Shown: positions 1 through 64,000 of the stretch, one piece after another
Layout: each line of letters starts with the position of its first letter
How positions within the stretch are numbered: the first letter of the stretch is position 1
Source: Candidatus Woesearchaeota archaeon
Lineage (GTDB): Archaea; Nanobdellota; Nanobdellia; Woesearchaeales; JAGVYF01
DNA length: 64,000 nucleotides
Assembly (NCBI GenBank): GCA_018303425.1
Contig: JAGVYF010000003.1
Coordinates: 5,150 to 69,149 of the forward strand
Reading direction: 5' to 3'
The notes under the pieces: generated by a model
Databases searched by the model: none
Seen by the model: the letters and a program-made list of their open reading frames with translations, nothing else
Told to the model about the DNA's origin: nothing
Program-made: the position numbers and the translations under genes

Positions 1-1389
1 AGGCTCAAAAGTCCTATTCGCCAAACGTTTGTACCTACGAAATAAATCCAAGATTAAGTTAACAATTTTATCTTTTATATCCTTAATCTGCACAAGTATT
101 TGACTAAAAATGCTTACAACAAAACCGCCGCTTTCTTTTAAGATAATAATAACCTTGTTGGAAATCAGATTTGACCATATAAAGATACTTCTAAAAAGCT
201 CCGATATTCTTGAAAAAACCGCAAATCCTCCAAGAGCTTTGCAAGTTTGAACTTCAGGAATATTAATTTTAGGAATTAACTTTTTAACATTAATTTTAAT
301 ATCTTTAACGTTGTACTTGAAATCCTCTTTTTTATTTTCAACAGTCTTAACAGTATTCCTCTTTAACCTAAACATATCTCTTCTAATATATTTATAAGCT
401 CCTCTAATGACTTTAACTAATAAAAATGACAAAAACCCAAATAACACTTTAAAATCTAAAATGGATTGTTGAATTGCGGGTCTAACAATTAAATAAATTA
501 ATTCTGAAATTGAAAATACCTTATCCATTAAAGGTTTAACCCATAACTTGCAAAATCTTAAAATAATTTCAATAAACCGGATAAACTTATCAAATATTTT
601 GTTAATCTCTGGTTCAGAATTTATTACAGAATTTCGGCTTATTATTAATAAAAAAGATAAAACCAAAAATACAATAAAAAACGATAATGGTCCGTCACGT
701 AAATTATTATAACTCCTATTTGTTAAAATATCGACAACTGACATTGGCGCAACATTCTCTTTAGAAACATTAACATTTAATTCTCTGAAAAATTCAATAA
801 ATTTTGAATTAAAGTTCTCAATCAGATTTTCCCCGGCTAACAATAGAATATTATCAGATTTTAATTCAGGGATACTGCCATTCACCCCGCGTACCCAATC
901 TTTGACAGGTTTATCTATTAAAATAGCATCAATAACTAAATTTCTATCAGCAGATAACTTATTCTGGGTATTAATAAGCGCAATTTTTAATTTATGTACC
1001 CCCAGTCCTAAATCTGTACCAATGTCTCTTTTTATCAAAACTTCATCTTTAGAATACAAGTCATATACAGTTACATTATTATCAAGATAAACCCGAATAA
1101 CTCCTGCGCTTGGTCCTACTTTTAATGCTAATGAAATCACATGTCCTTCAAATTCTACTGATAAGCTAGACCCGGGCTGGTTTGAATAAAGGGCCGACCC
1201 ATCTAGATAATTACCATAAACAGTTGTCCATAACCCTTCCTTGGCGAAATCTAATTCATTTATATCTTTTATAGCAAAATTTGTAATTGTTGCTTGATAA
1301 TACGGGGAATACAGGAACAGAATAGCCAACATAGTAAAAACTAACACAAAGCTAACTTTCATAATCCGCTTATTCGTTTCACTAACCAT
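1..1389 (-). CDS. Membrane protein, N-terminal part of an ORF that runs off the window start (>=460 aa)
   Basis: Minus-strand translation from the ATG at 1389 is open to position 1 with no stop. The N-terminus has a hydrophobic signal/TM segment (MKVSFVLVFTMLAILFL) and a later TM cluster. The ATG overlaps the stop of the upstream gene (ATGGTTAG), which suggests translational coupling. The 902..1090 plus-strand ORF is probably spurious antisense. Confidence 0.45.
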   Translation of the reverse strand, partial: MVSETNKRIMKVSFVLVFTMLAILFLYSPYYQATITNFAIKDINELDFAKEGLWTTVYGNYLDGSALYSNQPGSSLSVEFEGHVISLALKVGPSAGVIRVYLDNNVTVYDLYSKDEVLIKRDIGTDLGLGVHKLKIALINTQNKLSADRNLVIDAILIDKPVKDWVRGVNGSIPELKSDNILLLAGENLIENFNSKFIEFFRELNVNVSKENVAPMSVVDILTNRSYNNLRDGPLSFFIVFLVLSFLLIISRNSVINSEPEINKIFDKFIRFIEIILRFCKLWVKPLMDKVFSISELIYLIVRPAIQQSILDFKVLFGFLSFLLVKVIRGAYKYIRRDMFRLKRNTVKTVENKKEDFKYNVKDIKINVKKLIPKINIPEVQTCKALGGFAVFSRISELFRSIFIWSNLISNKVIIILKESGGFVVSIFSQILVQIKDIKDKIVNLILDLFRRYKRLANRTFEP

Positions 1390-1987
1390 TCTTCTGTAAA
1401 CTCCTCCTATAAATTGTAGAAATTGTAGTTTCGCCCCTGTTTAATTTTTCAGCAATATTTCGATTTGAAAAACCTAAAGATTTTAAATAAAGAACAAGTG
1501 GCCCCAATAGTGAGTCTTTACCTTTAAAAATTAATAAAGGCACATTCAACTCGCTTTTAGTTATAGTAAAAACTTCAGCTTTTCTTTGTTTAGCTTTTTC
1601 ATATGCTAACCAAATACTGCGGTTATCTTTAATTAATAAATCTGAAATCTTCTTATTTGTATTATTTTTATTTTCTCTAAGATATTTTACAAGAGACTGC
1701 AACAAACTTAGCTTTCTCTCAGCAAATATCTCAATAGGCACCAAAATCTCATTTGACATCAAAAGTTTGGCTAAATCGTCAGAACTAATATTAAACTGAT
1801 TCTTAATAATCTCTAAAACTTCGATTAAAACACTTTCTTTCTCATTCTTAATCGTTTCAACAATTTTAAGAACCGCTTTGTTTTTAGCAAATTCAACGGC
1901 AGAAACAGTTTCGTTTTTTTGAGTCTTCAAATTACCTAAAAATTGTAGAATTAATTCTTTTTGTTGAATTTGAGGACTATTTACCAA
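1382..1987 (-). CDS. Putative transcriptional regulator with C-terminal LuxR/GerE-type HTH
   Basis: The C-terminus LKSLGFSNRNIAEKLNRGETTISTIYRRSLQK resembles a LuxR/GerE helix-turn-helix. The ORF is 201 aa. Confidence 0.4.
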   Translation of the reverse strand: MVNSPQIQQKELILQFLGNLKTQKNETVSAVEFAKNKAVLKIVETIKNEKESVLIEVLEIIKNQFNISSDDLAKLLMSNEILVPIEIFAERKLSLLQSLVKYLRENKNNTNKKISDLLIKDNRSIWLAYEKAKQRKAEVFTITKSELNVPLLIFKGKDSLLGPLVLYLKSLGFSNRNIAEKLNRGETTISTIYRRSLQKNG

Positions 1988-2316
1988 AAATTAATCTATT
2001 AAAGTAGTATTAATATATAAAAGTTGCTACTTTAAACTAATTTGGTAGATAAATAATCTATCAAGGTAGTATTAAATATAAGAAACGAGCATTAATCAAT
2101 CAAGACCAGACGCCACCAATGGAGCACATTGGTAGAAAATGTGATATTATGAACCGCCCGCAAGAAGTGAAGCTCCTGCGCACAGAACTTTCAGTTCTTA
2201 TAGAACCAAAGCTAACTTTTGATAAACAAACTTTCTAATTACAAAAGAAATAAAATTTAATATAAAAATGCGAAAATAAAACAGGCCATTGACAAAACTA
2301 TTTCAATGACACATTT

Positions 2317-2721
2317 TTATCTAATGGTAAAAATATTTTTGAGCTTTTTTGGAATACCCTGCAATACCAACAAAGCTAATGGAGCCGCCCAATTTGCCGT
2401 ACGTTCTACAAAATCCCAAATTGGATCTCCGGCGATTGGACGTGACAATGCTGTAGCAAACGCCCACAATACTGCATAGATTAGCACAAGCCTAATCGGC
2501 CAAATAAGCGCCAAAATGGCTACAACTATATCCATTGTTCCAATTATAGGTAGCATTACCCTGGCTGATGATTCAGAAAAACCAAATGCCGTAATAAGTG
2601 GTATCCACCCTTGCTTTATACCTAGCGCAAAAATTCCGTGTCCCAAAAAAGAACCAAATACCCCTATTCGTAAAATCCATTCCGCTATTTTTTGTTGTGA
2701 ATTCATAATACTAAATGTCAA
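2317..2721 (-). CDS. Small integral membrane protein, 4 predicted TM (DoxX-like?)
   Basis: Hydrophobic helices run throughout the 134-aa ORF. The antisense ORF 2516..2725 is rejected. Confidence 0.4.
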   Translation of the reverse strand: MTFSIMNSQQKIAEWILRIGVFGSFLGHGIFALGIKQGWIPLITAFGFSESSARVMLPIIGTMDIVVAILALIWPIRLVLIYAVLWAFATALSRPIAGDPIWDFVERTANWAAPLALLVLQGIPKKLKNIFTIR

Positions 2722-2853
2722 TTAGTGATTCTTTATATATTTTACTGAATTAACATCCAAACCCATTTCACTGAATTTAAGTATCCATATTAATAGACCA
2801 AAGGAAAAACACAATCTATTCAAAAGAGATAAATAAGAAAAAGGTAACAAAAT

Positions 2854-3288
2854 CTAAACTGGAGCCTTTTCCACAGTTTCTACTTTAGGCAGAGGTATAG
2901 GAGAAGGCAGATTTAAATCTCTACTTAGAATAATTGACTGAATATTGCACTTTGCAAGAGCAGTATTTAATACTTGTAAAGTCATTTCTTTTTCAAGATT
3001 TTTATTCTTTTTCCAACCATCTAAAGCTTTTTTAACTTTAACAGCATCTTCCAAGATTAATACTTCCCCCACTAAATCTATATGGGCTAATACATCCTTT
3101 AAATCACTTGCATAATTAACACCATAATCAAAAGTAACTCTTAAACCTGATTGCTTTTCTGTACCTAACTGTAAATCCTTAGATTCAACTTCTTTGATAA
3201 CAATGTTGTTATTTATACTGACTTTACCTTGTAACGCTTTATTTTTTTCAACTACAATTTTATTAAAATTAAATCCTACAACTGTCAT
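2854..3288 (-). CDS. Hypothetical protein
   Basis: A 144-aa ORF with coding-like composition and no recognisable motif. Confidence 0.35.
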   Translation of the reverse strand: MTVVGFNFNKIVVEKNKALQGKVSINNNIVIKEVESKDLQLGTEKQSGLRVTFDYGVNYASDLKDVLAHIDLVGEVLILEDAVKVKKALDGWKKNKNLEKEMTLQVLNTALAKCNIQSIILSRDLNLPSPIPLPKVETVEKAPV

Positions 3289-3381
3289 ATTAAAACCTCC
3301 CTAAACTTTAATCTAAAAAAGCATAATCTAGTATTTAAAGATTTAGATTATATTATAATTGTTATCTAACAAAATATATAA

Positions 3382-3873
3382 ATGCTGAATGCATTAAATA
3401 TATTAATGCTTGAGATATATTTTATTTTAGGACTTTTATCATTTGCGGGCATAATCCTGGGTCTGATATTAGGAATGATTGCTCCAGAAGAATTAAAACC
3501 TGGAGCTCCATGGTTTATCAAATTAAAAAATACAATATTTACATTATTAATATTAATATTATTATATTACAACATTTATAATCTTATAATAATACCATTA
3601 ATTATTTTCTTAATATTATACTGGTACCGAGGAACTTTAGGCGAAGAATCATATATGCTTGAGTATAGTATGATGGGTTCGCTATTTGGAATGGGATATT
3701 ATACCCCCGCCATACCTGAAATAATTGGATTGATTTTTATATATAAAATTACATCAGGAAGTTTGTTAATATACAAAAATAATAATTTCAATTTTTTAAT
3801 AAAATCAATTTGCTTAAGATTAATATTCTATATTTTGGGATTATTATTACCACTTATGTTTGCGAATGTGTAA
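3382..3873 (+). CDS. Hypothetical polytopic membrane protein
   Basis: 163 aa, very hydrophobic and Ile/Leu-rich. It overlaps the 3' end of carS on the opposite strand by about 27 nt. Confidence 0.3.
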   Translation: MLNALNILMLEIYFILGLLSFAGIILGLILGMIAPEELKPGAPWFIKLKNTIFTLLILILLYYNIYNLIIIPLIIFLILYWYRGTLGEESYMLEYSMMGSLFGMGYYTPAIPEIIGLIFIYKITSGSLLIYKNNNFNFLIKSICLRLIFYILGLLLPLMFANV

Positions 3874-4371
3874 AACAAATCCAACATAGCTTAATAAAAG
3901 TTTAAGAAAATAAGTAAAAACTACCATTAAAACAATCTGCAAATATGTAAATTTAATTATAAGGCTTGAAAATAAAATGGCTCCTAATACCGCATCAATT
4001 TGATCTGCAATAAAAAAATTATGCCCGGGAATAATATTTATTCTCCTCTTAATGAACGATTTAAATAAATCCCCAAACATGGCCCCAGTTGCAAGAAAAA
4101 GACCTAATAACACGCTATAATCCTGATATATGATAATACTGTTGATATTAATAACCTTCTGAAAATAAAACATTATAGTGCCAAATAGAATTGCAACCAA
4201 TATCCCCCTAAATGTTTTATGTGCCCCAAATAAAGAATTGCCCTCCAATTTTATCCCTAAGTCCAAAGGAAATTCTAAAGATTTCAATTTATTCCTAAAT
4301 AATAATGGCATAATATCTGCTATATAAACAGGAAATAAAAAATAAATCAATTTCAGACTTTCAGCTAACAT
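3847..4371 (-). CDS. carS: CDP-archaeol synthase (CDP-2,3-di-O-geranylgeranyl-sn-glycerol synthase)
   Basis: 174 aa with 5 TM. The motif GNSLFGAHKTFRGILVAILFG matches the CarS/DUF46 G-x-x-KT-x-EG signature. Confidence 0.6.
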   Translation of the reverse strand: MLAESLKLIYFLFPVYIADIMPLLFRNKLKSLEFPLDLGIKLEGNSLFGAHKTFRGILVAILFGTIMFYFQKVININSIIIYQDYSVLLGLFLATGAMFGDLFKSFIKRRINIIPGHNFFIADQIDAVLGAILFSSLIIKFTYLQIVLMVVFTYFLKLLLSYVGFVLHIRKHKW

Positions 4372-4425
4372 AGATTATTAAAAATATATTGCTTTAATAA
4401 ATCTTATCCTATATCTAGCGAAACG

Positions 4426-4434
4426 TTTATAAAT
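4426..4434 (+). promoter_or_regulatory. TATA box (TTTATAAAT) about 26 nt upstream of the tRNA-Asn 5' end
   Basis: Archaeal TATA consensus at the expected distance from the tRNA start. Confidence 0.3.
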
Positions 4435-4458
4435 GAAGCTCGGATTTCATAATTCAAT

Positions 4459-4604
4459 GTCTCCGTAGCTTAGCGGTGGAGCGTGCGGCTGTTAAATTGG
4501 CGATAAGATTAACTAAAACGTCAATTAAAGAAACCGCAAGGTCCCCAGTTCGAATATTGGCGCCAGATATTTTAGACGCCTGTGAGAAAGTCTGGGCGGA
4601 GACG
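4459..4604 (+). tRNA. tRNA-Asn (GTT) with two introns: 38 nt at canonical 37/38 and ~36 nt in the T-loop (59/60 region)
   Basis: Acceptor GTCTCCG/CGGAGAC. D-stem GCT/AGC. Anticodon stem TGCGG/CCGCA with loop CTGTTA[intron]A. T-stem CCCAG/CTGGG with loop TTCGAAT followed by a 36-nt insert. Discriminator G. CCA is not encoded. Confidence 0.6.
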
Positions 4605-4670
4605 TCAAAAATCTAAGATTTTTGATCGTGCACAGGATTTAAAATCCTGACACGTTTTTTATTTTCACAT

Positions 4671-4801
4671 GAGCTTGTAGCTTAGCCTGGTGGAGCGCAC
4701 GACTGATAACATTTTGTCAGAGATCGTGAGGTCCGGAGTTCAAATATTAACGCCTGAGGCAAAATGCTTCGAACGTCAGTGAGAAAATCTCCGCAAGCTC
4801 A
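4671..4801 (+). tRNA. tRNA-Ile (GAT) with two introns: 14 nt at 37/38 and ~43 nt in the T-loop
   Basis: Acceptor GAGCTTG/CAAGCTC. Anticodon stem CACGA/TCGTG with loop CTGATA[intron]A. T-stem CGGAG/CTCCG with loop TTCAAAT followed by a 43-nt insert. An oligo-T run follows the gene. Confidence 0.6.
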
Positions 4802-4853
4802 TTTTTTAAAATGATACACAAACTTTATAACAAATTACCCAAAAACTATTCTT

Positions 4854-6395
4854 ATGTCTATAAATATTCCTGAATTATGCAAAGATGCCTATATCAATAT
4901 TGCTTTAGACACTATTAGGCTAGGTAAACAAGCGCTAATTTTTACTAATTCAAAACCTGGCGCAGAAAAAAGCGCAGAAGAAATATCTAAAAAAAATAAA
5001 AATAACGAATTATCTGAACTTTCTGAACAAATCCTAAAAACACTGCCTAAACCGACTAAACAATGTGAAAGATTAGCTAAATGCGTTAAACATGGCATTG
5101 CGTTCCACCATTCAGGTTTGCACCCCAAACAAAAAGAAATAATTGAAAATGCTTTTCGGGACGGCACTATCAAAATTATCGCGTGTACACCTACACTTGC
5201 TGCCGGACTTGATATGCCTGCGTTTAGAACAATATTAAGAGAAGTCAAACGCTACACTAATACTGGCTATAACTGGATTCAAACCCTGGAATATTACCAA
5301 ATGGCTGGAAGAGCCGGACGTCCGGGTAAAGAAGATTATGGTGAAAGTATATTGATTGCCAATGACAAAAAACATTCGGAAGAATTACTTAACAGGTTCA
5401 TTTATGGTTCACCTGAAGACATTTTTTCAAAATTAGCCGTTGAACCTGTATTAAGAACATACATCCTTTCATTAATATCAAGTGGCTTTGTAAATTCAAA
5501 AAAAGAAATTATTGATTTCTTTTCTAAAACATTCTGGGCTTTTCAGTTTAGAGATTTGGATAAATTAATTTTCATAATCGAAAAAATGTTGCGCCTATTA
5601 ATAGATTTTAAATTCATCGAAACTTCAAATACAAATAATTTTTCAAGCATTGATGAGATAAACACAAAATTATACATGGCAACAGCCCTAGGTAAAAGAG
5701 TTGCAGAACTTTACATTGACCCATTAACAGCTAACCATATCCTTAATTGTTTAAGCCGGAACGATAACCCCTCTCCGCTGGGGTTACTACAAATGACATC
5801 GCACACTCTGGAGATGATGCCTTTATTAAAAGTAAAAATGAAAGAATTTGACAGCTACCAAAATGAAATAATTAGATACACTGAAGAATTGCTTGAACCA
5901 GAGCCAACAATCTATGATTATGAATACGACGAATTCCTTAATTCATTAAAAACAGCGCTATTCTTTAATGACTGGATTGAAGAAAATTATGAAGATTATC
6001 TTTTAGAAAAATATAATATTACTCCCGGGGCAGTGCACACAAAATTAACTATACTTGACTGGCTGCTTTATACCTCCGCCGAAATAGCAAACATTGCAAA
6101 TTTAAAATCAAGTATTAAGCACATCAACAAAGTTAGATTTAGGATAAAACATGGAATTAAAGAAGAATTAATTCCTCTTTGCAGATTAAATAATATCAGC
6201 AAGATAAGGGCACGTAAACTTTACAACAACGGAATCAAAGATTTAGGCGATATTAAGAAAGCTAACTTCCAAACATTAATCCAAATTTTGGGAGAAAAAA
6301 TTGCATTAAATATTAAAAGCCAAGTTGGACAAAAAATCGAACCTGAAGTAAAACCAACAAAACGTATTGGGCAGATGGGTTTAACCAAATACTGA
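4854..6395 (+). CDS. Hel308/Ski2-like DNA helicase, C-terminal half only (RecA2, winged helix, ratchet and HhH domains); the N-terminal DEAD/RecA1 domain is absent
   Basis: Motifs IV-VI are present: [51 protein letters not shown]. There is an in-frame stop at 4812 and the tRNA genes lie immediately upstream, so no Walker A/B domain can be encoded here. Confidence 0.65.
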
Positions 6396-7487
6396 TTCAA
6401 GAAAACCTTTTTTATTTTTAACTGTTTTATCAAATTCTTTCAACAAATCTTTCTGTTGTTTATTAAGTTTTGTAGGTATATCTATTACAATTTTAACATT
6501 CTGTGAACCTTTCCCATAGCCTTCTAAATTAGAAATTCCATATTCTTTCATTCTAAAAACAGTATTGCATTGAGTGCCTGCAGGGATAGTTAAGGAAGCA
6601 ACACCTTTCAAGGTTGGCACATCAACATTTGCGCCCATCACAGCCTGCGCATAACTAATAGGCAATTCTAAATAAATATCATCTCCCTCCCTCTTAAAAA
6701 TATCATGCTTTTGAACATTAATATATACATAAAGATCTCCTTTATTTCCTCCATTTATACCTGCTTCACCTTCGTTTTTAACTCTCAATCTCGAACCGTC
6801 ATGTATACCACCTGGAATTTCAATTTCAATCTCTCTTGTATTTCTTACTCTCCCATTTCCGCCGCAATTTGAACACGCTTTGCGAATAGTTTTACCATGC
6901 CCATTACAGTCATGGCAAGTAGATGATTGCGCAAATATTCCAAAAGGAGTTCTAACCTCGCTTTTAATTACACCTGAACCTTGACACAAACGGCAATTAA
7001 TAATATCCGAATCAGATTTAGCGCCAGTACCATGACAACTTTTACATGTTTCCATTCGGGGAATATTAATAGTTTTTTTCTTGCCAAACGCGGCATCTTC
7101 TAAATTGATAGTTATTTCAAATTCAATATCACTTCCCCTAACCGAAGAACTCTTCCTGCGCCTTTTTCCTCCAAATAATCCATCAAACATATCACCCAAA
7201 TCAAAATCAAACCCGAAATTTCCGCCTGAAAACCCTGAAAAATCAAACCCGCCCTGTCCTGAACTAAAATTAGTGTCAGCTGTGCCAAATTGATCATACT
7301 GCTGCCTTTTTTTATCATCACCCAATACAGATGCAGCTTCATTAATCTCTTTAAACTTTTCATCCGAATCACTCTCTTTATTCAAGTCTGGATGATATTG
7401 TTTAGCTAACTTTTTATAAGCCTTTTTAATCTCTTCTTTTGAAGCGTCTTTCCCTAACCCTAAAACTTTATAATAATCTTTGCCCAT
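6381..7487 (-). CDS. dnaJ: Chaperone DnaJ (Hsp40)
   Basis: J domain [31 protein letters not shown] Gly/Phe-rich linker follows. Four CxxCxGxG zinc-finger repeats are present. Confidence 0.9.
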
Positions 7488-8247
7488 TTTTTACACCAAA
7501 TATTTCTAAAATTTCCGATTCACCAGAATAAAGAAGTTCAGTTTTTATATCTGATAAGCCTTGTTTCTCCATATTATAATCCATTTCTCGAGCATAAACA
7601 TCCGCAAACCCTGAACAATTTGCATGTGAAATTAATAGTTTTCCGCCCGGTCTTAATATTCTAATCATATTTTGAAATTTATTCCCCATGTTAAAATCAT
7701 TATATTCATAGTCCCGTTCAACACAAGCAGATTCATGTATCATGTTTGAAACTAGAACCATATCAAATGCCTTACTAAATGGCGCAGCTAATAAATCTCC
7801 TTGGACTATCCCAATATTTTTACATCCATATTTTTTAGCTCTTTTTTCCAATTCTGATAATGCTATTGCTTGAACATCTAAAGCAACAAAATAAGTTCCA
7901 GGATTATTTAATGCAAGATACACTGTTTTAAGTCCAGTTCCTGAACCAACATCTAATACTTTTTCACGCCCTTTAACGCTTTTATCCAGATAAGGAAGAA
8001 TAACTTTCACGTCGCTAGCGCGAAAACAATCAACATTGCCAAACAAATTGCATCCATAAATCAAATTATACATTTCTCTTTCTAAAGGCACTAAATCACC
8101 TGACCTTGAACAAATTAACTTTTCAATTTGTGTCAATCTTTGTTCTACTGCGTCACCCATGCCTTTTTTATTCAAATCAACTAACTCCTCTAATGAAATC
8201 TGTTTAATGCCTTCATTCCCAAAATAATCACTTAGCGATATCGTCAT
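7468..8247 (-). CDS. Class I SAM-dependent methyltransferase
   Basis: Motif [17 protein letters not shown]. The gene sits between dnaK and dnaJ. Confidence 0.55.
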
Positions 8248-8271
8248 AAAAATAAAAATTAAGTAAAGCTA

Positions 8272-10167
8272 TTAAGCTTTACCTTTTTTATCATTTTTAA
8301 CTTTGAAATCTGCATCAACAACTTTTTCGCCTTTCTTTTCACTAAAAGCTTTGCTTCTGCGCCCAGAACCCTGTTCTTGGGCTTTAGATTCAGATTTAGT
8401 TTCGGCATCTTTTTTAGCATGTTGTTCCTGAGCAACTTTTTCGTACATTTGAGTTGCAGCTTCTTGTAAAGGTTTTTGGACTTCTTCAAGTTTTTTCTTA
8501 ATAGCCTCCACATTCTTTTCTTTGGCTTCCATTAACTTCTTTAGTTCCACAATGCCTTTCTTAGCTTCATCAAGTTTAGCTTGGTCAGCCTTCCCTTCCA
8601 TGTCTTTCAAAGTTTTTTCTGATGTGTAAATTAAAGCGTCAGCCTGATTAACAACTTCAACTTCTTCTCTTCTTCTAACATCGGTTTCAATGTTAGCTTC
8701 AGCTTCTTTTCTCATCTTCTCAATTTCTTCCTTTGAAAGATTTGAAGATGCAGTAATTGTAATGTTTTGTTGTTTACCGGTTCCAAGATCTTTTGCAGAT
8801 ACATTTACGATGCCATTTGCATCAATATCAAAGGTAACTTCAATCTGTGGTATCCCTCTTGGTGCTGGAGCAATTCCAACTAACTCAAATCTGCCTAATG
8901 TTTTATTATCAGCTGACATTGCCCTGTCTCCCTGCAATACATGAATACTTACAGCGGGTTGATTATCTGCGGCAGTTGAAAATACCTGTGACTTCTTTGA
9001 TGGAATTGTAGTGTTTCTTTCAATTAACTTTGTAAAAACACCCCCCAAAGTCTCAATTCCCAAATCAAGAGGTGTAACATCAAGTAATAAAACATCTTTA
9101 ACATCTCCCCCTAAAATACCCGCTTGAATAGCTGCGCCTACTGCAACAGCTTCATCGGGATTAACAGATTTATCTCCTTCCTTGCCGGTTATCTCTTTTA
9201 CAATAATTTGTACTGCGGGAATTCTTGTTGAACCTCCAACTAATAATACCTTATAGCCATCACTTGATTCTAAACCAGCATCTTTCAATGCTTTTTCTGT
9301 TGGAGCTTTTAATTTTTCAAGAATTTCTGAGATTAAATCTTCAAATTTAGCCCTGCTCAATTCAGTATTAAGATGCTTAGGACCAGACTGATCAGCTGTA
9401 ATAAAAGGCAAACTAATTGAAGCATTGACTTTTGTGCTTAATTCAATCTTAGCTTTTTCAGCAGCTTCCTTTAATCTTTGCAATGCTACTTTGTCTTCTC
9501 TTAAATCTACGCCATGAGACTTTTTAAATTCCGTTGCTAACCAGTCAATCAAAGCATCATCAATATCATCACCACCTAAATGGTTATTGCCTGAAGTTGC
9601 CTTAACTTCAAAAACACCTTCGCTTATTTCCAAAACAGATACATCAAATGTACCCCCACCAAAATCAAATACTAAAATAGTCTGATCCTGAGTTTTATCT
9701 AAACCATAAGCCAGCGCAGCAGCGGTTGGCTCATTAACAATTCTTTTAACATTCAAACCCGCAATTGCACCTGCGTCTTTTGTAGCTTGTCTTTGCGCAT
9801 CATTAAAATATGCCGGTACAGTAATAACTGCGTCAGTAATTTTAGTTCCTAAATAAGCTTCAGCATCTGTTTTTAATTTTTGTAAAATCATAGCTGAAAT
9901 CTCTTGGGGAGTGTACTCCTTACCCTCAATAATTACTTTGTGATTAGTGCCCATGTATCTCTTAATGCTCCTGACGGTGTTTTCAGGATGAACGATTGCC
10001 TGATTCCTTGCTACTTGACCAACAACTCTTTCACCGTTTTTAATACTAACAACACTAGGTGTAGTCCTAGCACCTTCTGCATTAGCAATAATTGTAGGTT
10101 TTCCGCCTTCCATTACAGCAACAGCTGAAAATGTAGTTCCTAAATCAATTCCTATTGTTTTTGCCAT
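8272..10167 (-). CDS. dnaK: Chaperone DnaK (Hsp70)
   Basis: [24 protein letters not shown] and other Hsp70 signatures. The start is placed at [10 protein letters not shown] (ATG 10167) rather than the longer ORF start at 10239. Confidence 0.95.
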
Positions 10168-10302
10168 TTTTTTCTTGCCTCCATGTGAGTTTATTATCTT
10201 AAATTCAGAATCACTAAAATACAAAAACTTCGAACACAAGTTCAGAGGTTTTTGTCATTTTAATTTCTTCCTTATGAATTCTTATCTTCTCATTGTAATT
10301 AA

Positions 10303-10692
10303 TTAACCGAGATACCTAGGAAATTCTCCAGTTTTACCCTCATTCCCTGAATTCTCACTCTTTAATTTTGGTTTTTCCTTTCGAGTCTCCTTTTCCATTT
10401 GTTTTATTGCTTTGGATTTCTCAATTTTACCAAACCTTTTTTCATATTTTTGGACCATGCCTGCCAATACTTCAGCTACTTGTTTTGCATGATAAGGTTC
10501 AAGCATTACGATATTATGTTTTAACTGCATAACTCTTGACCCATCATTTGTTCTAGGATCTATTCTTGGCGTTACACATCTAAAGTCAAATATGAATTGT
10601 GATGGATTAAAATTAATTGACATATCATGGCTAAAAAATGGTTCACCTTCTACAATTGAAAATTTAATTTGTTGTTCTTTTTGTTCTGTCAT
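10303..10692 (-). CDS. Hypothetical protein (DUF3467-like), in the dnaK operon
   Basis: 129 aa with a lysine-rich C-terminus. It lies between grpE and dnaK. Confidence 0.35.
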   Translation of the reverse strand: MTEQKEQQIKFSIVEGEPFFSHDMSINFNPSQFIFDFRCVTPRIDPRTNDGSRVMQLKHNIVMLEPYHAKQVAEVLAGMVQKYEKRFGKIEKSKAIKQMEKETRKEKPKLKSENSGNEGKTGEFPRYLG

Positions 10693-10702
10693 ATTTTTAC
10701 CT

Positions 10703-11209
10703 TTAATCTTTTTTACCTATTTTTACTTTTACGGGCCTTAAGACCTTATCATTAAGCTTGTAGCCTTTTTGCAGTTCTTCAAGTACAATATTGTCCTTAT
10801 CAGATTTTTCCTGCAATAAAGCTTCATGTAAATATGGATTAAACTCTTTATCTTTGGCATCAATTTTCTTTAAACCGATATCTTCTAATATTTTTACCAT
10901 TTGTTCATGAATCATTGCAATGCCCGCAATAAAATCATCATTTAAGCATTTGTTCTGTAATGCTAAATCAAAATTATCAATAATTGGTAAAAGTTTAAAC
11001 ATTAAGCTTGAATTTGCAAATTTCATAAATTCTTGCTTTTCATTATCAGTGCGTTTTTTGTAATTTTCAAATTCTGCTTGAACTCTTTGTAATGTTAGTA
11101 TCAAATCTTTTTTTTCAAAATCTGATTTTTCCTGTAATTCCTTTAACAGCTTTTGCATATCTTCAACTGGAGTTTTTAGTTCAGCAGGATTATCTTTTTT
11201 TTGTTTCAT
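10703..11209 (-). CDS. grpE: Nucleotide exchange factor GrpE
   Basis: FENYKKRTDNEKQ, LLPIIDNFDLAL and a C-terminal beta domain. The start is trimmed to MKQKKD (ATG 11209). Confidence 0.8.
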   Translation of the reverse strand: MKQKKDNPAELKTPVEDMQKLLKELQEKSDFEKKDLILTLQRVQAEFENYKKRTDNEKQEFMKFANSSLMFKLLPIIDNFDLALQNKCLNDDFIAGIAMIHEQMVKILEDIGLKKIDAKDKEFNPYLHEALLQEKSDKDNIVLEELQKGYKLNDKVLRPVKVKIGKKD

Positions 11210-11321
11210 TTTAAGCACCGTTGTTGAGTTTAGCTCAACTATGTTGAATTGGATATACCGACTTGTATATAAACTTTTCGGCAAAAGTATTTATATTGAT
11301 TCAAGTATATTGATTTTAGCC

Positions 11322-11759
11322 ATGATAATCAAACACGAAGAAATCCATTCCGGACCGCTTATAGAACATAAGATTACTATTATTAGTATGCATAAGCCGA
11401 GGATTGCAGATATTAATCAAGAACTTCAGTGGTTTGGCACATCATTAGGACTATTTAATTTGAGGGATAAAGACAAATCTTGTTTTAGGCTGTTTATTGA
11501 GTTATTAAAAGCCACAAAAATGCAAAATCCAGTTAGCTCAGATGAACTTGCAGTAAGAACTGGTTTAACAAGAGGAACTGTGGTGCATCACTTGAATAAA
11601 TTGATAGACGCAGGGATTATTATCACAACCAGAAATAAATACGTATTAAGAGCAGATACGCTTAAAGGGCTTGTTGAAGAGCTCAAAAAAGACATGGATG
11701 ATTCTTTTGAAAACCTTGTTGAGATAGGGGATATTATAGACAATAAGCTGGGTTTGTAA
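11322..11759 (+). CDS. Winged-helix transcriptional regulator, divergent from the grpE-dnaK-dnaJ operon (candidate heat-shock regulator)
   Basis: wHTH SDELAVRTGLTRGTVVHHLNKLIDAGIIITTRNKYVL. The longer ORF start at 11241 would overlap grpE, so the internal ATG at 11322 is preferred. Confidence 0.45.
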   Translation: MIIKHEEIHSGPLIEHKITIISMHKPRIADINQELQWFGTSLGLFNLRDKDKSCFRLFIELLKATKMQNPVSSDELAVRTGLTRGTVVHHLNKLIDAGIIITTRNKYVLRADTLKGLVEELKKDMDDSFENLVEIGDIIDNKLGL

Positions 11760-11872
11760 AATTAGGGACCATCAACCCACAAACTTTATATACTATTTCT
11801 ACTGTAAATAAATAACTAATCCTAAAATTAGCAAATCCAATTAACAAAATAAAAAATAAAGGTGATATTAAA

Positions 11873-12235
11873 ATGTTTAATAAAAACAACAAAGGTCAAG
11901 GTCTTTCTATTAATACAATCATTCTGGCTGCATTGGCAGTAGTTGTACTGGTTGTGCTCATTGCGATATTTACGGGCAGATTGGGAATGTTTAGTAGTGT
12001 ACTTAGTTCAACTAATGCCGAAAAAACTAAAGATTCTGCATTAAATAGTTGTATTCCTATGGATAAATATTATCAAAATATAGAAATTGCACAAATTGAA
12101 TATAACAAAGATGAAAGTACAAGAGAAAATTTAGACAAAGAGATCCAATTAAAGAATGATGAACTTGCAAAGTGTAAAGGAAATAATATAGTAAATGCTT
12201 GTGCTTCAAGTAAGTGTCAATGGGTAGGTAACTAA
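11873..12235 (+). CDS. Archaeal type IV pilin-like protein with class III signal peptide
   Basis: N-terminus MFNKNNKGQGLS followed by a 22-aa hydrophobic helix, as in a PibD/FlaK-processed prepilin. Cys residues lie in the C-terminal domain. Confidence 0.5.
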   Translation: MFNKNNKGQGLSINTIILAALAVVVLVVLIAIFTGRLGMFSSVLSSTNAEKTKDSALNSCIPMDKYYQNIEIAQIEYNKDESTRENLDKEIQLKNDELAKCKGNNIVNACASSKCQWVGN

Positions 12236-12333
12236 ACTCATTCCTTTTTCTTTTTTATTCTTTCTAATACACTAATTCTGTAATAAAATCGTAAAGCTTA
12301 AATATAAACTTAACTTTACAAGTATAAACTAAA

Positions 12334-12873
12334 ATGGATACATATAAACTTGACTTTACTATACTAGAACTAGAGATATTTACTTATCTAAGTATTAGAA
12401 CCGGAGAAATGTTTAGCCAGAGAGATATTGCAAAAGCGCTTAAAGTATCTCCAACAGCAGTTTCAAATGCGATAAAGAATCTTACAATAAAAGATTTAGT
12501 AAAATTAAACAAAACAAAAACAATCAATTTTATATCATTTAACAGAGATAACCATAAAGCGATTGAGCTTAAAAAAGTTGAAAATCTAAAACAGATTTAT
12601 ATTTCAGGATTTTCGGATTTTTTGGAAGAAAAACTTGCAGGATCCACAATAATATTATTTGGTTCCTACTCTAGAGGGGAAGACACAAAAACATCAGATA
12701 TAGATATAGCCATAATTGGAAGAAAAGAAAAAACGCTTAGTCTAGAAAAGTTTGAAAAAACTCTCAATAGAAAGATAAATTTAAATTTTTATGATTCGTT
12801 AAGGGGGATACACAAACATTTAAAAAATAACATATTAAATGGCATTATAATACATGGTAGTGTTGAACTATAA
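12334..12873 (+). CDS. Minimal nucleotidyltransferase (MNT/MntA-like antitoxin) with N-terminal wHTH
   Basis: GSYSRGEDTKTSDIDIAI is the GS-x-DxD NTase signature. Confidence 0.65.
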   Translation: MDTYKLDFTILELEIFTYLSIRTGEMFSQRDIAKALKVSPTAVSNAIKNLTIKDLVKLNKTKTINFISFNRDNHKAIELKKVENLKQIYISGFSDFLEEKLAGSTIILFGSYSRGEDTKTSDIDIAIIGRKEKTLSLEKFEKTLNRKINLNFYDSLRGIHKHLKNNILNGIIIHGSVEL

Positions 12874-13304
12874 TGGTTATAAAAATATTTAAAGAATACA
12901 TTAATGAAGGAACCATCCGACAAATTTCACCAGATAAGGAAAGAGCACAAGATTTATTTCTCGAATCCGAAAGAAAGTTCAATCTTTTAGAAGAAACCAT
13001 ACAAAAGATGGACATACGTGATGATAATGCAAATGATTATGTTGAATATTGTTACAACATAATAATGTTCTTAATAAGAGCAAAAATGCTGGAAAAAGGT
13101 TATATAAGTTCAGGACAAGGAGCTCATGAAGCAGAAGTAGCTTTTGCAAGAAATTTTAAATTAAATGATTCAGAGGTTCGACTTTTAAACCAACTAAGAT
13201 ATTTCAGGAATGGTATTCTTTACTATGGCAAAAGGTTTGATAAAGAATATGCAGAAAAGATTATTAAATTTACACACAAGATATACCAATTGATTAAAAA
13301 ATAG
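12873..13304 (+). CDS. HEPN-domain protein (HepT-like toxin partner of the MNT)
   Basis: Overlaps the MNT stop by 1 nt. 143 aa, helical. A paralogue downstream shares the LRYFRNG-LYYG block. Confidence 0.5.
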   Translation: MVIKIFKEYINEGTIRQISPDKERAQDLFLESERKFNLLEETIQKMDIRDDNANDYVEYCYNIIMFLIRAKMLEKGYISSGQGAHEAEVAFARNFKLNDSEVRLLNQLRYFRNGILYYGKRFDKEYAEKIIKFTHKIYQLIKK

Positions 13305-13411
13305 TATATTAGTTTCTTTTCTTCGTTCTAAATTTTTTAGGGTTTGAAAGTGTCATATTTCTTAATACTTCAAAAACATATCAACGCAATGTATGTAAAA
13401 AATCAGATGCA

Positions 13412-13530
13412 AAAAGTTAGCTTCACTTCCGTGACGACTAATCGCTTCGCTTATCTAACAAGCTGGCTTGTTTTTTCATTATATATGAATAGCCGAACCG
13501 AAGCTAACTTTTGATAGGCAGACTTTCTAC
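13412..13530. repeat. MITE-like repeat family A, copy 1 (terminal IRs AAAAGTTAGCTTC / GAAGCTAACTTTT)
   Basis: Homologous copy at 39527..39640 and a half copy at 2208..2240. It lies in the convergent intergenic region between HEPN and Fic. Confidence 0.5.
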
Positions 13531-13636
13531 GTACAACGCAATTATCAAACTCACAACTAAACTAAATTAATCGCGATAAATTAAATATAGAATATTTTTA
13601 CCCTTTATTTTACCTAACTAGATATTAAAGGGTAAA

Positions 13637-14665
13637 CTAAAGAAATAAACGCCAATAATTGCTTACAAATTCATTGGCAATAAATTCAACAAGTTCTTTG
13701 TATTTTACAACATCAAAATCATCAATAGTAAGCTTATCTGCTTGATTAAGAGCAGAAAGATATTTTGCTCTTGTTTTTTGGCTTATTATAATTGGAGGAT
13801 AACCATGACTCAAAAATATATAATTCATCAAGATTCTGCCTGTTCTTCCATTTCCATCCATAAAAGGATGAATTTTTTCAAATTTATGATGAAATATTGC
13901 AGCAAGAACAAGTGGGTGTAATTTTGATTTATAATCACTATAACGCTTCAAAAGCATTTTCATATCAGCAAACACATAAGGTGAAGGAGTTGATTCAAAT
14001 TGAGACTTAAATACCCTCACGTCTGTAGTTCTATAACCTATCCTGCTATCAATATTTTTTAAAAGTGACTGATGAATTTCACAAATAAATTCATGATTAA
14101 TATCTTTAGGAAGATTTTCAAAAAGATTCAAAAATACAGTTTCAGTATTTTGCAAATCATATACTTCTCTTAGAGTCTTATCCTTTGGAGTTAAATGTTC
14201 TAAAAATAGTTTTTTTGCCTCACGCAAAGTAATTGTATTTCCTTCTATAGATGCAGTATTAAATGCAAATTCAATAACAAAATTTTTTATTATTTCAGCT
14301 TTAGTCTCTTTATCCAATTTTTCAAAAACACTATGCCAATGGAGCTTGCATGCCTCAATATTTTCCAGCAAATGTTTTGACAGATATGAGTTTGATTTAA
14401 ACTTCATTGACTTTACTTTTTCAATAAACCTGTTTGATTCGATAAATCGGTTTAAAGTTTTATATGCCTTTCTAATATCTGAAGAATATTTCGCAGGCAT
14501 TTTTGAAAGTTTTTCTTTAACTTCATCAATATTTAAACCCAAATAAACAATATCTTTAGTTACGAGACGTTTTCCTTGTTTTAAAGAAGCTCTCAAATAG
14601 TAATAGGATCTTCCCCCTTTAATTTTTACATAAATATATACCATTATATTCAAAAATTTAAACAA
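13637..14665 (-). CDS. Fic/DOC family protein (putative AMPylase)
   Basis: Canonical Fic motif HPFMDGNGRTGRILMNY. Confidence 0.8.
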   Translation of the reverse strand: MFKFLNIMVYIYVKIKGGRSYYYLRASLKQGKRLVTKDIVYLGLNIDEVKEKLSKMPAKYSSDIRKAYKTLNRFIESNRFIEKVKSMKFKSNSYLSKHLLENIEACKLHWHSVFEKLDKETKAEIIKNFVIEFAFNTASIEGNTITLREAKKLFLEHLTPKDKTLREVYDLQNTETVFLNLFENLPKDINHEFICEIHQSLLKNIDSRIGYRTTDVRVFKSQFESTPSPYVFADMKMLLKRYSDYKSKLHPLVLAAIFHHKFEKIHPFMDGNGRTGRILMNYIFLSHGYPPIIISQKTRAKYLSALNQADKLTIDDFDVVKYKELVEFIANEFVSNYWRLFL

Positions 14666-14930
14666 CTATATAAACTTACCCTTTATTTTTCAATATTTTT
14701 ATTTAAAGGGTAAACATCAATTTGATACTAAACTAACTCTATGCAACATGCCAATTTGTACGTGATAGCTAACGTCAATTCGTGAAGTTATCTATCCACA
14801 TTCTATGTAAGCTTAACTTACATTATATTAGAATCATAACAACCCCTGAATTTACATTTCACCGAAAATTATATAAAATTGAGTTAATGTCAGTTAACTA
14901 TGGTAAATATATAAACTCAAGTTAACAGGT

Positions 14931-15446
14931 TTGCAACAAGAAATACTAAGACTTCTATTCATTAAATCGGGCAAGTCCCTAAATCAATTACAAATTGCCC
15001 GTTTTTTAAAAGTCAGCCAACCAGCAATTATGAAATCCTTACCCAAATTAGGACAAGAAGAATATATTAAGTCTTCTCAAGATAAAGAAACTAAAAGATG
15101 GTCAATTGGATTAAACCGAAATAATCCCCAAATTATGCAATTAAAAAAAATTGACAATTTGAGATTAATTTACGAATCAAATCTGGCAGATTATTTAGAA
15201 GAAAAATTTGCTGAAACAACAATTATCTTATTTGGAAGTTACTCAAGAGGAGAAGATATAATCAATTCTGATATTGATATTGCAATAATTGGTAGAAAAG
15301 ATAAATTGATTGACTTATCGAGTTATGAAAACATTTTAGAACGAAAAATCAATATAAATTGTTATGACTCATTGAAAAATATAAATAAACACTTAAAAGA
15401 AAATTTATTCAATGGCATTTTACTTGCAGGCGGGTTTGAGATATGA
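14931..15446 (+). CDS. Minimal nucleotidyltransferase (MNT) with N-terminal wHTH; paralogue of 12334..12873
   Basis: GSYSRGEDIINSDIDIAI. It aligns with the first MNT over its whole length. Confidence 0.65.
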   Translation: MQQEILRLLFIKSGKSLNQLQIARFLKVSQPAIMKSLPKLGQEEYIKSSQDKETKRWSIGLNRNNPQIMQLKKIDNLRLIYESNLADYLEEKFAETTIILFGSYSRGEDIINSDIDIAIIGRKDKLIDLSSYENILERKININCYDSLKNINKHLKENLFNGILLAGGFEI

Positions 15447-15885
15447 AAGCGATACTAAATTTTGGAGAATTTATAAAAGAAAATATTGTTAAAATACAAA
15501 GCGTTGACAGTTCAAGGGCAAATTTTCTCATCCATGAATCTATAAATAGTTATAATAATCTTAAAGAAAAAATTGAAAAAATAAAACTAACAGATAACAA
15601 TGCAAATAATTTCATAAAATCAGGTTACGATATAATTATGGAAATAATTCGAGCAAAATGCTTCTAAAAGGTTATAATGCATCAGGTTTTAGTGCGCATA
15701 AAGCAGAAGTATCATATATGAGACTTCTTAAATTCAATGAAAAAGATGTGCAATTTGCAAATCAGTTAAGATATTTCAGAAACGGAATGTTATATTATGG
15801 GACTAGTTTAGATAAAGAATATGCAAAAGAAGTAATAAAATTTACAAAAAAGGTTTATAATACTCCCAAGATTGACAATCTCTAA
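15443..15885 (+). pseudogene. HEPN-domain gene disrupted by a -1 frameshift in a poly-A run (two ORFs 15443..15667 and 15658..15885)
   Basis: Joined, the two ORFs read IIRAK|MLLKGYNASGFSAHKAEV, collinear with the intact paralogue LIRAKMLEKGYISSGQGAHEAEV. The junction is GCAAAATGC (4 A where 5 are expected). Confidence 0.5.
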
Positions 15886-16058
15886 AACCCATTATCAATT
15901 ATTCTTATTTTATAATACAATTCACAAACCAATAATCTATATTAATAGTCAAAAGCACTAATTTCTATACAAGCTTTTGACTGCGGAATGAACGCCAGTC
16001 ATAAACAGGTAGAAAGACAGCATTATATTCCAATTAAAATTATAGGTGATAGTATAAA

Positions 16059-16730
16059 ATGGGTTTAATTTCAACAGTAAAAACATTATTTGTAGGTAAA
16101 ACCTTATTCTACCCCGGTTGCGTTACAAAATATAAGTTAAAAGAAATCAAAAACAATTATCTTGACATCCTGAATGAATTAGGATATAAAGTAGTAACAT
16201 TGGAAGATGAGTTATGTTGCGGACTGCCGGCATTAAACATGGGCTATAATGAAGACTTTGAAAGGCTAAGGCATGAAAACATTAAACTGTTTGAAAAGCA
16301 CCATATTAAAAATATTATCACAAACTGTCCGGCTTGCGCATCAATGTTCAAAGAAAACTATAACATACCTACGCAACACGTTACTGAAGTCATCCCTGAA
16401 CAAGACATTACTGAAGATAGGGGCGAAGTTTCATACCACGACCCTTGCCATTTGGCCAGAAAATGTAATTCTACTGAACAGCCAAGAAAACTTATCAAAA
16501 GTTTAGGTTTTAAAATAAAAGATAACCTTAACCAGGGCAAAGAAACCAGTTGTTGCGGTACAGGACACATTGACTTTGATAAGCCCTTATGTAAACAAAT
16601 AGCTGAAAAAAGGTTAAAAGATTTCAGTACAAGAAGAATTATCACTACCTGCCCACTTTGTTACAAACACTTGAAAGATGGCGTAGAAGAAAATGAAATT
16701 ATTGAATTAAGTGAAGTGATTATGAAATGA
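16059..16730 (+). CDS. Cysteine-rich CCG-domain Fe-S oxidoreductase subunit (GlcF/HdrB-like)
   Basis: Two CCG-type cysteine clusters (CCGLPALNMGY...NCPAC and CCGTGH...CPLC). Confidence 0.55.
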   Translation: MGLISTVKTLFVGKTLFYPGCVTKYKLKEIKNNYLDILNELGYKVVTLEDELCCGLPALNMGYNEDFERLRHENIKLFEKHHIKNIITNCPACASMFKENYNIPTQHVTEVIPEQDITEDRGEVSYHDPCHLARKCNSTEQPRKLIKSLGFKIKDNLNQGKETSCCGTGHIDFDKPLCKQIAEKRLKDFSTRRIITTCPLCYKHLKDGVEENEIIELSEVIMK

Positions 16731-17878
16731 AACTTATAGAAAAATTGTCTGAAATTGTTGGTGAAAAAAACGTTTCAACAAAATCAGATGATTTAAAAAG
16801 TTACGCAACCGACGCTTCACAATTAGAAGGAATAGCCGAAGCAATCGTCTGGCCAACAGAAATTCAGCAGATTAGACAAATAATCCGTTTAGCTAACATT
16901 AGAAATTTTAACATTGTGCCCAGAGGAGCTGGAACTTCTTTAGAAGGCGGTACAATACCTCAAAATTCAGTAATTCTCGATCTTAATAAACTTGATAAGA
17001 TTAAAACCTTGCACAGAGATGAACATTATGTTGTCGTTGAACCGGGAGTCACTCTAAAAAGATTAAACGAAGTGCTTTCAAATTACAATTTATTTTTCCC
17101 AATTATCCCTAGTTCATTTAAAGTGTGTACTATCGGGGGAATGGTTGCCAATAACAGTTTTGGCAACTACTCTTACCGATTCGGTAGAACAGCCGACTGG
17201 GTAATAGAACTTGAAATACTTGACGGTTCAGGTAAATTAATCACAATAAAAGACCCGGCTAAAATCACCGGTACTGAAGGCGTAATGGCAATTATTACAT
17301 GCATAAAATTAAAGCTTGTCAAACCTTTTAAAACTATATCAAATAACATCTTCACTTTTAACAACGCAAGTGACATGTTAGAAAAAATTAAAGAACTAGA
17401 ATCCGACGATTCAGTATTATCAATGCATTATCAAAGCAAAACATGTTCAATGCTATTAAAAGAACCTGAATCGCATAAATTATTAGTTGAATACAGTTTA
17501 GAACTGAAAGGCGAAGCCGGAACTTTACAAAATCAACGAAATATCTTATTAAAAACATTGCATAAGACAAAGCACCACATTGTAAAAAATGTTCTGATTC
17601 CAAAACCATCTATTCCATTATTTTTAAAATTTATGCGGCAAAACAAGATTGCAGCAACCGGGCACATTTCAAACGGAATTTTCCAATTATATTTTACCAA
17701 CATGCAAAAAAAAAGAGTGCATGAAACAATAGAACACATTAAACATTTGCAGGGCTTACCGTTAAATATTGGCATTTCTAATAAAAACTTTATTTCTGAA
17801 ACAAAAAAAGAAGAAATGTTGAATCTTAAGAAGATTTATGATCCTGCGCATATCTTAAACAGGGGTAAAATAATATGA
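16727..17878 (+). CDS. FAD-linked oxidase (GlcD / D-lactate dehydrogenase family)
   Basis: PCMH-type FAD-binding domain with VPRGAGTSLEGG. Overlaps the upstream gene by 4 nt. Confidence 0.65.
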   Translation: MKLIEKLSEIVGEKNVSTKSDDLKSYATDASQLEGIAEAIVWPTEIQQIRQIIRLANIRNFNIVPRGAGTSLEGGTIPQNSVILDLNKLDKIKTLHRDEHYVVVEPGVTLKRLNEVLSNYNLFFPIIPSSFKVCTIGGMVANNSFGNYSYRFGRTADWVIELEILDGSGKLITIKDPAKITGTEGVMAIITCIKLKLVKPFKTISNNIFTFNNASDMLEKIKELESDDSVLSMHYQSKTCSMLLKEPESHKLLVEYSLELKGEAGTLQNQRNILLKTLHKTKHHIVKNVLIPKPSIPLFLKFMRQNKIAATGHISNGIFQLYFTNMQKKRVHETIEHIKHLQGLPLNIGISNKNFISETKKEEMLNLKKIYDPAHILNRGKII

Positions 17879-18180
17879 GTTTCCAAAAATGCAACACCTG
17901 CGGACTATGCAAAGCAATTTGTCCTGTTTATAACATAACCAAAAACGAAACTAAAAGTCCAAGGTCAAAACTAGTCCTGATTAAAGAAAATTTACTGAGC
18001 GAACAATTTCACGAATGTTTAATGTGCGATTCATGTAAACATGAATGCCCTTCAGAAATTGACATTCCAAAAGAAGTTAAAAAGGTTAGGACTGTTTTAG
18101 TCAATACATTTCAAGAATCTGATGAAGGCAAAGTAATTATGAAAAATCTAAGAGACAAAGGCAATATTTACGGAATTTAA
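17875..18180 (+). CDS. 4Fe-4S ferredoxin-domain protein
   Basis: CNTCGLCKAICP and CLMCDSCKHECP cluster motifs. Overlaps the upstream gene by 4 nt. Confidence 0.5.
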   Translation: MSFQKCNTCGLCKAICPVYNITKNETKSPRSKLVLIKENLLSEQFHECLMCDSCKHECPSEIDIPKEVKKVRTVLVNTFQESDEGKVIMKNLRDKGNIYGI

Positions 18181-18456
18181 CTTATTCTTAAGAAACATTT
18201 ATATACATTAAAATAGATTATTTTAAGATAAAGAGAGGTAATGGAAATTTTAAACTAATTTTCTGACCTCTTAAAAAAAAGGTGATTGCATGGCATTTAC
18301 TATGGAAGAAATAAGTCTGTACATAATTCTGGGAATTTTATTTGCGATAGCTTATAGTTTAAAAAGAATTTTTTTATTAGAAACACAGATTGCAAACATT
18401 GACAAAAATATTCAAAACATGATAAAACCTAAAAAGATAATAAAACCTAAGAAAAG

Positions 18457-19356
18457 ATGAATCTGCAAAAAGTTGTTAAGGATATCAAGACATTAAAAAT
18501 ACAAGGAGCAACTAATATTGCATTAGCTGGCTCAAAAGCTCTTAATTTAGTAGCGCAAAATTCTCAGCAAAAAACTAAAAAAGATTTCCTTAAAGAAATT
18601 AATAATGCCCAATTTTTACTTGTTAACGCAAGAGTAACCGAACCTAAGCTTAAAAATAGTTTAAAATACATTCTTCTAAAACTCAGATCAAGAACAGTAC
18701 CGGAATTAAAAGAACAAATTAAACAAAAAAGTGAATACGTGCTAAAACATTTAACAGAAAGTAAAGATTATATTGGCCATATTGGTTCATTAAAAATTAA
18801 AAATAACATGATAATCTTTACGCATTGCCATTCATCCACTGTTATCAAAATCCTAAAATATGCAAAAACTAAACATAGAAGATTCTATGTCCACAATACT
18901 GAATCCAGACCATTATATCAAGGCAGAATTACTGCAAAAGAACTAGCCAAAGCAAAAATTCCGATTCAACACTATGTTGATTCTGCAGCTATAGAAGCAT
19001 TAAAAAATGCAGATATTATGTTAATTGGAGCAGATGCAATCACGGCAAATGGTGATATCGTGAATAAAATAGGTTCAAGATTATTTGCAGAAACAGCTGA
19101 GCGTTATAATGTTAAGATTTACGCTTGCACAGATTCATGGTCATATGACCCGGAAACAAAACATCACAAAGAAAAAATTGAACAACGTGATCCTTCAGAG
19201 GTATGGAAACACCCCCCTAAACACGTAAAAATTATTAATCCTGCATTTGAAGTCATTCCGGCTAAACTTGTTGATGGAATTATTTCAGAACTAGGCTTTT
19301 ACAAACCAGAACATTTTCTGCATAAAGTAAAAAGAAACTATCCTTGGCTCAGATGA
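18457..19356 (+). CDS. eIF-2B alpha/beta/delta family protein (aIF-2BI / ribose-1,5-bisphosphate or MTR-1-P isomerase-like)
   Basis: GATNIALAG near the N-terminus and ADIMLIGADAITANGDIVNKIGS, characteristic of the IF-2B family. Confidence 0.65.
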   Translation: MNLQKVVKDIKTLKIQGATNIALAGSKALNLVAQNSQQKTKKDFLKEINNAQFLLVNARVTEPKLKNSLKYILLKLRSRTVPELKEQIKQKSEYVLKHLTESKDYIGHIGSLKIKNNMIIFTHCHSSTVIKILKYAKTKHRRFYVHNTESRPLYQGRITAKELAKAKIPIQHYVDSAAIEALKNADIMLIGADAITANGDIVNKIGSRLFAETAERYNVKIYACTDSWSYDPETKHHKEKIEQRDPSEVWKHPPKHVKIINPAFEVIPAKLVDGIISELGFYKPEHFLHKVKRNYPWLR

Positions 19357-19759
19357 GCCGTTGTTGTTTAAATAACCCTATTAACTCATCAAATACTAAC
19401 CCTTTTTGTTTTGCAATTGCAAACGTAGCGCTAAACCCGTTAGGACTTTTATTTAAATCTTCAATATTCAAGAAATACCACTGATCATTATCAAAACGTA
19501 TACCTATCCATGGTTCAACTCCAAACTTTTGAGAAAACTCTTGCAGTTCTAAAATTTCAGTACGCTTAAAATATTTTTTTCTTTCATGAATAGCCTTACA
19601 TTCAATTGCTAATCGGCGTATGCCATTCCCTGCCAAAACATCTGGTGAAGGATAACTCATCGAACCAGAACCTGCAACTCTAACACCTGCCCAGCCTACC
19701 CCCCAAAACATATGAACTAATTCACGTTCAGCGTTCGTACCCTTCTGTTTAACTTTCAC
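19349..19759 (-). CDS. hjc: Holliday junction resolvase Hjc
   Basis: GTNAERELVHMF, VAGSGS and LAIECKA with the catalytic E/K arrangement of archaeal Hjc. 136 aa. Confidence 0.7.
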   Translation of the reverse strand: MKVKQKGTNAERELVHMFWGVGWAGVRVAGSGSMSYPSPDVLAGNGIRRLAIECKAIHERKKYFKRTEILELQEFSQKFGVEPWIGIRFDNDQWYFLNIEDLNKSPNGFSATFAIAKQKGLVFDELIGLFKQQRLI

Positions 19760-19799
19760 AAAAAGAATAATGTATAATAAGTTAAAATAGATTATTGTG

Positions 19800-20732
19800 C
19801 TACAGATTAAGTTTCATATAATCATCCGCGCATATGACATTATCAAAATACATTGCCGCGTCATCTTGCAATGGCAAACTATTTTTATACCTTTGAGAAA
19901 AATGTGTTAACACAAGCTTTTTAACACCCGCTTTATTCGCTAACAGTGCTGCATCTTTAGAAGTCATATGTTTATACTTTTCACCTTTTTCAGCAAGTTC
20001 ACTTGTATATACTGCTTCAGAAATTAAAATATCCGCATCTTTTGCAAGTTTGATTGCGTTAGTACAAAGTGCAGTATCTAAAATACATGAAACTTTTTTA
20101 CCTTCAACAACAAATGTAGCATTTTTTACATTAACCTTTTTACCTTTATAAACGATAGATTTGCCTTCCTGCAATTTCCTTAAGTGCGGCCCATCAAGAA
20201 TATTATTTTTCTTTAAATATTCGGTATTTACTTTTAATTTATTTTTTTCAATAAATGAATAACCTAAACAGGGAATGCCATGATCAAGTAAAGCGCATTC
20301 CAAAATAAAATCTTCATTTTCAAAAAAGGTTTTTATGCTTTGGGGGTTTAACTCAACTATTTTTAAACCAATTTTCACATCAAAATAACACGATTTCAAT
20401 AAATGCGACATATACTTCTTTGTACCATTCGGTCCATAAATTTCAACTACCGACAAATTATCTTCATTACCCAAAGTTTGAATTAATCCAATCAAACCGC
20501 CAATATGATCCCCATGCCAGTGGCTAACTAAAATTTTGGTAATCTTGGTTCTTTTAATGCCAGTAATATTCATTTGTCTCTGCGTCCCTTCACCGCAATC
20601 AAATAAAATTCCCTCAGATTTATAACTAAGAAAAATACCCGATACATTCCTTTCTTTTGTCGGTACCATTGAAGAAGTACCTAAAAATGTTAGTTCCATT
20701 TTATTCGTAATTGGTGAACTTGAGTTCGCCAT
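19800..20732 (-). CDS. rnz: Ribonuclease Z (tRNA 3' endonuclease), metallo-beta-lactamase fold
   Basis: TFLGTSS near the N-terminus and HWHGDHIGGL. An alternative start is MELTFLGT (ATG 20699). Confidence 0.75.
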   Translation of the reverse strand: MANSSSPITNKMELTFLGTSSMVPTKERNVSGIFLSYKSEGILFDCGEGTQRQMNITGIKRTKITKILVSHWHGDHIGGLIGLIQTLGNEDNLSVVEIYGPNGTKKYMSHLLKSCYFDVKIGLKIVELNPQSIKTFFENEDFILECALLDHGIPCLGYSFIEKNKLKVNTEYLKKNNILDGPHLRKLQEGKSIVYKGKKVNVKNATFVVEGKKVSCILDTALCTNAIKLAKDADILISEAVYTSELAEKGEKYKHMTSKDAALLANKAGVKKLVLTHFSQRYKNSLPLQDDAAMYFDNVICADDYMKLNL

Positions 20733-20950
20733 GTTTTCCCCGGGCTTTTATTAAAAGGCCGGTACCTAAAAATGTTAGTTCCATTTTATTCACGACTGAT
20801 AAGCTTTATGCTCACCTTATTTTGATCAAGCTTTTTTAAAAGGTTATATTAATCCACTAATAATAACAAATTAAAATGAAATTTATAAACTTAACTAAAT
20901 ATAGCTTGTAATAGTTACATTTATAAAGCAATTTTCATACCTTTCTTAAT

Positions 20951-21481
20951 ATGAGTAAAAAAGAAATTATTAAAGCAACTTTCATGAATGAAAGAGTATT
21001 AACTGAAAATACGGATTTAGCAAGAGAACTCTATAATCAAGGCTCATATGGTTCAATTGTTGACAATAAAGTACAACTTTCATTGGTTGAAGCTCTTTAT
21101 CTTATGGAAAAAAAAAGAGTTGAAGTTATGAATGGTAGGAACAAAGAATTTGATGTTGCAAAGTTCATTAAAAGATCGCAAAAAATTGAAAAAACTTTTT
21201 GGATAAGATACTGCGTTTATAAGGACATGAGAGACAGAGGATATGTGATTAAACCAGCTTTAAAATTTGGAGCAGATTTCGCTGTCTACGATAGAGGCAT
21301 TAAACCTGGAGAAGACCATGCAAAATGGATTGTTTACCCTGTGCATGAAGGAACTTCATTAACATGGTACGAGTTTGCTGCAAAAAACAGGGTTGCACAT
21401 TCTACTAAAAAAAGACTTTTGATTGGTATTGTGGGCGACAGAGACGTTACTTATTATGAAATTAGGTGGGTCAGGCCTTAG
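20951..21481 (+). CDS. endA: tRNA-splicing endonuclease
   Basis: 176 aa. C-terminal catalytic domain with KFGADFAVYDRG and AHSTKKRLLIGIV (Tyr/His/Lys triad context). Confidence 0.7.
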   Translation: MSKKEIIKATFMNERVLTENTDLARELYNQGSYGSIVDNKVQLSLVEALYLMEKKRVEVMNGRNKEFDVAKFIKRSQKIEKTFWIRYCVYKDMRDRGYVIKPALKFGADFAVYDRGIKPGEDHAKWIVYPVHEGTSLTWYEFAAKNRVAHSTKKRLLIGIVGDRDVTYYEIRWVRP

Positions 21482-21687
21482 AAATTCTATTTATTTAATT
21501 TAATTTTAATATTGATCATATAAACCATTTGTTTCATTAAAATATATAAATTTACATTATCATAACTTTGGATTTAATTCTGAAAATTAATTACTTTATA
21601 AAGAAACAAATTAATGCCCGATTAAAATAAACCAAATTTAATCTTTACAGTTTCGAAATCCTTATATAACTATCAAACCTAATTCTC

Positions 21688-22686
21688 ATGATGATTACAC
21701 AAGAACAAATTCTCGATTTTGTACGACTTAAAGGACCTGTTTTACCAATACATATTGCGCGAGAAACAAAACTTAGCATGCTTTTTGCAGGCGCATATTT
21801 AGCTGAGCTTACTTCAAGCAAAAAAGTCCTAATCTCTAAACTGGTAGTTGGTACGTCACCTCTTTATTATGTGGCTGGACAAGAAGCAAAATTACAAAAT
21901 TATTCTAAATATTTAGAAAATAAGGAACAGGAAGCGTTAAATCTTTTAAGAGAAACTCAGATTTTGAAAGACAAACTGCTTGAACCGGTTGTCAGAGTAG
22001 CTTTAAGAAATATCCCTGATTTCGCTATACCGGTGAAAGTAAATCTAAAAACCGATTCAGAGCTTTTCTGGAAATGGTACCTTATACCAAACAATGATGC
22101 AGAAATAATGATAAGAGATTTTATTAACCAAAAAATGGAGGAAGAAAAAACCATAAACGCCGGGCTTTTGCAGCAGATACCTGAACCGAAACAAGAAATC
22201 ATTGAAAAAAAATCTGAAATTCAACAAAAAAAAATAGAATTAATACAAGAACCAAACCCCGTTGAAAAGTCACAAAAAATAATTAAGAAAAAACAGTTAA
22301 AGACTAAAAAAGTTGTGCAAAAAGAATTAATTGAAAGAGCAACTAAGCCAATTCAAGACAATATAGATGTTAATGACCCATTATTTGATAAGGTAAAAAT
22401 AAGTTTTGATGAAAAAAGCATTATCATCAATAGTTGTGAAATTATAACTGCAGGAAAAGAACTTCAACTTGTTATAATAATTCCCACCATGATTGGAAAT
22501 TTGCCCTATTTTTGTAAAGTCAAAAGAAAGGTTAGAAGTACTGAAAACGATTTATTTGAAACAATGCTTGCTGCGCAAAAAAAAGGTTTACCTGGACTGT
22601 TTGTTTCAACCGGCACAATTAACAAAAAAGGTAAAGACCTCTTAAATTCTCAATCAGCCACTATTCAATTTTTAAGCATAAAATAA
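21688..22686 (+). CDS. Hypothetical DNA-binding protein with N-terminal winged helix, Lys/Glu-rich linker and a C-terminal restriction-endonuclease-like region
   Basis: The N-terminal 60 aa are wHTH-like. The middle is low-complexity KKEIQQKK. The C-terminus reads SCEIITAGKELQLVIIIPT...FCKVKRK. Confidence 0.3.
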   Translation: MMITQEQILDFVRLKGPVLPIHIARETKLSMLFAGAYLAELTSSKKVLISKLVVGTSPLYYVAGQEAKLQNYSKYLENKEQEALNLLRETQILKDKLLEPVVRVALRNIPDFAIPVKVNLKTDSELFWKWYLIPNNDAEIMIRDFINQKMEEEKTINAGLLQQIPEPKQEIIEKKSEIQQKKIELIQEPNPVEKSQKIIKKKQLKTKKVVQKELIERATKPIQDNIDVNDPLFDKVKISFDEKSIIINSCEIITAGKELQLVIIIPTMIGNLPYFCKVKRKVRSTENDLFETMLAAQKKGLPGLFVSTGTINKKGKDLLNSQSATIQFLSIK

Positions 22687-22711
22687 TTATCCTTTCATAT
22701 TAATATTAAAA

Positions 22712-23734
22712 ATGGGCACAAAAATATTTGAACTAATATCTAAGAAAGACATTGAAATAAGCGAACTAAATAATAAGATCATTGTTGTTGACGCTTCGCT
22801 GTACCTCTACCAATTTCTTGCAACAATTAGGCAGGCAGATGGTTCATTATTGACAGATTCTAAAGGACAAGTAACAAGCCACCTGGTCGGATTATTTGCA
22901 AGAACTACAAGCTTAATGGAACAAGGTTTAAAATTAGCATTTTGTTTTGATGGTAAACCCCCTGCGCTAAAATCACGAGAACGTGAAAGAAGAAAAGATA
23001 TCAAGATTAAAGCGCAAACCGAATATGAAGTTGCAAAAAAACGTGAGGATATTGAACTTATGAAAAAATATGCCGCCAGAACTTCTAAAATAACTCCTGA
23101 AATGATGCAAGAATCTAAAGATTTACTTACCGCCCTCGGCTTACCGGTAATACAGTCCCCTTCTGAAGGAGAAGCCCAAGCAGCATATATGGTCAAAAAT
23201 AAAGATGCTTATGCTGTAAGCACAAATGACGCAGATTCATTGTTATTCGGCGCACCAAAACTCATTAAAAATTTATCTATAAGTCAAAAGAAAAAAATAC
23301 ATGGTAAGTCTGCCTATTCGTCAGCAAAACCCCAGCTTATTGAACTAGAATCAGTACTCAAAGAACTAAGTATTAACCAGGATCAGCTAATTACGCTTGC
23401 AATACTAGTGGGAACAGATTATAACTATGGCGGAATTAAAGGCATAGGCCACAAAACTGCTTTAAAACTTGTTAAAGAATATAAATCTGATTTTAAAACA
23501 TTATTTGAAAAAATAGAATGGGATAAATTCTACAATTTTAGCTGGAAAGAAATATTTGACACAATTAAAAATATGCCTGTGGAAAAAAAATATGAACTTA
23601 AATGGGATTTGCCAAACATTAAAAAAATTAAAGAAATTTTATGCGAAAGACATGATTTTGCTGAAGCCAATATTGACAATAAGCTTGCAAAAATCAAGAG
23701 TAAGTCTCAACAAGGATTAAATAAATTCTTTTAA
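22712..23734 (+). CDS. fen: Flap endonuclease 1
   Basis: IVVDASLYLYQFL, FCFDGKPP and GTDYNYGGIKGIG (H3TH motif). Confidence 0.9.
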   Translation: MGTKIFELISKKDIEISELNNKIIVVDASLYLYQFLATIRQADGSLLTDSKGQVTSHLVGLFARTTSLMEQGLKLAFCFDGKPPALKSRERERRKDIKIKAQTEYEVAKKREDIELMKKYAARTSKITPEMMQESKDLLTALGLPVIQSPSEGEAQAAYMVKNKDAYAVSTNDADSLLFGAPKLIKNLSISQKKKIHGKSAYSSAKPQLIELESVLKELSINQDQLITLAILVGTDYNYGGIKGIGHKTALKLVKEYKSDFKTLFEKIEWDKFYNFSWKEIFDTIKNMPVEKKYELKWDLPNIKKIKEILCERHDFAEANIDNKLAKIKSKSQQGLNKFF

Positions 23735-23773
23735 CCACAAACTTATTAAACCAATTTAATTATTCTAAAAGAA

Positions 23774-24823
23774 ATGATAGTATTAGAAGTTCCACTTAAA
23801 ACAACTGAAAAAGTAAAAAAAACATTAATCGCAAAAGAATTGATTGACCATAATTATAAACCGCTTAAAGATAATAATTTCTTTTATTTCCCGCTTAAAA
23901 AAGCAGTTAAAATTCCCAACACCAGATTGATTGACAAAAAACTAGAACCCTTCCAAAAAAAAGAAACTAGCCTTAAAGAAAGATTAAAATATTATCTTAC
24001 TAAAGAAGAATTAAAACTATTAAAAACCAGTTATGATATTATTGGCTCTATTGCAGTTATTGAAATACCCCCTGAGCTTGAACCAAAAGAAACTATCATT
24101 GCCGAAGAACTGTTAAAACTTAATCCGAGCCTTAAAACCGTTGTCAAAAAAAAGAATATCCATCACGGCACTTTCAGAACTCAACAAACCGGGCATCTCG
24201 CAGGTAAAAAAAATAAAACTTCGATATATAAAGAAAATGGCATAAAATTAAAAGTTAACCTTGACAAAACTTATTTTTCAATACGCCTGGGAACAGAAAG
24301 AAAACGTATTGCTAAACAAGTGAAGGTTGGAGAAAATATTTTAGTAATGTTTTCAGGCGTAGCTCCATATCCTTGTATATTAGCAAAAACTACAAAAGCA
24401 AATTCAATAGTCGGTATAGAAATAAACCCGTATGCCCACAAACTGGGGCAAGAAAATATAAAACTGAACAAAATAACAAATGTAACCCTAATCAATGATA
24501 ATGTAAAAAAAGCCGTGCCCAGACTGAAACTAATCTTTGACAGAATCTTAATGCCCCTTCCAAAAACTGCCGATGAATTCTTAAGCACTGCATTACAAGC
24601 ATCAAAACAAGGCACAATTATACATTTCTACGATTTTCTGAATGAAAACAAATTCAAAGAAGCATGTGCCAAAATCAAAGATACTTGTAAAAAAGCAAAC
24701 TTAAACTGCAAAATTCTTAAAACTGTCAAATGCGGACAGCATGCGCCAAAAGTTTATAGGATTTGTGTAGATTTTAAAATAGTCAATCGAAACCCGACAC
24801 CGCCAGTTACCGCTTCGTTATAG
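23774..24823 (+). CDS. trm5: tRNA (guanine37-N1)-methyltransferase Trm5 / Tyw2 family
   Basis: Met-10+ like core with VMFSGVAPY and IVGIEINPYA. The last ~10 codons lie within repeat R1. Confidence 0.55.
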   Translation: MIVLEVPLKTTEKVKKTLIAKELIDHNYKPLKDNNFFYFPLKKAVKIPNTRLIDKKLEPFQKKETSLKERLKYYLTKEELKLLKTSYDIIGSIAVIEIPPELEPKETIIAEELLKLNPSLKTVVKKKNIHHGTFRTQQTGHLAGKKNKTSIYKENGIKLKVNLDKTYFSIRLGTERKRIAKQVKVGENILVMFSGVAPYPCILAKTTKANSIVGIEINPYAHKLGQENIKLNKITNVTLINDNVKKAVPRLKLIFDRILMPLPKTADEFLSTALQASKQGTIIHFYDFLNENKFKEACAKIKDTCKKANLNCKILKTVKCGQHAPKVYRICVDFKIVNRNPTPPVTASL

Positions 24824-24943
24824 ACTAATAACATACTCATCTTATTTTGTCGGGTTTCTCATACCCTCATTTTCCACTCACTAAATAATTAAAAGATAAA
24901 CCACCTGTGAAACACACTCGTAGAAAATGAGATTTTAAAATAT
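24790..24943. repeat. Repeat family B copy R1 (~155 bp), in inverted orientation relative to R2 at 27457..27592
   Basis: Shared blocks AAACCCGACACCGCCAGTYACCGCTT, CATTTTCCAC, TAAATAATTAAAAGATAAAC and AAAATGAGATTTTAAA. Internal hairpin GAAACCCGACA...TGTCGGGTTTC. Confidence 0.5.
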
Positions 24944-24948
24944 CTATT

Positions 24949-25521
24949 TTATACCCTTATAACCTTATATCCGATACACACATAAAAAACTTCTTTACTT
25001 TTCTTTTTAGATCCTTCGGGCTTAGAGGTTTTGACAAGTTTAAATTCTTTTCGTAACTCGCGCAAAAAATCATCTCCTTCTTTACTTTGAAAAATTTTAC
25101 ATAAGAAATTGCCATTACCTCTTAATACATGAGTAGCAATAAACCATGCGCGTTCACAAAGCACTAAACTACTTTCTTGATCAACAAAAGTTTGTCCCGT
25201 AGTTTTAGGCGCCATATCAGAAATTATAACATCAAACTTAGACTTATACTTTTGAATCTCCTTAACAATATCTTCATCCATCACGTTTTTTTTAAGAAAA
25301 TATGCGCCTTTAACATCTTCAACATCAGAAATATCGACTCCAAGCACATATCTGCAAAACCTTGACAAATACTGCATCCATGAACCTGGTGAAGCCCCTA
25401 AATCTAGAACACTATCAGTAGGTTTAACAAATTGATATTTTTTAACAATATCTTTCAATTTAAATACAGACCTTGCCCTGTATCCTTGAGCTTTCGCCCG
25501 TTTGGTAAAATGATCTTGCAT
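24949..25521 (-). CDS. rlmE: 23S rRNA (uridine-2'-O-)-methyltransferase RlmE/FtsJ
   Basis: RSVFKLKDIVKKY and LDLGASPGSWMQY. The start is trimmed to MQDHF (ATG 25521). Confidence 0.7.
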   Translation of the reverse strand: MQDHFTKRAKAQGYRARSVFKLKDIVKKYQFVKPTDSVLDLGASPGSWMQYLSRFCRYVLGVDISDVEDVKGAYFLKKNVMDEDIVKEIQKYKSKFDVIISDMAPKTTGQTFVDQESSLVLCERAWFIATHVLRGNGNFLCKIFQSKEGDDFLRELRKEFKLVKTSKPEGSKKKSKEVFYVCIGYKVIRV

Positions 25522-25576
25522 AATATAGATAAAATCACATGAATCTATAAAAGGTTTTCTAGTAATAAAACAAAAT

Positions 25577-26143
25577 ATGGCCAAAATATCATACCTCAAA
25601 TTAATTATGGTTTTACTAACCCTATTTTTCATATGGAAAGGCATCAAAGAATTTTATAGTCAAAATCCTGAACTATTATTTGACAACTTCCTAACAATAG
25701 CCTTACTTTTGATATTGCTGTTTCAATACAGCAAATGGAAATTTAACAAATTGTCAGTAATAATTGCATTATCAGCATTAGGACTGCATCACGCTAAATT
25801 GTATGGCACATTTTTTTATTCAATTCCATTTGACAGGATAATGCATTTTGTAGGGACGTTTGCATTGGCTTTAATCATTTATCAGATGATAAAACCTTCA
25901 CAAAAAAATGTATTTACTACTGCACTTATCACAATTTTAATTACAATGGGCCTGGGCACGATAATTGAACATCAAGAATTTATAGGATATTCAATCATTG
26001 GAGAAGGTGAAGGTATTCTGGGCTATGGCGCAGGCGACTGGGGAGAATGGAACAATATTTCTTGGGATTTAATATATAATACTTTGGGCGCGATTGTTGC
26101 AGCACTATTATCTCTGCTAAGCTATAAAAATATTGAAAAATAA
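25577..26143 (+). CDS. Hypothetical polytopic membrane protein
   Basis: 188 aa with 5-6 TM helices. Confidence 0.4.
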   Translation: MAKISYLKLIMVLLTLFFIWKGIKEFYSQNPELLFDNFLTIALLLILLFQYSKWKFNKLSVIIALSALGLHHAKLYGTFFYSIPFDRIMHFVGTFALALIIYQMIKPSQKNVFTTALITILITMGLGTIIEHQEFIGYSIIGEGEGILGYGAGDWGEWNNISWDLIYNTLGAIVAALLSLLSYKNIEK

Positions 26144-26152
26144 AAAATCTAA

Positions 26153-27286
26153 TTAACCTAGTACTTTCATAAAATCAGTTTCTTCTTCTTCACATTTAAC
26201 TTTGGTTACGGCGCTAAAAAAATCTTCTTTTCCAACTTTGCCCCGATTATCACGAATAGCGAAATATCCTGCTTCAGTACATACAGATTTAATCTCTGCG
26301 CCTGAAAATCCATTCATTAACATCGCAATTTCGGCAAGATCCACAGACTTATGTAATTTGATATTCTTTGCATGAATCTTTAATATTTCATATACCCCAG
26401 CATCATCTGGATTAGGAACCTCAATTAACCTGTCAAGTCTTCCTGGACGAAGAATTGCCGGATCAAGAATATCCATCCTATTGGTGCACCCTATAACTTT
26501 CACATTACCTAAATTTTTAAACCCGTCAAGTTCAGCTAAAAACTGCATAAATGTTCTTTGTACTTCTCTTTCCCCGGAGGTACCAAGCTCAACCCTCGTA
26601 GCAGCTAATGCATCAATTTCATCAATAAATATAATTGTTGGTGCTTTCTCTTTTGCTAACTGAAATATTTCTTTCACAAGCTTAGCTCCTTCACCAATAA
26701 ACTTTTGCACTAATTCAGAACCCACAATTTCAATAAATGTTGAATTTGTACTTGCAGCAACTGCTTTAGCAAGTAAAGTTTTCCCTGTTCCGGGAGGGCC
26801 ATAAAGTAATATTCCTTTAGGCGGCGTTATACCTATTTTCTTAAAAAGCTCAGGTTTTAACAACGGCAATTCAATAACTTCTTTAACTTCTCTTACTTCA
26901 TTATATAATCCCCCAACTTCATCCCACGAAGTTGTTGGTTTTTCCATAATAACAAATTTTTCTACATTAAACTTTTTATTATTGTCAAGCTTGCTTATAA
27001 CAGTTAAATTCTTTTGCTCAACTAAAACCGAATCACCAGATAAAAGTTTGGGGCAATCAGATGCAATATTGACATGAAACATATTGCCGTTAGGAATTTT
27101 AATAACTGCATTGCTGCCGTTAATCTCCCTAATTTCACAAACCATTAAAGGATTTTGTCTATATCTATCTAATTCATTTTTCAACTGAGAAACAGTTTCT
27201 CGTAAAATTCTGTTTTCTTGTTCTAACTGATTAGTTTCAGCAGTATATGTATACATGATTTTTGAAATTTCATCTTGAGTTGTCAT
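26153..27286 (-). CDS. pan: Proteasome-activating nucleotidase (AAA+ ATPase)
   Basis: N-terminal coiled coil and OB segment. A single AAA module with GPPGTGKTLLAKAVA, DEIDA and the second region of homology. Confidence 0.8.
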   Translation of the reverse strand: MTTQDEISKIMYTYTAETNQLEQENRILRETVSQLKNELDRYRQNPLMVCEIREINGSNAVIKIPNGNMFHVNIASDCPKLLSGDSVLVEQKNLTVISKLDNNKKFNVEKFVIMEKPTTSWDEVGGLYNEVREVKEVIELPLLKPELFKKIGITPPKGILLYGPPGTGKTLLAKAVAASTNSTFIEIVGSELVQKFIGEGAKLVKEIFQLAKEKAPTIIFIDEIDALAATRVELGTSGEREVQRTFMQFLAELDGFKNLGNVKVIGCTNRMDILDPAILRPGRLDRLIEVPNPDDAGVYEILKIHAKNIKLHKSVDLAEIAMLMNGFSGAEIKSVCTEAGYFAIRDNRGKVGKEDFFSAVTKVKCEEEETDFMKVLG

Positions 27287-27456
27287 ATTGCCAGCCTTGA
27301 TTTAGTATATTAAAAGAGATGTATTTTTAAATGTTTCTTATAATTCTTAAAATTTATTAAAATAATCTATAAATGATTATTTTCTGAATATATAACAAAT
27401 ATCCCATCATTAAGATAAAAACCAAATAATATTAATAAAAATTTATTTAAAATCTC

Positions 27457-27592
27457 ATTTTCCACCAGTGTCTTTCACTGAAAGTTTATCTTTTAATTAT
27501 TTAACTAATGGAAAATAGGGCCTTAGAAACCAGACAAAGCGAAACAAACATATTATCATAAATAAAGCGGTGACTGGCGGTGTCGGGTTTAG
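27457..27592. repeat. Repeat family B copy R2 (inverted relative to R1)
   Basis: See R1. Together the pair brackets the rlmE-membrane-pan segment. Confidence 0.5.
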
Positions 27593-27634
27593 ATTAACAA
27601 TTAAACATATGCCTTAATTAAAATAACATTGCAA

Positions 27635-29893
27635 TTACTTTTTCTTTTTCACAGGCTTATTTTTGGTTTTCTCAAGTCCTTCTTTCTTATCTACAGTTGA
27701 AAGACGTTCCGTATATTTACATTGAGGATATTTACTGCATCCTAAAAATTGCCCATAAATGCTTGACCTTAAAACCAGCTCACCAACACATTTAGGACAT
27801 TTCTTTTTAAAGGCTCCTGACAAAATATTTTTAGCTTCTTGACTTGCTTCGACAGATAATTTTTTAGTTGGGCAATCGGGATTAATGCAAGCCTCCCTTG
27901 GCCTTTTGCCTTTATTAATTACTAGGATTAAAGGATAATTGCATTCTTTACACTTTTTATCCGTAGGTTGTACTAGCCCAAAACTTGGAACTGAAAAGGT
28001 AACCTTGCATTCCGGATATTTTGAACACGCAATAAACTGCCCATATTTGCCTCTTTTCATCTGAAGCTCCCCTTTACACGACGGACATTCTCCAACAAAT
28101 GCAGCCTGCTGCATACTTTCACGGTTAGCAGAAAGCAATTCTTTTCCAATATTATTTTTATTTTTATTAAATTGTTCAAATATTTTTAGTAAAACTTTTT
28201 TAGCTTGGTCAAGTATCTTTTTTTGATTGCTTTTTTTTTCACGTATTTTTTCCATATCAGTTTCAAAGTCTCTAGTTAATTCTTCATCAACAATTGTAGG
28301 ACAGTATTTGGAAAGTGTATCAACCATCCTTATACCAAGTAAAGTTGCTTCTAAAGATTTACCCACCACATAACCTCTTTGTACAAGCGTATCAATTATA
28401 CTGGCCCTAGTAGATTTAGTGCCCAGATTCCTTTTCTCCAGTTCTTTTATTATAGAACTCTCAGTATAACGTTTAGGTGGCAAAGTTTCTTTGTCCAGTT
28501 TTTCAATCTTTTTAACTTGAACCTTATCACCCTCATGCAATTTAGGCAACTCTTCTTCTTTAAATATTGCAAATCTTCCATATAACACATGCCAGCCTTT
28601 TTCCAGAGTTGTTGTGCCTTTTGCTATAAACATTTCTTTATTACAGTCAATTGTAAATTTCAATGTTTCCCTTAATGCAGCTTCACCAAACACCGCTAAA
28701 AATCTCCTTACGATCAAATCATATAAATTTTGATTTGGACCGGTTATGGCTTTAGGAACAATACCCGTTGGAAAAATGGCCGGATGCGCGGCATCATTCT
28801 TAGGGCCTTCATTCGGTTTTAAAGTTTTTAAACTTAATAACATTTTAATCTCTTTTGAATAACCAGATTGTTTAGATAAATCTGATAATATTTTTTTATA
28901 ACCAATTGCAACTGGCAATTTCTGAGATGATGTTCTAGGATATGAAATATACCCCGAAATATACAAATTTTGAGCAACTGACAATGTTTGTTTAGGGCTT
29001 ATATGTAACAACCTATAAGCTTCAACTTGTAACGAAGTTAAATCGAACGGGAAGGGGGGATTTTGATTAAACTTTTTAGATTCAACTTTAGAAACTATTG
29101 CGGTTTTAATACCCTTAACTTTCTTCATAACGTTATCTGCTTCTTTCTCGTCCCAAAATATATCTTTTTCATGTAATGCAGTAAGATCTTTTTGCGCATG
29201 GCCTAATAAGGAAATTTCCCAATATGGCTCAGACTTAAACGATTGGATCTGTTTTTCTTTATCAACAATTAATTTTAATGCCGGACCTTGAACACGCCCA
29301 GTTGACATTACTTTGAAAGCGCCTGCTGATTTAATAGAATCAGTTAATGCTCTGCTAAGGTTTATACCGAAAAACCAATCTAACATATGCCTAGTTTCAC
29401 CTGCTTCAGCTTGTGGCCAATCGATATGCGGTGAAGCGGTTTCATAAGCCTTAACAAGATCCGGTTTAGTCTGTGTAGAAAATTTCATACGTTTCGCATC
29501 TTCTTGACCGGCAGCATATCTTACAACATTCAAACCTATAACTTCCCCTTCAACATCATAATCGCATGCAACAATAAATGTTTTAGCCTTTTTTGAAAGT
29601 TTTTTTATAATATTAATGAACTTATTAGTATTAGATAAAGATTTGTCAATCTCAGAGGTCGGTACCCATTCAATATCAAATATTGGGTATGTCCACTTCT
29701 TCTTTTGATCTTTTTGGGCTAAACCATATAAATGGCCAATTGCAGAAACAACAACAATATCTGTTTTACCGCGCGTAACTTCATAATAAGAAACCCCTTT
29801 ATCATTTCGTAATATTGGCTTACCGTCTGCCAGAGCATTAGCCATATTTTTTGCAGCAGAAGGTTTTTCACAAATAATTAATTCATATGACAT
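27635..29893 (-). CDS. topA: DNA topoisomerase, type IA (Topo I/III) with C-terminal zinc ribbons
   Basis: TOPRIM start MSYELIICEKPSAAKN. Active-site region GYISYPRTSSQ. Three C4 zinc-ribbon motifs in the C-terminal 200 aa. Confidence 0.85.
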   Translation of the reverse strand: MSYELIICEKPSAAKNMANALADGKPILRNDKGVSYYEVTRGKTDIVVVSAIGHLYGLAQKDQKKKWTYPIFDIEWVPTSEIDKSLSNTNKFINIIKKLSKKAKTFIVACDYDVEGEVIGLNVVRYAAGQEDAKRMKFSTQTKPDLVKAYETASPHIDWPQAEAGETRHMLDWFFGINLSRALTDSIKSAGAFKVMSTGRVQGPALKLIVDKEKQIQSFKSEPYWEISLLGHAQKDLTALHEKDIFWDEKEADNVMKKVKGIKTAIVSKVESKKFNQNPPFPFDLTSLQVEAYRLLHISPKQTLSVAQNLYISGYISYPRTSSQKLPVAIGYKKILSDLSKQSGYSKEIKMLLSLKTLKPNEGPKNDAAHPAIFPTGIVPKAITGPNQNLYDLIVRRFLAVFGEAALRETLKFTIDCNKEMFIAKGTTTLEKGWHVLYGRFAIFKEEELPKLHEGDKVQVKKIEKLDKETLPPKRYTESSIIKELEKRNLGTKSTRASIIDTLVQRGYVVGKSLEATLLGIRMVDTLSKYCPTIVDEELTRDFETDMEKIREKKSNQKKILDQAKKVLLKIFEQFNKNKNNIGKELLSANRESMQQAAFVGECPSCKGELQMKRGKYGQFIACSKYPECKVTFSVPSFGLVQPTDKKCKECNYPLILVINKGKRPREACINPDCPTKKLSVEASQEAKNILSGAFKKKCPKCVGELVLRSSIYGQFLGCSKYPQCKYTERLSTVDKKEGLEKTKNKPVKKKK

Positions 29894-30006
29894 AAAATTA
29901 GTAAAGAAAGAAGCCTTTTAAAAAGGTTTCGTATAAATAACGTCCTTGTTTAATCAAGAAATAAAGTAACATTTTTTGTAGTATTTAAAAGACTAAACAC
30001 TGCATA

Positions 30007-30134
30007 CATATAATGGGCGCTGTCCAGAGTCATTCAGATTTAGCTATAACTGCAAAAACGTTCTTGGCTACTTTATGTTTCAAATTATATACTAATATAC
30101 AGACAATGAACTTTCTGGACAGCGCCATATAATG
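30007..30134. repeat. Palindromic IR element (family C): ATATAATGGGCGCTGTCCAGA ... TCTGGACAGCGCCATATAAT flanking an ~85-bp AT-rich loop
   Basis: 13-bp perfect core IR. A half copy lies at 53704..53744. Both sit just upstream of plus-strand gene promoters. Confidence 0.5.
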
Positions 30135-30204
30135 ACAAATTATATAAACATAATAAGCGATTAACTCAATTGATATACCAATATTATAAGAGAGGAAATT
30201 TTCA

Positions 30205-31860
30205 ATGCTTAATCAGATAAGGTATGATATAAAAAATATCAACAGGTTTAAACAAATTTTGTCAGTATTTTTTGCAGAAGGTTTTGGGTATTTAATTGAT
30301 GAAACTCCATTAAAAACATATATTCCTTATCACGAAAGAATTAAAAAAACAATTTTAAAAGATAGTGAGAATTCATTTCCAATAAGAATACGAAAAGCAT
30401 TTGAGAAATTAGGTCCAACATTTATCAAACTCGGCCAAATCTTAAGTTTAAGGCCAGATTTAATTCCTCCAGAATATGTCATAGAATTTGAAAAAATGCT
30501 TGATAAAGTTCCAACTTTCTCAGGTAAAGCGGCTATAAAGATAATTGAAACTGAATTAAAAAAACCCATTAAAGAAATTTTTTTATCATTTGATGAAACC
30601 CCATTTGCTTCTGCATCCCTTGCGCAAGTGCATAGAGCTGTGCTTTTTAATAAAAAAGAGGTTGCTGTTAAAGTCCAACGTCCCGGTATTGAAGAGATCA
30701 TGAAAAATGATTTAGAAATAATGAAATATATAGCAAGAATTCTTGATAAACATTTCAAAAAATATAATTTTCATATTACAACTATAATCACTGAATTTTC
30801 TCGCTGGACTGAATCAGAATTAAATTTTTACGTAGAAGCGATTAATGCCGAAAGATTTAGGGAAAATTTCAAAAATAGTAAATTAGTTTATATCCCTGAA
30901 ATCTATAAAAAATATACAACCCCTAAAGTTTTAACAAGCGAATTATTAAAAGGTATAAAACTAAATGATATAAATAATCCTAAATACAAAAATATAGACA
31001 AAACAAAGATAATTAATAATGGATTTGAAGCATTAATACTGCAAGTTTTTAAATACGGATTTTTTCATGCAGACCCGCATCCCGGAAATTTTGTAGTATT
31101 AAAAGATAATAGATTGGGAATTGTAGATTTTGGGATAGTGGGTGAGTTTGATAAAAGATTAAAACATAAAACTTTAAAAATCTATAATGCCATCATAAAT
31201 CAAGATTTAAAAAATATTGCCTCCGGAATTCTCTCGTTAGACCCTCGAAATAATCAAATTGACATAAATGAATTTGAAAGAGATTTACGTTATGTGATTT
31301 TTCCTATGCAACTGGACTCATTGAATCATACTCAAATAACTGGATCAATATTAAATATATTAAATATTGCGATGAAACATCAGTTAAAAATACCAATAGA
31401 TTTCGTATTATTTGGAAAAACCTTAATGACCATTGAAGGAATTGCAGTTAAATTTGCTCCGGATTTTAAAATAAAAAAAGAAAGTGTAAGGATAATAAAC
31501 AAACTATTGCATAATAATAATTGGCCTAAAAAAATTATAGAAGAAATCAAAAACCATTCTTTTGACCTCGTTGAAATGGAAGATGGGTTGCCCGATTATA
31601 CCAGAGATGTGCTTGAACGTTTAAGATCAGGTAAAATCAATGTTGACCTTGAAAATAATAATGTTGAAAGTTTTGTTAATGAATTCGAAAAATTTTCAGG
31701 AAATCTGTCTTTTGGCATAATTATTGGGGCATTAGTTATTGGTTCATCACTAGTTTTTACATTAGAAGCCTTCAGATATTTAGCAGTAATAGGATACTCA
31801 TTATCGCTGATTTTAAGCATGTGGCTAATTAAACGAACAATCTTTACCGGTAATGAATAA
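30205..31860 (+). CDS. ABC1/UbiB family atypical kinase
   Basis: ASASLAQVHRA, EVAVKVQRPG and HADPHPGN motifs. C-terminal TM helix. Confidence 0.7.
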   Translation: MLNQIRYDIKNINRFKQILSVFFAEGFGYLIDETPLKTYIPYHERIKKTILKDSENSFPIRIRKAFEKLGPTFIKLGQILSLRPDLIPPEYVIEFEKMLDKVPTFSGKAAIKIIETELKKPIKEIFLSFDETPFASASLAQVHRAVLFNKKEVAVKVQRPGIEEIMKNDLEIMKYIARILDKHFKKYNFHITTIITEFSRWTESELNFYVEAINAERFRENFKNSKLVYIPEIYKKYTTPKVLTSELLKGIKLNDINNPKYKNIDKTKIINNGFEALILQVFKYGFFHADPHPGNFVVLKDNRLGIVDFGIVGEFDKRLKHKTLKIYNAIINQDLKNIASGILSLDPRNNQIDINEFERDLRYVIFPMQLDSLNHTQITGSILNILNIAMKHQLKIPIDFVLFGKTLMTIEGIAVKFAPDFKIKKESVRIINKLLHNNNWPKKIIEEIKNHSFDLVEMEDGLPDYTRDVLERLRSGKINVDLENNNVESFVNEFEKFSGNLSFGIIIGALVIGSSLVFTLEAFRYLAVIGYSLSLILSMWLIKRTIFTGNE

Positions 31861-31914
31861 AAAGAAAGTTTTAAAAATATAAAAATAAATATACTCTAAA
31901 AGAGGTGAATTCAT

Positions 31915-32247
31915 ATGATGAAAAGGAGAATAAAAAGAGCATTTAGACTACTTCTTAGTCTTACTAAAAGAGAATCCCGCAGAATTGCCCAAAGCAAAGA
32001 AGCAAAAGAATTAATGAGCGAATTTAGAGAAGGTGCAAAATTAGGAGAAGCTAAACTTGCTAAAGGAGTTAGAAGTGCCAGAATAAAAGGAATGGCTCTT
32101 TCAAAGAAAGTTATAAAAAAAGCCAAATCTGTAGGTAGAACAATAAAACATAAAGCTGTTGTTAAAAAAACAAATAAGCGAAAAGCTATAAAACATACCG
32201 TAAAAAGAAAAATTGCACAAAAAAAATCTAAAAAGAGAAGAAGATAA
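31915..32247 (+). CDS. Small highly basic (Lys/Arg-rich) protein, possible nucleic-acid binding
   Basis: 110 aa, about 35% K+R. A strong SD (AGAGGTGA) lies 8 nt upstream. The antisense ORF 31911..32273 is rejected. Confidence 0.4.
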   Translation: MMKRRIKRAFRLLLSLTKRESRRIAQSKEAKELMSEFREGAKLGEAKLAKGVRSARIKGMALSKKVIKKAKSVGRTIKHKAVVKKTNKRKAIKHTVKRKIAQKKSKKRRR

Positions 32248-32302
32248 ACTGAAAAACCAAGTTTAGTGAACAATAATCTTTATTTAGATTTTCATATTAT
32301 TT

Positions 32303-33148
32303 TTGATTATGCTAGATTATAATAAAGTTATTAATATAATTAAAAATCATAATTTTAATAAAACCAATTTAACAGTAAGTCATATCATTCCCGATAACCA
32401 GACATACCCATTATGTTTTATTGATGGAGGAAATTCTGAGATTATTTCTAGCCCAAAACTTTCATTACAAGCAATAAAGATTGTGGCAATAATATTAAAA
32501 GAAAATAAGATAAATAAGATTATTATTAAAAAGGAATTGGTTTTAATTAAAGCAAATAACTCAGGATATGAAATAGAAATCATCAACAAACAAAAATTTA
32601 ACATTGTTTTATGCAAAAACATTCATGAAGTGGGAAATATAATTAGAAATGCCCTGGAACTAAAAATGTATACGCAAATGCAAGGCATATTTAATGGTTT
32701 AATTATTAAAGACGGTGGATTTGAAGCATTTACTGAACTCGAGAGAAAAGAAATTAATGGATTAAATACGTTTTGTGGCCTTTCCAAAACTTCTGAAAAC
32801 AAAGATAACTCTCTATTTAATTCAATATCTGGATGTTGGTACTTGGAAAAAGAAAAATATTATATTACAAAATTAAATTCTCATTCTAGTTATTCTTTCA
32901 AGCTTGAACTTAAAAATTTAGAAATTAACAGAGTAATACAAAAATTGATATCTAATTCTAAAGATTATATTTACCCCGGTTATCCATACGGATTAATGCT
33001 TGTTGACAGATTGGCGCGAGTAAGTAATCAGGAAATTTTAAATTTGAAAGTGTATTTAGAAACAAAATTAGGTAAAGATTGGGAAAAAATTAAATTTTTA
33101 GAAAATTCAATCAATGCCCATCAGCTCCTTGATAATCTAGTTTTCTAG
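32303..33148 (+). CDS. Hypothetical protein, possible NurA-like (RNase H-fold) nuclease
   Basis: CFIDGGNSEI resembles NurA motif I (IDGS). GYPYGLMLVDRLARV resembles the NurA C-terminal Y-x-AD-x-AR block. Weak. Confidence 0.3.
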   Translation: MIMLDYNKVINIIKNHNFNKTNLTVSHIIPDNQTYPLCFIDGGNSEIISSPKLSLQAIKIVAIILKENKINKIIIKKELVLIKANNSGYEIEIINKQKFNIVLCKNIHEVGNIIRNALELKMYTQMQGIFNGLIIKDGGFEAFTELERKEINGLNTFCGLSKTSENKDNSLFNSISGCWYLEKEKYYITKLNSHSSYSFKLELKNLEINRVIQKLISNSKDYIYPGYPYGLMLVDRLARVSNQEILNLKVYLETKLGKDWEKIKFLENSINAHQLLDNLVF

Positions 33149-33243
33149 CATATTTATGAAAACATATATAAATGAGTAAATCTAATAAATAATTGTAGTA
33201 ATACATTTATTACTATTTTTAAAAAAAAGGAGGTAAGATATAA

Positions 33244-33600
33244 ATGGCCAAAAAAAGTCGCGCAAGTAACAAACCCGGGAGATATTCATTCTTAGCTGGA
33301 ATTTTAATCGCTGTAATTGCAGGATTATTTTCTGACATCATCAGAGTGGAAACTGCAACATTCATACTAGCGGTTTTAGGTTTAGTTGTAGGGTTCTTAA
33401 ACGTCACTGCTAAAGAAGTTACAGAATTTTTGGTAGCTGCTATCGCTCTGTTATTGGCAGGCGTTGCAAATGTAACTGTTAGTTTAATTCCAGTCATTGG
33501 AAGTTACTTACAAGCAATTTTAGTAAACATTACAACATTTAGCGCATTTGCTGCATTAATAGTAGCTATTAAATCAGTAGTTATGTTAGCAGAAGAATAA
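33244..33600 (+). CDS. Small membrane protein (3-4 TM)
   Basis: Strong SD AAAGGAGG 7 nt upstream. The antisense ORF 33219..33497 is rejected. Confidence 0.45.
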   Translation: MAKKSRASNKPGRYSFLAGILIAVIAGLFSDIIRVETATFILAVLGLVVGFLNVTAKEVTEFLVAAIALLLAGVANVTVSLIPVIGSYLQAILVNITTFSAFAALIVAIKSVVMLAEE

Positions 33601-33807
33601 TTATTCAAATTTTATTTCTTTTTTTATTTTTTTGTATCTATCAATATAATTTCATTCAAAATAGATAACTTTTTAAATGATTTTCTTATCCCAATACTAA
33701 TTAAACTAATACAAAACTAAGCCCCTATAATATAGTCCCCAACTTTTAATAAAGCTTGACTAAAACAAAGCGACCTAAAACAAATTTAAGTCACTAAAAC
33801 AAACTAC

Positions 33808-33893
33808 GCCTCTGTAGCATAGCAGCTATTGCGTCGGCCTTGTAATATACACAAGAAAGCCGAAGGTCGAGGGTGCAATTCCCTTCAGAGGCT
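33808..33893 (+). tRNA. tRNA-Thr (TGT) with a 13-nt canonical intron
   Basis: Acceptor GCCTCTG/CAGAGGC. Anticodon stem TCGGC/GCCGA with loop CTTGTA[ATATACACAAGAA]A. T-arm GAGGG-TGCAATT-CCCTT. Confidence 0.7.
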
Positions 33894-33932
33894 TTATACA
33901 TTTTTAATCAAAAAGACGAAGAAAGGTTTAAA

Positions 33933-34313
33933 ATGACCATACATCCTTTAAAAAAAGAGTTATCACAAGAAGCTTGGAAAAAAGCAGAAGAAATAGAAAT
34001 ATTAATTAATGCACAATTAAACCCAATATGTAGAAAGATTCAACATTACAAATCAAGAAGAGAAAATATAGAACCGGACATATACACTAAATTCTATTTC
34101 TGTATCAATTGGAGTTATAAAACAAAATATCATTCTTTTATAGGACGCCTCGATACAAAAATACATGATTTAGAAACAAAATTAGATAAAACTTATCAAA
34201 AATTACTTGATAAACATGGACCAGCCTTATCTAATTCACTAGCTTGCATCCTCGGTATTTTTGATAATTACCCGCCAGCAGGTTTAAAAAATGAATCTTA
34301 TACAATTAATTAA
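33933..34313 (+). CDS. Hypothetical protein
   Basis: The ORF-track start at 33873 overlaps tRNA-Thr. The start is moved to MTIHPLKK, which has a GAAAGG SD. Confidence 0.35.
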   Translation: MTIHPLKKELSQEAWKKAEEIEILINAQLNPICRKIQHYKSRRENIEPDIYTKFYFCINWSYKTKYHSFIGRLDTKIHDLETKLDKTYQKLLDKHGPALSNSLACILGIFDNYPPAGLKNESYTIN

Positions 34314-34370
34314 TTCTCTATTACAACAATCTATTTAAGCAAAAACTTCCTAAAAAATGAGGGTGATAAT

Positions 34371-35003
34371 ATGAAAATTGTATTCCTCGGGTCTCCGGGA
34401 GTAGGTAAAGGGACATACGCAGACATTCTTTCAAGATATTATAAGATTCCACACATATCAACTGGAAACATATTTCGAGCAATGAAACATGATAACTCTG
34501 AACTAGGCAAAAAAGTAAAAGCGCTCATAGAGGCAGGACAATTTGTTGATGATAAAACTACCTTAAAAGTAATAGATGATAGGCTTTCAAATCCGGATTG
34601 CAAAAACGGATACATTTTAGACGGTTTTCCTAGAACTTTATATCAAGCAAAACATTTTATTAATATTGATACGGTGCTAAATTTTGACGCAAATGAAAAA
34701 AGAATTATTGAACGCTTATCTGGCAGAAGAACTTGCCTAAACAAATCATGTCAAGCAATATACCATATAAAAAATAATCCGCCAAAAATAAAAGATACTT
34801 GCGACAGATGTGGTGGTAGTTTAGTGCAAAGAAAAGATGAACGACCAGAAATTATTAAAGAAAGGTTAAGAATTTATGAAGAAAAAACTAAGCCTTTAAT
34901 CACTTTTTATAAACCTAAAAATAAATTGCATGAAATTAATGCAAATGGGAAAATTCCGGAAATTATTGAAGAATGTAAAAAAGTTCTCGACTTATTCAAA
35001 TAA
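34371..35003 (+). CDS. adk: Adenylate kinase, long form with Zn-binding lid
   Basis: P-loop GSPGVGKGT. Lid cysteines CLNKSC...CDRCGG. Confidence 0.85.
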   Translation: MKIVFLGSPGVGKGTYADILSRYYKIPHISTGNIFRAMKHDNSELGKKVKALIEAGQFVDDKTTLKVIDDRLSNPDCKNGYILDGFPRTLYQAKHFINIDTVLNFDANEKRIIERLSGRRTCLNKSCQAIYHIKNNPPKIKDTCDRCGGSLVQRKDERPEIIKERLRIYEEKTKPLITFYKPKNKLHEINANGKIPEIIEECKKVLDLFK

Positions 35004-35933
35004 TTGACGGACAACTTCAGTCGCATAACTTCCTTTGCCTAATTGAAAATTTAAATTTAGAGTTTTTCCTTTTTGTTCCATATTAAACTCCTTAATATCC
35101 ATATAAATCTTACGATTATCACCTTCAGCACTTAAATCTGGCAAAGCCCGAACAATAAAATCTCTAAAATTTAATCTGTCAACCTTCATTATCCGATTAA
35201 CAATTTCCTTAAGCTCCAAATTTTCAATATTTAAACCAAACCCTATCATCGGAACTTCAATATTTTCCCCCGGTTGATTATTTTTCAAATAAGATTTAAC
35301 GGTTTCATTCCACATATAAGATTGATAAGAATTCACATAAAGTTTTAATAACTTTTTAGGCATTAATTTTAAAGCATTGACAAAATCATTGGGCTTTTTG
35401 TCTAAATATGCTTCCAATTTTCTAAAATAAAAAGAATCACTTTTTTCAATCAATTGTACAGCAATATTAAAATCACTTTTTATAAGAGATTTCCCAATTG
35501 CTATATTATAATCGGAAAACCTTTGTTCACCAAAATAATTAATAAAATTATTTTTCTTAACTGCTTTCCGGATTACATTTCTTAAAACAATTTTAAACTT
35601 ATTTCCATCAAGTTCTCCTAAATGTAATGGTTCATCTCTATAACCAAAAAACCTTAAGTCTATATCTTTAAACTTTAATTTTTCAATTTGTACCCTGTTT
35701 TTACCTTTTATAGAAATTAATTGTGTAGTAATGGCAACCTTGTCTTTAGTTCCGGCAAAATTGATAAATTTAGGCTGAGTATGCAACGCTTTTGCGATAT
35801 ATTCTATGGCTTGCAACGTATTAAGATTTGTTTTCTTTAACCAAAAACATATAAACTTTCCATCTTTAGAAGGTTCAACATTTGTAACTTCTTCAACTAC
35901 AAAATCCTCCGGCTTTTCTTTAATTGTATACAT
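34992..35933 (-). CDS. truD: tRNA pseudouridine synthase TruD family
   Basis: The N-terminal PEDFVVEE...FAGTKDKVAITTQ matches the TruD signature around the catalytic Asp. Confidence 0.6.
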   Translation of the reverse strand: MYTIKEKPEDFVVEEVTNVEPSKDGKFICFWLKKTNLNTLQAIEYIAKALHTQPKFINFAGTKDKVAITTQLISIKGKNRVQIEKLKFKDIDLRFFGYRDEPLHLGELDGNKFKIVLRNVIRKAVKKNNFINYFGEQRFSDYNIAIGKSLIKSDFNIAVQLIEKSDSFYFRKLEAYLDKKPNDFVNALKLMPKKLLKLYVNSYQSYMWNETVKSYLKNNQPGENIEVPMIGFGLNIENLELKEIVNRIMKVDRLNFRDFIVRALPDLSAEGDNRKIYMDIKEFNMEQKGKTLNLNFQLGKGSYATEVVRQLFE

Positions 35934-35986
35934 ATATATTGAGTTATCTATAAATCTTTATAAAGCTTCCATAAAATTATAAGTGC

Positions 35987-37078
35987 ATGATATCAATTAT
36001 AGGTGGCGGACCGGCTGGAGCATATTCAGCTTATTTACTTTCTAAAGAAGGCTTTGATGTTGACATTTATGAAGAACATGATACTATTGGTCAGCCAGTC
36101 CAATGCACAGGCATAGTAACTTCTGCTATAAAAGACATTTTACATATTAAACCAGATATAATTGTTAATAAGATTAAAACTTTAAAAATCATTAGTCCTG
36201 AGCAAAAAAGATTAGAAATTAAATTAAAACAACCAGACCTTATCTTAAACAGAACAAAATTTGATCAATATTTAATTGAAAAAGCAATTGAAACCGGCGC
36301 AGGAGTATTTCATAACCACAGATTAACTGGAATAGAAAATAAGAAATTAAAATTTTCAATTAACGGCGAAACTAAATATGTGACTCAAAATAAATATATT
36401 GTCGGCGCTGACGGACCTTTATCAGTTGTTGGCAAAAGTATGGGTTCCGGCATCAAAAATTTTTTTATAGGTTCACAAGCAATAATAGAAGGTAATTTTG
36501 AAAAAGATATAGTTGAAACTTTCTTGTTCAAACAAGGTTTTGGATGGGTAGTTCCGGAAAATGAAAAAATTGCAAGAGTGGGAATATTTAGTTATAAAGA
36601 AAGTGGAACGAAACTAGATCACTTGTTAAAAACAAGTTATAACAATGCCAAAATAATCGAAAGACAAGGCGGTTTAATTCCAGTATATGATCCATCACTT
36701 AAAACTTATCAAACCAATACATATCTTATAGGAGATGCGGCAGGCATGATAAAAGCTACTACAGGCGGAGGCATTGTCCCTTCATTGCAAGCAGCAGAAC
36801 AACTTACAAAAAGCATCAAAACAAAACAAAATTATGAAACTTTATGGAAACATAAACTTGGTAAGTCATTAAACTTGCATCTTTGGACAAGAAAAATTTT
36901 AGACAGGTTAAATAATAACTCATTAAACAAACTGGTAAGTCTTTCAAATCAAGATAAAATCCAAGATATCCTTGGCACGCATAACAGAGACCAAATATTA
37001 CAGATGAGTCTTAAAATGTTATCAAAAGAACCTAGATACTTCTTGTTCTTAAAAGATATTTTAATTAATAATTCTTAA
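35987..37078 (+). CDS. Geranylgeranyl reductase family flavoprotein (digeranylgeranylglycerophospholipid reductase-like)
   Basis: FAD fold IIGGGPAGAYSAYLL...DIYE. GDAAG-like LIGDAAGMI. Confidence 0.7.
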   Translation: MISIIGGGPAGAYSAYLLSKEGFDVDIYEEHDTIGQPVQCTGIVTSAIKDILHIKPDIIVNKIKTLKIISPEQKRLEIKLKQPDLILNRTKFDQYLIEKAIETGAGVFHNHRLTGIENKKLKFSINGETKYVTQNKYIVGADGPLSVVGKSMGSGIKNFFIGSQAIIEGNFEKDIVETFLFKQGFGWVVPENEKIARVGIFSYKESGTKLDHLLKTSYNNAKIIERQGGLIPVYDPSLKTYQTNTYLIGDAAGMIKATTGGGIVPSLQAAEQLTKSIKTKQNYETLWKHKLGKSLNLHLWTRKILDRLNNNSLNKLVSLSNQDKIQDILGTHNRDQILQMSLKMLSKEPRYFLFLKDILINNS

Positions 37079-37182
37079 TACATCTAAACATAATTAATTG
37101 ACAATGAAACTACTCCGGATGAACCCACAAATACGAAAGATATATAAGGTTAAATATCTAAATATTAAAAAAGGTGGAGTAT

Positions 37183-37926
37183 ATGAACATTAAAGATATT
37201 ACAATTCTGACAACATTATTATTAATTTTTTCAAATTTGGTAATTGCAGCTGAAGATATTACCGGCGAAGCAACTTATGGAACAATTGAATTTAGCAAAC
37301 ACTGGGAAAAATTATCAGCTGTTGAGCCAACAAAATTCCTTGCTAATAATGAAGAATTTAACATTAGAGAGATTTGGATTAATGTCAATACAGAAACTGA
37401 AAATTCCGTATTCAAACTTATAAAACTACCCTACAGACCTGTAACAACCCCAATACTGAATACAGAAAGCTATCAATTTTATGAATTCAAAACATCTAAT
37501 ATTTTAAAAAGCAATACTAGAACGTCAAAAATAATATTTAGAGTTAAAAAAGAATGGGTTGAAAATAATTCTATTGATGAAGATAATATAAGATTAAATG
37601 TTTTCAAAGACATTGATTGGATAAAATTATCTACAAAAAAAAGAATCTCAATAAATGAAGAATTTTATGAATTTGAATCTGATGTCAATGAATTTTTGCA
37701 ATATTATGCAATTTCAGCTCCAAAAAAAGTATTTTATGATGAAAAAACAACTTCTGAAAACCCTGAAACTATTAAAAAAACAGAAACCATATCTGAAAAA
37801 CCCGCGAAATTAGAAACCTTCGATAAGGCAGGCTGGATAATATCATTTCTGCTTTTGTTAACATTGATTTATATTTTTTACCAAAAAAACAATAAAATCA
37901 ATCATCAAAAACATAAACTTAACTAA
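37183..37926 (+). CDS. Secreted protein with N-terminal signal peptide and C-terminal TM anchor
   Basis: SD AAGGTGGA precedes the ATG. The N-terminal hydrophobic segment ends in AAEDI. The C-terminus WIISFLLLLTLIYIFY is followed by basic residues. Confidence 0.45.
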   Translation: MNIKDITILTTLLLIFSNLVIAAEDITGEATYGTIEFSKHWEKLSAVEPTKFLANNEEFNIREIWINVNTETENSVFKLIKLPYRPVTTPILNTESYQFYEFKTSNILKSNTRTSKIIFRVKKEWVENNSIDEDNIRLNVFKDIDWIKLSTKKRISINEEFYEFESDVNEFLQYYAISAPKKVFYDEKTTSENPETIKKTETISEKPAKLETFDKAGWIISFLLLLTLIYIFYQKNNKINHQKHKLN

Positions 37927-38030
37927 ACCGCATTAATGTTACTTTTGTATCTGCGCAGCGGCACATTACTAAATTTATTACTACCGTAACATAATTACGG
38001 TTTAGAACACTACTATAACATAATTAATGT
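37917..38030. repeat. Repeat family D element with internal IR (CGCATTAATGTTAC ... GTAACATAATTAATG) and ACCGTAA-CATAA-TTACGGT hairpin
   Basis: Its 5' 47 nt recur at 51051..51097 (AACTAAACCGCATTAATGTTACTTTTGTATCTG). Confidence 0.4.
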
Positions 38031-38113
38031 TTAAAAAAATCAAGACCACCGAAAGCCTTATATAATTTCTTAGAATAGATAGGTATAATAGTTAGACTGT
38101 TAAAGGTGAAAGA

Positions 38114-38665
38114 TTGAACCACGAACAACTTCTAAAAAAACATGATTTTAAGCAAGAAAAAGCTAATGCTAATTATTTAGATGAACCCGATTTAGCTTTC
38201 CCACAATCTATTAAAAGATACAAATTAGTTTTAGAATCTTATGGAATGAGTATAGAAGAACCATACTTTTGGATTCTGAACATGCTACGTGAAGGAATGC
38301 AATACGTTGATATTATAAAACTTAAAGATGTGTTCACAGCAACAGAAACTTCGTCATTCTTTGGTTTAACAGGCACAAGATTAGAAAGACAGCAAACTCT
38401 TGCAATGCAATATCTTGCGCAGATTGGCAAATTCATAAAAGAACTTTTTGGTATGATTCGCGAATTAAAAACAATTGATTTAAGGCTTGAAATGTATACC
38501 GAAAGCAACAAAAAATTTAGAAATAACGAAAAAGATAAAATCGAAAATAAAAATTTAAACAGGTCTGAAAGCCAATCTGCAGAAATCGCGTTAAAAAACT
38601 TATGGATAGAATTAGTAGAAGGCGGCGCTAAAAATTCAAATTCAGTTTTTGGATTAATGTGTTAA
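38114..38665 (+). CDS. Hypothetical protein (TTG start)
   Basis: SD AAAGGTGA lies 5 nt upstream of the TTG. 183 aa. Overlaps the next ORF by 7 nt. Confidence 0.35.
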   Translation: MNHEQLLKKHDFKQEKANANYLDEPDLAFPQSIKRYKLVLESYGMSIEEPYFWILNMLREGMQYVDIIKLKDVFTATETSSFFGLTGTRLERQQTLAMQYLAQIGKFIKELFGMIRELKTIDLRLEMYTESNKKFRNNEKDKIENKNLNRSESQSAEIALKNLWIELVEGGAKNSNSVFGLMC

Positions 38666-39504
38666 AATCAAAACTTTATTCTTATTTTTCATGGAAAGAA
38701 AAAAGTTATTATGAATATGTAAACCGAAGAAAATTCATGATAAAATATTTAAGACAACATTATGAAATAATCAGAACATACATGAACTGGGTTCGTCCTT
38801 ATTTAACACAGGCAAAAAGATTAAGTTCAGATTTAGAAAGAATAAAAAGTCCGGATTTAGTCGGTGCTTTTGAACAGTCAATGATTGAAGTTGAGTTCCT
38901 TGCAAAGAAAAAAGGCGCCCCGCATAATCGGTGTATACTTGTCCATTTCCTTTACAAAACAAGGCCCGCTTTAGAGTTTCATAAAGAAAATTATCAACAT
39001 AAAGGAGCTATCCATGTTGGAAGAGTTGAAGTAAGTTTTAGGGGTTATACGTGGAAAAATGAAGAAATTGATGCATTTAAGAAATTAAGGGAAGATGAAG
39101 ATTTTGAATTATTAGGTTCAGTTGATACTTCAATCAGCGCTGCAATGGAAGTGCTTAAAGATGATTTAAAAGCTTATTTAAAAGAGGCGGGGCTTGAAAC
39201 ATTCAAAGAAGACGAAAAAACTGCAAAAGAGAAAGAAGAGGATAAACCTAAACCCCCCAGACAATCATTGTTTGAACCATTTACAGAACTCGCTAAAGCA
39301 ACAATATCGCCACTCAAAATGATGGGCGAAGGTTTTGCTGAAATGGTTGGAATAGACCTTTCAAGAAAAGTAGAAAAAGCTAAACCTAAAAAAGAAGTTG
39401 ATGCAGAAAAAACAGACAAAAGTAAAGCCGAAAAAGATGTTCAGATGACACTTTACCTACTTTTCAACTTATACAAAAAGGCCCATGGAATGGCCTCATT
39501 CTAA
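38659..39504 (+). CDS. Hypothetical protein with Lys/Glu-rich C-terminal tail
   Basis: 281 aa with no recognisable motif. Coupled to the upstream ORF. Confidence 0.35.
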   Translation: MLKSKLYSYFSWKEKSYYEYVNRRKFMIKYLRQHYEIIRTYMNWVRPYLTQAKRLSSDLERIKSPDLVGAFEQSMIEVEFLAKKKGAPHNRCILVHFLYKTRPALEFHKENYQHKGAIHVGRVEVSFRGYTWKNEEIDAFKKLREDEDFELLGSVDTSISAAMEVLKDDLKAYLKEAGLETFKEDEKTAKEKEEDKPKPPRQSLFEPFTELAKATISPLKMMGEGFAEMVGIDLSRKVEKAKPKKEVDAEKTDKSKAEKDVQMTLYLLFNLYKKAHGMASF

Positions 39505-39526
39505 ACCAATAGAAAATCAATTACAA

Positions 39527-39640
39527 GAAAGTTAGCTTCACTCCTATGAGAGCTAACCATTTTGTTTATTCAACAAATATAGTTTGTCTTTTGCCATAGA
39601 TGAATAGCTTAACAGAAGCTAATTTTTGATAAACCGGCTT
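39527..39640. repeat. MITE-like repeat family A, copy 2
   Basis: GAAAGTTAGCTTCAC ... GAAGCTAATTTTTGATAAACCGGCTTTCTAA. About 75% identical to the copy at 13412..13530. Confidence 0.5.
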
Positions 39641-39717
39641 TCTAAATATTATTCTATGTAGTATCAGGACATTATTCTAAGCAAATTTTATATAGTCCAA
39701 ATAGAAGATATAACTAA

Positions 39718-41679
39718 ATGGTAGAAATTAATCTGGGCTATTATCATAGCATGGACAGAGAATATGAAATGTTAAATAATTTACAAAGTGAAAATAGAGC
39801 AAGTAAAAACATGTCTAAACCTTTATTAAGCATTGAAGAAATAGGTACAAGTGTTACTGAAGGGAAACCGGTACAAGGTCAAAGATTAAGGCAAACTGTA
39901 ACGGCTGCAATGGGCCGGGGAGTTAAAGAGATTGAGCTTTCTATGCAGGCAAGCAACGTGTTTGAAGGTCCTGGCAGTTACAGCCCGGAAGAACGTGAAG
40001 AATTAAGAGAAATGGCCCGCATAAATCAGGTAAGATTTACAAGTACTCATGTTAGTCCTGGAACAGTTGGAAATTTATCTGGCCTAGGACAAAGAGGATT
40101 TTCTGAACAGGAAAGACAAAGACAGCTGGGTGAAATTAGAGAAGCTATCCAGTTCGCAGGAGAAACAGCGCTAGGCGGAGCAATTGTTGTTCATACCGGA
40201 GAATTTCCAAGGTCTATCTCAAAAGCAGACAAAGACGGAACTCTTTTTTCAGAATTTGCAGGCGAAGAAGGAAAAAAAGAAAGGGTGCATCATCTTATTG
40301 ACAAAAAGACTGGACAAATAATCCAAACAGTGAGAGAAGACCAGGTGAACTACGATTTTTATTATGAAGGCTTAAATGGCGAAATGGTTACTGATGAAAA
40401 ACTTGCAAAAACAGAAACTATAGCTGGTGAAAAAGTTCCAAAATTGTATGTAAACGAGAAAGGCGAATATGAGTCATTTAAAAAAACTTGGAATTATTAC
40501 GAAAATCAAGCCCATAAAATACAAAAAGAAACAGGTAAAAATATTGACCCGGGTAAATTATTTTTTGATGAAACATTAAAAACTCAGATGCAAAAAGCTA
40601 ACAGCCAATCGCTCGATTACCAATCAAGATATTTTGAGGCCAAAGAAGGCGCAGACAAAGTAAAAGAGGAAATAAACAAAATTAAAGAATATATTAAAAC
40701 TTATCCTGCAAGTGAAGAATTAGAAAGAATAGAAGATCAGATTTCAAAAATCATTTTTATCCCTGAATCTGAAAAGGGCAACAAAGATTTAATTTTAAAA
40801 AGACTAGACCAGCAAATTAAAAATAATGAAAGAAAAGTAGAATCGTTTAAAGAAGCAACGATGTCAAGTCAAAGAAATATAAAAGAACTTGAAAGAGTGC
40901 AAGAAACAACTGACTCAATTAGCAATTATGCAAAAAATAAAAGTATAAACTCTCTAGCTAGTTTGGGGATAGATGCAATGAAAGAAACACAAAAAGCCGA
41001 AGCAAAATTTGGCAAAATCCAAAAAGTCCGAGACATTTTTATTGCGCCTGAAAATATATTCGCAGAAATGGGTCATGGCAGCCATCCTGATGAACTTATT
41101 GAACTTGTACAGGAATCAAGAAAAAGTATGGCTGAGCGATTACATAAAGAACAAAATATTGAAATGTCTGAAGCAGAAAAACTTGCAAACAGACACATTA
41201 AATCAACATTGGACACAGAACATTTAGGTATGTGGAAACGTTATTTTCAAAAAAAACCTGGCGAATCTGAAGAAAAATTTGATAAAAGATTCGAAAAGTG
41301 GTACCTTGAACAAATAAAAAAATTGGGTGAAGCTGATGTTATAGGTCATGTGCACATAGCTGATACTTTTGGTTACTCTCAGAGCCAATTGCCTGCTGGA
41401 CACGGGGCGATGCCTTTATATGACGCAATAAAATATCTAAAAGAAAAAGGATACAAAGGAACTTTTGAATCTGAAGGCTGGGGAGATCCAGTAAAACAAG
41501 AAACATCAGCATGGAGTTATTTTGGAAGCCCAATATACTCTATAAAATCATCCAAACCTGTGCAATTCGGCCAGGTTCATCAAGGTTATTTTGCCAGCAG
41601 ATCCCCTTATAGAAATGTAACTCCCCCATATTACCCCTCTGAAGATTGGCAACTATGGAGCGAAGTACCTTTAGATTAA
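39718..41679 (+). CDS. Xylose-isomerase-like TIM-barrel protein (sugar-phosphate isomerase/epimerase or AP-endonuclease-2 fold) interrupted by a ~330-aa charged coiled-coil insert
   Basis: N-terminal part GRGVKEIELSMQ...VRFTSTHV. C-terminal part DVIGHVHIADTFG...YLKEKGYKGTFESEGWGD. The middle is K/E-rich. G+C is higher than the neighbours by eye. Confidence 0.45.
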   Translation: MVEINLGYYHSMDREYEMLNNLQSENRASKNMSKPLLSIEEIGTSVTEGKPVQGQRLRQTVTAAMGRGVKEIELSMQASNVFEGPGSYSPEEREELREMARINQVRFTSTHVSPGTVGNLSGLGQRGFSEQERQRQLGEIREAIQFAGETALGGAIVVHTGEFPRSISKADKDGTLFSEFAGEEGKKERVHHLIDKKTGQIIQTVREDQVNYDFYYEGLNGEMVTDEKLAKTETIAGEKVPKLYVNEKGEYESFKKTWNYYENQAHKIQKETGKNIDPGKLFFDETLKTQMQKANSQSLDYQSRYFEAKEGADKVKEEINKIKEYIKTYPASEELERIEDQISKIIFIPESEKGNKDLILKRLDQQIKNNERKVESFKEATMSSQRNIKELERVQETTDSISNYAKNKSINSLASLGIDAMKETQKAEAKFGKIQKVRDIFIAPENIFAEMGHGSHPDELIELVQESRKSMAERLHKEQNIEMSEAEKLANRHIKSTLDTEHLGMWKRYFQKKPGESEEKFDKRFEKWYLEQIKKLGEADVIGHVHIADTFGYSQSQLPAGHGAMPLYDAIKYLKEKGYKGTFESEGWGDPVKQETSAWSYFGSPIYSIKSSKPVQFGQVHQGYFASRSPYRNVTPPYYPSEDWQLWSEVPLD

Positions 41680-41871
41680 ACAAAAATTATTCCGGCATTG
41701 CAAAAATCTTTCCCATTATTGAATGAACAATATGAGCATTATCATATCTGAGTTTACTCTTAGTATTCCAGTAAATAATATTTTTATCATTTAAACAACC
41801 CATATGAAAGAATTTCTGCAAAGCGGTATTGACCACAAATAATATAAATCAAACCTAAATTATAATCTAAA

Positions 41872-42495
41872 ATGGAAAAACTAGAAATTAAAAGTTGGAT
41901 AGATCTCGGATATTTACATACCCGGATAATTTTCGAAATAGTGGGCAAACCAAAAGAACATATAGAAGAAACGATTAAGAAATATGTTGAAACTATTACA
42001 AAAAGCACCACAATTAAAATGATTTCAAAAGAAATTGCAGAGGCAAAAGAACAGGAAATTCCAACAGAAACAGGCGGAGAGGAAAAAGAAAAAATATGGA
42101 GTACTTTTGCCGAAATAGAATTCCTTATTAAAGGTGTTTCAAACCTTGTAGGATTTTGCTTTGATTACATGCCCGCTTCAGTTGAAATCCTGGGTCCTGA
42201 TAAAATCATATTTAATCACCATACAATTACAGATTTTATTAATGATCTACAAGCGAAACTCCATAAGATGGATGCTGTATTAAAAAATCAAAATAACGAA
42301 AATATATTCCTAAAAAAGAACATGCAAACAACAATACTAAACCTTTTACTGGTTTCATTGCATAATAAAAAATTAAAAGAAGAAGAATTATCAAAACTTT
42401 GTGGAATCCCTGAAGAAGGTTTAAAACCATTCATTGAAATATTATTAAAAGACAATAAGATTAAAAAAGAAGAAGAGTATTATTATTTATCATAA
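41872..42495 (+). CDS. Hypothetical protein; by position possibly a divergent kleisin (ScpA-like)
   Basis: Lies immediately upstream of scpB. The C-terminus is winged-helix-like. No EGPLD motif is present. Confidence 0.3.
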   Translation: MEKLEIKSWIDLGYLHTRIIFEIVGKPKEHIEETIKKYVETITKSTTIKMISKEIAEAKEQEIPTETGGEEKEKIWSTFAEIEFLIKGVSNLVGFCFDYMPASVEILGPDKIIFNHHTITDFINDLQAKLHKMDAVLKNQNNENIFLKKNMQTTILNLLLVSLHNKKLKEEELSKLCGIPEEGLKPFIEILLKDNKIKKEEEYYYLS

Positions 42496-42496
42496 A

Positions 42497-43177
42497 ATGA
42501 CACAAACCCCTAAAAAAAAAGTGGAAGCAGTATTATTTACAATCGGCAAACACATATCTTTAAATGAAATCAAAAAATTGTCTGGAATTACTGAAGATAG
42601 CCTTCTTAACCAATACCTTAATGAGTTAAAGGAAGAATATGAAAAAAATGATTCATCGCTCCGTCTTATCCAAGATAACGAATTTTGGAAAATGGGAGTT
42701 AAAGAAGAATATTGCGATATCGTAGAAAATATTGTTAGCGATACAGAGCTAAGTAAAAGTGTAATGGAAACCCTAGGGGTTATAGCATGGAAACATCCCG
42801 CGCTCCAAGCTGATGTCGTACACATTAGAACAAATAAAGCATATGACGACATAAAAGAACTTGAAGAGTTAGGCTTTATTTCAAGAATTAAATCTGGAAG
42901 AACCAAAAAAATAAATTTAACGGAAAAATTCTTTAATTATTTTGATTTACCTACACATAAAAAAGAAAAAGAAGTTCTAAAAAATTTAGTCCCTGAAAAT
43001 ATTAAGGATAAAATAGATGAAACTGAGATTGAAATTCATGAAGGAGAAAAAGCGGTTGAAAATCATAAAATTAAGTCAGAACTGCAAAAACAAAAGCAGG
43101 AACAGCTTAAAACTTTTAATGATGCTGAAAAAGAGATTCATCTTGCAATTGAATCCATAAAAGAAGAACGAACCTAA
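42497..43177 (+). CDS. scpB: Segregation and condensation protein B
   Basis: N-terminal EAVLFTIGKHISLNEIKKL and a second wHTH LGVIAWKHPALQADVVHIR, the tandem-winged-helix ScpB pattern. Confidence 0.6.
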   Translation: MTQTPKKKVEAVLFTIGKHISLNEIKKLSGITEDSLLNQYLNELKEEYEKNDSSLRLIQDNEFWKMGVKEEYCDIVENIVSDTELSKSVMETLGVIAWKHPALQADVVHIRTNKAYDDIKELEELGFISRIKSGRTKKINLTEKFFNYFDLPTHKKEKEVLKNLVPENIKDKIDETEIEIHEGEKAVENHKIKSELQKQKQEQLKTFNDAEKEIHLAIESIKEERT

Positions 43178-43294
43178 TAATTGATATTTCTAAATTTAGG
43201 GGTTATAGACGCTATAACCCCTAAATTTAACACCAAAAGGCTTATAAATAATGCAATTTTCTAATTTAATAAACATTAAAATTATAGGTATAAA

Positions 43295-45985
43295 ATGGAA
43301 GAAGAAATTGCAGTGCAAAATCATGCAGAAACAGGAAATGTTGTTCTCAAATTAATTGAAAATGAAATGAAAAAATCTTATCTAGATTATGCCATGTCTG
43401 TTATTGTAAGCAGGGCTCTACCGGATGTGAGAGATGGTTTAAAACCGGTGCATAGAAGAGTTCTTTTTGCAATGAACGAAATGGGAATGTTCCACAACAA
43501 GCCTTATAAAAAATCGGCAAGAATTGTGGGAGAATGCCTTGGTAAATATCACCCTCACGGGGATTCAGCAGTTTATGATACAATGGTAAGAATGGCCCAA
43601 CCATGGTCATTAAGATATATTTTAATTGATGGGCAGGGCAACTTCGGAAGTGTTGATGGTGATAATGCCGCTGCAATGAGATATACAGAAGCAAGGTTAA
43701 AATCGATTGCAGAGCAATTATTAAGCGATATTAAAAAAGAAACAGTAGATTTTCAACCTAATTTTGACGGTTCATTAAAAGAGCCAACTGTTCTGCCTTC
43801 GAGAGTCCCAAATTTACTTGTTAATGGAACAAGCGGAATTGCAGTAGGAATGGCTACAAACATGCCTCCCCATAACATTGTAGAAGTTATTGATGGCATT
43901 ATACATTACATTGAAAACCCCGAAGCTTCTGTATACGATATAATGCATTATATTAAAGGTCCAGATTTCCCGACAGGAGGAACCATTTTAGGAAACGCAG
44001 GTATAAAGCAAGCATATTTAACTGGCCGTGGAAAATTAATAATAAGAGCAAAAGCTGAAGAAGAAGAAAAAAAAAGTAGGAAAAATATCATTATTACGGA
44101 ATTACCTTACCAGGTAAACAAGAGCGCTTTAATTGAGCAAATTGCGGATCTAATAAGAGATAAACACGTGCAAGGCATTGCCGATCTAAAAGATGAATCC
44201 GATAGAGAAGGAATGAGAATTGTTATAACCCTAAAAAAAGATGCAAATTCAGAAATTGTTTTAAATCAGCTTTACAAACATAGCAGACTGCAAGTTACTT
44301 TTGGTGTTAATTCATTGGCGCTTGTAGATCAACAGCCAAAAACATTAAACCTGATACAAATAATCAATCATTTTATTAATCACCGTATTGAAGTTGTCAC
44401 AAGAAGAACACAATATGATTTAATAAAATCAGAAGAAAAAAGTCACATCCTCGAGGGATTAGTAATAGCATTAGAAAATATTGATTCTGTTATAACATTA
44501 ATCAAAGCTGCAAAATCTGCAATTGAAGCAAAGATAGATTTAACTGAAAAATATAATTTAACTGAAAAACAATCTCAAGCTATTCTTGATATGAGGTTGC
44601 AGAGACTTACAAATCTTGAACAAGACAAAATCAGATATGAACACAAAGAAACAATGTTATTGATCAGTGAATTAAAATCAATTTTAGATTCTAAGATTAA
44701 ATTAATGGATATTATTAAATTTGAACTTAAAGAGATAAAAGAAAAATTCAAGGACGAAAGAAGAACAAAAATCAACGAAGGCGGAGACCTTGAAATTGAT
44801 AACGAAGACCTAATTGAAGAAGAAAAAGTCGTTGTAACTATAACCCATAAAGGATATATCAAAAGACAAAGTATGGATTCATATAAAACCCAAAACCGCG
44901 GCGGGAAAGGAATAATTGGTACAAGCACAACGGAAGAAGATTTTGTAGAGAATTTATTTGTAGCGTCAACACATTCGCATATGCTCCTATTCACGGATAA
45001 AGGCCAGTTGCACTGGTTAAAAGTGTATATGATACCCGATGGATCAAGAACATCAAAAGGCAAGGCTTTGATCAACTTAATCAGGTTAGATGCAGATGAA
45101 CGTATTACTGCAATGATTCCAGTCAAGGAGTTTAACCGCGATAGTTATTTAGTCATGATAACAAAAGATGGCACTATCAAAAGATGTTTATTAAACTTAT
45201 TTAATAGACCGCGCAATGGCGGGATAAGGGCCATTTCATTAGATGCAAATAATCAACTTGTTAATGTTTTAATGACTTCCGGAAATAATGAGGTTATGAT
45301 TGCTACAAAGAATGGAATGGCAGTAAAATTTAACGAAAAGGACGCAAGATCAATTGGAAGAAATGCCCGCGGAGTAAAGGGAATTACTCTTAAAAAAAAT
45401 GATCAAGTAATTGACGCAATAATTTGTGAAAATAATGAAACGATATTAACAGTCACTGAAAAAGGTTATGGAAAAAGAACTCCGGTTTCAGACTACAGAA
45501 TAGTTAGAAGAGGGGGAATTGGAGTAATTAACATAAAATGTACTGAAAAAAACGGCAAAGTTGTTGCAACTAAATGCGTTAAAGATAAAGATGAAATTAT
45601 GATGATTTCTCAAAGCGGAATCATGATAAGAATAAATGCTAAACATGTTCCAAATATTGGAAGAAATACTCAAGGAGTAAGGCTAATGCGATTAAATCAA
45701 GGTGATGCAGTAAGAGCTATTGCAAAAATAATTCCAGAAGACAATCCTGAATCTGAAATAATTCAAAATAAAGATCCAATTCAATCATCAAACATGCCCC
45801 CTACCAATGAGGATATCATGCCAATAAAAGAATCTGAATTTAAAAAAGAAGCAGTTCCAGAACAGATGCCAGCAGAACCAAAAAATAACTCTGAAATGCC
45901 GAATTATAACCCTAAGCCCAATCCTGAAAATGTCCCTACATTGGAAGAATTAAAAAAACGTCAAATGATGAAGGCCAGATATTAA
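43295..45985 (+). CDS. gyrA: DNA gyrase subunit A
   Basis: [11 protein letters not shown] active-site region with the Tyr. GyrA-box region. C-terminal beta-pinwheel repeats. Pro/Glu-rich C-terminal tail. Confidence 0.9.
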
Positions 45986-45986
45986 T

Positions 45987-47126
45987 ATGAAAATTATAGC
46001 CTTATGTTTTCCTGGAACAGAAGATATCTGCGCAACTGAAATAAGAGAACTATGCGGTGTTGATTCTTCACAACATGAAAGCGCCGTAATTTTTGAGTTA
46101 AACGAGGCTAAAGTTTTAAATTATTGTTACATGTCGCAGACTCCAACAAAAGTGCTTGGTTTTTTAGGTATGCTAAAATTTAATTCACTTGAAGAAATAT
46201 TAGATTATGTTAAAAAAATTAAACTGATAGGCTGGACAAATAAAAATACAACTTTCAAAGTTAAATGTACTCGTTCCGGAGAACATAAATTTTCAAGTGA
46301 AACTATTATGCAGGAAGTTGGTGAAATATTCTATGAAAAGGACCAGTTAAAAGTTGACCTTGATAATCCAGAAATTTTAATATATGTTTATATCCATGAT
46401 AATAATTGTTATATAGGGATTGATTTAACTCTGTTAGACCTTTCAAAACGTGATTATAAAATGTTTTCATCTGCTGAAACCATAAAAGGTCCAATTGCAT
46501 ATAGCATGGTCAGAATTGCGGATTATAATGAGAAAGATGTATTATTAAACCCTGCTACAGGTTCAGGCGCAATTGAAATTGAAGCCGCATTATTTATGCT
46601 GCAAAAATCGGTCAACTTTTACAGAAAAAATAAATTCTGCTTTGAGCGTTTACTTCCTTTCAAAGAAACGTTTTACGAGGGCTATTTTGATGAACTGGAT
46701 AACATAAAAACCTGTAAACTTAAAATTTACGGATATGCCAGTCTGCTTTCTCATGTGAAATATGCCCAAAAAAATGCAAAAATTGCAGGTGTAGATAAGG
46801 ATATACATAATACAAAAATTGATATTGAATGGCTTGACACAAAGTTTGAAAAACAAACAGTAAACAAATTAGTAACATACCTGCCTTGTCCTTCTAAACG
46901 CAGATCTGAACATGAAATAATAAAAATATATAAAGAACTTTTTTATCAAATAGAATATATTTTAAATCAAAATGGTTTATTTGTTGCATTGACGCAAAAA
47001 AATGAGCTTCTTAAAAAAATGGCTGAAGAAAACAAACTCCGGATGATTCATGAAAGAATAATTATGCAGGGCAAAACTAAATTCTGGCTAAATGTATTTG
47101 AAAAACAGGCTTCATCCAAAAAATAA
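45987..47126 (+). CDS. THUMP-domain RNA methyltransferase (Trm14/TrmN-like tRNA m2G methyltransferase)
   Basis: The N-terminal THUMP region is followed by the class I methyltransferase motif LLNPATGSGAIEIEAA. Confidence 0.55.
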   Translation: MKIIALCFPGTEDICATEIRELCGVDSSQHESAVIFELNEAKVLNYCYMSQTPTKVLGFLGMLKFNSLEEILDYVKKIKLIGWTNKNTTFKVKCTRSGEHKFSSETIMQEVGEIFYEKDQLKVDLDNPEILIYVYIHDNNCYIGIDLTLLDLSKRDYKMFSSAETIKGPIAYSMVRIADYNEKDVLLNPATGSGAIEIEAALFMLQKSVNFYRKNKFCFERLLPFKETFYEGYFDELDNIKTCKLKIYGYASLLSHVKYAQKNAKIAGVDKDIHNTKIDIEWLDTKFEKQTVNKLVTYLPCPSKRRSEHEIIKIYKELFYQIEYILNQNGLFVALTQKNELLKKMAEENKLRMIHERIIMQGKTKFWLNVFEKQASSKK

Positions 47127-47233
47127 AAATTACACTGGAAACAGAACTCCGAAATATTTTTAATTTTTATGGTTAAAATCAAGAATCACTGGTAAAAACT
47201 AGCGGCATGACTGGACATTGGCAACGCTAAAAC

Positions 47234-48236
47234 TGTGTTATCCCTCAAATATTTCGCACTTGTTTAAAGTATGATAAAGCTGTTGCTTTATCCATGAAAT
47301 TAATAATTAAAAAACAGGTGCGTATAGTGAAAAGAAAACAAAATAGATTGTCATCAGCTTTAATCGCTAAGCAGTTTAATATTTCAAAACGCAGAGTGGA
47401 GCAAGTTTGGAGCTATTTCTGTAAAAATACCGCATATCTCCCGATACAAAAGCCAGGAAGGAAGCCTTATAGGAAGGAAATCCCTAATCTAAAAGATAGG
47501 ATACTTAGAATCCATAAGAAGCATAATTTTGGTGCTACTTATATTGCGAAATTTTTACGAGATAAACTTAAAATACCAATCTCAAATAATTATATTCATC
47601 AAATATTGCTTGATGGGGGATTAGCAATGCCAAATAAATGCAAACAAAAACGTAGAAAACCTTGGGTTAGGTATGAAAGGAGACATAGCTTGTCTGCGGT
47701 ACATATGGATTGGCATTATAGCTCTAAATTGAATAAATGGATGTGTGCAGTATTAGATGATGCTTCAAGAAAAATTATATCTGGTGGGGAGTATGATAAC
47801 GCATATGCAAGTCATTGTATAGATATGCTTGAAAAAGCATATGAGAAAAATAAACAGATAATTGGCATTAGGGAAGTGATTACCGATCATGGATCTCAAT
47901 TTTTTGCAAATAAAAAGAAAAACGATGGAGACCAATCTGAAAGTAAATTCCAGGAATACTGCAAGAATAAAGGAATTAATCATATTTTCTGTAAGTATCA
48001 TCATCCACAGACAAATGGGAAATTTGAAAAATGGAATCATACCTATGAACTACATAGATATAGGTTTAATTTTTTTGAAGAATTTGTCGATTGGTATAAC
48101 AATCGACCTCACGGAAGCCTTAATTTTATGACTCCGGAACAAGCGTTCTGGTTCAAAGCACAAGATATTATTTTAGGGTGGTTTTTTAAATGGGCAGAAC
48201 TAAATTAAAGATGCGAAATAATTACGAGATAACACA
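47234..48236 (+). mobile_element. Insertion sequence (IS481-like), ~1.0 kb, imperfect ~25-bp terminal IRs (TGTGTTATCC...TTTCGCA), 9-bp TSD ACGCTAAAA
   Basis: Left end TGTGTTATCCCTCAAATATTTCGCA. Right end (reverse complement) TGTGTTATCTCGTAATTATTTCGCA. Direct repeats ACGCTAAAA at 47224..47232 and 48237..48245. Confidence 0.7.
47294..48208 (+). CDS. Transposase, rve (DDE integrase-core) family with N-terminal HTH
   Basis: VHMDWHY, ITDHGSQF and HPQTNGKFEKWN form the DDE triad context. Confidence 0.75.
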   Translation: MKLIIKKQVRIVKRKQNRLSSALIAKQFNISKRRVEQVWSYFCKNTAYLPIQKPGRKPYRKEIPNLKDRILRIHKKHNFGATYIAKFLRDKLKIPISNNYIHQILLDGGLAMPNKCKQKRRKPWVRYERRHSLSAVHMDWHYSSKLNKWMCAVLDDASRKIISGGEYDNAYASHCIDMLEKAYEKNKQIIGIREVITDHGSQFFANKKKNDGDQSESKFQEYCKNKGINHIFCKYHHPQTNGKFEKWNHTYELHRYRFNFFEEFVDWYNNRPHGSLNFMTPEQAFWFKAQDIILGWFFKWAELN

Positions 48237-48258
48237 ACGCTAAAAAAAAACAGCAACC

Positions 48259-48268
48259 TTTATAAATA
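48259..48268 (+). promoter_or_regulatory. TATA box (TTTATAAATA) about 25 nt upstream of RNase P RNA
   Basis: Archaeal promoter spacing. It lies just after the IS right-hand TSD. Confidence 0.35.
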
Positions 48269-48287
48269 ATCCGAAAAGCATAAACCC

Positions 48288-48653
48288 TGAAGTAGAAAGT
48301 TACTTAACCAACGGTAAACTATGAAAATTCAAGTGTTAAATCACTGAATTTTAAAGTTCACTGAGGAAAGTCCGTCCACCCCATATTTTATATGGAAGTA
48401 ATTGCTCATGAAAATGAGGCGGAGCAATCTGCGGCTCTGGGTAAGAAACACACGGCCATTAAGAATAGGAATGATGTGCGCGAAGCATTGGGTGACCGAT
48501 GTTAGTTAACCCACAGACGACCTTAATGGAAACGATGAAATCCGAACCCCTTTTGGTGCAAGTCATGTTGACGCTTAGTTGAATGTTAAGACAGTCTGTT
48601 CGACACTTTGTAACGAAGACTGACAAAAGACGGCTTATTACTCTCTACTTCAA
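48288..48653 (+). ncRNA. rnpB: RNase P RNA (archaeal)
   Basis: CR-I GAGGAAAGTCCG and CR-V ACAAAAGACGGCTTA are present. P4 forms as AAG-U-CCG with CGGCTT. P1 pairs TGAAGTAGAAAGT with ACTCTCTACTTCA (13 bp, 1 mismatch). Oligo-T terminator follows. Confidence 0.7.
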
Positions 48654-48699
48654 TTTTTACCCAAACTTTTAAAAATAGCAATATATTCTTATAATTAAC

Positions 48700-48873
48700 A
48701 TGACACAAGATAAAATTTCAATGCCTTCATCACAAAGCGGTTTAGTGCGTTATTATGAAGAATACAAGTCAAAAATTTTATTCAAACCTGAACACATTAT
48801 TCTTATTGCTGTTATCATAATAACTATAGAAATATTGCTTCATACATATGGCAATTCATTTTTGGGGTTATAA
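48700..48873 (+). CDS. Preprotein translocase subunit Sec61-beta (SecG archaeal type)
   Basis: 57 aa, not in the ORF track. SGLVRYYEE is followed by a single C-terminal TM helix IILIAVIIITIEILLH. Confidence 0.6.
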   Translation: MTQDKISMPSSQSGLVRYYEEYKSKILFKPEHIILIAVIIITIEILLHTYGNSFLGL

Positions 48874-48878
48874 ACAAT

Positions 48879-49217
48879 ATGTTTCCAGGCATGAATCCAC
48901 GAAAAATGCAGCAGATGATGAAACAGTTAGGTGTTAAACAAGAAGAAATCTCTGCTGAAGAAGTAATAATTAAAACTAAAAATAAAGAGCTTGTTTTTTC
49001 AAATCCGCAAGTGACAAAAGTTAATATGATGGGACAAGATACTTTCCAGTTAGTAGGAAACTTTATTGAAAGACAAATTTCGAGTATTCCTCAAATTGAC
49101 GAAGATGATATAAATACTGTTGCTGAACAAGCAAATGTTTCAACTGAAAAAGCAAAAGAGTCACTTAAAAAACATAAAGGAGACATTGCAGCGGCAATTC
49201 TAGACTTCCATGAATAA
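48879..49217 (+). CDS. nac: Nascent polypeptide-associated complex protein (NAC alpha with UBA domain)
   Basis: The NAC-domain beta core IIKTKNKELVFSNPQVTKV is followed by a C-terminal UBA-like helix bundle. Confidence 0.75.
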   Translation: MFPGMNPRKMQQMMKQLGVKQEEISAEEVIIKTKNKELVFSNPQVTKVNMMGQDTFQLVGNFIERQISSIPQIDEDDINTVAEQANVSTEKAKESLKKHKGDIAAAILDFHE

Positions 49218-49400
49218 TTTTGAAAAAAATAGATTAAGAATTAATTATTTCTAAACTAAAAATTAAGTTAATTAAACCAAATAAACATTACTTTTTAAAT
49301 TTAAGCATAACAACTTTGACATTAACAACCAATAAAAAGAACCCTTATATAACTCTACAATAATAATATTTAAAAACCTATATAACATATATATTATAGA

Positions 49401-49886
49401 ATGAGTGTTTATGATAAATATCTTCGAGAAGCTTCTAGGACATTTAAAATTGCAGACCACATGGTTTCGGTTACTTACCCGTTGGTAAAGGACACCAAAC
49501 TATTACTGGCAGTTCTAGAAAATTTAAATTTAACCCTAAAAAACTCAATTGCCGCCCTAGTCTATTATGATAGACACTACAAACGTTTACCCCCATTCCA
49601 AGACTCGTTCGAATCGCAATTTAATGTATTCAGAGCTAAAAGTGTTGAAAGGTATAAAATTGACAAATCATATATAACACTAATCCAAAATATTGAATCG
49701 CTAATCAAGGATCATAAAGCAAGTCCAATGGAATTTATCCGAAAAGACAAATTTGTTATTTGTTCAGATAACTATAACATTAAAACATTTTCACTCGAAA
49801 ATATCCGTGAATATGTCTCAAAAATAAAAGAATTTAAGGATAAAATATGTTTAATAATAAAAGAAAATGAAAGAATCTCTCCGTGA
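49401..49886 (+). CDS. Hypothetical protein, paralogue A of a tandem 161-aa pair
   Basis: LREASRTFKIADHMVSVTYPLVKD aligns with LRDALEEIKRVDHLIYVSLKY of the next ORF. Confidence 0.4.
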   Translation: MSVYDKYLREASRTFKIADHMVSVTYPLVKDTKLLLAVLENLNLTLKNSIAALVYYDRHYKRLPPFQDSFESQFNVFRAKSVERYKIDKSYITLIQNIESLIKDHKASPMEFIRKDKFVICSDNYNIKTFSLENIREYVSKIKEFKDKICLIIKENERISP

Positions 49887-50352
49887 TGCATTAGAAGAAA
49901 TAAAAAGAGTCGACCATTTGATTTATGTTAGTTTAAAATATACCCGAACGGTTGATGTAATAAAAAGCATTGTACAAAGAATGGTTGATGCAATGGATTT
50001 TCTAATAATGGCTAATCTTTTAACTGAAAAAGAATCCACCGCCGAAATTTTCCCGCAACATGCATCTGAAAGAGCAAGGTTACTAAAGTCTAACTTCCCG
50101 CAAAATAACCAATTACAAGATTATTTGGAATTTTATTTGTTGCTTAGAAAAGTATTAAGAGCAAAATATACTGCTTCACAAGAATTTAGAAGACATGTTA
50201 CAATGTCAGTAAATTTCACTGATGCAGATGAAAATTTAGATATAAATATTGATTTAATCTATGAATATTACGAAAAATTAAAAAACTTCTTTGATTATAC
50301 ATATCAATTAGTTGAAAATGCAGAAAAAACAAACGGCAAAGAAACGCCATAA
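49867..50352 (+). CDS. Hypothetical protein, paralogue B of the tandem pair
   Basis: Overlaps paralogue A by 20 nt and the downstream membrane ORF by 41 nt. Confidence 0.4.
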   Translation: MKESLRDALEEIKRVDHLIYVSLKYTRTVDVIKSIVQRMVDAMDFLIMANLLTEKESTAEIFPQHASERARLLKSNFPQNNQLQDYLEFYLLLRKVLRAKYTASQEFRRHVTMSVNFTDADENLDINIDLIYEYYEKLKNFFDYTYQLVENAEKTNGKETP

Positions 50353-50821
50353 TCAAAAAATAAGTAAAAGTTACAAACCACACTTTAATGTGCCATTAAG
50401 GCAAATAAATATGCCTCAGAGAAATAATGTTACATTTTGGATGGCTTTAGTAGTACTTTTGGTCTCAAATTTTACAATTTCAATTGTGCTTATTCCGTTT
50501 TTAATCATTCTTGAAAAAATGCCGTTATATACACTAATATTTTTAATTGGAATAATGTTTGGTTCATTATTTAAACTAACCTTAGACTCAATAAATAATT
50601 TAGAAAAAAAACATCAGAATATAGCAACATTTTTTATCCCTGCGCTTGCCATTGTAAATATAGCAGTTATTACCACGCTTAGCAATAAAATGGCTGAATT
50701 ACTTGAACTTAGCATAGCACATAATCCACCTATAATTGGATTAACATATGCATTAGCTTTTATTACGCCGTTCATTTACAAATCAATTCTAGATAAATTA
50801 AACTTTTTGATTTATAAATAA
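50312..50821 (+). CDS. Hypothetical membrane protein (4 TM), third gene of the operon
   Basis: Basic N-terminus followed by four hydrophobic helices. Confidence 0.4.
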   Translation: MKMQKKQTAKKRHNQKISKSYKPHFNVPLRQINMPQRNNVTFWMALVVLLVSNFTISIVLIPFLIILEKMPLYTLIFLIGIMFGSLFKLTLDSINNLEKKHQNIATFFIPALAIVNIAVITTLSNKMAELLELSIAHNPPIIGLTYALAFITPFIYKSILDKLNFLIYK

Positions 50822-50826
50822 AAAAA

Positions 50827-50990
50827 GGGCAGCGAGAGGGAGTCGAACCCTCCTCACAGGATTTCTGCAATTTGCCTTTAACCATCAGAAATGAGCTAAA
50901 ATAAAGTTTTTGCTCGCTGATTTTGGTCAAGCTTTTTGCTTGGCAAAAAGGTTGCCACAGTCCCATATTCTACCGATGAACTACCGCCGC
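50827..50990 (-). tRNA. tRNA-His (GTG) with encoded G-1 and a ~93-nt canonical intron
   Basis: Minus strand reads G-GCGGCGG-TA-GTTC-ATCGGTA-GAAT-A-TGGGA-CTGTGG[93 nt]A-TCCTG-TGAG-GAGGG-TTCGACT-CCCTC-TCGCTGC-C. Discriminator C73 pairs with G-1. A TATA box lies at about +51015..51025. Confidence 0.6.
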
Positions 50991-51050
50991 CATATATTTT
51001 TAAGTGGTTTTATCTCCTTTATAAACCTTATTATAAATAATTATAAAATG

Positions 51051-51097
51051 AACTAAACCGCATTAATGTTACTTTTGTATCTGTGTAGTGGCATGAA
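51051..51097. repeat. Repeat family D partial copy
   Basis: AACTAAACCGCATTAATGTTACTTTTGTATCTGTGTAGTGGCA matches 37917..37962. Confidence 0.4.
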
Positions 51098-51400
51098 ACC
51101 CGCCGTCTCCATCCCTCTTTATGCGAAAGAAATAATTTGATCTACTAGAAAAAATTGATTGAATATTTAATCATCTAACGGGCTTTTAATATTGCGAATA
51201 TTCTTGTTTGAAACTTTAGTATATATTAGAGTGGTACTTATATCCGAAACCTTAGGAAGATAAATTAACTCAAGTAGAAGGTTGTAGTTTAAATGCTGAA
51301 CCAGCCGATTATGGTTCATTAATATAATGCAAAGGCTACATCAAACATAAATTAATTAATTATAGAAACCTTTATATAATAGTTATATCTAGATTAAACT

Positions 51401-52021
51401 ATGAGAAGGAGAGAACTTCTGCAAAAACTAGCTGGAATTCAAACTATGGGTTCGGTTATGGATATACTTAAAGTAGATAAAAGAATGGCAATTTATTACA
51501 TACACCGCCTTAGAAAAGAAGGTTATGTTAAAACCAAGAGACAGAGCAATAATCGAAGAGTTTACAATATCTCACTTGAGAATAAATTAGGTGGCAAGAG
51601 CTATTACGAGATTATTAATCAACATTCCCCCATTAAAATCTCAACGCCAGTAATCTATAGAATATACGGTAAAGAACCAAGCCTAGAAGAAACCTTAATT
51701 TATGCAATAAAAACTAAAAGTATCAGGACTATTCTTGCGTCATTGGCTTTATTTGGAAAAATTATTAATTGGGTAGAATTATATAATATAGCTAAAAAGA
51801 ATAATATTGAAAGACAAGTTGGGGCATTATATGATCTTGCTCGCCAGATTATGAAGGTGAGAAAAATGTCTCCTAAATTTAGAAGTAGTACTCTCCCAAA
51901 AGAAAAATATAAGTTTGAATATGTTGTTCCAAAATTAAAATCTAGAGATTTTACTGGAATAGAAAAAATATGGAAAATTTATCTTCCGTTTAACAAGAAA
52001 GATTTGGAGGAGTACAAATGA
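51401..52021 (+). CDS. AbiEi-like antitoxin / transcriptional regulator (N-terminal wHTH)
   Basis: The N-terminal 60 aa are wHTH. 206 aa. The stop overlaps the next start (ATGA). Confidence 0.45.
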   Translation: MRRRELLQKLAGIQTMGSVMDILKVDKRMAIYYIHRLRKEGYVKTKRQSNNRRVYNISLENKLGGKSYYEIINQHSPIKISTPVIYRIYGKEPSLEETLIYAIKTKSIRTILASLALFGKIINWVELYNIAKKNNIERQVGALYDLARQIMKVRKMSPKFRSSTLPKEKYKFEYVVPKLKSRDFTGIEKIWKIYLPFNKKDLEEYK

Positions 52022-52686
52022 TTACTATAGACCAACAGCAAAAATTATTATTAAATGTTGCTAGAAGACTTAGCAAGAAAATAACTATTTACGCCATTGG
52101 CGGAACTGCCATGATGTTCCTTGGTTTTAAAGATGCAACTTTAGATATTGATCTAGTCTTTAAGAATGAAAAAGACCGCGCTGTATTCAAAGAAGCTGTA
52201 AAATCTTTAGGTTATTTAGAAATGGACGCTATTAAGATTTACGGAGTAAAACGAAATACACCTGAGATGTTTAAGCTTAACGATGAACGCTTTGATTTAT
52301 TTGTAGTAGAAGTAGTTGATTTTATCTTTTCAGAAAATATGAAACAAAGAACCGAACAAACGCATCAGTTCGGAGAAACACTCATTCTAAAAATAGCCAA
52401 TCCCCATGATATTATCCTTATGAAATGTGCTACTGATCGTTTAAAAGACAAAGACGATGCAAGAAGAATTATTAATTCCACAAAAATAAATTGGGATACC
52501 ATTATAGGAGAAGCTAAAAACCAAATGGAATTGGGAAAAGAAAGAGCAGTATTTGATTTAACTTGTTTTTTAGAAGATCTTAGAAAAATGATGGGAGTAA
52601 ATATTCCTTCAGAAATTATGGACAAACTCTTTGATTTAATTGAAAGACAGGTAAAAGAAAAAAAGAAAAAGGCTAGAGAAAATTAA
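52018..52686 (+). CDS. AbiEii-like nucleotidyltransferase toxin (DUF1814-type)
   Basis: IYAIGGTAMMFLGFKDATLDIDLV is the GGTAL...DID motif of AbiEii/AbiGii NTases. Confidence 0.5.
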   Translation: MITIDQQQKLLLNVARRLSKKITIYAIGGTAMMFLGFKDATLDIDLVFKNEKDRAVFKEAVKSLGYLEMDAIKIYGVKRNTPEMFKLNDERFDLFVVEVVDFIFSENMKQRTEQTHQFGETLILKIANPHDIILMKCATDRLKDKDDARRIINSTKINWDTIIGEAKNQMELGKERAVFDLTCFLEDLRKMMGVNIPSEIMDKLFDLIERQVKEKKKKAREN

Positions 52687-52930
52687 CTTCCGATTCCCCC
52701 CGCGAAACGACTAACTGAAAATTACCCCTTGATACTTATTCTTGATGCACTGAGAAATTAAAGATTTCTGGTGTCCCAAAAAGCTTTGCTTTTTGAGGAG
52801 CTCACTGTGTTCGCTTGATTGAATACACTCCTGAAATTACTTTAATTTTTTGCTATTCGAGCATCATTGCACTAAAATCTCGTCCTCATTTCATTCAGAG
52901 AAACTAACAGCGATCGCGATGTTATACGCA

Positions 52931-52967
52931 ATTTCTTTCCACTAAATCAAAAATAAGGCACCTGGCC
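52931..52967. repeat. Left inverted repeat of the toxin-antitoxin cassette (TTTCTTTCCACTAA...AAGGCACCTGGCC)
   Basis: Reverse complement of 53565..53595: 14 + 12 bp matching around a short gap. Confidence 0.55.
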
Positions 52968-53015
52968 AAAAGGTTTATTAATAAGTTCTACTTATATGGA
53001 ATTAGGTTAACTAAT

Positions 53016-53255
53016 ATGGTACAAGCACTTGTAGAAATTAATGATAATACGAATCGTGTGTTAAATGTTGTTAAGGCAAAATTCGGACTTAAGGATAAAG
53101 GTAAGGCTATCGAATTTGTTGTTTCTGAATTTATTGAGTTTGAGAACGAGCCTGAATTAGCACCTGGTTTTATTCAAAAGATTGAAGAAATTAAGAAACA
53201 AAAAAGCATTAAAGTAACTGATTTTGCAAAACGATATGGACTTAAAAGTTCATAA
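53016..53255 (+). CDS. Putative antitoxin of the RelE/ParE-type pair
   Basis: 79 aa. Lies 14 nt upstream of the toxin gene. Confidence 0.45.
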   Translation: MVQALVEINDNTNRVLNVVKAKFGLKDKGKAIEFVVSEFIEFENEPELAPGFIQKIEEIKKQKSIKVTDFAKRYGLKSS

Positions 53256-53269
53256 AAAAGAGTTGATAA

Positions 53270-53548
53270 TTGATATATGATCTAAAGATTAAACCTGAAA
53301 TTGATAAGATATTCTCAAAACTAGCAAAGAAGAATCCTCAGCAATTGATGATTATTGACAAGAAAATAAATGAAATTCGAGAAGATCCTTCGGGTTATAA
53401 GTTCTTAAGAAAGCCTCTTAATGGTTTTAATAGAGTCCATATCGATAAGCACTTCGTCCTTATATTTCAAGTAAACCATCATAAAAAAGTGGTAGAAATT
53501 TACTATTTCGACCATCACGATTCTGTATACGCTTGGAGACCGAAGTAA
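53270..53548 (+). CDS. RelE/ParE-family toxin
   Basis: LRKPLNGFNRVHIDKHFVLIFQVNHHKKVVEIYYFDHHDSVY matches the RelE/ParE C-terminal signature. Confidence 0.6.
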   Translation: MIYDLKIKPEIDKIFSKLAKKNPQQLMIIDKKINEIREDPSGYKFLRKPLNGFNRVHIDKHFVLIFQVNHHKKVVEIYYFDHHDSVYAWRPK

Positions 53549-53564
53549 TTTTAGGGCCAGGTGC

Positions 53565-53595
53565 CTTTAAGTTAGTGGAAAGAAACTTCTTCGCT
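53565..53595. repeat. Right inverted repeat of the toxin-antitoxin cassette (GGCCAGGTGCCTT...TTAGTGGAAAGAAA)
   Basis: See the left IR. Confidence 0.55.
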
Positions 53596-53749
53596 TCGCT
53601 CAGACCGCGCTGCGCTTTCGGCTTCGCCTCAGGGAGCATAACAGAGCTTAACCGACTACGAAATCTTGCAGGTTTCCCCACCCAAATTTATTTTTAAAAA
53701 TTAACATACAGACAATAAAATTTTTGGACAGCGCCCATTTAACAATAAC

Positions 53750-53758
53750 TTTATAAAT
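53750..53758 (+). promoter_or_regulatory. TATA box (TTTATAAAT) 27 nt upstream of the ileS ATG (leaderless mRNA likely)
   Basis: Spacing is consistent with a transcription start at or next to the ATG. Preceded by the family C half-repeat TGGACAGCGCC. Confidence 0.3.
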
Positions 53759-53780
53759 GCGTTATCTATTCTGAAAATAC

Positions 53781-56700
53781 ATGGAAGTTAAGAATTATAA
53801 CCCATTACTATCTGAACAAAAAACAATTGAATATTGGAAAGAAAATCAAATATATCGAAAAATTAAAGAACGAAATAAGGGCAAAGAAAAATTCTATTTT
53901 TTGCAAGGTCCGCCATATACCAGCGGAAAACTTCACGTGGCTCATGCGTGGAATAATACACTAAAAGATGCTATTCTAAGATATAAACGTATGAAAGGTT
54001 TTGATGTTTGGGACCGCGGGGGATATGATATGCACGGACTTCCAACAGAACTTAAAGTGCAGGCAAAATTTAACCTCGAAACTAAAGAAGACATTATTGA
54101 ATTTGGAGAAGAAAAGTTTGCTAAAGAATGCGAAAAATGGTCAATTGAAAAAGCAAATGATATGACTACCGACCTCTGGAGATTAGGCGTATGGATGGAT
54201 CATGATAACGCATATATGCCAATCAAAAATACTTTTATGGAAAATGAATGGTGGCTAATCAAAACTGCATATGAAAAAGGCAAAGTCTATGAAGGTAAAA
54301 AAACAATTTCATGGTGTGCAAGCTGTGCAACTGCGCTAGCAAAGCATGAATGTGAATATAAAGAATTAAACGAAAAATCTATATTTGTAAAATTTAAAGT
54401 AAAAGATAAAAATAATGAATTCCTAATTATATGGACAACTACTCCTTGGACGATTGCTTTTAACATGGCAGTCATGGTAAACCCTGAACTTGATTATGTA
54501 AGAGTTGAAGTTGATAATGAAATTTGGATAGTTGCAAAACAATTAGCAAGTCCATTAATCCAAATGGTAATTAATAAACCATTAAAAATTGTTGAAGAAT
54601 TTAAAGGAGAAAAGCTTGAGGGTACTGAATATATGCATCCTTGGGAATCAGAAATACCATACTTTATAGAAACAAAAAAAGAATTCCCTAAAACTCATAC
54701 AGTTATTATGTCAACCGAATTCGTTGACACTACTGCCGGTTCAGGTTTGGTGCACTGTGCGCCAGGCTGCGGTCCTGAAGATTATGAAGTAGGCCACAGA
54801 AACAATATTCCTGCTTTCAATAACATCTCTGAGAAAGGTAGATTCCCTGAAGAGACTGGAAAATTTGCCGGATTAAAAGCTAAAACAGATGACAAAAAAT
54901 TTATTGAAGCATTGAATGAAGCAGGAGCACTAATCGCAGTTACAGATGTGTCCCATGACTATGCGCATTGCTGGAGATGTAAAGAACCAGTAGTGTTCAG
55001 AGCAACAAAACAGTGGTTCTTTAAGATTGAAGATTTAAAAGACCGAATGATTGAAGCAAACAAAAAAGTTCATTGGGTGCCGAATGAAGGTTCAAATGCA
55101 TTAGAACTATGGACAAAAAATCTTCGTGATGACTCAATAACAAAACAAAGATTCTGGGGAACACCTGTACCTATATGGAAATGCAATAAATGCGAAGATG
55201 TTACGGTAGTAGCATCTGCAAAAGAACTAGAAGAACTTGGTGCAGAAGTACCTGAAAATTTACACAAGCCCTGGATTGACAGAGTTATATTTGACTGTAA
55301 ATGCGGTGGCAAAAAAATAAGACTTCCGGATGTACTTGACGTATGGATTGATGCAGGAACAGCTGCATGGAACTGTTTAGATTATCCTAATCACACTGAT
55401 TTAATGAACAAATGGTGGCCAGCTGACTTTATACTTGAAGGGAAAGAACAAACCAGATTATGGTTTAGTATGCTCCTTAAATGTTCAATGTTAGCAATGG
55501 ATCAACCATGTTACAAAAATGTTTACATGCATGGTATGTTATTGGGTGTTGACGGCGTTAAAATGTCAAAATCTTTAGGAAACGTGATTTCACCATACGA
55601 AATTACTGATAAATATGGAGCTGACACATTAAGATACTACTTAAACAGCGTAAATGCAGGTGAAAATATTAATTTTTCATGGGACGAAATAAAACTCAAA
55701 TATAGAAACTTAACGGTTTTCTGGAACCTTCACAAATATTTATTGGATCTCTCAAGTGAAATAGGTAAAATCCCCCTAAATCTTCCTTCCGGACTAGAAG
55801 ATCTTTTTGAAATTGAAGAAAAATATATCATTTCAAAATTAAATAATACAATAAAAAATGTAACTCTCGCCTTTGATGAATATAGGTTAGACGATATTCC
55901 CGATTTAATTGAAAACTTATACCTGGAATTATCAAGAACTTACATCCAACAAATTAGAGAAAAAGTCACATTAGGCACTGAAAAAGAAAAAGAAGTTGTA
56001 CTTTATACAATATATAAAGTTATGAGTGGCCTCATTAAAATAAGCTCTCCTTTTTTACCATTCATTGCTGAAACCATATTTTTAAACTTTAAAAAATCGT
56101 TTAACTTAACAAAAGAATCTGTGCACATGTATGAATGGCCAAATTATACCCAAGCATCAATTGATGAAGAATTAGAAACAAATATGTTAATTTCCCAATC
56201 AATTATACAAAGTATATTAAGCGCAAGAGAAAAAGCTCAAATTGGATTAAGATGGCCGGTAAAGGAGGTTATTATTGAATGCGAAGAGCAATTTATAAAA
56301 TCCATTAAAAAAATGCAAAAAACCATCAAAGCGCAGACTAATATTAAAACGTTGTTAATCAATAGCAATCTTCCTGAATTAAATATAGAAATTGAACCAA
56401 ACCACCAAAAATTAGGTCCAGAATTTGGTGCAATTACTCCAAAAGTAATAGAATATCTTAAAACGATAAAAGGAAATAAACTGCTTGCTGAAATAAAAAC
56501 TAAAGGTAAACATATTTTTAAAATAAATGATAAAGAACTAGAATTAAGAGAAAGCCATATTAAAATTGAAAAACAAGTACCTGAACCATACATACTTGGT
56601 GAATTCAAACAAGGACACATTTATTTAAATCAAGAACGGGACACAGAATTAAACAATGAAGGTTTTGCTCGTGAAATAACTAGGAGAATACAACAAGCAA

Positions 56701-56915
56701 GAAAAGAAAAGGGTTTAATCAAATCTGATAGCATCAAACTTTATATTAAAACTAGTATGAGTGAGGAATTAAATAATTGGTTAGAACAGATACAAATAAA
56801 AGTAGGCGCAGAAAATATAATCATTAGTAACGATGAACCTCAAGAAATATATGAGAACACTTTTGTGGAAAAAGTAAAGGATCAAGAGATAATTATATTA
56901 TTTAATAAAGGGTAA
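53781..56915 (+). CDS. ileS: Isoleucyl-tRNA synthetase
   Basis: HIGH region PPYTSGKLHVAHAWN. KMSKS (KMSKSLGN). Editing CP1 domain. Zn-binding C-terminus. Confidence 0.9.
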   Translation: MEVKNYNPLLSEQKTIEYWKENQIYRKIKERNKGKEKFYFLQGPPYTSGKLHVAHAWNNTLKDAILRYKRMKGFDVWDRGGYDMHGLPTELKVQAKFNLETKEDIIEFGEEKFAKECEKWSIEKANDMTTDLWRLGVWMDHDNAYMPIKNTFMENEWWLIKTAYEKGKVYEGKKTISWCASCATALAKHECEYKELNEKSIFVKFKVKDKNNEFLIIWTTTPWTIAFNMAVMVNPELDYVRVEVDNEIWIVAKQLASPLIQMVINKPLKIVEEFKGEKLEGTEYMHPWESEIPYFIETKKEFPKTHTVIMSTEFVDTTAGSGLVHCAPGCGPEDYEVGHRNNIPAFNNISEKGRFPEETGKFAGLKAKTDDKKFIEALNEAGALIAVTDVSHDYAHCWRCKEPVVFRATKQWFFKIEDLKDRMIEANKKVHWVPNEGSNALELWTKNLRDDSITKQRFWGTPVPIWKCNKCEDVTVVASAKELEELGAEVPENLHKPWIDRVIFDCKCGGKKIRLPDVLDVWIDAGTAAWNCLDYPNHTDLMNKWWPADFILEGKEQTRLWFSMLLKCSMLAMDQPCYKNVYMHGMLLGVDGVKMSKSLGNVISPYEITDKYGADTLRYYLNSVNAGENINFSWDEIKLKYRNLTVFWNLHKYLLDLSSEIGKIPLNLPSGLEDLFEIEEKYIISKLNNTIKNVTLAFDEYRLDDIPDLIENLYLELSRTYIQQIREKVTLGTEKEKEVVLYTIYKVMSGLIKISSPFLPFIAETIFLNFKKSFNLTKESVHMYEWPNYTQASIDEELETNMLISQSIIQSILSAREKAQIGLRWPVKEVIIECEEQFIKSIKKMQKTIKAQTNIKTLLINSNLPELNIEIEPNHQKLGPEFGAITPKVIEYLKTIKGNKLLAEIKTKGKHIFKINDKELELRESHIKIEKQVPEPYILGEFKQGHIYLNQERDTELNNEGFAREITRRIQQARKEKGLIKSDSIKLYIKTSMSEELNNWLEQIQIKVGAENIIISNDEPQEIYENTFVEKVKDQEIIILFNKG

Positions 56916-56946
56916 TATTTATATATATTAGAATCCTTATTATTTT

Positions 56947-57357
56947 ATGATTGCGCAATACTTTAATGGGCAAGGTATTTTAATTTTTAAATTATTTCTT
57001 GCAGCAATATTAGGATTCATAGCCGCCCTAGATAGAAAAAAATATGGAAAAGGCGCAGGAATGCGAACATATGCCTTAATCGCCATGGGGGCATGTTTAT
57101 TTGGAATTATATCTAACCAGTATTTAAATGACCAAACAAGAATCGCTGCAAACATTGTTAGCGGTATAGGATTTATAGGCGCAGGCCTTATTTGGCAAAA
57201 AAGGGGAAATATAATTGGAGTAACAACTGCAGCAGGTATCTGGGCTACTGCCGCAATAGGACTTGCAGTTGCAGCTGATTTGTGGTTACTTGCAATCTTT
57301 GCAACACTAATGCTAACATTAATATTTAATATTAGATGGATTATGCCTTGGACATAG
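56947..57357 (+). CDS. MgtC/SapB family membrane protein
   Basis: ALDRKKYGKGAGMRTYALIAMGACLFGII and GIGFIGAGLIW match the MgtC family. Confidence 0.55.
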   Translation: MIAQYFNGQGILIFKLFLAAILGFIAALDRKKYGKGAGMRTYALIAMGACLFGIISNQYLNDQTRIAANIVSGIGFIGAGLIWQKRGNIIGVTTAAGIWATAAIGLAVAADLWLLAIFATLMLTLIFNIRWIMPWT

Positions 57358-57440
57358 ATAACTATATAAATCTTAAATTATACATAAATATAAAAACATT
57401 TAAAAATAAGTTAACCTATTAAATATAATAGAGGTGCATA

Positions 57441-57896
57441 ATGGGATTGTTTAATTGGGGAAAAAAAAAGGAAGAAACTGAAAATATTTCTAATGTATCT
57501 AATGTAAATACATTACCAGAACCCCCATCTATTGAAAACGCTCAATTACCTTTACCATCTAAAAAATCCACGCAACGATTTCCAAGAATGCCAATAACTA
57601 AATCTTTACTAGTTTCTAAAAATTTTGAAAAGGATATATACGGAGAAGAAAAAGAGAGATTGAATCAGAGAAATATGCTAGAAGTTATTCAGCCCTTATT
57701 TGTCCGTGGTCCGCAATTCCAAAATATGATAATCGATTTAATAGAATCAAAGGTCGAACTTAAAAAAGCTGAAAACTTTACAACAAAATTTAGAGAAATA
57801 CATGAACTTAAAGAAATAAGTTTCGAAGATTTAAGAAAAAATATTGAGATTATACAGCATAAATTAATATTTATGGATAAATCTTTATTTAAATAG
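57441..57896 (+). CDS. Hypothetical protein
   Basis: 151 aa. First of three consecutive small charged proteins. Confidence 0.35.
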   Translation: MGLFNWGKKKEETENISNVSNVNTLPEPPSIENAQLPLPSKKSTQRFPRMPITKSLLVSKNFEKDIYGEEKERLNQRNMLEVIQPLFVRGPQFQNMIIDLIESKVELKKAENFTTKFREIHELKEISFEDLRKNIEIIQHKLIFMDKSLFK

Positions 57897-57904
57897 GTGA
57901 TAAA

Positions 57905-58135
57905 ATGGAAGACCCACTACAAGTATTTGTAAAAATTGATCAATATAAAGACGTTCTTGAAATAATGAATATGATTAAAAATAAAATGGAAGATACAAAA
58001 GAAATCCTTGCTAGGATTAACAGATTAAAAAACGAAGAAGATTCTGAACTAGAATTATGGCAGACTAGTTTAAAAGAAGCTGAAAAACGTCTTGATCACA
58101 TTGACAAAATATTATTTGAACCTGAAAAATTATAA
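57905..58135 (+). CDS. Hypothetical small coiled-coil protein
   Basis: 76 aa, K/E-rich helical. Confidence 0.35.
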   Translation: MEDPLQVFVKIDQYKDVLEIMNMIKNKMEDTKEILARINRLKNEEDSELELWQTSLKEAEKRLDHIDKILFEPEKL

Positions 58136-58140
58136 TAAAA

Positions 58141-58722
58141 ATGACTGTTAAAAGAAAAAAAGCTGTAAAATTGAAGACTTTGAAAATGAAATCAGTTAAA
58201 TCTAAAAAGCAAAATATTAAACATAAAAACAAAATTTCCATTAAGTCAGCTAAATCAATTAAATTTGCAAGAAAAACAGTTAAAAGTCCAAAAAAAACAA
58301 TCAGAAAAACAGAAAATGTCTCTTTTGCAAAAGAAGAAATATTCTACATGGGTATATCTAACCCAATTGAAATTCGACGTAACATTTTAGAAAGTGCGCG
58401 TGATATGGTCCAATTTTTACAAATGTTTGAAAAATTTAGAATTATCCGTGAAGAAAAAAAGCAAGCAACACTGATACTAAAAAAACAAATTAAAGATCTT
58501 AATATAATAACTAATAAACTTAAAGCAAGACTGCCTAAAGCTTCAATGCGTTATAAAACTGAAAAAGAAAAAACGCCAGAACCGGCAATAATTGAAAATA
58601 AAAAAGTTGAGATAACAAAAGAAACACCAATTAGATCTGAAATGCCCGATATTGATATCAATGATATTGAAGCTTTAGAAACAGAATTAAAAGATATTGA
58701 AGATAAGCTCCATTTCCTTTAA
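58141..58722 (+). CDS. Hypothetical protein with lysine-rich (histone H1-like) N-terminal tail
   Basis: The N-terminal 60 aa are about 40% Lys. The C-terminal part is coiled coil. Confidence 0.35.
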   Translation: MTVKRKKAVKLKTLKMKSVKSKKQNIKHKNKISIKSAKSIKFARKTVKSPKKTIRKTENVSFAKEEIFYMGISNPIEIRRNILESARDMVQFLQMFEKFRIIREEKKQATLILKKQIKDLNIITNKLKARLPKASMRYKTEKEKTPEPAIIENKKVEITKETPIRSEMPDIDINDIEALETELKDIEDKLHFL

Positions 58723-58780
58723 AACTTAAATCTATTATTTAGTTAATTTTTTAAATGAAGACTAGTTCTACTCTTATAAT

Positions 58781-58864
58781 GCGGTGTTGCCAGAGTGGTC
58801 AAATGGGATGGACTCAAGATCCATTAGCTTAGTGCTTACACAGGTTCGAGCCCTGTACGCCGCA
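58781..58864 (+). tRNA. tRNA-Leu (CAA), type II with long variable arm, no intron
   Basis: Acceptor GCGGTGT/ACGCCGC. Anticodon stem ATGGA/TCCAT with loop CTCAAGA. Variable arm TAGCTTAGTGCTTACA. T-arm ACAGG-TTCGAGC-CCTGT. A TATA box lies about 26 nt upstream. Confidence 0.75.
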
Positions 58865-59071
58865 TTTTATTTTCTCTAATTTAAAATGAAGTGAACATAG
58901 CGAACGCAGGTCTTATTGTTTTTAATGGGCTTTTTTTAAAAGATCGGCTCAATACACCCCATTTTTTATGGCTTAAAGATAGAATGAACATAACTTTTAA
59001 AATAATACCAAATTATAATAAATTACACATAGTAACCTTTAAAAATACATTTCTATTGTCCTTATTCTATT

Positions 59072-61693
59072 ATGGAATTTAGAAAAATTGAACAAAAATG
59101 GCAAAAAAAATGGGAAGAATCCAAAATATATGAAGTAACAGAAATTTCAAACAAACCAAAATATTACGTTCTTGATATGTTCCCTTATCCTTCCGGTGCA
59201 GGTTTACATATAGGACATGCCTTTGTATTTTCATTGGGAGACATTTTTGCAAGATTTAAAAGGTTACAAGGATATAATGTCCTTTATCCTATCGGTTACG
59301 ATGCTTTAGGTTTGCCTGCCGAAAACGCCGCAATCAAAGATAACACGCATCCAGAAGATTATACAAAAAAATCCATTGCAAATTTCATGCGCCAACAAAA
59401 AGCAATGGGGTGGAGTTATGACTGGTCAAGAACAGTTAACACTTCAACACCTGAATTTTATCAATGGGATCAGTGGATATTCTTACAAATGTTAAAGAAA
59501 GGGATTGCCTACAGAAAAAAAGCCCCGGTTAATTGGTGCCATAAATGCCAATCAGTTCTTGCCAATGAACAAGTTACTAATGGTAAATGTTGGAGACACG
59601 AAGATACGAATATTGAAATTAAACACCTAGAACAATGGTTTCTTAAAATAACAAATTATGCCGAGGAATTGCTTAACCATGATAAGCTTAAATGGCCGGA
59701 AACAGCTAAAAAATTACAGAAACATTGGATTGGTAAAAGTTATGGAACTCAAGTAATTTTTAAAGTTAATGATAAAGATTTCCCAATCTTTACAACTAGG
59801 CCTGACACTCTTTATGGCGTTACATTTATGGTAATTTCTGCGCAGCACACAAATTTAATGGACTTTGTTGCAAAAGAACAAGAAACTAAAGTTAAAAATT
59901 TCTTAAAAAAAATTAAATCTGTCAGCGAAAAAGACATGGAAGAACTAGAAAAGGAGGGAGTATTTACAGGCAGCTATGCTGTTAATCCTCTAACTGCGGA
60001 AAAAGTGCCTATATGGGCAGGTAACTTTGTACTCGCTGAATATGGGACAGGAATGGTAATGGCAGTGCCTGCGCATGACCAGAGAGATTTTGAATTCGCT
60101 AAAAAATATGATATTCCCATCAAAATTGTTATTCAACCTGAACAAAAATTAAAACTGGAAGAGACAAAAAAAGCATACACTGAATCGGGTAAACTGATTA
60201 ACTCGGGCGAATTTAACGGTTTAGATAATCAAAAAGCAATTGAAGAAATAACTAAACATTTGGAATCATTGAAACTAGGCAAAAAAACAATACAATACAA
60301 ATTAAGAGACTGGTTAATATCAAGACAAAGATATTGGGGGACTCCAATACCGATTATTTATTGCAAAAAATGTGGAATTACCCCCGTTTCCGAATCAGAA
60401 TTGCCAATTAAACTTCCAAAAGAAGTTACATTTGGAGAAGGCAACCCTTTATTAACAAATGAAAAATGGGTAAATGTAAAATGTCCTAAATGCAACTCTA
60501 ATGCAAGAAGAGAAACAGATACAATGGACACTTTTGCAAACTCTTCGTGGTACTTTTTAAGATATACAGACCCCCATAACAACCAAAAAATATTCGATAC
60601 CAAAAAAGCCAATTACTGGGCTCCCATTGACCAGTATATTGGGGGGCCTGAACATATAACTATGCATTTAATTTACATTAGATTTTATACAAAATTTTTA
60701 AGAGATTTAGGTTTGCTAAATTTTGATGAGCCTGCGCTAAGATACTTTACACAGGGAATTGTTAAAGGCAGTGACGGTGAAAAAATGTCAAAATCAAAGA
60801 ACAACATAGTTGAACCTCTTGAAATGATTGAAAGATTTGGCGCAGATTCGTTAAGACTATATCTAGTGTCAAACTCTGCGCCGGACAGCGATTTTGATTG
60901 GAATGATATTGGTATGATATCAAACCATAAATTCATAGTTAAAGTTTATGAGCGCTTCTCTAACTTTAAATCAGGGGCTACAAATAAAAAAATAGAAAGT
61001 AAGCTGCACAAAACCATCAAAGATATAACTGTATACATTGACGAATTCAAACATAATTTGGCAGTAATAAAATTAAGAGAATTATTTAAAATAATTTCAA
61101 CTGAACCAATTAGTAAAGAAACTGCAGAGTCATTCATTAAAATGTTGCATGTATATTGCCCGTTCATAACTGAAGAGCTATGGGAAAAGCTTGGCAATAA
61201 AAACTTTATTAGCAGTTCTATCTGGCCAAAGTATGACATCGACAAGATAGATCCAATTGCAGAATACAAAGATGAACTTATTGAACATATTAAAGGAGAT
61301 ATTACGAAAGTTCTTGAACTTATCAACCTTAAAAATCCAAATAGGATAACTCTTATTATAAGCGCCCAATGGAAATATGATTTCTTATTAAAATTTAAAC
61401 ATTTAATCCAAGAAACAAGAGACTCAAAATCAATTATCAAATCAATGATGCAAACTGAATTAAAAATACACAGTCAAGACATAATAAAACGTATACCTTT
61501 GCTGCTGAAAGATATTTCAAAAATGCCTTTAATAATTTTAACTCAAGAAACTGAAAAAGAAACGATTGAAAACTCTAAAAATTTACTTGAAAATGAATTT
61601 AATTGCAGCATTGAAATTTATATTGCAGAATCAAGCTCAGAAAAAAAGGCAAACAATGCGATGCCTGGCAAACCTGCGATTTTAATAGAATGA
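59072..61693 (+). CDS. leuS: Leucyl-tRNA synthetase
   Basis: HIGH region PYPSGAGLHIGHAFVF. KMSKS. Zn-finger CHKC...CPKC. Editing domain. Confidence 0.9.
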   Translation: MEFRKIEQKWQKKWEESKIYEVTEISNKPKYYVLDMFPYPSGAGLHIGHAFVFSLGDIFARFKRLQGYNVLYPIGYDALGLPAENAAIKDNTHPEDYTKKSIANFMRQQKAMGWSYDWSRTVNTSTPEFYQWDQWIFLQMLKKGIAYRKKAPVNWCHKCQSVLANEQVTNGKCWRHEDTNIEIKHLEQWFLKITNYAEELLNHDKLKWPETAKKLQKHWIGKSYGTQVIFKVNDKDFPIFTTRPDTLYGVTFMVISAQHTNLMDFVAKEQETKVKNFLKKIKSVSEKDMEELEKEGVFTGSYAVNPLTAEKVPIWAGNFVLAEYGTGMVMAVPAHDQRDFEFAKKYDIPIKIVIQPEQKLKLEETKKAYTESGKLINSGEFNGLDNQKAIEEITKHLESLKLGKKTIQYKLRDWLISRQRYWGTPIPIIYCKKCGITPVSESELPIKLPKEVTFGEGNPLLTNEKWVNVKCPKCNSNARRETDTMDTFANSSWYFLRYTDPHNNQKIFDTKKANYWAPIDQYIGGPEHITMHLIYIRFYTKFLRDLGLLNFDEPALRYFTQGIVKGSDGEKMSKSKNNIVEPLEMIERFGADSLRLYLVSNSAPDSDFDWNDIGMISNHKFIVKVYERFSNFKSGATNKKIESKLHKTIKDITVYIDEFKHNLAVIKLRELFKIISTEPISKETAESFIKMLHVYCPFITEELWEKLGNKNFISSSIWPKYDIDKIDPIAEYKDELIEHIKGDITKVLELINLKNPNRITLIISAQWKYDFLLKFKHLIQETRDSKSIIKSMMQTELKIHSQDIIKRIPLLLKDISKMPLIILTQETEKETIENSKNLLENEFNCSIEIYIAESSSEKKANNAMPGKPAILIE

Positions 61694-62064
61694 AAAAATT
61701 AAATTTTTATACTTTTTACATACTGCCGATTATTCTTTATTGTTCATTAATCTTTTATTATTCATCTCAACCGATTATTTCAGGACCATTAGGAACTCAA
61801 TTAATAAATGACAAACTTAAACATGCAACAGCATACTTAATCCTTGCAGGACTAACATTTCGGGCAGTGCAACAAACAAATTATAAAAAATATTCATACT
61901 TATTTGCAATAATATTTGCAACTTTATATGGTATATTGGATGAATATCGCCAATCATTTGTACCCGGAAGAATAATGTCAATTTATGATATGCTGGCTAA
62001 CTTCATCGGAAGTTCATTAATTTTAATTAGACTTAAAAAAGTAGATAAGCGGGCCCAAAGATGA
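61690..62064 (+). CDS. VanZ-like membrane protein
   Basis: DEYRQSFVPGRIMSIYDMLANFIGS matches the VanZ family block. 4 TM. Overlaps the leuS stop by 4 nt. Confidence 0.55.
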   Translation: MKKLNFYTFYILPIILYCSLIFYYSSQPIISGPLGTQLINDKLKHATAYLILAGLTFRAVQQTNYKKYSYLFAIIFATLYGILDEYRQSFVPGRIMSIYDMLANFIGSSLILIRLKKVDKRAQR

Positions 62065-62078
62065 ATATAAACAAAAAA

Positions 62079-62316
62079 GATTAGCTACCTTAACTCTTTC
62101 TCAATTCTGCTACCCTCTGAACATCAATATTTAAACTTATTGCTGCTTCCGTCAGGACCTGACAAATTTCATAAAAACATCGATCCCAAAGGACAAAATC
62201 TCATTGTACAAGTTAAGACTAAACTTTAAGCATATATCGCTCTTTGGGCTTCGATCCCACCATATAGCCCGTTTGTGGTGACAGGCAAGGGCTAACTACC
62301 CAATCTAGCTTACCTA
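62079..62316 (-). ncRNA. Signal recognition particle RNA (7S/SRP RNA), approximate ends
   Basis: Minus strand TTTGTCAGGTCC-TGAC-GGAAGCAGCAATAAG matches the domain IV (helix 8) consensus GUCAGGUCC-GGAA-GGAAGCAGCACUAAG. The 5' and 3' termini can pair (GGTAAGCTA / TAGCTAATC). TATA-like TTTTTAAATAAA lies upstream. Oligo-T follows. Confidence 0.55.
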
Positions 62317-62404
62317 AAAGGCTTAATAGGACATTTATTTAAAAAGGTTACTATCAAGGCAAGAAATCTTTATTAATCCTATAACATACCTTAATTTATA
62401 CAAG

Positions 62405-63247
62405 ATGAGCTCGAAAATAATATTTTTAGGAACGGCAGGAGATTCTATCGTAACTGGAAAACAGCACAGAGCATCCGGCGGAATAATTATAGACCTAGAT
62501 GACAATTTTTACCACATTAATCCCGGGCCAGGAACATTAGTAAGAGCTTCCCAATATAACATAAACCTAAGACAGAATATTGCGCTTCTTGTTTCTTCAA
62601 ACGATTTAATTGAAGCTAACGATACGAACGCCGTAATAGATTCAATGACATATGCCGGACTGGATATGCGGGGAGTATTAATTGCGCATTCAACCGTAAT
62701 TGAAAAAACCCTTGCTGATAAACAAAAACAACAAATTTCAAAAATAATACATGCTCAGCCGGGTAAAAAACTTGCAATTGAGAATACAGATATTTTGGTA
62801 TTAAAAACTACATCTGAAACAGAGCTCGGTTTCAAGTTCCAGACTTCGGATTTTGTGCTTTCATATACCGGAAATACAGATTATAGTGACGAAATTATTA
62901 ATCAATATGAAAATTCAGACATTATAATTATGAATGTAAACAACCCGGGGAATATGCATGTTGAAGGCCAACTTTGTACAAATGATGCAATAAAAATAAT
63001 CAACAAGTTAAAACCTCAGTTGGTTATATTAACACATTTTGGAATGAAAATGTTAAAAGCCGATCCTATATACGAAGCAAGAGAAATTCAAATGAAAACC
63101 CAAGTACAGACTGTAGCAGCTAAAGATGGCTTTATTCTTATACCGAATAATTTTAATTCTAAAATTAAACAACAAACGTTGTTAGACTTAAAAATTCCTA
63201 AAAAACCTTTAATAAAAAATAATATTGAAGAAGAGGAATTATATTAA
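62405..63247 (+). CDS. Metallo-beta-lactamase-fold hydrolase
   Basis: N-terminal IIFLGTAGDS...HRASGGIIID and C-terminal LTHFGMKM histidine motif. Confidence 0.45.
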   Translation: MSSKIIFLGTAGDSIVTGKQHRASGGIIIDLDDNFYHINPGPGTLVRASQYNINLRQNIALLVSSNDLIEANDTNAVIDSMTYAGLDMRGVLIAHSTVIEKTLADKQKQQISKIIHAQPGKKLAIENTDILVLKTTSETELGFKFQTSDFVLSYTGNTDYSDEIINQYENSDIIIMNVNNPGNMHVEGQLCTNDAIKIINKLKPQLVILTHFGMKMLKADPIYEAREIQMKTQVQTVAAKDGFILIPNNFNSKIKQQTLLDLKIPKKPLIKNNIEEEELY

Positions 63248-63994
63248 TAAAAATACGGCATACCCTACAAAACATCCAATTGACAAAACAGGCATTGCGG
63301 GATAAAATTTACTTTCTTTACTTTTCCAAAATAATAAGCTTAAAGCAATTGTAGCCCCAATTGGAATAACTAAAACCTTCCATAATGCTTGCTGTAAGCT
63401 CATGGTAAGAATCGCATTCTCTAGTACGGCGCCTGCAAAAAATAAGGGAAATGCGATGTCTCCACCGCCCAACATTGCAGTTTTTATCTTTTTAAATGCG
63501 CCAGTCCCTGATTTAAATTTAACTAACTTGCCCATTTTATACGGAATGAATAACCCTGCAAACATTTGCGATTCAGATTGAAACTTTGCAAGCATAATCA
63601 TATGTTTGGATTTCCAAACTGCGTACATATCATAAAGTGAGATTAATACTAATAAAATTATCGCGCTTTTCACGTTAAATATTGACACAAAAAAAGCAGC
63701 CAGTCCGCCATATATAAAAAGTTCAGTAAAGTTATGTAAAATTACTGAAGGCTTGAACACTTTTAACCATGCAAAAATAAGTGCCCCTATTAAAGCATTC
63801 CTTTGACTAACAAAAGCGCCAAAACCCAACAACAATGAAAAAGAAATTGCAGTAAAATACCAAATTTTCCACAAGAGTAATTGCATATATTTAATTAATA
63901 AAAACATTAAAATTGTCCCTATCAAGATTGCAATAAATACATAAACAAATGAATAATCTTTTTCAACCTCTGGTGGTTGTAAATCATAAGGCAA
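63239..63994 (-). CDS. GxGD-type intramembrane aspartyl protease (presenilin/signal-peptide-peptidase-like)
   Basis: LISLYDMYAVW (YD motif) and MLGGGDIAFPLFFAG (GxGD motif) sit in separate TM helices. 7-9 predicted TM. Confidence 0.45.
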   Translation of the reverse strand: MPYDLQPPEVEKDYSFVYVFIAILIGTILMFLLIKYMQLLLWKIWYFTAISFSLLLGFGAFVSQRNALIGALIFAWLKVFKPSVILHNFTELFIYGGLAAFFVSIFNVKSAIILLVLISLYDMYAVWKSKHMIMLAKFQSESQMFAGLFIPYKMGKLVKFKSGTGAFKKIKTAMLGGGDIAFPLFFAGAVLENAILTMSLQQALWKVLVIPIGATIALSLLFWKSKESKFYPAMPVLSIGCFVGYAVFLLI

Positions 63995-64000
63995 TAATTT

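Follow-up and report, generated by a model that had tools for sequence, protein, structure and literature searches.

Two tandem paralogues with a predicted HEPN fold and a basic membrane protein in a conserved operon of Woesearchaeota-type archaea

Three short open reading frames, each overlapping the next, are found on a contig of a Candidatus Woesearchaeota archaeon, and a preliminary description likened their arrangement to small defence or toxin-immunity modules. Do these genes indeed belong to such a module, or do they serve a core function of the cell? The question reaches beyond this one contig. DPANN archaea have tiny genomes with many conserved genes to which no function has been assigned, and the present module, which occurs in hundreds of species, is one such case. 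In the following, the genes are called A, B and C, and the whole stretch of DNA that was analysed (64 kb, with a G+C content of about 31%) is referred to as the window.

The three genes and their starts

A, B and C are genuine genes which form a chromosomal operon (Table 1). The three overlapping open reading frames of the preliminary description, two of them encoding proteins of 161 residues, were reproduced exactly in coordinates and lengths by a mechanical list of open reading frames. The overlap of A and B is exactly the 20 nt reported, and 22 of 50 related loci show one of the same length, the start of B (ATG AAA GA) falling within the conserved C-terminal K-N-E-R of A. The 41-nt overlap given for B and C holds when C starts at the TTG and shrinks to 35 nt if translation begins at the first ATG (MQKK...). 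One gene caller places the start of C at Met34 instead (P0241, 136 aa), which would leave no overlap with B. An overlapping start of C is likely, however, since close relatives retain the basic N-terminal tail for which the overlap codes (MQKK...K.R.N.K). MBS3112642.1 of a Candidatus Woesearchaeota MAG, annotated as hypothetical, has the same sequence as the B protein of the window.

Table 1. The module and its surroundings, in positions of the window
Feature	Position	Strand	Remarks
rve transposase	47294-48208		Probable insertion upstream of the module
Archaeal RNase P RNA gene	48331..48645	+	RF00373, 81.2 bits, E=7e-22; gathering score 84
Sec61beta gene	48700..48873	+	Pfam Sec61_beta 8.4e-12; first gene of the Sec61beta-NAC-(A)-B block
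NAC gene	48879..49217	+	Pfam NAC 1.1e-15; nascent polypeptide-associated complex; next gene upstream of A, or of B, in nearly every related locus
Gene A	49401..49886	+	161 aa; predicted HEPN-fold paralogue retaining the His of the HEPN motif
A18-D19-H20 of A	49452-49460		Invariant or near-invariant
Gene B	49867..50352	+	161 aa; predicted HEPN fold; member found in every related locus
E106-F-R108-R109-H110 of B	50182-50196		Invariant; in the beta insert
Gene C	50312..50821	+	169 aa from TTG; about 167 aa from probable ATG 50318; basic membrane protein
tRNA gene	50828..50990	-	Convergent; RF00005, 35.9 bits; insert of about 95 nt (presumed intron); begins 7 nt after the C stop
wHTH + DUF6036 nucleotidyltransferase pair	within 51401-52686; nucleotidyltransferase 52018-52686		Probable insertion downstream; TA-like
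DUF2683 + ParE-like pair	53016-53548		Probable insertion downstream; TA-like

Related loci, gene C and the chromosomal neighbourhood

A pattern and tblastn scan of one genome per GTDB species yielded 557 stretches encoding a relative of B, the best 80 of which are labelled Woesearchaeota, Nanoarchaeota or Nanoarchaeia. Together with five loci from exact-protein look-ups and the window itself, these best 80 make up a set of 86 loci, in all of which open reading frames were called and classified by HMMs for A, B, C, MinD, NAC, Sec61beta, rpS13 and the THUMP methyltransferase. Many third-party MAGs with a relative of B carry the label 'uncultured Methanosarcinales', which we doubt because these MAGs show the same synteny.

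The most frequent architecture is B-C, found in 31 of the 86 loci. It is followed by A-B-D-C (22 loci), where D denotes a MinD ATPase, by A-B-C (18) and A-B (9), while B stands alone in 3 loci and the combinations B-D-C and A-B-D occur in 2 loci and 1 locus, respectively. A MinD gene is present in 25 loci, where it lies between B and C; most loci, 59 of the 86, the window included, have no MinD in the operon, and tblastn detected no MinD/ParA gene anywhere in the 64 kb of the window. Junction overlaps recur across the related loci, by 20 nt between A and B and by 4 or 8 nt between B and D and between D and C, in agreement with the tight coupling of a paralogue pair to a membrane partner that had been proposed for the window. 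The gene order is also kept widely, so the concern that it might be conserved nowhere else does not hold.

D encodes an ATPase of 218-265 aa. It resembles archaeal MinD in its match of 197 bits on TIGR01969 (minD_arch), in the deviant Walker A motif (KGGxGKT) of most copies and in an amphipathic C-terminal tail, seen in about half of them, which is like the membrane-targeting helix of MinD. The match lies, however, just under the curated cut-off of 201.75, and the window differs from archaeal MinD systems in having no MinD.

In a rough neighbour-joining tree of B, A-B-D-C is found on most deep branches. Along this tree MinD would have been lost several times, including in the clade of the window, A in one large and a few small clades, and C together with D in one clade; from this rough tree we infer both the history of losses and a vertical descent. 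A-B-C thus appears to be what is left of an older cluster of four genes, A-B-MinD-C. Such a reduction becomes visible from the relatives and not from the window alone. As A, C and D are each missing from the locus in some lineages, as in the B-C and A-B loci, none of the partnerships proposed below would be obligatory. That A-B-D-C forms an independent unit is seen in two loci. In L002, on a contig of 1.84 Mb, its neighbours are unrelated genes, Sec61beta, NAC and RNase P RNA all being absent there, and in L010 Sec61beta-NAC is inverted and A-B-D-C intact.

Members of the C family follow B or MinD in 73 of the 86 loci (70 distinct sequences, homologous across loci). The window protein carries a net charge of +13, with 11 K/R among the first 40 residues, and has three strong hydrophobic segments and a weaker one (about 1.5 on the Kyte-Doolittle scale in the window, above the threshold in homologues). 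This fits a predicted topology with the N-terminus inside, four TM segments and the basic residues on the cytoplasmic side, and the earlier characterisation of C as a basic 4-TM protein stands, one of the four segments being weaker in the window. Conserved features of the family are a loop 'IEHLExKHH', the motifs NP and LPY, and polar residues within the TM segments. Most relatives possess in addition an N-terminal mini-domain, 'L-x-K-K-G-W-S-x-x-E-I', which the window clade lacks. C matched no Pfam or PDB family and showed no similarity to known subunits of the translocon, of insertases or of RNase P. A metalloprotease, as the 'IEHLExKHH' loop might suggest, was considered and rejected, there being no HExxH; the window copy reads 'INNLEKKHQN'.

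Around the module, the order THUMP methyltransferase - Sec61beta - NAC - (A) - B - (D) - C - … - rpS13 is near-universal, and in essentially all 86 loci the genes occupy a fixed syntenic site with Sec61beta, NAC, RNase P RNA and ribosomal-protein genes. The gap between NAC and A or B is typically 10-60 nt in the related loci and 183 nt in the window. The RNase P RNA gene, flanked in the window by the THUMP gene and Sec61beta, is at most about 1.2 kb away from the block formed by Sec61beta-NAC and the module in 9 of 11 sources (the window and 8 of 10 further loci), and this proximity is retained despite local inversions (L014, L069). In L001, L004, L009, L010, L014, L030, L051, L064 and L069 the RNA scores 97-163 bits; in L010 it is located about 4 kb from the block. 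In the window, the syntenic block is probably interrupted by insertions, namely the transposase and the two gene pairs of Table 1. A tRNA gene is found at the same place downstream of the module in L001; the one beside C in the window was missed by ARAGORN and detected by Rfam.

Such a neighbourhood raises the possibility that the module is an accessory of co-translational targeting or translocation, or of RNase P or RNA maturation. RNase P RNA, Sec61beta and NAC upstream and ribosomal proteins downstream would agree with this, as would the closeness of NAC to A or B in most loci, the persistence of RNase P RNA near the block even with inversions, and the nature of C as a conserved membrane protein with polar residues in its TM segments. 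MinD, moreover, belongs to the SIMIBI class and is a relative of the SRP and Get3 NTPases. However, A-B-D-C remains intact where such neighbours are lacking (L002) or where Sec61beta-NAC is inverted (L010), in L069 the RNase P RNA moves with the THUMP gene and not with A and B, and C is unlike the known components of these machineries. The order of core genes is often conserved without a functional link, and the proximity of translation and secretion genes may reflect gene-order inertia rather than such a link. An accessory of this kind, for which the neighbourhood is the only argument, is quite unlikely in our view.

Fold, conserved residues and comparison with known HEPN proteins

In BLASTP, A and B align only over their N-terminal 35 residues, with 20% identity and E=0.053, a similarity which by itself would not exceed chance. 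This is exactly the segment containing the motif on which paralogy had first been proposed. When the two family alignments were compared by hhalign, the match spanned 156 columns, the full length, with a probability of 97.5% and E=7e-12, and on the strength of these profiles we take A and B to be real paralogues, old and diverged, whose pairwise similarity is weak. The equal length of the two proteins, which had been counted as further support, is a coincidence, since the lengths of the family members vary from about 150 to 175 aa. Both families are large. For A, a word-index search gave 130 clusters and an exhaustive search 1027 representatives at 50% identity with E<=1e-3 (811 with E<=1e-10); each of the 150 relatives listed is a single-domain protein, mostly of 150-170 aa. 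The B family comprises more than 2251 clusters.

Searches of Pfam, NCBIfam and PADLOC with A, B and C, as single proteins and with all members of the alignments, gave nothing significant, and sequence-profile searches of the PDB with the three gave no match below E=0.02. Among the Pfam HEPN families, HEPN_AbiU2 appeared faintly in 2 of 46 members of A (best E=0.0035) and HEPN_RiboL-PSP in 2 of 35 members of B (E=0.11), neither of which is significant. When the profiles of A and B were aligned by hhalign with a canonical MNT-associated HEPN protein from L059, the match covered the last helix only and was not significant (E=0.016, probability 2.8%). Profile searches revealed no similarity of A or B to MinC, MinE or other known MinD partners. 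Weak matches of B to Bromodomain and Imm41 were dismissed as noise.

AlphaFold2 models built from the family alignments were confident, with a pLDDT of 87.5 for A and 85.3 for B (pTM 0.83 and 0.82, respectively), and the two are alike: each runs from two long helices through a loop with a short helix to a fourth helix and then, by way of a three-strand beta meander, to a long helix at the C-terminus. Confidence is lowest in the beta region, where the pLDDT is 62-75 in A. The models show an HEPN fold for both proteins: to its four core helices they add a further one, placed between the second and the third, and an insert of three beta strands ahead of the last. The statement that these proteins contain no known domain thus remains correct for the sequence level, where Pfam, NCBIfam and PADLOC are silent on all three, and fails at the level of the fold, structure prediction having placed both paralogues in HEPN without a match to any sequence family. 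Our literature search on HEPN with MinD or Woesearchaeota, and on DPANN MinD operons, found nothing on the A/B family. We regard A and B as a new pair of large HEPN-fold families with a non-canonical set of motifs and a new gene context, consisting of tandem paralogues, an archaeal MinD and a new 4-TM protein.

In the HEPN superfamily, an Rx4-6H motif closes helix 3 or opens the H3-H4 loop, a conserved acidic residue lies at helix 2 near the motif, and a variable insert is found between helices 2 and 3 (PMC3710099). The anatomy of A and B matches this description in the helix 2-3 insert, the helix-2 acidic residue and the site of the motif where helix 3 ends. The motifs were mapped on 164 A and 193 B sequences. 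The acidic residue corresponds to D31 in A (159 of 164) and to D30 in B (all 193), which lie in the turn between H1 and H2 or where H2 begins. Of the 164 A sequences, 100 have Lys and 37 have Arg at position 99 (84% K/R), where the window copy has Glu, and H105 is found in 157 (96%), which at the family level gives a partial motif, [K/R]x5H. In B, R94, with which helix 3 ends, is shared by 191 of the 193 sequences, and the +6 position (100) is E, K, D, P or S and never a conserved His; the sequences thus have no Rx4-6H motif, and the conserved histidines are elsewhere, H17 and H110 being invariant. As aligned here, the canonical motif is degenerate or incomplete in both families. Classical HEPN RNase chemistry is therefore doubtful, given the variable His position of B and the basic position of A, which is mostly Lys and in the window Glu.

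Other positions are conserved as well. Invariant or near-invariant in A are A18-D19-H20, D31, K33, H105, S108, P109, E111-F112 and Y125. In B, helix 1 and the following turn are nearly all invariant (E11, K13, R14, D16, H17 ... S22, K24, Y25, R27, D30, R38), and between residues 11 and 31 this applies to nearly every position, which points to a conserved macromolecular partner or substrate. Two non-canonical features are common to both proteins: a helix-1 D-H dyad (D19-H20 in A, D16-H17 in B) and an invariant 'E-F' at the first beta strand, which in B is lengthened to E-F-R-R-H. The many invariant Arg, His, Asp and Glu residues of B suggest a nucleic-acid or nucleotide site, and according to the topology of the models the conserved polar residues would cluster at the pole of the bundle where the HEPN active site is usually found.

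The closest folds are those of MNT-associated HEPN proteins and HepT toxins. A and B share with AF0298, a UPF0332-type HEPN protein (PDB 2hsb), and with the small MNT-associated HEPN proteins (1wwp, 1wol, 1ufb, 1ylm) a single domain of similar size, the four-helix up-down core and the helix 2-3 insert. Some small MNT-associated members have replaced the His of the motif and carry a conserved His elsewhere (PMC3710099), a pattern which B fits. However, identity to AF0298/UPF0332-type proteins is only 10-14%, with no profile match, and A and B add the three-strand beta insert with its 'EF' motif as well as the helix-1 D-H dyad. They also differ from these proteins in having no nucleotidyltransferase at their side, and in occupying a fixed core-genome site rather than scattered TA loci: their neighbours are NAC upstream and a paralogue plus membrane protein downstream, and the DUF6036 nucleotidyltransferase of the window belongs to a separate pair past the tRNA gene. 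In contrast to HepT-MntA, the HEPN-MNT system of type VII (5yep, 7ae2, 8xdj, 6m6u), A and B have neither an MNT partner nor the Rx4HxY motif or the position of the AMPylated Tyr; A-B-C is not mobile, and the partner is a paralogous HEPN protein together with a membrane protein.

The HEPN fold is that of many RNA-cleaving toxins and is characteristic of defence RNases. Kinship in fold to MNT-associated HEPN and HepT proteins is nonetheless one reason to consider a toxin-antitoxin or anti-virus module, in which A and/or B would be an HEPN RNase toxin and the paralogue, the MinD/ParA-like ATPase or the membrane protein would keep it inactive. The small, tightly overlapping genes and the genuine TA-like pairs nearby (Table 1) would be in line with this. 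In addition, dyads of a MAE_18760-family HEPN protein and a ParA/Soj ATPase have been predicted to be TA systems in bacteria (Anantharaman et al. 2013, PMC3710099), and in the relatives keeping D an HEPN gene likewise occurs beside a ParA/MinD-class ATPase. Those dyads, however, are bacterial, have a canonical Rx4-6H and consist of two genes, whereas the relatives considered here are archaeal and have four genes, including two HEPN paralogues and a membrane protein; their ATPase is of the archaeal MinD subfamily, and it is missing from the window. Against a toxin-antitoxin module speak also the fixed chromosomal site amid core genes in essentially all loci, the tree of B, which is consistent with vertical descent, and the lack of an adjacent MNT and of Rx4HxY. 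Neither the viral contigs of IMG/VR nor the plasmids of PLSDB nor phage genomes yielded a copy of B, and PADLOC returned nothing for B or C and a match at chance level only for A (E=0.045). Finally, each of the candidate antitoxins A, D and C has been lost in loci where B is unchanged at every invariant position. We consider a toxin-antitoxin or anti-virus role very unlikely.

The likeness to defence or toxin-immunity modules noted at the outset is given up on the grounds of the core-gene synteny, the absence of B from mobile elements, the lack of a meaningful PADLOC match and the degenerate HEPN motif. Rather, the module looks like a housekeeping one with a core cell function, as its synteny with Sec61beta, NAC, RNase P RNA and rpS13 is fixed, as B was found in 557 stretches and the clusters at 50% identity number more than 1000, and as viral, plasmid and phage copies are missing. 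The case also warns against taking every HEPN protein of a tight small operon for a toxin.

A possible role at the membrane

The reading which we prefer, and hold with somewhat less than even confidence, is that A-B-C is a vertically inherited operon specific to DPANN of the Woesearchaeota/Nanoarchaeota type, a reduced form of an A-B-MinD-4-TM unit, whose A·B heterodimer handles RNA or a nucleotide at the membrane together with C. HEPN domains usually act in pairs, so A and B may form a heterodimer, with a homodimer of B taking its place where A is absent. To the putative active-site pole, A would contribute His105 and B the E-F-R-R-H, in addition to the D-H dyad of helix 1 and the Arg/Lys with which core helix 3 ends. 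There A·B would bind a nucleotide or an RNA, the latter possibly with cleavage, and C would dock it to the membrane on the cytoplasmic side. In the relatives, a membrane-binding MinD ATPase would regulate or position the complex, its gene having been lost from the operon in the lineage of the window. The HEPN assignment thus turns two conserved proteins into a concrete hypothesis, that of a heterodimer handling RNA or nucleotides.

A different weight is given to the ATPase if A and B are catalytically dead HEPN scaffolds which act as partners or adaptors of archaeal MinD, with C as a membrane receptor or cargo, and serve to position the division site, the envelope or an attachment structure. 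ATPases of the ParA/MinD type generally use cognate partners, often via basic N-terminal peptides, and the basic cytoplasmic N-terminus of C is comparable to such peptides. A partnership with MinD would also agree with the location of MinD between B and C, with coupling overlaps, in the 25 loci and on most deep branches, with the MinD-like tail of many D copies, and with the degenerate HEPN motif. However, the ATPase would have to be encoded elsewhere or be dispensed with in the lineage of the window as in the other loci without an operon MinD, where B and C are still strongly conserved, and the invariant charged residues of B are more than a pure scaffold usually needs. A and B are, moreover, dissimilar to MinC, MinE and other known partners; MinD is missing from the window, and neither MinC nor MinE was detected in A, B or C. 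Scaffolding for MinD, the main alternative, appears unlikely on balance. A description of an HEPN-fold partner of archaeal MinD was not found in the literature searched. Through their ancestral tie to an archaeal MinD, and to a new membrane protein, A and B give rare access to the role of MinD in archaea.

The preferred reading of A·B as an RNA- or nucleotide-handling heterodimer can be sharpened. A·B might be a membrane-tethered housekeeping HEPN ribonuclease or RNA-binding heterodimer with a non-canonical site (the D-H dyad, the helix-3 Arg and E-F-R-R-H), which is anchored by C, was ancestrally governed by MinD and has its RNA targets at the membrane, or takes part in the maturation of RNA beside the genes of RNase P RNA, Sec61beta and NAC. 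In this specific form the proposal is a long shot. If true, it would in principle describe an archaeal counterpart of membrane-located, Ire1-like RNA surveillance, or a new RNA-processing factor of Woesearchaeota-type DPANN.

Among the Cas13b accessories, Csx27 is a multi-TM protein and Csx28 combines a TM segment with a divergent HEPN domain. What they have in common with the present module is that a divergent HEPN domain goes together with a small multi-pass protein of the membrane, or with an anchor in it; the module differs from these accessories in lacking a CRISPR-Cas context and any known sequence relationship to them, in distributing the parts over separate proteins and in its housekeeping synteny.

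A shared active site to which B contributes the Arg and A the His is speculation. A complementary site in which B would provide Arg and Glu and A the His was rejected, since Glu100 is not catalytic, position 100 of B being variable (E/K/D/P/S). A comparison of B in lineages that lost A gave no signal of compensating changes: a His34 of B in the large B-C clade is not found in the independent losses (L015, L021, L070, L075, L079).

The RNase P RNA and tRNA genes

The block, formed by the Sec61beta and NAC genes and the module of the paralogous HEPN-fold genes A and B, lies close to an archaeal RNase P RNA gene, which in the window is flanked by a transposase ORF and Sec61beta and whose match there is slightly under the RF00373 gathering score of 84. 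An RNase P RNA gene was found at most ~1.2 kb from the block in eight of ten other loci scanned (RF00373, 97–163 bits), and ~4 kb from it in another of the ten, L010. This closeness is kept whichever way the gene points.

On the other side, a tRNA gene starts 7 nt past the stop codon of C, the gene of the 4-TM membrane protein, and the equivalent site in the related locus L001 also holds a tRNA. The window gene, which was missed by ARAGORN, has ~95 nt inserted into its anticodon-loop region; this insertion is presumably an archaeal intron.

Features in the window and in two related loci
Feature	Locus	Position	Strand	Remarks
Transposase ORF	window	47294-48208	+	integrase-core (rve) domain
Archaeal RNase P RNA gene	window	48331-48645	+	RF00373, 81.2 bits, E=7e-22
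tRNA gene	window	50828-50990	-	RF00005, 35.9 bits
Winged-helix protein and DUF6036 nucleotidyltransferase	window	51401-52686	+	two overlapping genes; HTH matches weak
DUF2683-like small protein, then ParE/RelE-like toxin	window	53016-53548	+	Pfam ParE_toxin E=4e-4, below cut-off
Canonical HEPN and minimal nucleotidyltransferase pair	L059	4221-5158	-	
Intact A-B-MinD-C cluster	L002	5001-7225		1.84-Mb contig

Probable insertions and a mobile HEPN-MNT module

The rve transposase ORF separates the THUMP methyltransferase gene from the RNase P RNA gene and breaks an otherwise conserved order. Further downstream, the winged-helix and DUF6036 genes look like toxin-antitoxin partners of the AbiEi/AbiEii-like or MNT type; related loci lack such a pair at the corresponding position. 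The DUF2683-like/ParE-like pair is likely a second toxin-antitoxin insertion in the window; the isoleucyl-tRNA synthetase gene follows it directly.

The clade of L059 is without C and MinD, and here a canonical HEPN-MNT pair fills the site 3' of B, which usefully sets a mobile HEPN-MNT module against the A and B genes, whose place is fixed.

The L002 cluster and the titles of related MAGs

In L002, which belongs to a much larger genome, A-B-MinD-C adjoins heterodisulfide-reductase-like, NUDIX, deoxyhypusine synthase and CDC48 genes; neither Sec61beta nor NAC nor RNase P RNA occurs near this cluster, the RF00373 scan detecting no RNase P RNA within 5 kb of it.

Of the third-party MAGs with the Woesearchaeota-type syntenic block, many (loci L012, L016, L019-L021 and numerous further ones) have 'uncultured Methanosarcinales archaeon' as their title, which is probably a taxonomic mislabelling.

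Follow-up and report, generated by a model that had tools for sequence, protein, structure and literature searches.

Our best explanation for the gene pair at positions 51401-52686 of the window (the whole 64,000-nucleotide stretch of Woesearchaeota DNA that was analyzed), which we hold with moderate confidence, is that it forms a leaderless, translationally coupled two-gene operon, which Woesearchaeota-type DPANN archaea have retained since ancient times as a single-copy module under strong selection. With the same moderate confidence, we propose that its two products, here called A and B, constitute an autoregulated nucleotidyltransferase (NTase) switch resembling the MenAT and AbiE systems, in which the NTase is joined to a new partner family. 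The genes, their upstream elements and the protein segments discussed below are as follows.

51319-51346, forward strand: distal promoter-like module, read from the sequence, with the TATA-like element TTAATATAAT (51319-51328), a 7-nt spacer and the box CTACATCAAAC (51336-51346)
51364-51399, forward strand: proximal promoter module with a BRE-like AGAAAC (51364-51369), the TATA element TTTATATA (51371-51378), a 10-nt spacer and the box CTAGATTAAAC (51389-51399)
51379-51402, no strand assigned: 24-bp imperfect palindrome ATAGTTATATCT/AGATTAAACTAT covering the proximal box and the start codon, a candidate operator for a dimeric wHTH protein
51401-52021, forward strand: gene A, 206 aa, a wHTH (about residues 1-60) followed by a C-terminal domain predicted to be all-helical; predicted regulator and neutralizer
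51632-51811, forward strand: residues 78-137 of A, the HVO_2833_C-like core (hhalign) with the near-invariant motif S-L-E-E-T-L-I-Y-A, whose S-L-E-E occupies residues 94-97
52006-52010, forward strand: GGAGG, a Shine-Dalgarno-like site within the 3' end of A and 7 nt 5' of the B ATG, picked out from the letters and putative in its role
52018-52686, forward strand: gene B, 222 aa, a DUF6036 minimal NTase with a helical C-terminal domain
52099-52152, forward strand: residues 28-45 of B, with motif I (G28-G29), the invariant K38 and the T41-L-D43-I-D45 loop (motif II and the candidate phospho-acceptor Thr)
52423-52458, forward strand: residues 136-147 of B, with K136...R141 (motif III-like) and K143-D144-K-D-D147 (motif IV, +DxxD)

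The two open reading frames lie on the same strand and share a 4-nt ATGA overlap. A sequence-only reading of this DNA had described precisely this geometry, a wHTH gene followed by an NTase gene, and its coordinates, its wHTH and Pol-beta-type NTase content and the GGTAMMFLG...DIDLV signature it quoted from B all agree with what we find (YAIGGTAMMFLGFKDATLDIDLVF, carrying the GG...DxD motifs, is present in B). Homologs of A and B number in the hundreds and are constant in length, their median dN/dS values are low (A, 0.11; B, 0.17), and the overlap is retained in 68 of 76 complete orthologous pairs, so both are genuine genes rather than chance open reading frames. Within the window tblastn found no paralog of either protein. 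The pair of open reading frames of similar size at 41872-43177 is not an A/B paralog (BLASTP E >2) and appears ScpA/ScpB-like by eye, and the intergenic regions 52687-53015 and 53549-53780 showed no Rfam match and no significant fold (z of -1.55 and +0.86, respectively).

Our Pfam search placed protein B in PF19502 (DUF6036), with 28.3 bits against a gathering score of 23.6 (E = 1.8e-6), and the same family was matched by all 39 diverse B relatives. PF19502 is also the precomputed assignment for most B homologs, several of which NCBI names 'DUF6036 family nucleotidyltransferase'. The sequence-only reading had placed B in AbiEii, a family label that did not hold: PF08843 (AbiEii/DUF1814) did not match B even at E ≤ 10 and weakly matched 4 of the 39 relatives (best E = 5.8e-4), and at the level of sequence B is not a DUF1814 member. 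The kinship behind the label fared better. A Foldseek search of the PDB with the AF2 model of B (pLDDT 91) returned MenT1 as the top match (8an5_B, E = 5e-6), with a moderate TM-score of about 0.5 (0.49/0.57), followed almost equally by ANT(2'')-Ia (E = 4e-5); MenT3 (8xhr, E = 1e-2), JHP933 and TM1012 were also among the best matches. Single-sequence and close-ortholog profile searches gave no match for B among PDB sequences, and only a broad B-family profile reached MenT1 (E = 0.019), which was then the sole PDB sequence at E ≤ 10. In this profile alignment T41, D43, D45 and K136 of B correspond to T39, D41, D43 and K137 of MenT1. The nearest characterized relatives of B are therefore the MenT/AbiEii toxins, as indicated by Foldseek, the profile search and motifs III and IV. 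The PDB deposit of MenT1 carries the name 'AbiEii/AbiGii toxin family protein'.

The catalytic motifs of B are far from degenerate, as the sequence-only reading had required of its NTase. Pol-beta motifs I and II (hG[G/S]...DhD) are present as I27-G28-G29 and D43-I-D45, and B also has a motif III, a Lys with an Arg close by, and a motif IV (+DxxD). Across 72 species, G28, G29, K38 and T41 are invariant, as are K136, R141, K143, D144 and D147, and D43 and D45 occur in 71. Conservation extends to 48 distant relatives, of which 47-48 keep the GG pair, K38, D43, D45, K136, R141, D144 and D147 and all 48 keep T41; D93 is invariant or near-invariant in both sets. Measured against the published definitions of AbiEii motifs I-IV, which call for an x15 spacer from motif I to motif II, the latter containing an Arg (PMC3985639), B differs in having a spacing of 13 (T30..L42), an invariant basic residue that is a Lys rather than an Arg (K38, five residues ahead of D43), and a K136-to-R141 spacing of 5 versus 7 in the KLxAaxxR of AbiEii motif III. 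B does share with MenT/AbiEii a Ser/Thr two residues ahead of DxD (T41-x-D43-x-D45), and T41 is the positional counterpart of the phospho-acceptors T39 of MenT1 and S78 of MenT3 (PMC11375011) and T65 of AbiEii (bioRxiv 10.64898/2026.01.19.700257). Judged by these residues, B appears to be an enzyme of a 'sister family' (DUF6036) that carries the catalytic and regulatory residues of MenT/AbiEii.

The proposal that A is an AbiEi regulator found no support in profile or fold searches. AbiEi family profiles in Pfam did not match the A protein of the window, and 7 of 72 A orthologs weakly touched AbiEi_4 through the generic wHTH. Further, fold searches with the A model (pLDDT 69 overall, with a moderately confident C-terminal part predicted to be all-helical) returned neither AbiEi nor Rv2827c, an AbiEi-type C-terminal antitoxicity domain was not found in A, and beyond the generic wHTH A bears no likeness to known antitoxins. 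Rather, the C-terminal domain of A is related to the middle domain of wHTH-wHTH-HVO_2833_C-DUF6036 fusion proteins (hhalign probability 88.8%, E = 2.5e-6, score 41.6, against a maximum of 18.7 for 20 column-shuffled control profiles). The significance of this relation required a 72-species profile limited to the C-terminal domain, and full-length A matched a single fusion sequence only weakly in hhalign. Pfam labels the fusion middle domain HVO_2833_C (PF24271), a family to which A and its 71 orthologs show no direct Pfam match.

These fusion proteins of about 550 aa occur in Altiarchaeales, Diapherotrites, Micrarchaeota and Aenigmarchaeota. Their NTase belongs to the same family as B and has identical invariant residues, and their N-terminal wHTH aligns to that of A. 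Unlike the window pair they are one polypeptide with two wHTH domains, the window having the split form with one, and their upstream regions lack the CTAsATYwAAC module found ahead of A; one of them (L086) has three 16-nt tandem repeats instead. In other DPANN lineages A and B would accordingly exist as one chain, and in one Woesearchaeota MAG A and B themselves are fused in frame. We found no paper mentioning DUF6036 or HVO_2833, and no described function, partner or literature for PF19502; that DUF6036 has a conserved partner of the wHTH/HVO_2833_C kind, and a Thr loop of the MenT type, is an observation of the present analysis.

Upstream of A, the proximal promoter module ends 1 nt 5' of the ATG, which implies a leaderless A mRNA. 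The distance from TATA to start in archaea is usually about 26 nt, and on this basis transcription would start at the A ATG itself. Virtually every locus carries a conserved copy of the proximal module ahead of A. An nhmmer profile of the module gave 64 proximal matches, including window positions 51362-51399 (E = 1e-5), along with 27 copies of the distal module in other genomes and just 2 unrelated matches at E < 0.01 in 752 kb, and the promoter-plus-box module is thus essentially operon-specific. The window's own distal module is too degenerate for this profile and is recognizable by its pattern and position alone. It lies about 52 nt 5' of the proximal module, and a second TATA is found 51-54 nt 5' of the proximal TATA in 39 of 71 orthologous loci. 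The box pattern occurs 3 times in the window against 0.30 expected, and a repeat search showed that the palindrome over the start codon has 12-nt arms that are 83% complementary and 0 nt apart. Module spacers are more alike within than between genomes, a value that none of 5000 permutations reached. This similarity could be the product of duplication or of gene conversion and not of recognition by a protein, and the tandem modules could be merely two promoters.

Our search recovered 159 matching stretches in species-representative genomes, and the 80 that we inspected, each from a different assembly, revealed a single A-B locus per assembly. A lies directly upstream of B in 85 of 85 loci, and the evolutionary distances of the two proteins co-vary (r = 0.85). 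Neighboring orthologs are less conserved than A and B in 91% of 66 comparisons. Although the proteins are 60-80% identical, fourfold synonymous sites are saturated, so recent horizontal spread can be rejected as the cause of the high identity. The neighbors are mainly housekeeping genes, with tRNA and translation genes at most mildly in excess, and the 25 commonest Pfam families of the neighborhoods include no integrase or transposase. Flanking synteny with the window is absent at the orthologous loci, and the gene neighborhood therefore offers no functional clue. A scan of viral contigs did not find the pair, PHROGs gave no match for A or B, and NCBIfam gave no meaningful family for either. 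PADLOC returned nothing for B and only weak generic wHTH-regulator matches for A (E ≥ 0.007), with no defense effector. Among the genomes inspected the pair shows no patchy or multi-copy distribution and no link to mobile elements or defense islands, and it does not behave as a mobile defense cassette. The abortive-infection role suggested by the sequence-only reading is hence unsupported.

Given this evolutionary behavior (ancient, single-copy, strongly selected and unlike a mobile Abi or toxin-antitoxin (TA) cassette), the pair more probably serves as an endogenous growth or translation switch than in abortive infection by phage. B would most likely use an NTP to add nucleotides to an RNA 3' end, which by analogy with MenT would be the acceptor end of tRNA. 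A would most likely act at two levels, repressing the operon through the CTAsATYwAAC boxes embedded in its promoter, whose tandem spacing of about 52 nt is about five helical turns, and binding B to shut it off. A would probably bring about this shut-off by inducing B to auto-phosphorylate the invariant Thr41 of its T-x-D-x-D loop, the way in which MenA1, MenA3 and AbiEi silence their toxins. B may be non-toxic, since fused single-chain relatives, strict vertical conservation and a single copy are atypical of toxin-antitoxin systems. The gene structure, the family assignment, the equivalence of fold and motifs, the pairing, the conservation and the cis-element are observed, whereas the substrate, any toxicity, the neutralization by A, the phosphorylation, the DNA binding and the biological role are proposed.

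Beyond this, we tentatively entertain a more specific reading, which is possible but doubtful, in which A-B is a domesticated, vertically inherited MenT-like tRNA 3'-end NTase switch belonging to the normal physiology of genome-reduced DPANN archaea, for instance one that shuts down translation reversibly once the cell has lost contact with its host. The wHTH+HVO_2833_C proteins would then be a hitherto unrecognized antitoxin-like family with a dual role, acting as repressor of the operon at tandem operators that are embedded in the promoter and co-evolve with the family, and triggering the auto-phosphorylation of Thr41, and the fusions of about 550 aa would be the same switch in cis.

Three other explanations have to be weighed against the switch. 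The first, which we regard as unlikely, is that B has no toxicity and instead nucleotidylylates a small molecule, an antibiotic or metabolite as in ANT(2'')-like enzymes, with A as simply its transcriptional regulator and possibly the sensor of that molecule. The near-equal structural match to ANT(2'')-Ia and a weak Pfam match of Aminoglyc_resit to 2 of the 39 B relatives would fit such an enzyme, strict conservation in single copy would suit a metabolic or protective function, and a wHTH protein with operator-like boxes would suit an ordinary repressor. However, MenT1 is the only solved relative recognized by sequence, and the T-[K/R]-D-x-D loop, K136 and DxxD match the MenT/AbiEii set down to the regulatory Thr. 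The translational coupling, the 1:1 partnership and the fusion of an A-like domain to the NTase also suggest control between proteins and not merely of transcription.

A second alternative, quite unlikely in our view, is a split one-component regulator, in which the NTase-like B is no toxin but a sensory or modifying subunit that gates A, by nucleotidylylation or otherwise, and the complex controls other genes. The single-chain fusions in several archaeal lineages, the in-frame fusion in the Woesearchaeota MAG and the core-like conservation of the pair are all consistent with this, whereas the invariance of the full catalytic set points to a genuine transferase acting on a conserved substrate. 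Further, within 752 kb the box module hardly occurs outside the region upstream of the operon itself, and the available DNA therefore shows no sign of a wider regulon.

The last, a canonical AbiEi/AbiEii abortive-infection cassette (a mobile type IV/VII TA system with a DUF1814 toxin and a COG5340 antitoxin), is very unlikely. In its favor, the architecture is the same (a wHTH+CTD protein of about 200 aa and then an NTase, in overlapping genes), the motifs of B are of the AbiEii type and its fold resembles that of MenT1, and the window has further genes of TA type not far away, namely wHTH-MNT/HEPN, Fic and a ParE-like pair. This reading is opposed by the lack of PF08843 and AbiEi matches for the window proteins and of PADLOC matches for B, by the HVO_2833_C-like rather than AbiEi-like C-terminal domain of A, and by ancient single-copy retention under purifying selection among housekeeping neighbors and absence from viral contigs and PHROGs.

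In bacteria, nucleotidyltransferases of the MenT/AbiEii group are familiar as the toxins of mobile TA and phage-defense systems. Here DUF6036, with its new partner domain, is retained by strong selection as a single-copy operon or a fused protein in otherwise heavily reduced DPANN genomes. If B were active on tRNA, a toxin-type enzyme would be serving as a conserved endogenous regulator, antitoxin-induced auto-phosphorylation would be extended to archaea, and two Pfam families (DUF6036 and HVO_2833_C) would gain a function. The tandem promoter-operator modules, with spacers co-varying within genomes, would also offer a compact archaeal system for studying how regulators and operators co-evolve.

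Among known systems, the MNT-HEPN modules resemble A-B in that a minimal Pol-beta NTase comes together with another small protein, and one lies in the window at 12334-13304, where the MNT even carries a fused MarR-type wHTH. In these modules HEPN is an RNase toxin, and the NTase acts as the antitoxin that modifies it. A-B has no HEPN partner, and B belongs to another family (DUF6036) with MenT-type motifs III and IV.

Closer are AbiE of Streptococcus agalactiae and Lactococcus and MenAT3, which like A-B consist of two overlapping genes, a wHTH+CTD protein of about 200 aa and then an NTase in which motifs I-IV are present and a Thr/Ser stands two residues ahead of DxD, and which have promoter repeats that may point to autoregulation. 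AbiE differs in its family profiles, its AbiEi C-terminal domain and its mobile or defense-island setting; the NTase of A-B is about 70 aa shorter and differs in the motif I-II spacing and in having Lys38 in place of an Arg; and the AbiE promoter has adjacent inverted repeats where A-B has direct repeats of whole promoter modules.

The closest counterpart of B is found in MenAT1 of Mycobacterium tuberculosis (MenT1 Rv0078A/MenA1), which supplies its best structural match and the only PDB sequence matched by its family profile. MenT1 and B are similar in size (about 190-220 aa) and share the GG...T-[K/R]-D-x-D...K...DxxD residue set, with MenT1 in DUF1814 and B in Pfam DUF6036. MenA1 is a 7.4-kDa helix-only antitoxin with no wHTH and no autoregulation (PMC11375011), whereas A is a 206-aa wHTH+HVO_2833_C protein, and A-B, in contrast to MenAT1, resides in archaeal hosts as a vertically conserved, single-copy pair.

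Genes A and B form a translationally coupled operon: A encodes a wHTH protein with an HVO_2833_C-like domain, and B a MenT-like DUF6036 nucleotidyltransferase (NTase) with intact catalytic residues. The sequence-only reading had taken them for an AbiEi/AbiEii-like abortive-infection or toxin-antitoxin pair, and its gene geometry held exactly, with both same-strand ORFs recovered:

Genes of the operon
51401..52021, same strand as B: gene A, ORF of 206 aa
52018..52686, same strand as A: gene B, ORF of 222 aa

The two overlap by ATGA, GGAGG lies 7 nt ahead of B's ATG, and the translation of B includes the reported motif YAIGGTAMMFLGFKDATLDIDLVF. Judged from the surrounding genes, the host is an AT-rich DPANN archaeon; its markers are archaeal NAC, IleRS and archaeal RNase P RNA, together with a protein match of 100% that carries the name Candidatus Woesearchaeota.

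In Pfam, B matches PF19502 (DUF6036; 28.3 bits, cut-off 23.6), described there as a 'nucleotidyltransferase of unknown function', and not PF08843 (AbiEii) even at E ≤ 10, so that DUF6036 replaces the AbiEii assignment made earlier. PADLOC gave no match to B, and searches with both proteins returned nothing meaningful in NCBIfam and no match in PHROGs. The AlphaFold model of B is confident (pLDDT 91), and the top Foldseek match in the PDB was MenT1, a toxin of M. tuberculosis (8an5_B; E 5e-6, TM ~0.5), followed by ANT(2'')-Ia, JHP933, TM1012 and MenT3. PDB sequence searches with B alone or a close-orthologue profile found no match; a profile including distant relatives found exactly one chain at E ≤ 10, MenT1 (E 0.019), deposited as 'AbiEii/AbiGii toxin family protein', and the profile alignment sets its T39/D41/D43/K137 opposite T41/D43/D45/K136 of B. 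Published work recognises AbiEii/MenT proteins by four features: an Arg-containing hG[G/S]x15DhD (motifs I/II), a Lys...Arg pair (motif III), a +DxxD (motif IV) and, two positions ahead of the DxD, a Ser or Thr that accepts the phosphate (T39 in MenT1, S78 in MenT3, T65 in AbiEii) (PMC3985639, PMC11375011, bioRxiv 10.64898/2026.01.19.700257). The counterparts in B are G28-G29, 13 residues and D43-I-D45 for motifs I/II, K136...R141 for motif III and K143-D144-K-D-D147 for motif IV, together with invariant K38 and T41 and the further conserved R91/D93 and D131. These residues are kept in 72/72 species (71/72 for the two Asp) and also in 48 distant relatives, where the loop is mostly T-[K/R]-D-h-D, as in MenT1. 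Because all 39 diverse relatives examined match DUF6036 and only 4 of the 39 touch AbiEii weakly, we place B outside DUF1814, in a sister family to the MenT/AbiEii toxins, and predict from its conserved residues that it is catalytically intact. The structural match to ANT(2'')-Ia is almost as strong as that to MenT1, which speaks for B being a small-molecule NTase and A an ordinary repressor; we give this reading a fairly small chance.

Two B orthologues have a substitution in the catalytic DxD of an otherwise intact protein (D45G in locus L025, D43G in L034) and may be inactivated copies or sequencing errors. An antisense 86-aa ORF inside B (52365-52625, minus strand) has tblastn matches in 74 loci; these follow from the conservation of B and do not point to a gene.

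The Pfam matches of A were to wHTH families, all sub-threshold, and did not include the AbiEi family to which it had been assigned; PADLOC gave weak wHTH-regulator matches and nothing else. Strict AbiE membership of the pair fails, because Pfam returned neither PF08843 nor AbiEi and NCBIfam, PADLOC and PHROGs gave no support. Among 1.84 billion representative proteins only 630 relatives of B were found at E ≤ 1e-3, including ~550-aa proteins with the order wHTH, second HTH, PF24271 (HVO_2833_C) and DUF6036 from Altiarchaeales, Diapherotrites, Micrarchaeota and Aenigmarchaeota. We found no mention of DUF6036 or HVO_2833 in the literature. A profile of A's C-terminal domain (72 species) aligned with the middle domain of these fusions at a probability of 88.8% (E 2.5e-6, score 41.6; maximum of 20 column-shuffled profiles, 18.7), with the motif S-[LI]-E-E-x-L-[IV]-[YH]-A at its centre, and the wHTH parts were alignable too. 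These alignments indicate that A and B are a split module, encoded as one polypeptide elsewhere in DPANN archaea. The fusions also speak for a split one-component regulator, with the NTase gating the wHTH protein, but B's catalytic set is invariant and there is no wider regulon signal in the 752 kb searched, and we consider this unlikely. In one Woesearchaeota MAG (JACPBU010000181.1; locus L045, 826-2022) A and B are joined in a 398-aa ORF by a clean in-frame deletion (A residues 1-201, B from residue 21), which is either an assembly artefact or a natural fusion that resembles the fused proteins found in other DPANN lineages.

A promoter-and-box module precedes A in nearly all genomes, aGAAAnn-TTTATATA-(~9-10 nt)-gCTAsATTwAAC-(0-3 nt)-ATG. 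Because the usual archaeal TATA-to-start distance puts transcription start at or beside A's ATG, we infer a leaderless mRNA. A profile of positions -40..-1, searched across 752 kb, recovered the 64 proximal sites used to build it and 27 further same-strand sites with 3' ends ~53-62 nt upstream of the ATG; two unrelated places alone reached E < 0.01. A position-anchored search found a second TATA 51-54 nt upstream in 39/71 loci (52 nt in 22, 53 nt in 14), a spacing of about five helical turns. Of the 9 nt that follow the TATA, 4.69 agree within a genome and 3.49 between genomes; 0/5000 permutations reached the observed within-genome match. In the window the arrangement is as follows:

Control region upstream of A
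51319-51328: distal TATA-like element
51336-51346: distal box, CTACATCAAAC
51371-51378: proximal TATA
51379-51402: imperfect palindrome of 24 bp, covering the proximal box and the start codon
51389-51399: proximal box, CTAGATTAAAC

The operon has its own, operon-specific duplicated promoter/box element. The box pattern occurs three times in the window (0.30 expected); the third exact CTASATYWAAC match, CTACATTAAAC at 26962-26972 (+), inside a minus-strand ORF (26153-27286), may have arisen by chance or mark another binding site. On the simplest reading, the boxes or modules are candidate operators for A's winged helix. Archaeal repressors can block polymerase recruitment at such promoter positions, and the operator reading would imply negative autoregulation of the pair, as in AbiE; two plain tandem promoters kept by duplication or gene conversion are a possible alternative. 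In an Altiarchaeales locus (L086), a 16-nt unit, AAAACAAAACTGTTTC, is repeated three times in tandem at ~3803-3855, with one change in the last copy. The array lies ~150-200 nt upstream of a wHTH-HVO_2833_C-DUF6036 fusion gene (at 4001), whose operators may thus be arranged differently from those of the split pair.

Scanning contigs of one genome per species gave 159 matching stretches, of which 80 loci were kept, one per assembly. Their labels are Woesearchaeota, Nanoarchaeota or Pacearchaeota, plus a few 'uncultured Methanosarcinales' or 'Aenigmatarchaeota' that we suspect to be placeholder or binning names. B is immediately preceded by an A orthologue in 85/85 loci examined, the ATGA overlap is retained in 68/76 complete pairs (a 14-nt overlap in five more), A/B identities drop in parallel from 88/90% to 41/52%, and pairwise distances correlate (r = 0.85). 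The partnership is obligate, the fusions included. The median dN/dS of A is 0.11 and that of B 0.17. In genome pairs that retain 60-80% protein identity, fourfold-degenerate sites have practically reached saturation (identity 0.31-0.36, 0.28 expected); conservation therefore reflects long-term purifying selection, and recent transfer is ruled out as its cause. In 91% of 66 comparisons, other genes that the two genomes of a pair have in common are less conserved than A-B (mean identity 48%, against 67% for A-B; Wilcoxon p = 8e-9 for the 52 comparisons with the pair <80% identical), a gap exaggerated if some of the 'orthologues' are paralogues.

The flanking genes vary from genome to genome and are overwhelmingly housekeeping (PheRS-beta, other aaRS, RtcB, GatB, CTP synthase, SRP54, FtsZ), with only a few encoding MNT or MazE; the 25 commonest Pfam families include neither an integrase nor a transposase family, and none of the viral contigs searched encodes the gene. 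The pair is ancient, single-copy and retained under strong constraint, a profile that does not fit a mobile Abi/TA cassette. With the family tests failed and a distribution wrong for defence, a canonical AbiE system is very improbable. The earlier reading had the right superfamily and architecture and the wrong family, and its abortive-infection biology is probably wrong too, given the core-gene-like retention, the housekeeping flanks and the absence from the viral contigs searched. Translation genes are possibly mildly enriched near the pair, in raw counts with some cases not independent: the 130 immediate neighbours (L006-L085) include PheRS-beta (four), class II aaRS, RtcB and GatB/E (two each) and class I aaRS (one), and within 8 kb in the window lie IleRS, another aaRS, tRNA-Leu, RNase P RNA and a tRNA.

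The archaeal RNase P RNA (RF00373; 48331-48645, plus strand) scores 81.2 bits (E 8e-22) over the whole model, slightly under the gathering score of 84, and default Rfam annotation would miss it. An Rfam tRNA match at 50828-50990 (-) (35.9 bits) is probably an intron-containing tRNA, since it spans 163 nt; ARAGORN reported only tRNA-Leu(CAA), 58780-58865. Adjacent overlapping 161-aa ORFs (49401-49886, 49867-50352) with no Pfam match and N-termini similar by eye may be tandem paralogues; downstream lies a predicted 169-aa membrane protein without a family (50312-50821). Two intergenic repeats may be shared promoter or leader elements: 51043-51093 with 37913-37963 (51 nt, 90% identity), and 53694-53757, upstream of IleRS, with 30085-30148, upstream of ORF 30205-31860 (65 nt, 78%).

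In contrast to the retention of A-B, a ParE-like small pair, 53016-53255 (weak DUF2683 match) and 53270-53548 (ParE_toxin, 21.3 bits, just under cut-off), was not found beside A-B in other genomes. It is bracketed by an inverted repeat (52932-52951/53566-53585; 20 nt, 90% complementary, reaching ~36 nt at 80% by BLAST) and looks like a small cassette inserted between B and IleRS. Other TA-type genes also occur in the window. At 12334-12873 a minimal NTase carries a fused MarR-wHTH and precedes a HEPN protein (12873-13304). Another wHTH-MNT fusion, an architecture unusual in its own right, is at 14931-15446, and a Fic/DOC protein is at 13637-14665 (minus strand).

By analogy with MenAT and AbiE, B would add nucleotides to an RNA 3' end, probably of tRNA; A would bind and inactivate B, plausibly by provoking auto-phosphorylation of T41, and would also repress its own promoter. 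Since the module behaves as core genes do, and not as a mobile element, an endogenous switch of growth or translation seems to us likelier than phage abortive infection. Taken whole, the coupled MenT-like operon with an RNA or tRNA target, control of B by A, autoregulation and an endogenous switch has about an even chance of being right. B departs from the AbiEii/MenT motif definition in having 13 residues between motifs I and II, where AbiEii/MenT have x15. With its wHTH/HVO_2833_C and DUF6036 parts, A-B is an uncharacterised module that occurs across DPANN archaea and is related to MenAT/AbiE. Its core-gene-like evolutionary pattern is unusual, and its tandem promoter with putative operator is distinctive.

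Follow-up and report, generated by a model that had tools for sequence, protein, structure and literature searches.

A toxin-antitoxin gene pair in the window, the 64-kb stretch of Woesearchaeote DNA analyzed here, lies within a discrete insertion whose ends fall at dif-like sites, and the same junction is empty in a related genome. On balance, and with moderate confidence, we interpret the pair as cargo within a small cassette, the mobility of which, past or present, would depend on site-specific recombination at such sites. The family to which this cassette belongs would represent a variant of Xer/integron-type cassettes, and the mechanism outlined below is proposed on that basis.

Results

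A conserved toxin-antitoxin pair is bounded by a composite inverted repeat

The pair comprises an antitoxin-like gene (53016..53255, + strand; 79 aa) and a RelE/ParE-superfamily toxin-like gene (53270..53548, + strand; 92 aa, with a TTG start), with coordinates exactly as called in a first-pass annotation of this DNA. Its reading of the two genes as a toxin-antitoxin pair is also supported by sequence comparison. The antitoxin matches Pfam DUF2683 (E = 4.6e-4, below the curated cut-off), and the toxin weakly matches ParE_toxin (21.3 bits against a cut-off of 23) and a HigB-like family (19.2). Homologues of the toxin fall into 207 clusters, some of which bear the name RelE or YafQ in their source records; among the close homologues, several have a precomputed PF05016 match, and 19 columns are invariant across 36 toxin homologues. 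In all 80 of 80 related loci, the toxin is directly preceded by an antitoxin homologue, and the antitoxin/RelE-like pair is present in 80 or more DPANN archaeal species. The segment preceding the antitoxin (52968..53015, + strand) contains AAAAGG-TTTATTAATAAG, which resembles BRE/TATA elements, with a TAAGT..ACTTA palindrome between these and the ATG, and is probably the promoter and operator; a AAAAGTTTATAAATAAGttnnACTTA...ACTTAGGTGA block upstream of the antitoxin is kept in nearly all of the 80 related loci. Judged from its sequence, the gene pair is a conserved, probably self-promoted toxin-antitoxin module.

The module is bracketed by an inverted repeat with a left arm at 52932-52967 and a right arm at 53555-53585, separated by 587 nt. 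The repeat is composite: the outer left block (52932..52945; TTTCTTTCCACTAA), whose first base is shared with a dif-like arm, pairs with the outer right block (53572..53585; TTAGTGGAAAGAAA) over 14 bp, and the inner left block (52955..52967; AAGGCACCTGGCC), directly 5' of the toxin-antitoxin promoter, pairs with the inner right block (53555..53567; GGCCAGGTGCCTT), which begins 7 nt past the toxin stop codon, over 13 bp. Both pairings are 100% complementary, and the spacers between blocks are unequal (9 nt in the left arm, 4 nt in the right). The existence of this repeat had been recognized correctly, but its right arm had been placed at 53565..53595, 10 nt off. The repeat has a local-alignment score of 38-40, compared to a maximum of 26 in 20 shuffles, and a second shuffle set reached its score in 0 of 100 cases. 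The two arms also pair in the minimum-free-energy fold of either strand.

No further copy of either block was found in the 64-kb window, even allowing 2 mismatches. The first-pass annotation had proposed searching for the same ends elsewhere, including with other cargo, and for a target-site duplication outside the repeats, and neither search was positive. The viral contigs contained no second copy, no homologue of the pair and no copy of the leader that follows the cassette (described below). In a metagenome scan, the sequence that combines the cassette 5' end with the outer block, GTTATAYSCAMWTTCTTTCCAC, returned three chance matches in coding DNA; the scan is uninformative given that the source species itself was not retrieved. 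No direct repeat lies directly outside the arms, where the flanks read ...GCAA on the left and CTTC... on the right; the sole direct repeat, TAACAG, is situated 22-59 nt beyond the arms and is part of the dif-like junctions.

At other loci, direct repeats that are locus-specific and present only twice often flank homologues of the pair, suggesting an additional or different route of insertion. The window-type repeat was absent around all of the closest homologues on short contigs (L099-L102). A first flanking-repeat scan of the 80 homologous loci wrongly suggested that the repeat was unique, because shorter repeats at homologous positions (in loci L090 and L046) fell under its null, and position-aware tests took its place. 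In L090 and L046, repeats occur at positions equivalent to the inner left block of the window, while the repeat there in locus L062 is weak; in all three loci these repeats adjoin the site element CCACCTGAATT and the leader end TTCAGG. The equivalent of the outer left block in locus L022 reads TTCTTTCCACCAA.

The pair lies within an insertion at a dif-like junction

In L090, which derives from another Woesearchaeote, homologues of window positions 52865-52910 and 53659-53695 lie about 15 nt apart, joined at CTG|TTAGTTTC. Relative to L090, the window carries an insertion of about 734 bp (52908-53641) exactly at the conserved CTG|TTA junction, and we take this 734-nt unit (52908..53641, - strand), missing from L090, as the whole inserted cassette. 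The cassette joins the flanking DNA at CTG|TTA, beyond the repeats and inside dif-like sites. On the - strand, it consists of a right arm, a GC-rich leader, the repeat-bounded toxin-antitoxin cargo in antisense, a left arm, and a spacer.

The dif-like right arm (53631..53641, - strand; TTATGCTCCCT) forms the cassette 5' end, directly after CTG|, and is the same as the L062 arm TTATGTTCCCT at 10 of 11 positions; the corresponding arm at L046 site d is TTATGCTCCCC. It is followed by a G+C-rich leader (53586..53630, - strand; GAGGCGAAGCCGAAAGCGCAGCGCGGTCTGAGCGAAGCGAAGAAG) that is homologous to the leaders after the crossover site in L062, L090, and L046 and includes the mini-palindromes GGCGAAGCC, GCGCAGCGC, and GCGAAGC. 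The 3' end of the cassette is marked by a complete dif-like site (52897..52932, - strand; ATTGCGTATAA - CATCGCGATCGCTG - TTAGTTTCTCT) of 36 nt, in which the spacer is 14 nt instead of 6 and contains an 8-nt palindromic insert. Its left arm, ATTGCGTATAA, shares 9 of 11 positions with the dif arm of Pyrococcus abyssi and is identical to that of L046 site e (ATTGCGTATAA-TCGCTG), and locus L048 holds the same junction (GAAACTAAC-AAATG|TTATACGCAG). Strong likeness to dif is confined to the left arm, the right arm sharing little beyond TTA(T), and the orientation of the sites is partly ambiguous because the arms are palindromic.

Upstream of the cassette on the - strand is the 3' part of a hairpin-type site (53642..53695, - strand; AAAAATAAATTTGGGTGGGGAAACCTGCAAGATTTCG...GCTCTG) that is homologous to L090 site S1 (97% identity over 37 nt by blastn) but lacks the 5' half, and the DNA fold of this segment contained no full hairpin. 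Downstream is the leader of the next cassette, the X-leader (52862..52907, - strand; TTAGTTTCTCTGAATGAAATGAGGACGAGATTTTAGTGCAATG), which is conserved in L090 (93% over 46 nt), in L048, and partly in L046. The window thus holds one complete site and one half-site. Complementarity between the cassette ends is 6/8 only, and the attC-type boxes R'' (RYYYAAC) and R' (GTTRRRY) are loosely matched by GTATAAC...G|TTAGTTT and G|TTATGC.

These leaders account for the G+C-rich flanks of unclear function that had been remarked on outside the repeats. The enrichment is clear on the right (48-53% G+C against a background of about 30%) and only mild on the left (35-38%); the right flank corresponds to the leader at 53586..53630, and the X-leader is part of the left flank. 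By homology, the two flanks are the conserved leaders of this toxin-antitoxin cassette and of the neighboring one. We also considered whether the cassette interrupts an RNA gene (RNase P RNA, a tRNA carrying a giant intron, or a bulge-helix-bulge intron) and rejected this: Rfam scans of the flanks in the window and of their uninterrupted homologue in L090, evaluated by gathering and E-value thresholds, produced only sub-threshold chance matches, ARAGORN found nothing on the flanks, and the bulge-helix-bulge motif is absent, the internal loop of the stem being 9/4 rather than 3-nt bulges 4 bp apart. Strain contig L005 has flank SNPs that seem compensatory, at positions that are unpaired in the predicted folds.

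The cassette frame recurs with and without cargo, and with cargo in either orientation

The segment at 1567-1676 of L046 is a cargo-less version of the cassette frame, comprising TTATGCTCCCC, a GC-rich leader, and ATTGCGTATAA-TCGCTG, while in L022 the same repeat-bounded module occurs in an unrelated chromosomal context. Together with the empty site in L090, these loci substantiate the idea, put forward in the first-pass annotation, that the pair belongs to a discrete, insertable unit. The order GC-leader, toxin-antitoxin pair, site, X-leader is complete in L046 and partial in L048, L062, and L090. The - strand of the window keeps the L046 order, but with the pair antisense; the repeat-bounded module is therefore flipped relative to the conserved frame, and that of L022 is likewise flipped compared to L046, L062, and L090. 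One L046 cassette holds a reversed ParE/DUF7557 pair. At the level of strains, all 15 of 15 contigs of the same species, from different samples, are collinear with the window at 98.8-100% identity, and none of them showed an excised circle, an empty allele, or the opposite orientation.

Arrays of dif-like sites in related loci carry cassette-specific repeats

In L062 and L046, arrays of sites with an ATTGnnnnTAA arm, a 6-nt spacer, and TTA... divide what are mostly toxin-antitoxin cassettes, and such cassettes occur in the differing arrays of L046, L062, and L090. The strict pattern ATTGNNNNTAA-N6-TTA is found 8 times in L062 and 5 times in L046, all on one strand, compared to about 1.2 per 64 kb in the shuffled 64-kb window used as the null. 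The L046 and L062 sites are 28 nt long, and the related loci contain 5-9 sites each. The L090 array is related but has hairpins in its spacers: its sites S1, S3, and S4 fold into hairpins of 80-140 nt, of which two show a 2-nt bulge, and canonical boxes (GCCTAAC and GTTAGGC) are present in L090.

The ends of individual cassettes covary. In L062, TTAAGTTC pairs with GAACTTAA and TTATGT with ACATAA; in L090, the pairings are TTAAAGAA/TTCTTTAA, TTAGGCGT/ACGCCTAA, and TTTCTTG/CAAGAAA, and the cassette 5' end is complementary to its own 3' site at 8/8 positions in three of the four cassettes. The repeats that flank the cargo are also specific to the cassette, with a mean score of 21.7 within the same cassette (n=11) and 13.1 for non-own combinations (n=62) across L046 and L062 (Mann-Whitney p = 4.3e-6), and the distance between the end of the right repeat arm and the dif-like left arm is 0-20 nt in 10 of 11 cassettes. 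Two L090 cassettes have surrounding repeats, of 13 and 18 nt, and none were found in the L091 array. When circle junctions were modeled as DNA folds, the repeat formed a basal stem under the site.

Searches for a recombinase

A Pfam search of ORFs of about 160-510 aa, including all of those of 250-450 aa, together with a check of precomputed Pfam matches, detected no tyrosine recombinase (Phage_integrase) in the 64-kb window. Nor was a recombinase found beside the related arrays, the neighbors of which encode glutamate dehydrogenase, 5'-nucleotidase, and, by sequence inspection alone, an apparent P-type ATPase. No intI or attI was found, and xerA is absent from the DNA examined. Two other readings were set aside: the locus does not appear to be the chromosomal dif/terminus, the cumulative GC skew turning at about 30-38 kb and not at 53 kb, and the repeat arms themselves, on inspection, are without the 11-6-11 symmetry of dif-like sites.

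Discussion

Alternative explanations for the repeats

The repeats might instead be the ~30-bp terminal inverted repeats of a non-autonomous, MITE-like element (52932-53585) recognized in trans by a transposase, essentially the mode of mobilization first suggested for this locus. Like MITEs, the unit is short, ends in inverted repeats, and lacks a transposase; it is exactly the difference between the window cassette and the cargo-less L046 frame, it is common to the window and L022 in different contexts, with homology stopping near the right arm, and an rve/DDE transposase gene, polymorphic between strains, lies 5 kb from the cassette. However, on the left side the homology between the window and L022 runs beyond the repeat into the dif-like arm, the spacers in the two arms are unequal, no target-site duplication accompanies the repeats, and the insertion junctions lie outside the arms. 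Moreover, the window, metagenome, and viral scans disclosed no further copy and no multi-copy family, and homologous toxin-antitoxin cassettes differ in their repeats (TTTAGACCAAACC in L090, TTCAGGCCGGGCG in L046), as do neighboring cassettes, implying that there is no common transposase-binding end. MITE-like mobilization is for these reasons unlikely. That the repeat arose by chance, or is a purely regulatory palindrome, such as an antitoxin operator, unlinked to mobility, we consider scarcely tenable. It is true that the window contains this repeat at a single locus, with no adjoining target-site duplication, the very observations which, according to the first-pass annotation, would favor a regulatory palindrome, yet its score is far over that of shuffled sequence, its arms are 587 nt apart and extend beyond the conserved promoter/operator block, related cassettes have equivalent cargo-flanking repeats, and the site in L090 is empty.

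A role at the level of RNA, in which transcribed arms would pair and loop out the toxin-antitoxin genes as a processing stem, an insulator, or a terminator-like structure, could explain why the position of the repeat is kept while its sequence is cassette-specific, the pattern expected of selection on pairing, and is consistent with the pairing of the arms in the predicted folds of both strands. Nevertheless, a conserved BRE/TATA-like promoter is located inside the left arm, implying that the pair's own transcript would be without that arm; there is no bulge-helix-bulge geometry and no Rfam family match in the window or L090, and the DNA junctions account for the arm positions without invoking RNA, making this explanation improbable. 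Finally, the repeats could be the recombination sites of a phase-variable, invertible toxin-antitoxin switch, given that the module is found in opposite orientations within the same frame in different species and that the endpoints of the flipped segment are the repeat arms. Against such a switch, which we judge to be quite improbable, are the lack of the opposite orientation in any of the 15 collinear contigs of the same species (0/15), the lack of an invertase or recombinase gene nearby, and the fact that flipping would not obviously switch expression, since the module has its own promoter.

A model for the cassette

The preferred reading, recombination at dif-like sites, can be formulated as follows. 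Each site would consist of an ATTGnnnnTAA arm, a spacer ending in TG, and a TTAnnnn arm, with crossover at or near G|TT, and each cassette would be ordered as right arm, G+C-rich leader, specific repeat arm, cargo, complementary repeat arm, and left arm. Catalysis would presumably fall to a host tyrosine recombinase (Xer/IntI type) encoded elsewhere in the genome. In an excised circle, the junction would read ...ATTGCGTATAA-CATCGCGATCGCTG|TTATGCTCCCT..., and the two repeat arms would lengthen the palindrome of the rejoined site, where they might contribute to folding, synapsis, or inversion; excision would leave an empty junction of the form ...GGTTAAGCTCTG|TTAGTTTCTCTGAATG.... In the integrated state, the repeat arms would necessarily lie on both sides of the cargo, which is the pattern originally noticed, and because the arms are inverted repeats, the orientation of the cargo would be free within the frame. 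The window cassette itself is probably immobilized, given its 14-nt spacer, the half-site upstream, the lack of a recombinase in the window, and the collinearity of the strains in one orientation.

Comparison with known systems

A close bacterial parallel is provided by the dif modules of Acinetobacter, which are flanked by pdif sites, depend on Xer, and in some cases carry toxin-antitoxin genes (PMC6449649). Both are small discrete units (the bacterial example being a 768-bp 'add dif' module) with 28-bp-type 11-6-11 sites and inner ATAA/TTAT arms, and both occur in varied contexts and orientations with no recombinase aboard the module. The L046 and L062 sites conform to the arrangement of 11-nt arms and a 6-nt spacer, whereas the window departs from it, with a 9/11 arm, a 14-nt spacer, and a half-site boundary. 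The Acinetobacter system is found on bacterial plasmids and its sites alternate inversely, while that described here is archaeal and chromosomal and the sites in its arrays are direct, on one strand. In addition, the repeat here is cassette-specific and lies inside the site rather than being the site itself, a G+C-rich leader follows each site, and the L090 and window sites have a palindromic insert in the spacer.

Integrons, and clusters of attC sites without an integrase, have been reported in archaea with toxin-antitoxin cassettes, including in Woesearchaeales (PMC9668308). Shared with these, and with the toxin-antitoxin cassettes of chromosomal integrons, are arrays in which cassettes of about 0.5-0.8 kb have a single orientation, a putative G|TT crossover, a cassette 5' end complementary to its own 3' site, and self-promoted toxin-antitoxin cargo that is sometimes reversed; the hairpins of L090 S1, S3, and S4 also resemble attC. 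However, attC sites are hairpins of 55-141 nt with extrahelical bases, whereas most sites here are 28-bp dif-like duplexes and that of the window is 36 nt, the intI and attI of integrons have no counterpart here, and the complementarity runs past the R boxes into cargo-flanking repeats of 8-36 nt. Integrase-less clusters are defined by at least two attC sites within 4 kb, which the single complete site and half-site of the window do not provide.

In archaea, XerA/dif is known as the site for resolution of chromosome dimers (PMC2958812), and dif is reported as a chromosome-resolution site present in one copy (PMC8371274). The left-arm consensus of 25 sites from the arrays is ATTGAATATAA, compared to ATTGGATATAA for the P. 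abyssi dif arm, and the 6-nt spacer is shared by the L046 and L062 sites, with TCGGTG in L062 and TCGGCC in P. abyssi. In contrast to a single copy per chromosome, up to 9 copies occur here in 8 kb between accessory genes, the right arm is poorly dif-like, and the window spacer is 14 nt long.

Implications

More broadly, and only tentatively, Woesearchaeota (DPANN) may hold chromosomal arrays of cassettes, mostly toxin-antitoxin, that are shuffled by an Xer/IntI-type recombinase at sites ranging from a 28-bp dif-like duplex to spacer-hairpin, attC-like forms, each cassette having a G+C-rich mini-hairpin leader and its own inverted repeat. If so, these arrays would be an archaeal counterpart of dif modules and could also represent a structural intermediate between dif and integron attC, and the presence of plain dif-like and hairpin variants of the same arms in one family of sites would make a dif-attC link testable. 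The cargo-flanking repeats and cargo-less frames would hint at how cassettes are loaded, and the occurrence of frames with and without cargo, the cargo being bracketed by cassette-specific inverted repeats, would bear on how integron-type cassettes acquire genes. For annotation, such cassettes would account for the puzzling G+C-rich intergenic segments of these genomes and for the repeats that surround their toxin-antitoxin genes. Should the arrays prove to be genuine recombination platforms, Xer-dependent or integron-like exchange of cassettes would reach into the streamlined genomes of DPANN archaea.

An inverted repeat surrounds the toxin-antitoxin pair

The antitoxin-like gene (53016-53255) and the RelE/ParE-like toxin gene (53270-53548), both on the plus strand, lie where the first-pass annotation had placed them, between the arms of an inverted repeat that proved to be real and composite. 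Its outer block, TTTCTTTCCACTAA (52932-52945), is perfectly complementary to 53572-53585 and its inner block, AAGGCACCTGGCC (52955-52967), to 53555-53567, with unequal gaps between the blocks, 9 nt in one arm and 4 nt in the opposite one; the right arm had originally been placed 10 nt too high. The arm alignment scored 38-40, whereas the best of 20 shuffles scored 26, and this score was reached by 0 of 100 sequences in a second shuffle set. No further copy of either block was found in the 64 kb with two mismatches tolerated, and a check for a target-site duplication outside the arms found no direct repeat adjoining them.

The 92-aa toxin-like protein matches ParE_toxin and HigB-like families at scores just under the Pfam cut-offs, and the 79-aa protein has a weak match to DUF2683 in Pfam. 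Toxin homologues fall into 207 clusters at 60-82% identity, nearly all of them from DPANN archaea and some bearing the source names RelE or YafQ; an antitoxin homologue is located directly upstream of the toxin homologue in 80/80 species-representative genomes. A block common to nearly all copies of the pair, AAAAGTTTATAAATAAGttnnACTTA...ACTTAGGTGA, precedes the ATG and, judged from its sequence, may comprise a BRE/TATA promoter and a palindromic operator. With this block positioned inward of the left repeat arm, a transcript of the pair's own is expected to lack that arm. A match to the C/D-box snoRNA-like family ceN65 at 53258-53322, spanning the intergenic gap and the toxin start, is probably due to chance (24.5 bits, against a gathering threshold of 48; E = 0.007).

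The inserted unit ends outside the repeat arms

When the flanks were compared with related loci by blastn, window positions 52865-52910 and 53659-53695 were found only ~15 nt apart in L090, a contig from a Woesearchaeote of the same kind of aquifer as the window's host. On the window's minus strand, the L090 junction reads ...AAATTCCTG|TTAGTTTCTCCGAATGAAATGAGG..., compared to ...AAGCTCTG|TTATGCTCCC...[734 nt]...GCGATCGCTG|TTAGTTTCTCTGAATGAAATGAGG... in the window, which delimits the inserted unit as 52908-53641. CTG|TTA occurs at both ends of this unit and the inverted repeats are internal to it. The proposal of a discrete unit stands, with repeat-bounded cargo found in either orientation, but that of a MITE-like element bounded by terminal repeats does not, given that the insertion ends at CTG|TTA outside the arms.

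The complete site of the window, on the minus strand from 52932 to 52897, is ATTGCGTATAA-CATCGCGATCGCTG-TTAGTTTCTCT. Site e in the related contig L046 (ATTGCGTATAA-TCGCTG) has an identical arm, and the 14-nt spacer of the window's site is the same as the outer part of S4, a site in L090 (CATCGCGA...TCGCTG). At the upstream boundary there is just a half-site, in which the 3' portion of an S1-type hairpin precedes TTATGCTCCCT.

Related contigs carry arrays of dif-like sites

L046 and a further related contig, L062, share the site ATTGnnnnTAA, a 6-nt spacer and TTAnnnnnnnn, the strict pattern of which occurs eight times in L062 and five times in L046, compared to ~1.2 times per 64 kb in shuffles of the window. 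L062 sites also match the E. coli dif core, GCATAA-N6-TTATGTT. The consensus left arm, ATTGAATATAA (25 sites), has a single difference from its counterpart in P. abyssi dif, ATTGGATATAA-TCGGCC-TTATATCTAAA (PMC2958812), and likeness to dif in the right arm is confined to TTA(T).

In L062, nine sites (ATTGnnnnTAA-TCKGTG-TTAnnn; array at 2290-7620) lie within 7.8 kb on a single strand, spaced 520-830 bp apart, and covariation is seen between cassette ends (TTAAGTTC/GAACTTAA and TTATGT/ACATAA). Pairs of DUF2683 or DUF7557 with ParE/RelE occupy at least four of the cassettes; a reversed 5'-nucleotidase and a response-regulator receiver domain are among the other cargo. The L046 array (seven sites, 190-2440) includes 'empty' cassettes, non-coding stretches of 100-150 nt made up of leader sequence alone; within ~2.3 kb it holds two copies each of a reversed ParE/DUF7557 pair and of a cassette with the X-leader, the leader that in the window belongs to the next cassette. 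L090 has five repeated sites within 4 kb, three of which are predicted to fold as 80-140-nt hairpins closed by AACA/TGTT, two of these three with a 2-nt bulge, and cassette 5' ends in L090 show complementarity to the 3' site of the same cassette (TTAAAGAA/TTCTTTAA, TTAGGCGT/ACGCCTAA and TTTCTTG/CAAGAAA). Another site, ACAATAATGTTTAAA, is repeated nine times on one strand of contig L091 (2247-5430), 330-690 nt apart; one cassette of this array is a homologue of the toxin-antitoxin pair, and no cargo-flanking repeats were found in the array. In the window, an isolated motif resembling the start of L090-type sites, TTAACTAACATCGGTCACCC, was observed in non-coding sequence after the transposase gene (48480-48510, minus strand).

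Cargo-flanking repeats are a cassette feature and the cargo fits either way round

All cassettes of L046, L062, L090 and the window are built on a common frame, which runs right arm, G+C-rich leader, repeat arm, cargo, repeat arm and left arm. Repeat scores averaged 21.7 for arms of the same cassette (n = 11) and 13.1 for non-own combinations (n = 62; Mann-Whitney p = 4e-6), and in 10/11 cassettes the gap between the end of the right repeat arm and the dif-like arm is 0-20 nt. In L090, repeats of 13 and 18 nt surround the toxin-antitoxin cassette and a neighboring cassette, and the window repeat is the longest example. The repeat sequences vary between cassettes, and thus it is the pairing that is kept rather than the sequence. 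In position, the window's inner block is equivalent to the site element CCACCTGAATT of L062/L046 and to the leader end TTCAGG, and by eye it resembles them. Modelled as an excised circle, the cassette would have the repeat as a basal stem under the rejoined site and the leader as an asymmetric bulge.

The window's frame recurs in L046 as TTATGCTCCC(C/T), then a leader homologous to the window's, then ATTGCGTATAA, with 24 nt in place of the 654-nt repeat-bounded module. The homologue nearest to the window's pair, at 82% nucleotide identity, is in L022. The module shared there starts at the dif-like arm, includes the left repeat arm and ends at a decayed right arm; it lacks a leader and is located between endonuclease III-like and hypA-like genes, as these appear from their translations. 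The pair runs from leader to site in L046, L062 and L090, and towards the site and X-leader in contig L048, whereas its direction is opposite in the window and L022. These opposite directions, together with the reversed ParE/DUF7557 pair inside an L046 cassette, imply that repeat-bounded cargo fits the frame either way round.

Leaders and genomic neighborhood

The G+C-rich flanks had been noted as stretches of unclear function. The right flank is the cassette leader, aligning with those of L062, L090 and L046, and the left flank begins with the leader of the cassette that comes next, conserved in L090, L048 and L046. This 46-nt X-leader, TTAGTTTCTCYGAATGAAATGAGGAYGAGATTTTARTGCAATG (window 52862-52907, minus strand; L090 3192-3240; L048 4354-4400), is ~93% conserved across species with proteins just ~60-70% identical. 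Read on the minus strand, the window leader contains the mini-palindromes GCGAAGC (53593-53599), GCGCAGCGC (53607-53615) and GGCGAAGCC (53620-53628), and similar ones recur in the L046, L062 and L090 leaders; GCGAAGC-type sequences form unusually stable DNA mini-hairpins. An interrupted structured RNA in the flanks was considered and rejected, as Rfam, ARAGORN and folding returned nothing, and the uninterrupted L090 homologue had no Rfam match. In the same-species contig L005, all seven SNPs fall in non-coding cassette leaders or sites (52844-52921 and 53629-53677) and 0/7 in the toxin-antitoxin genes, repeat arms or neighboring coding sequence; their positions do not pair in predicted folds.

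The host is an AT-rich archaeon (~30% G+C) with an archaeal SRP RNA and intron-containing tRNAs. Two of the latter, at 50828-50990 (minus strand) and 33808-33893 (plus strand), with introns of ~90 and 15 nt, were detected by Rfam and missed by ARAGORN. Adjoining the cassette, two overlapping ORFs (51401-52686) encoding winged-helix-like (206 aa) and DUF6036 nucleotidyltransferase-like (222 aa) proteins look like a second toxin-antitoxin-like pair, with candidate degenerate sites near 52700 and 51370. An rve/DDE transposase gene 5 kb from the cassette (47294-48208) is an insertion polymorphism, present in most same-species contigs and missing from L014, and is presumably part of an IS element. 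A toxin-type Fic/DOC-family gene (13637-14665, minus strand) lies amid otherwise housekeeping genes.

Mobility and relation to known systems

The first-pass interpretation is partly supported: the locus is a mobile-type cassette, but it is neither MITE-like nor bounded by terminal inverted repeats, and any mechanism for cassette movement is one that we infer from comparative anatomy. Searches of the window and of the sequences examined beside the arrays detected no tyrosine recombinase. Given the long spacer of the window's site and its half-site boundary, this copy is probably fixed, and the cassette is probably immobile at present; all 15 same-species contigs carry it in one orientation at 98.8-100% identity. 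Many lone copies of the pair elsewhere lie between direct repeats of 13-53 nt that are specific to the locus and have just two copies (L025/L028, L027, L034, L036, L048, L050, L061, L065, L084, L099 and other loci), which suggests a further insertion route. In L025 and L028 the direct repeat is a tRNA 3' end, in L048 and L099 it appears to be a gene 3' end, and in L035, L036, L061 and L084 it starts at most 2 nt from the stop codon and ends at most ~15 nt from the promoter block.

Archaeal integrons and integrase-less attC clusters are known, including from Woesearchaeales, and their annotated cargo most often consists of toxin-antitoxin pairs (PMC9668308). A bacterial precedent for small Xer-site-bounded modules is provided by the dif modules of Acinetobacter, which include toxin-antitoxin pairs (PMC6449649). 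Reviews give archaeal dif as single-copy, the term IMEX (integrative elements exploiting Xer) is absent from one of them (PMC8371274), and full-text literature searches found no description of dif-like cassette arrays in Woesearchaeota. Given these precedents and search results, the logic of the locus is ordinary, and it is the site architecture and the cargo-flanking repeats that are unusual.
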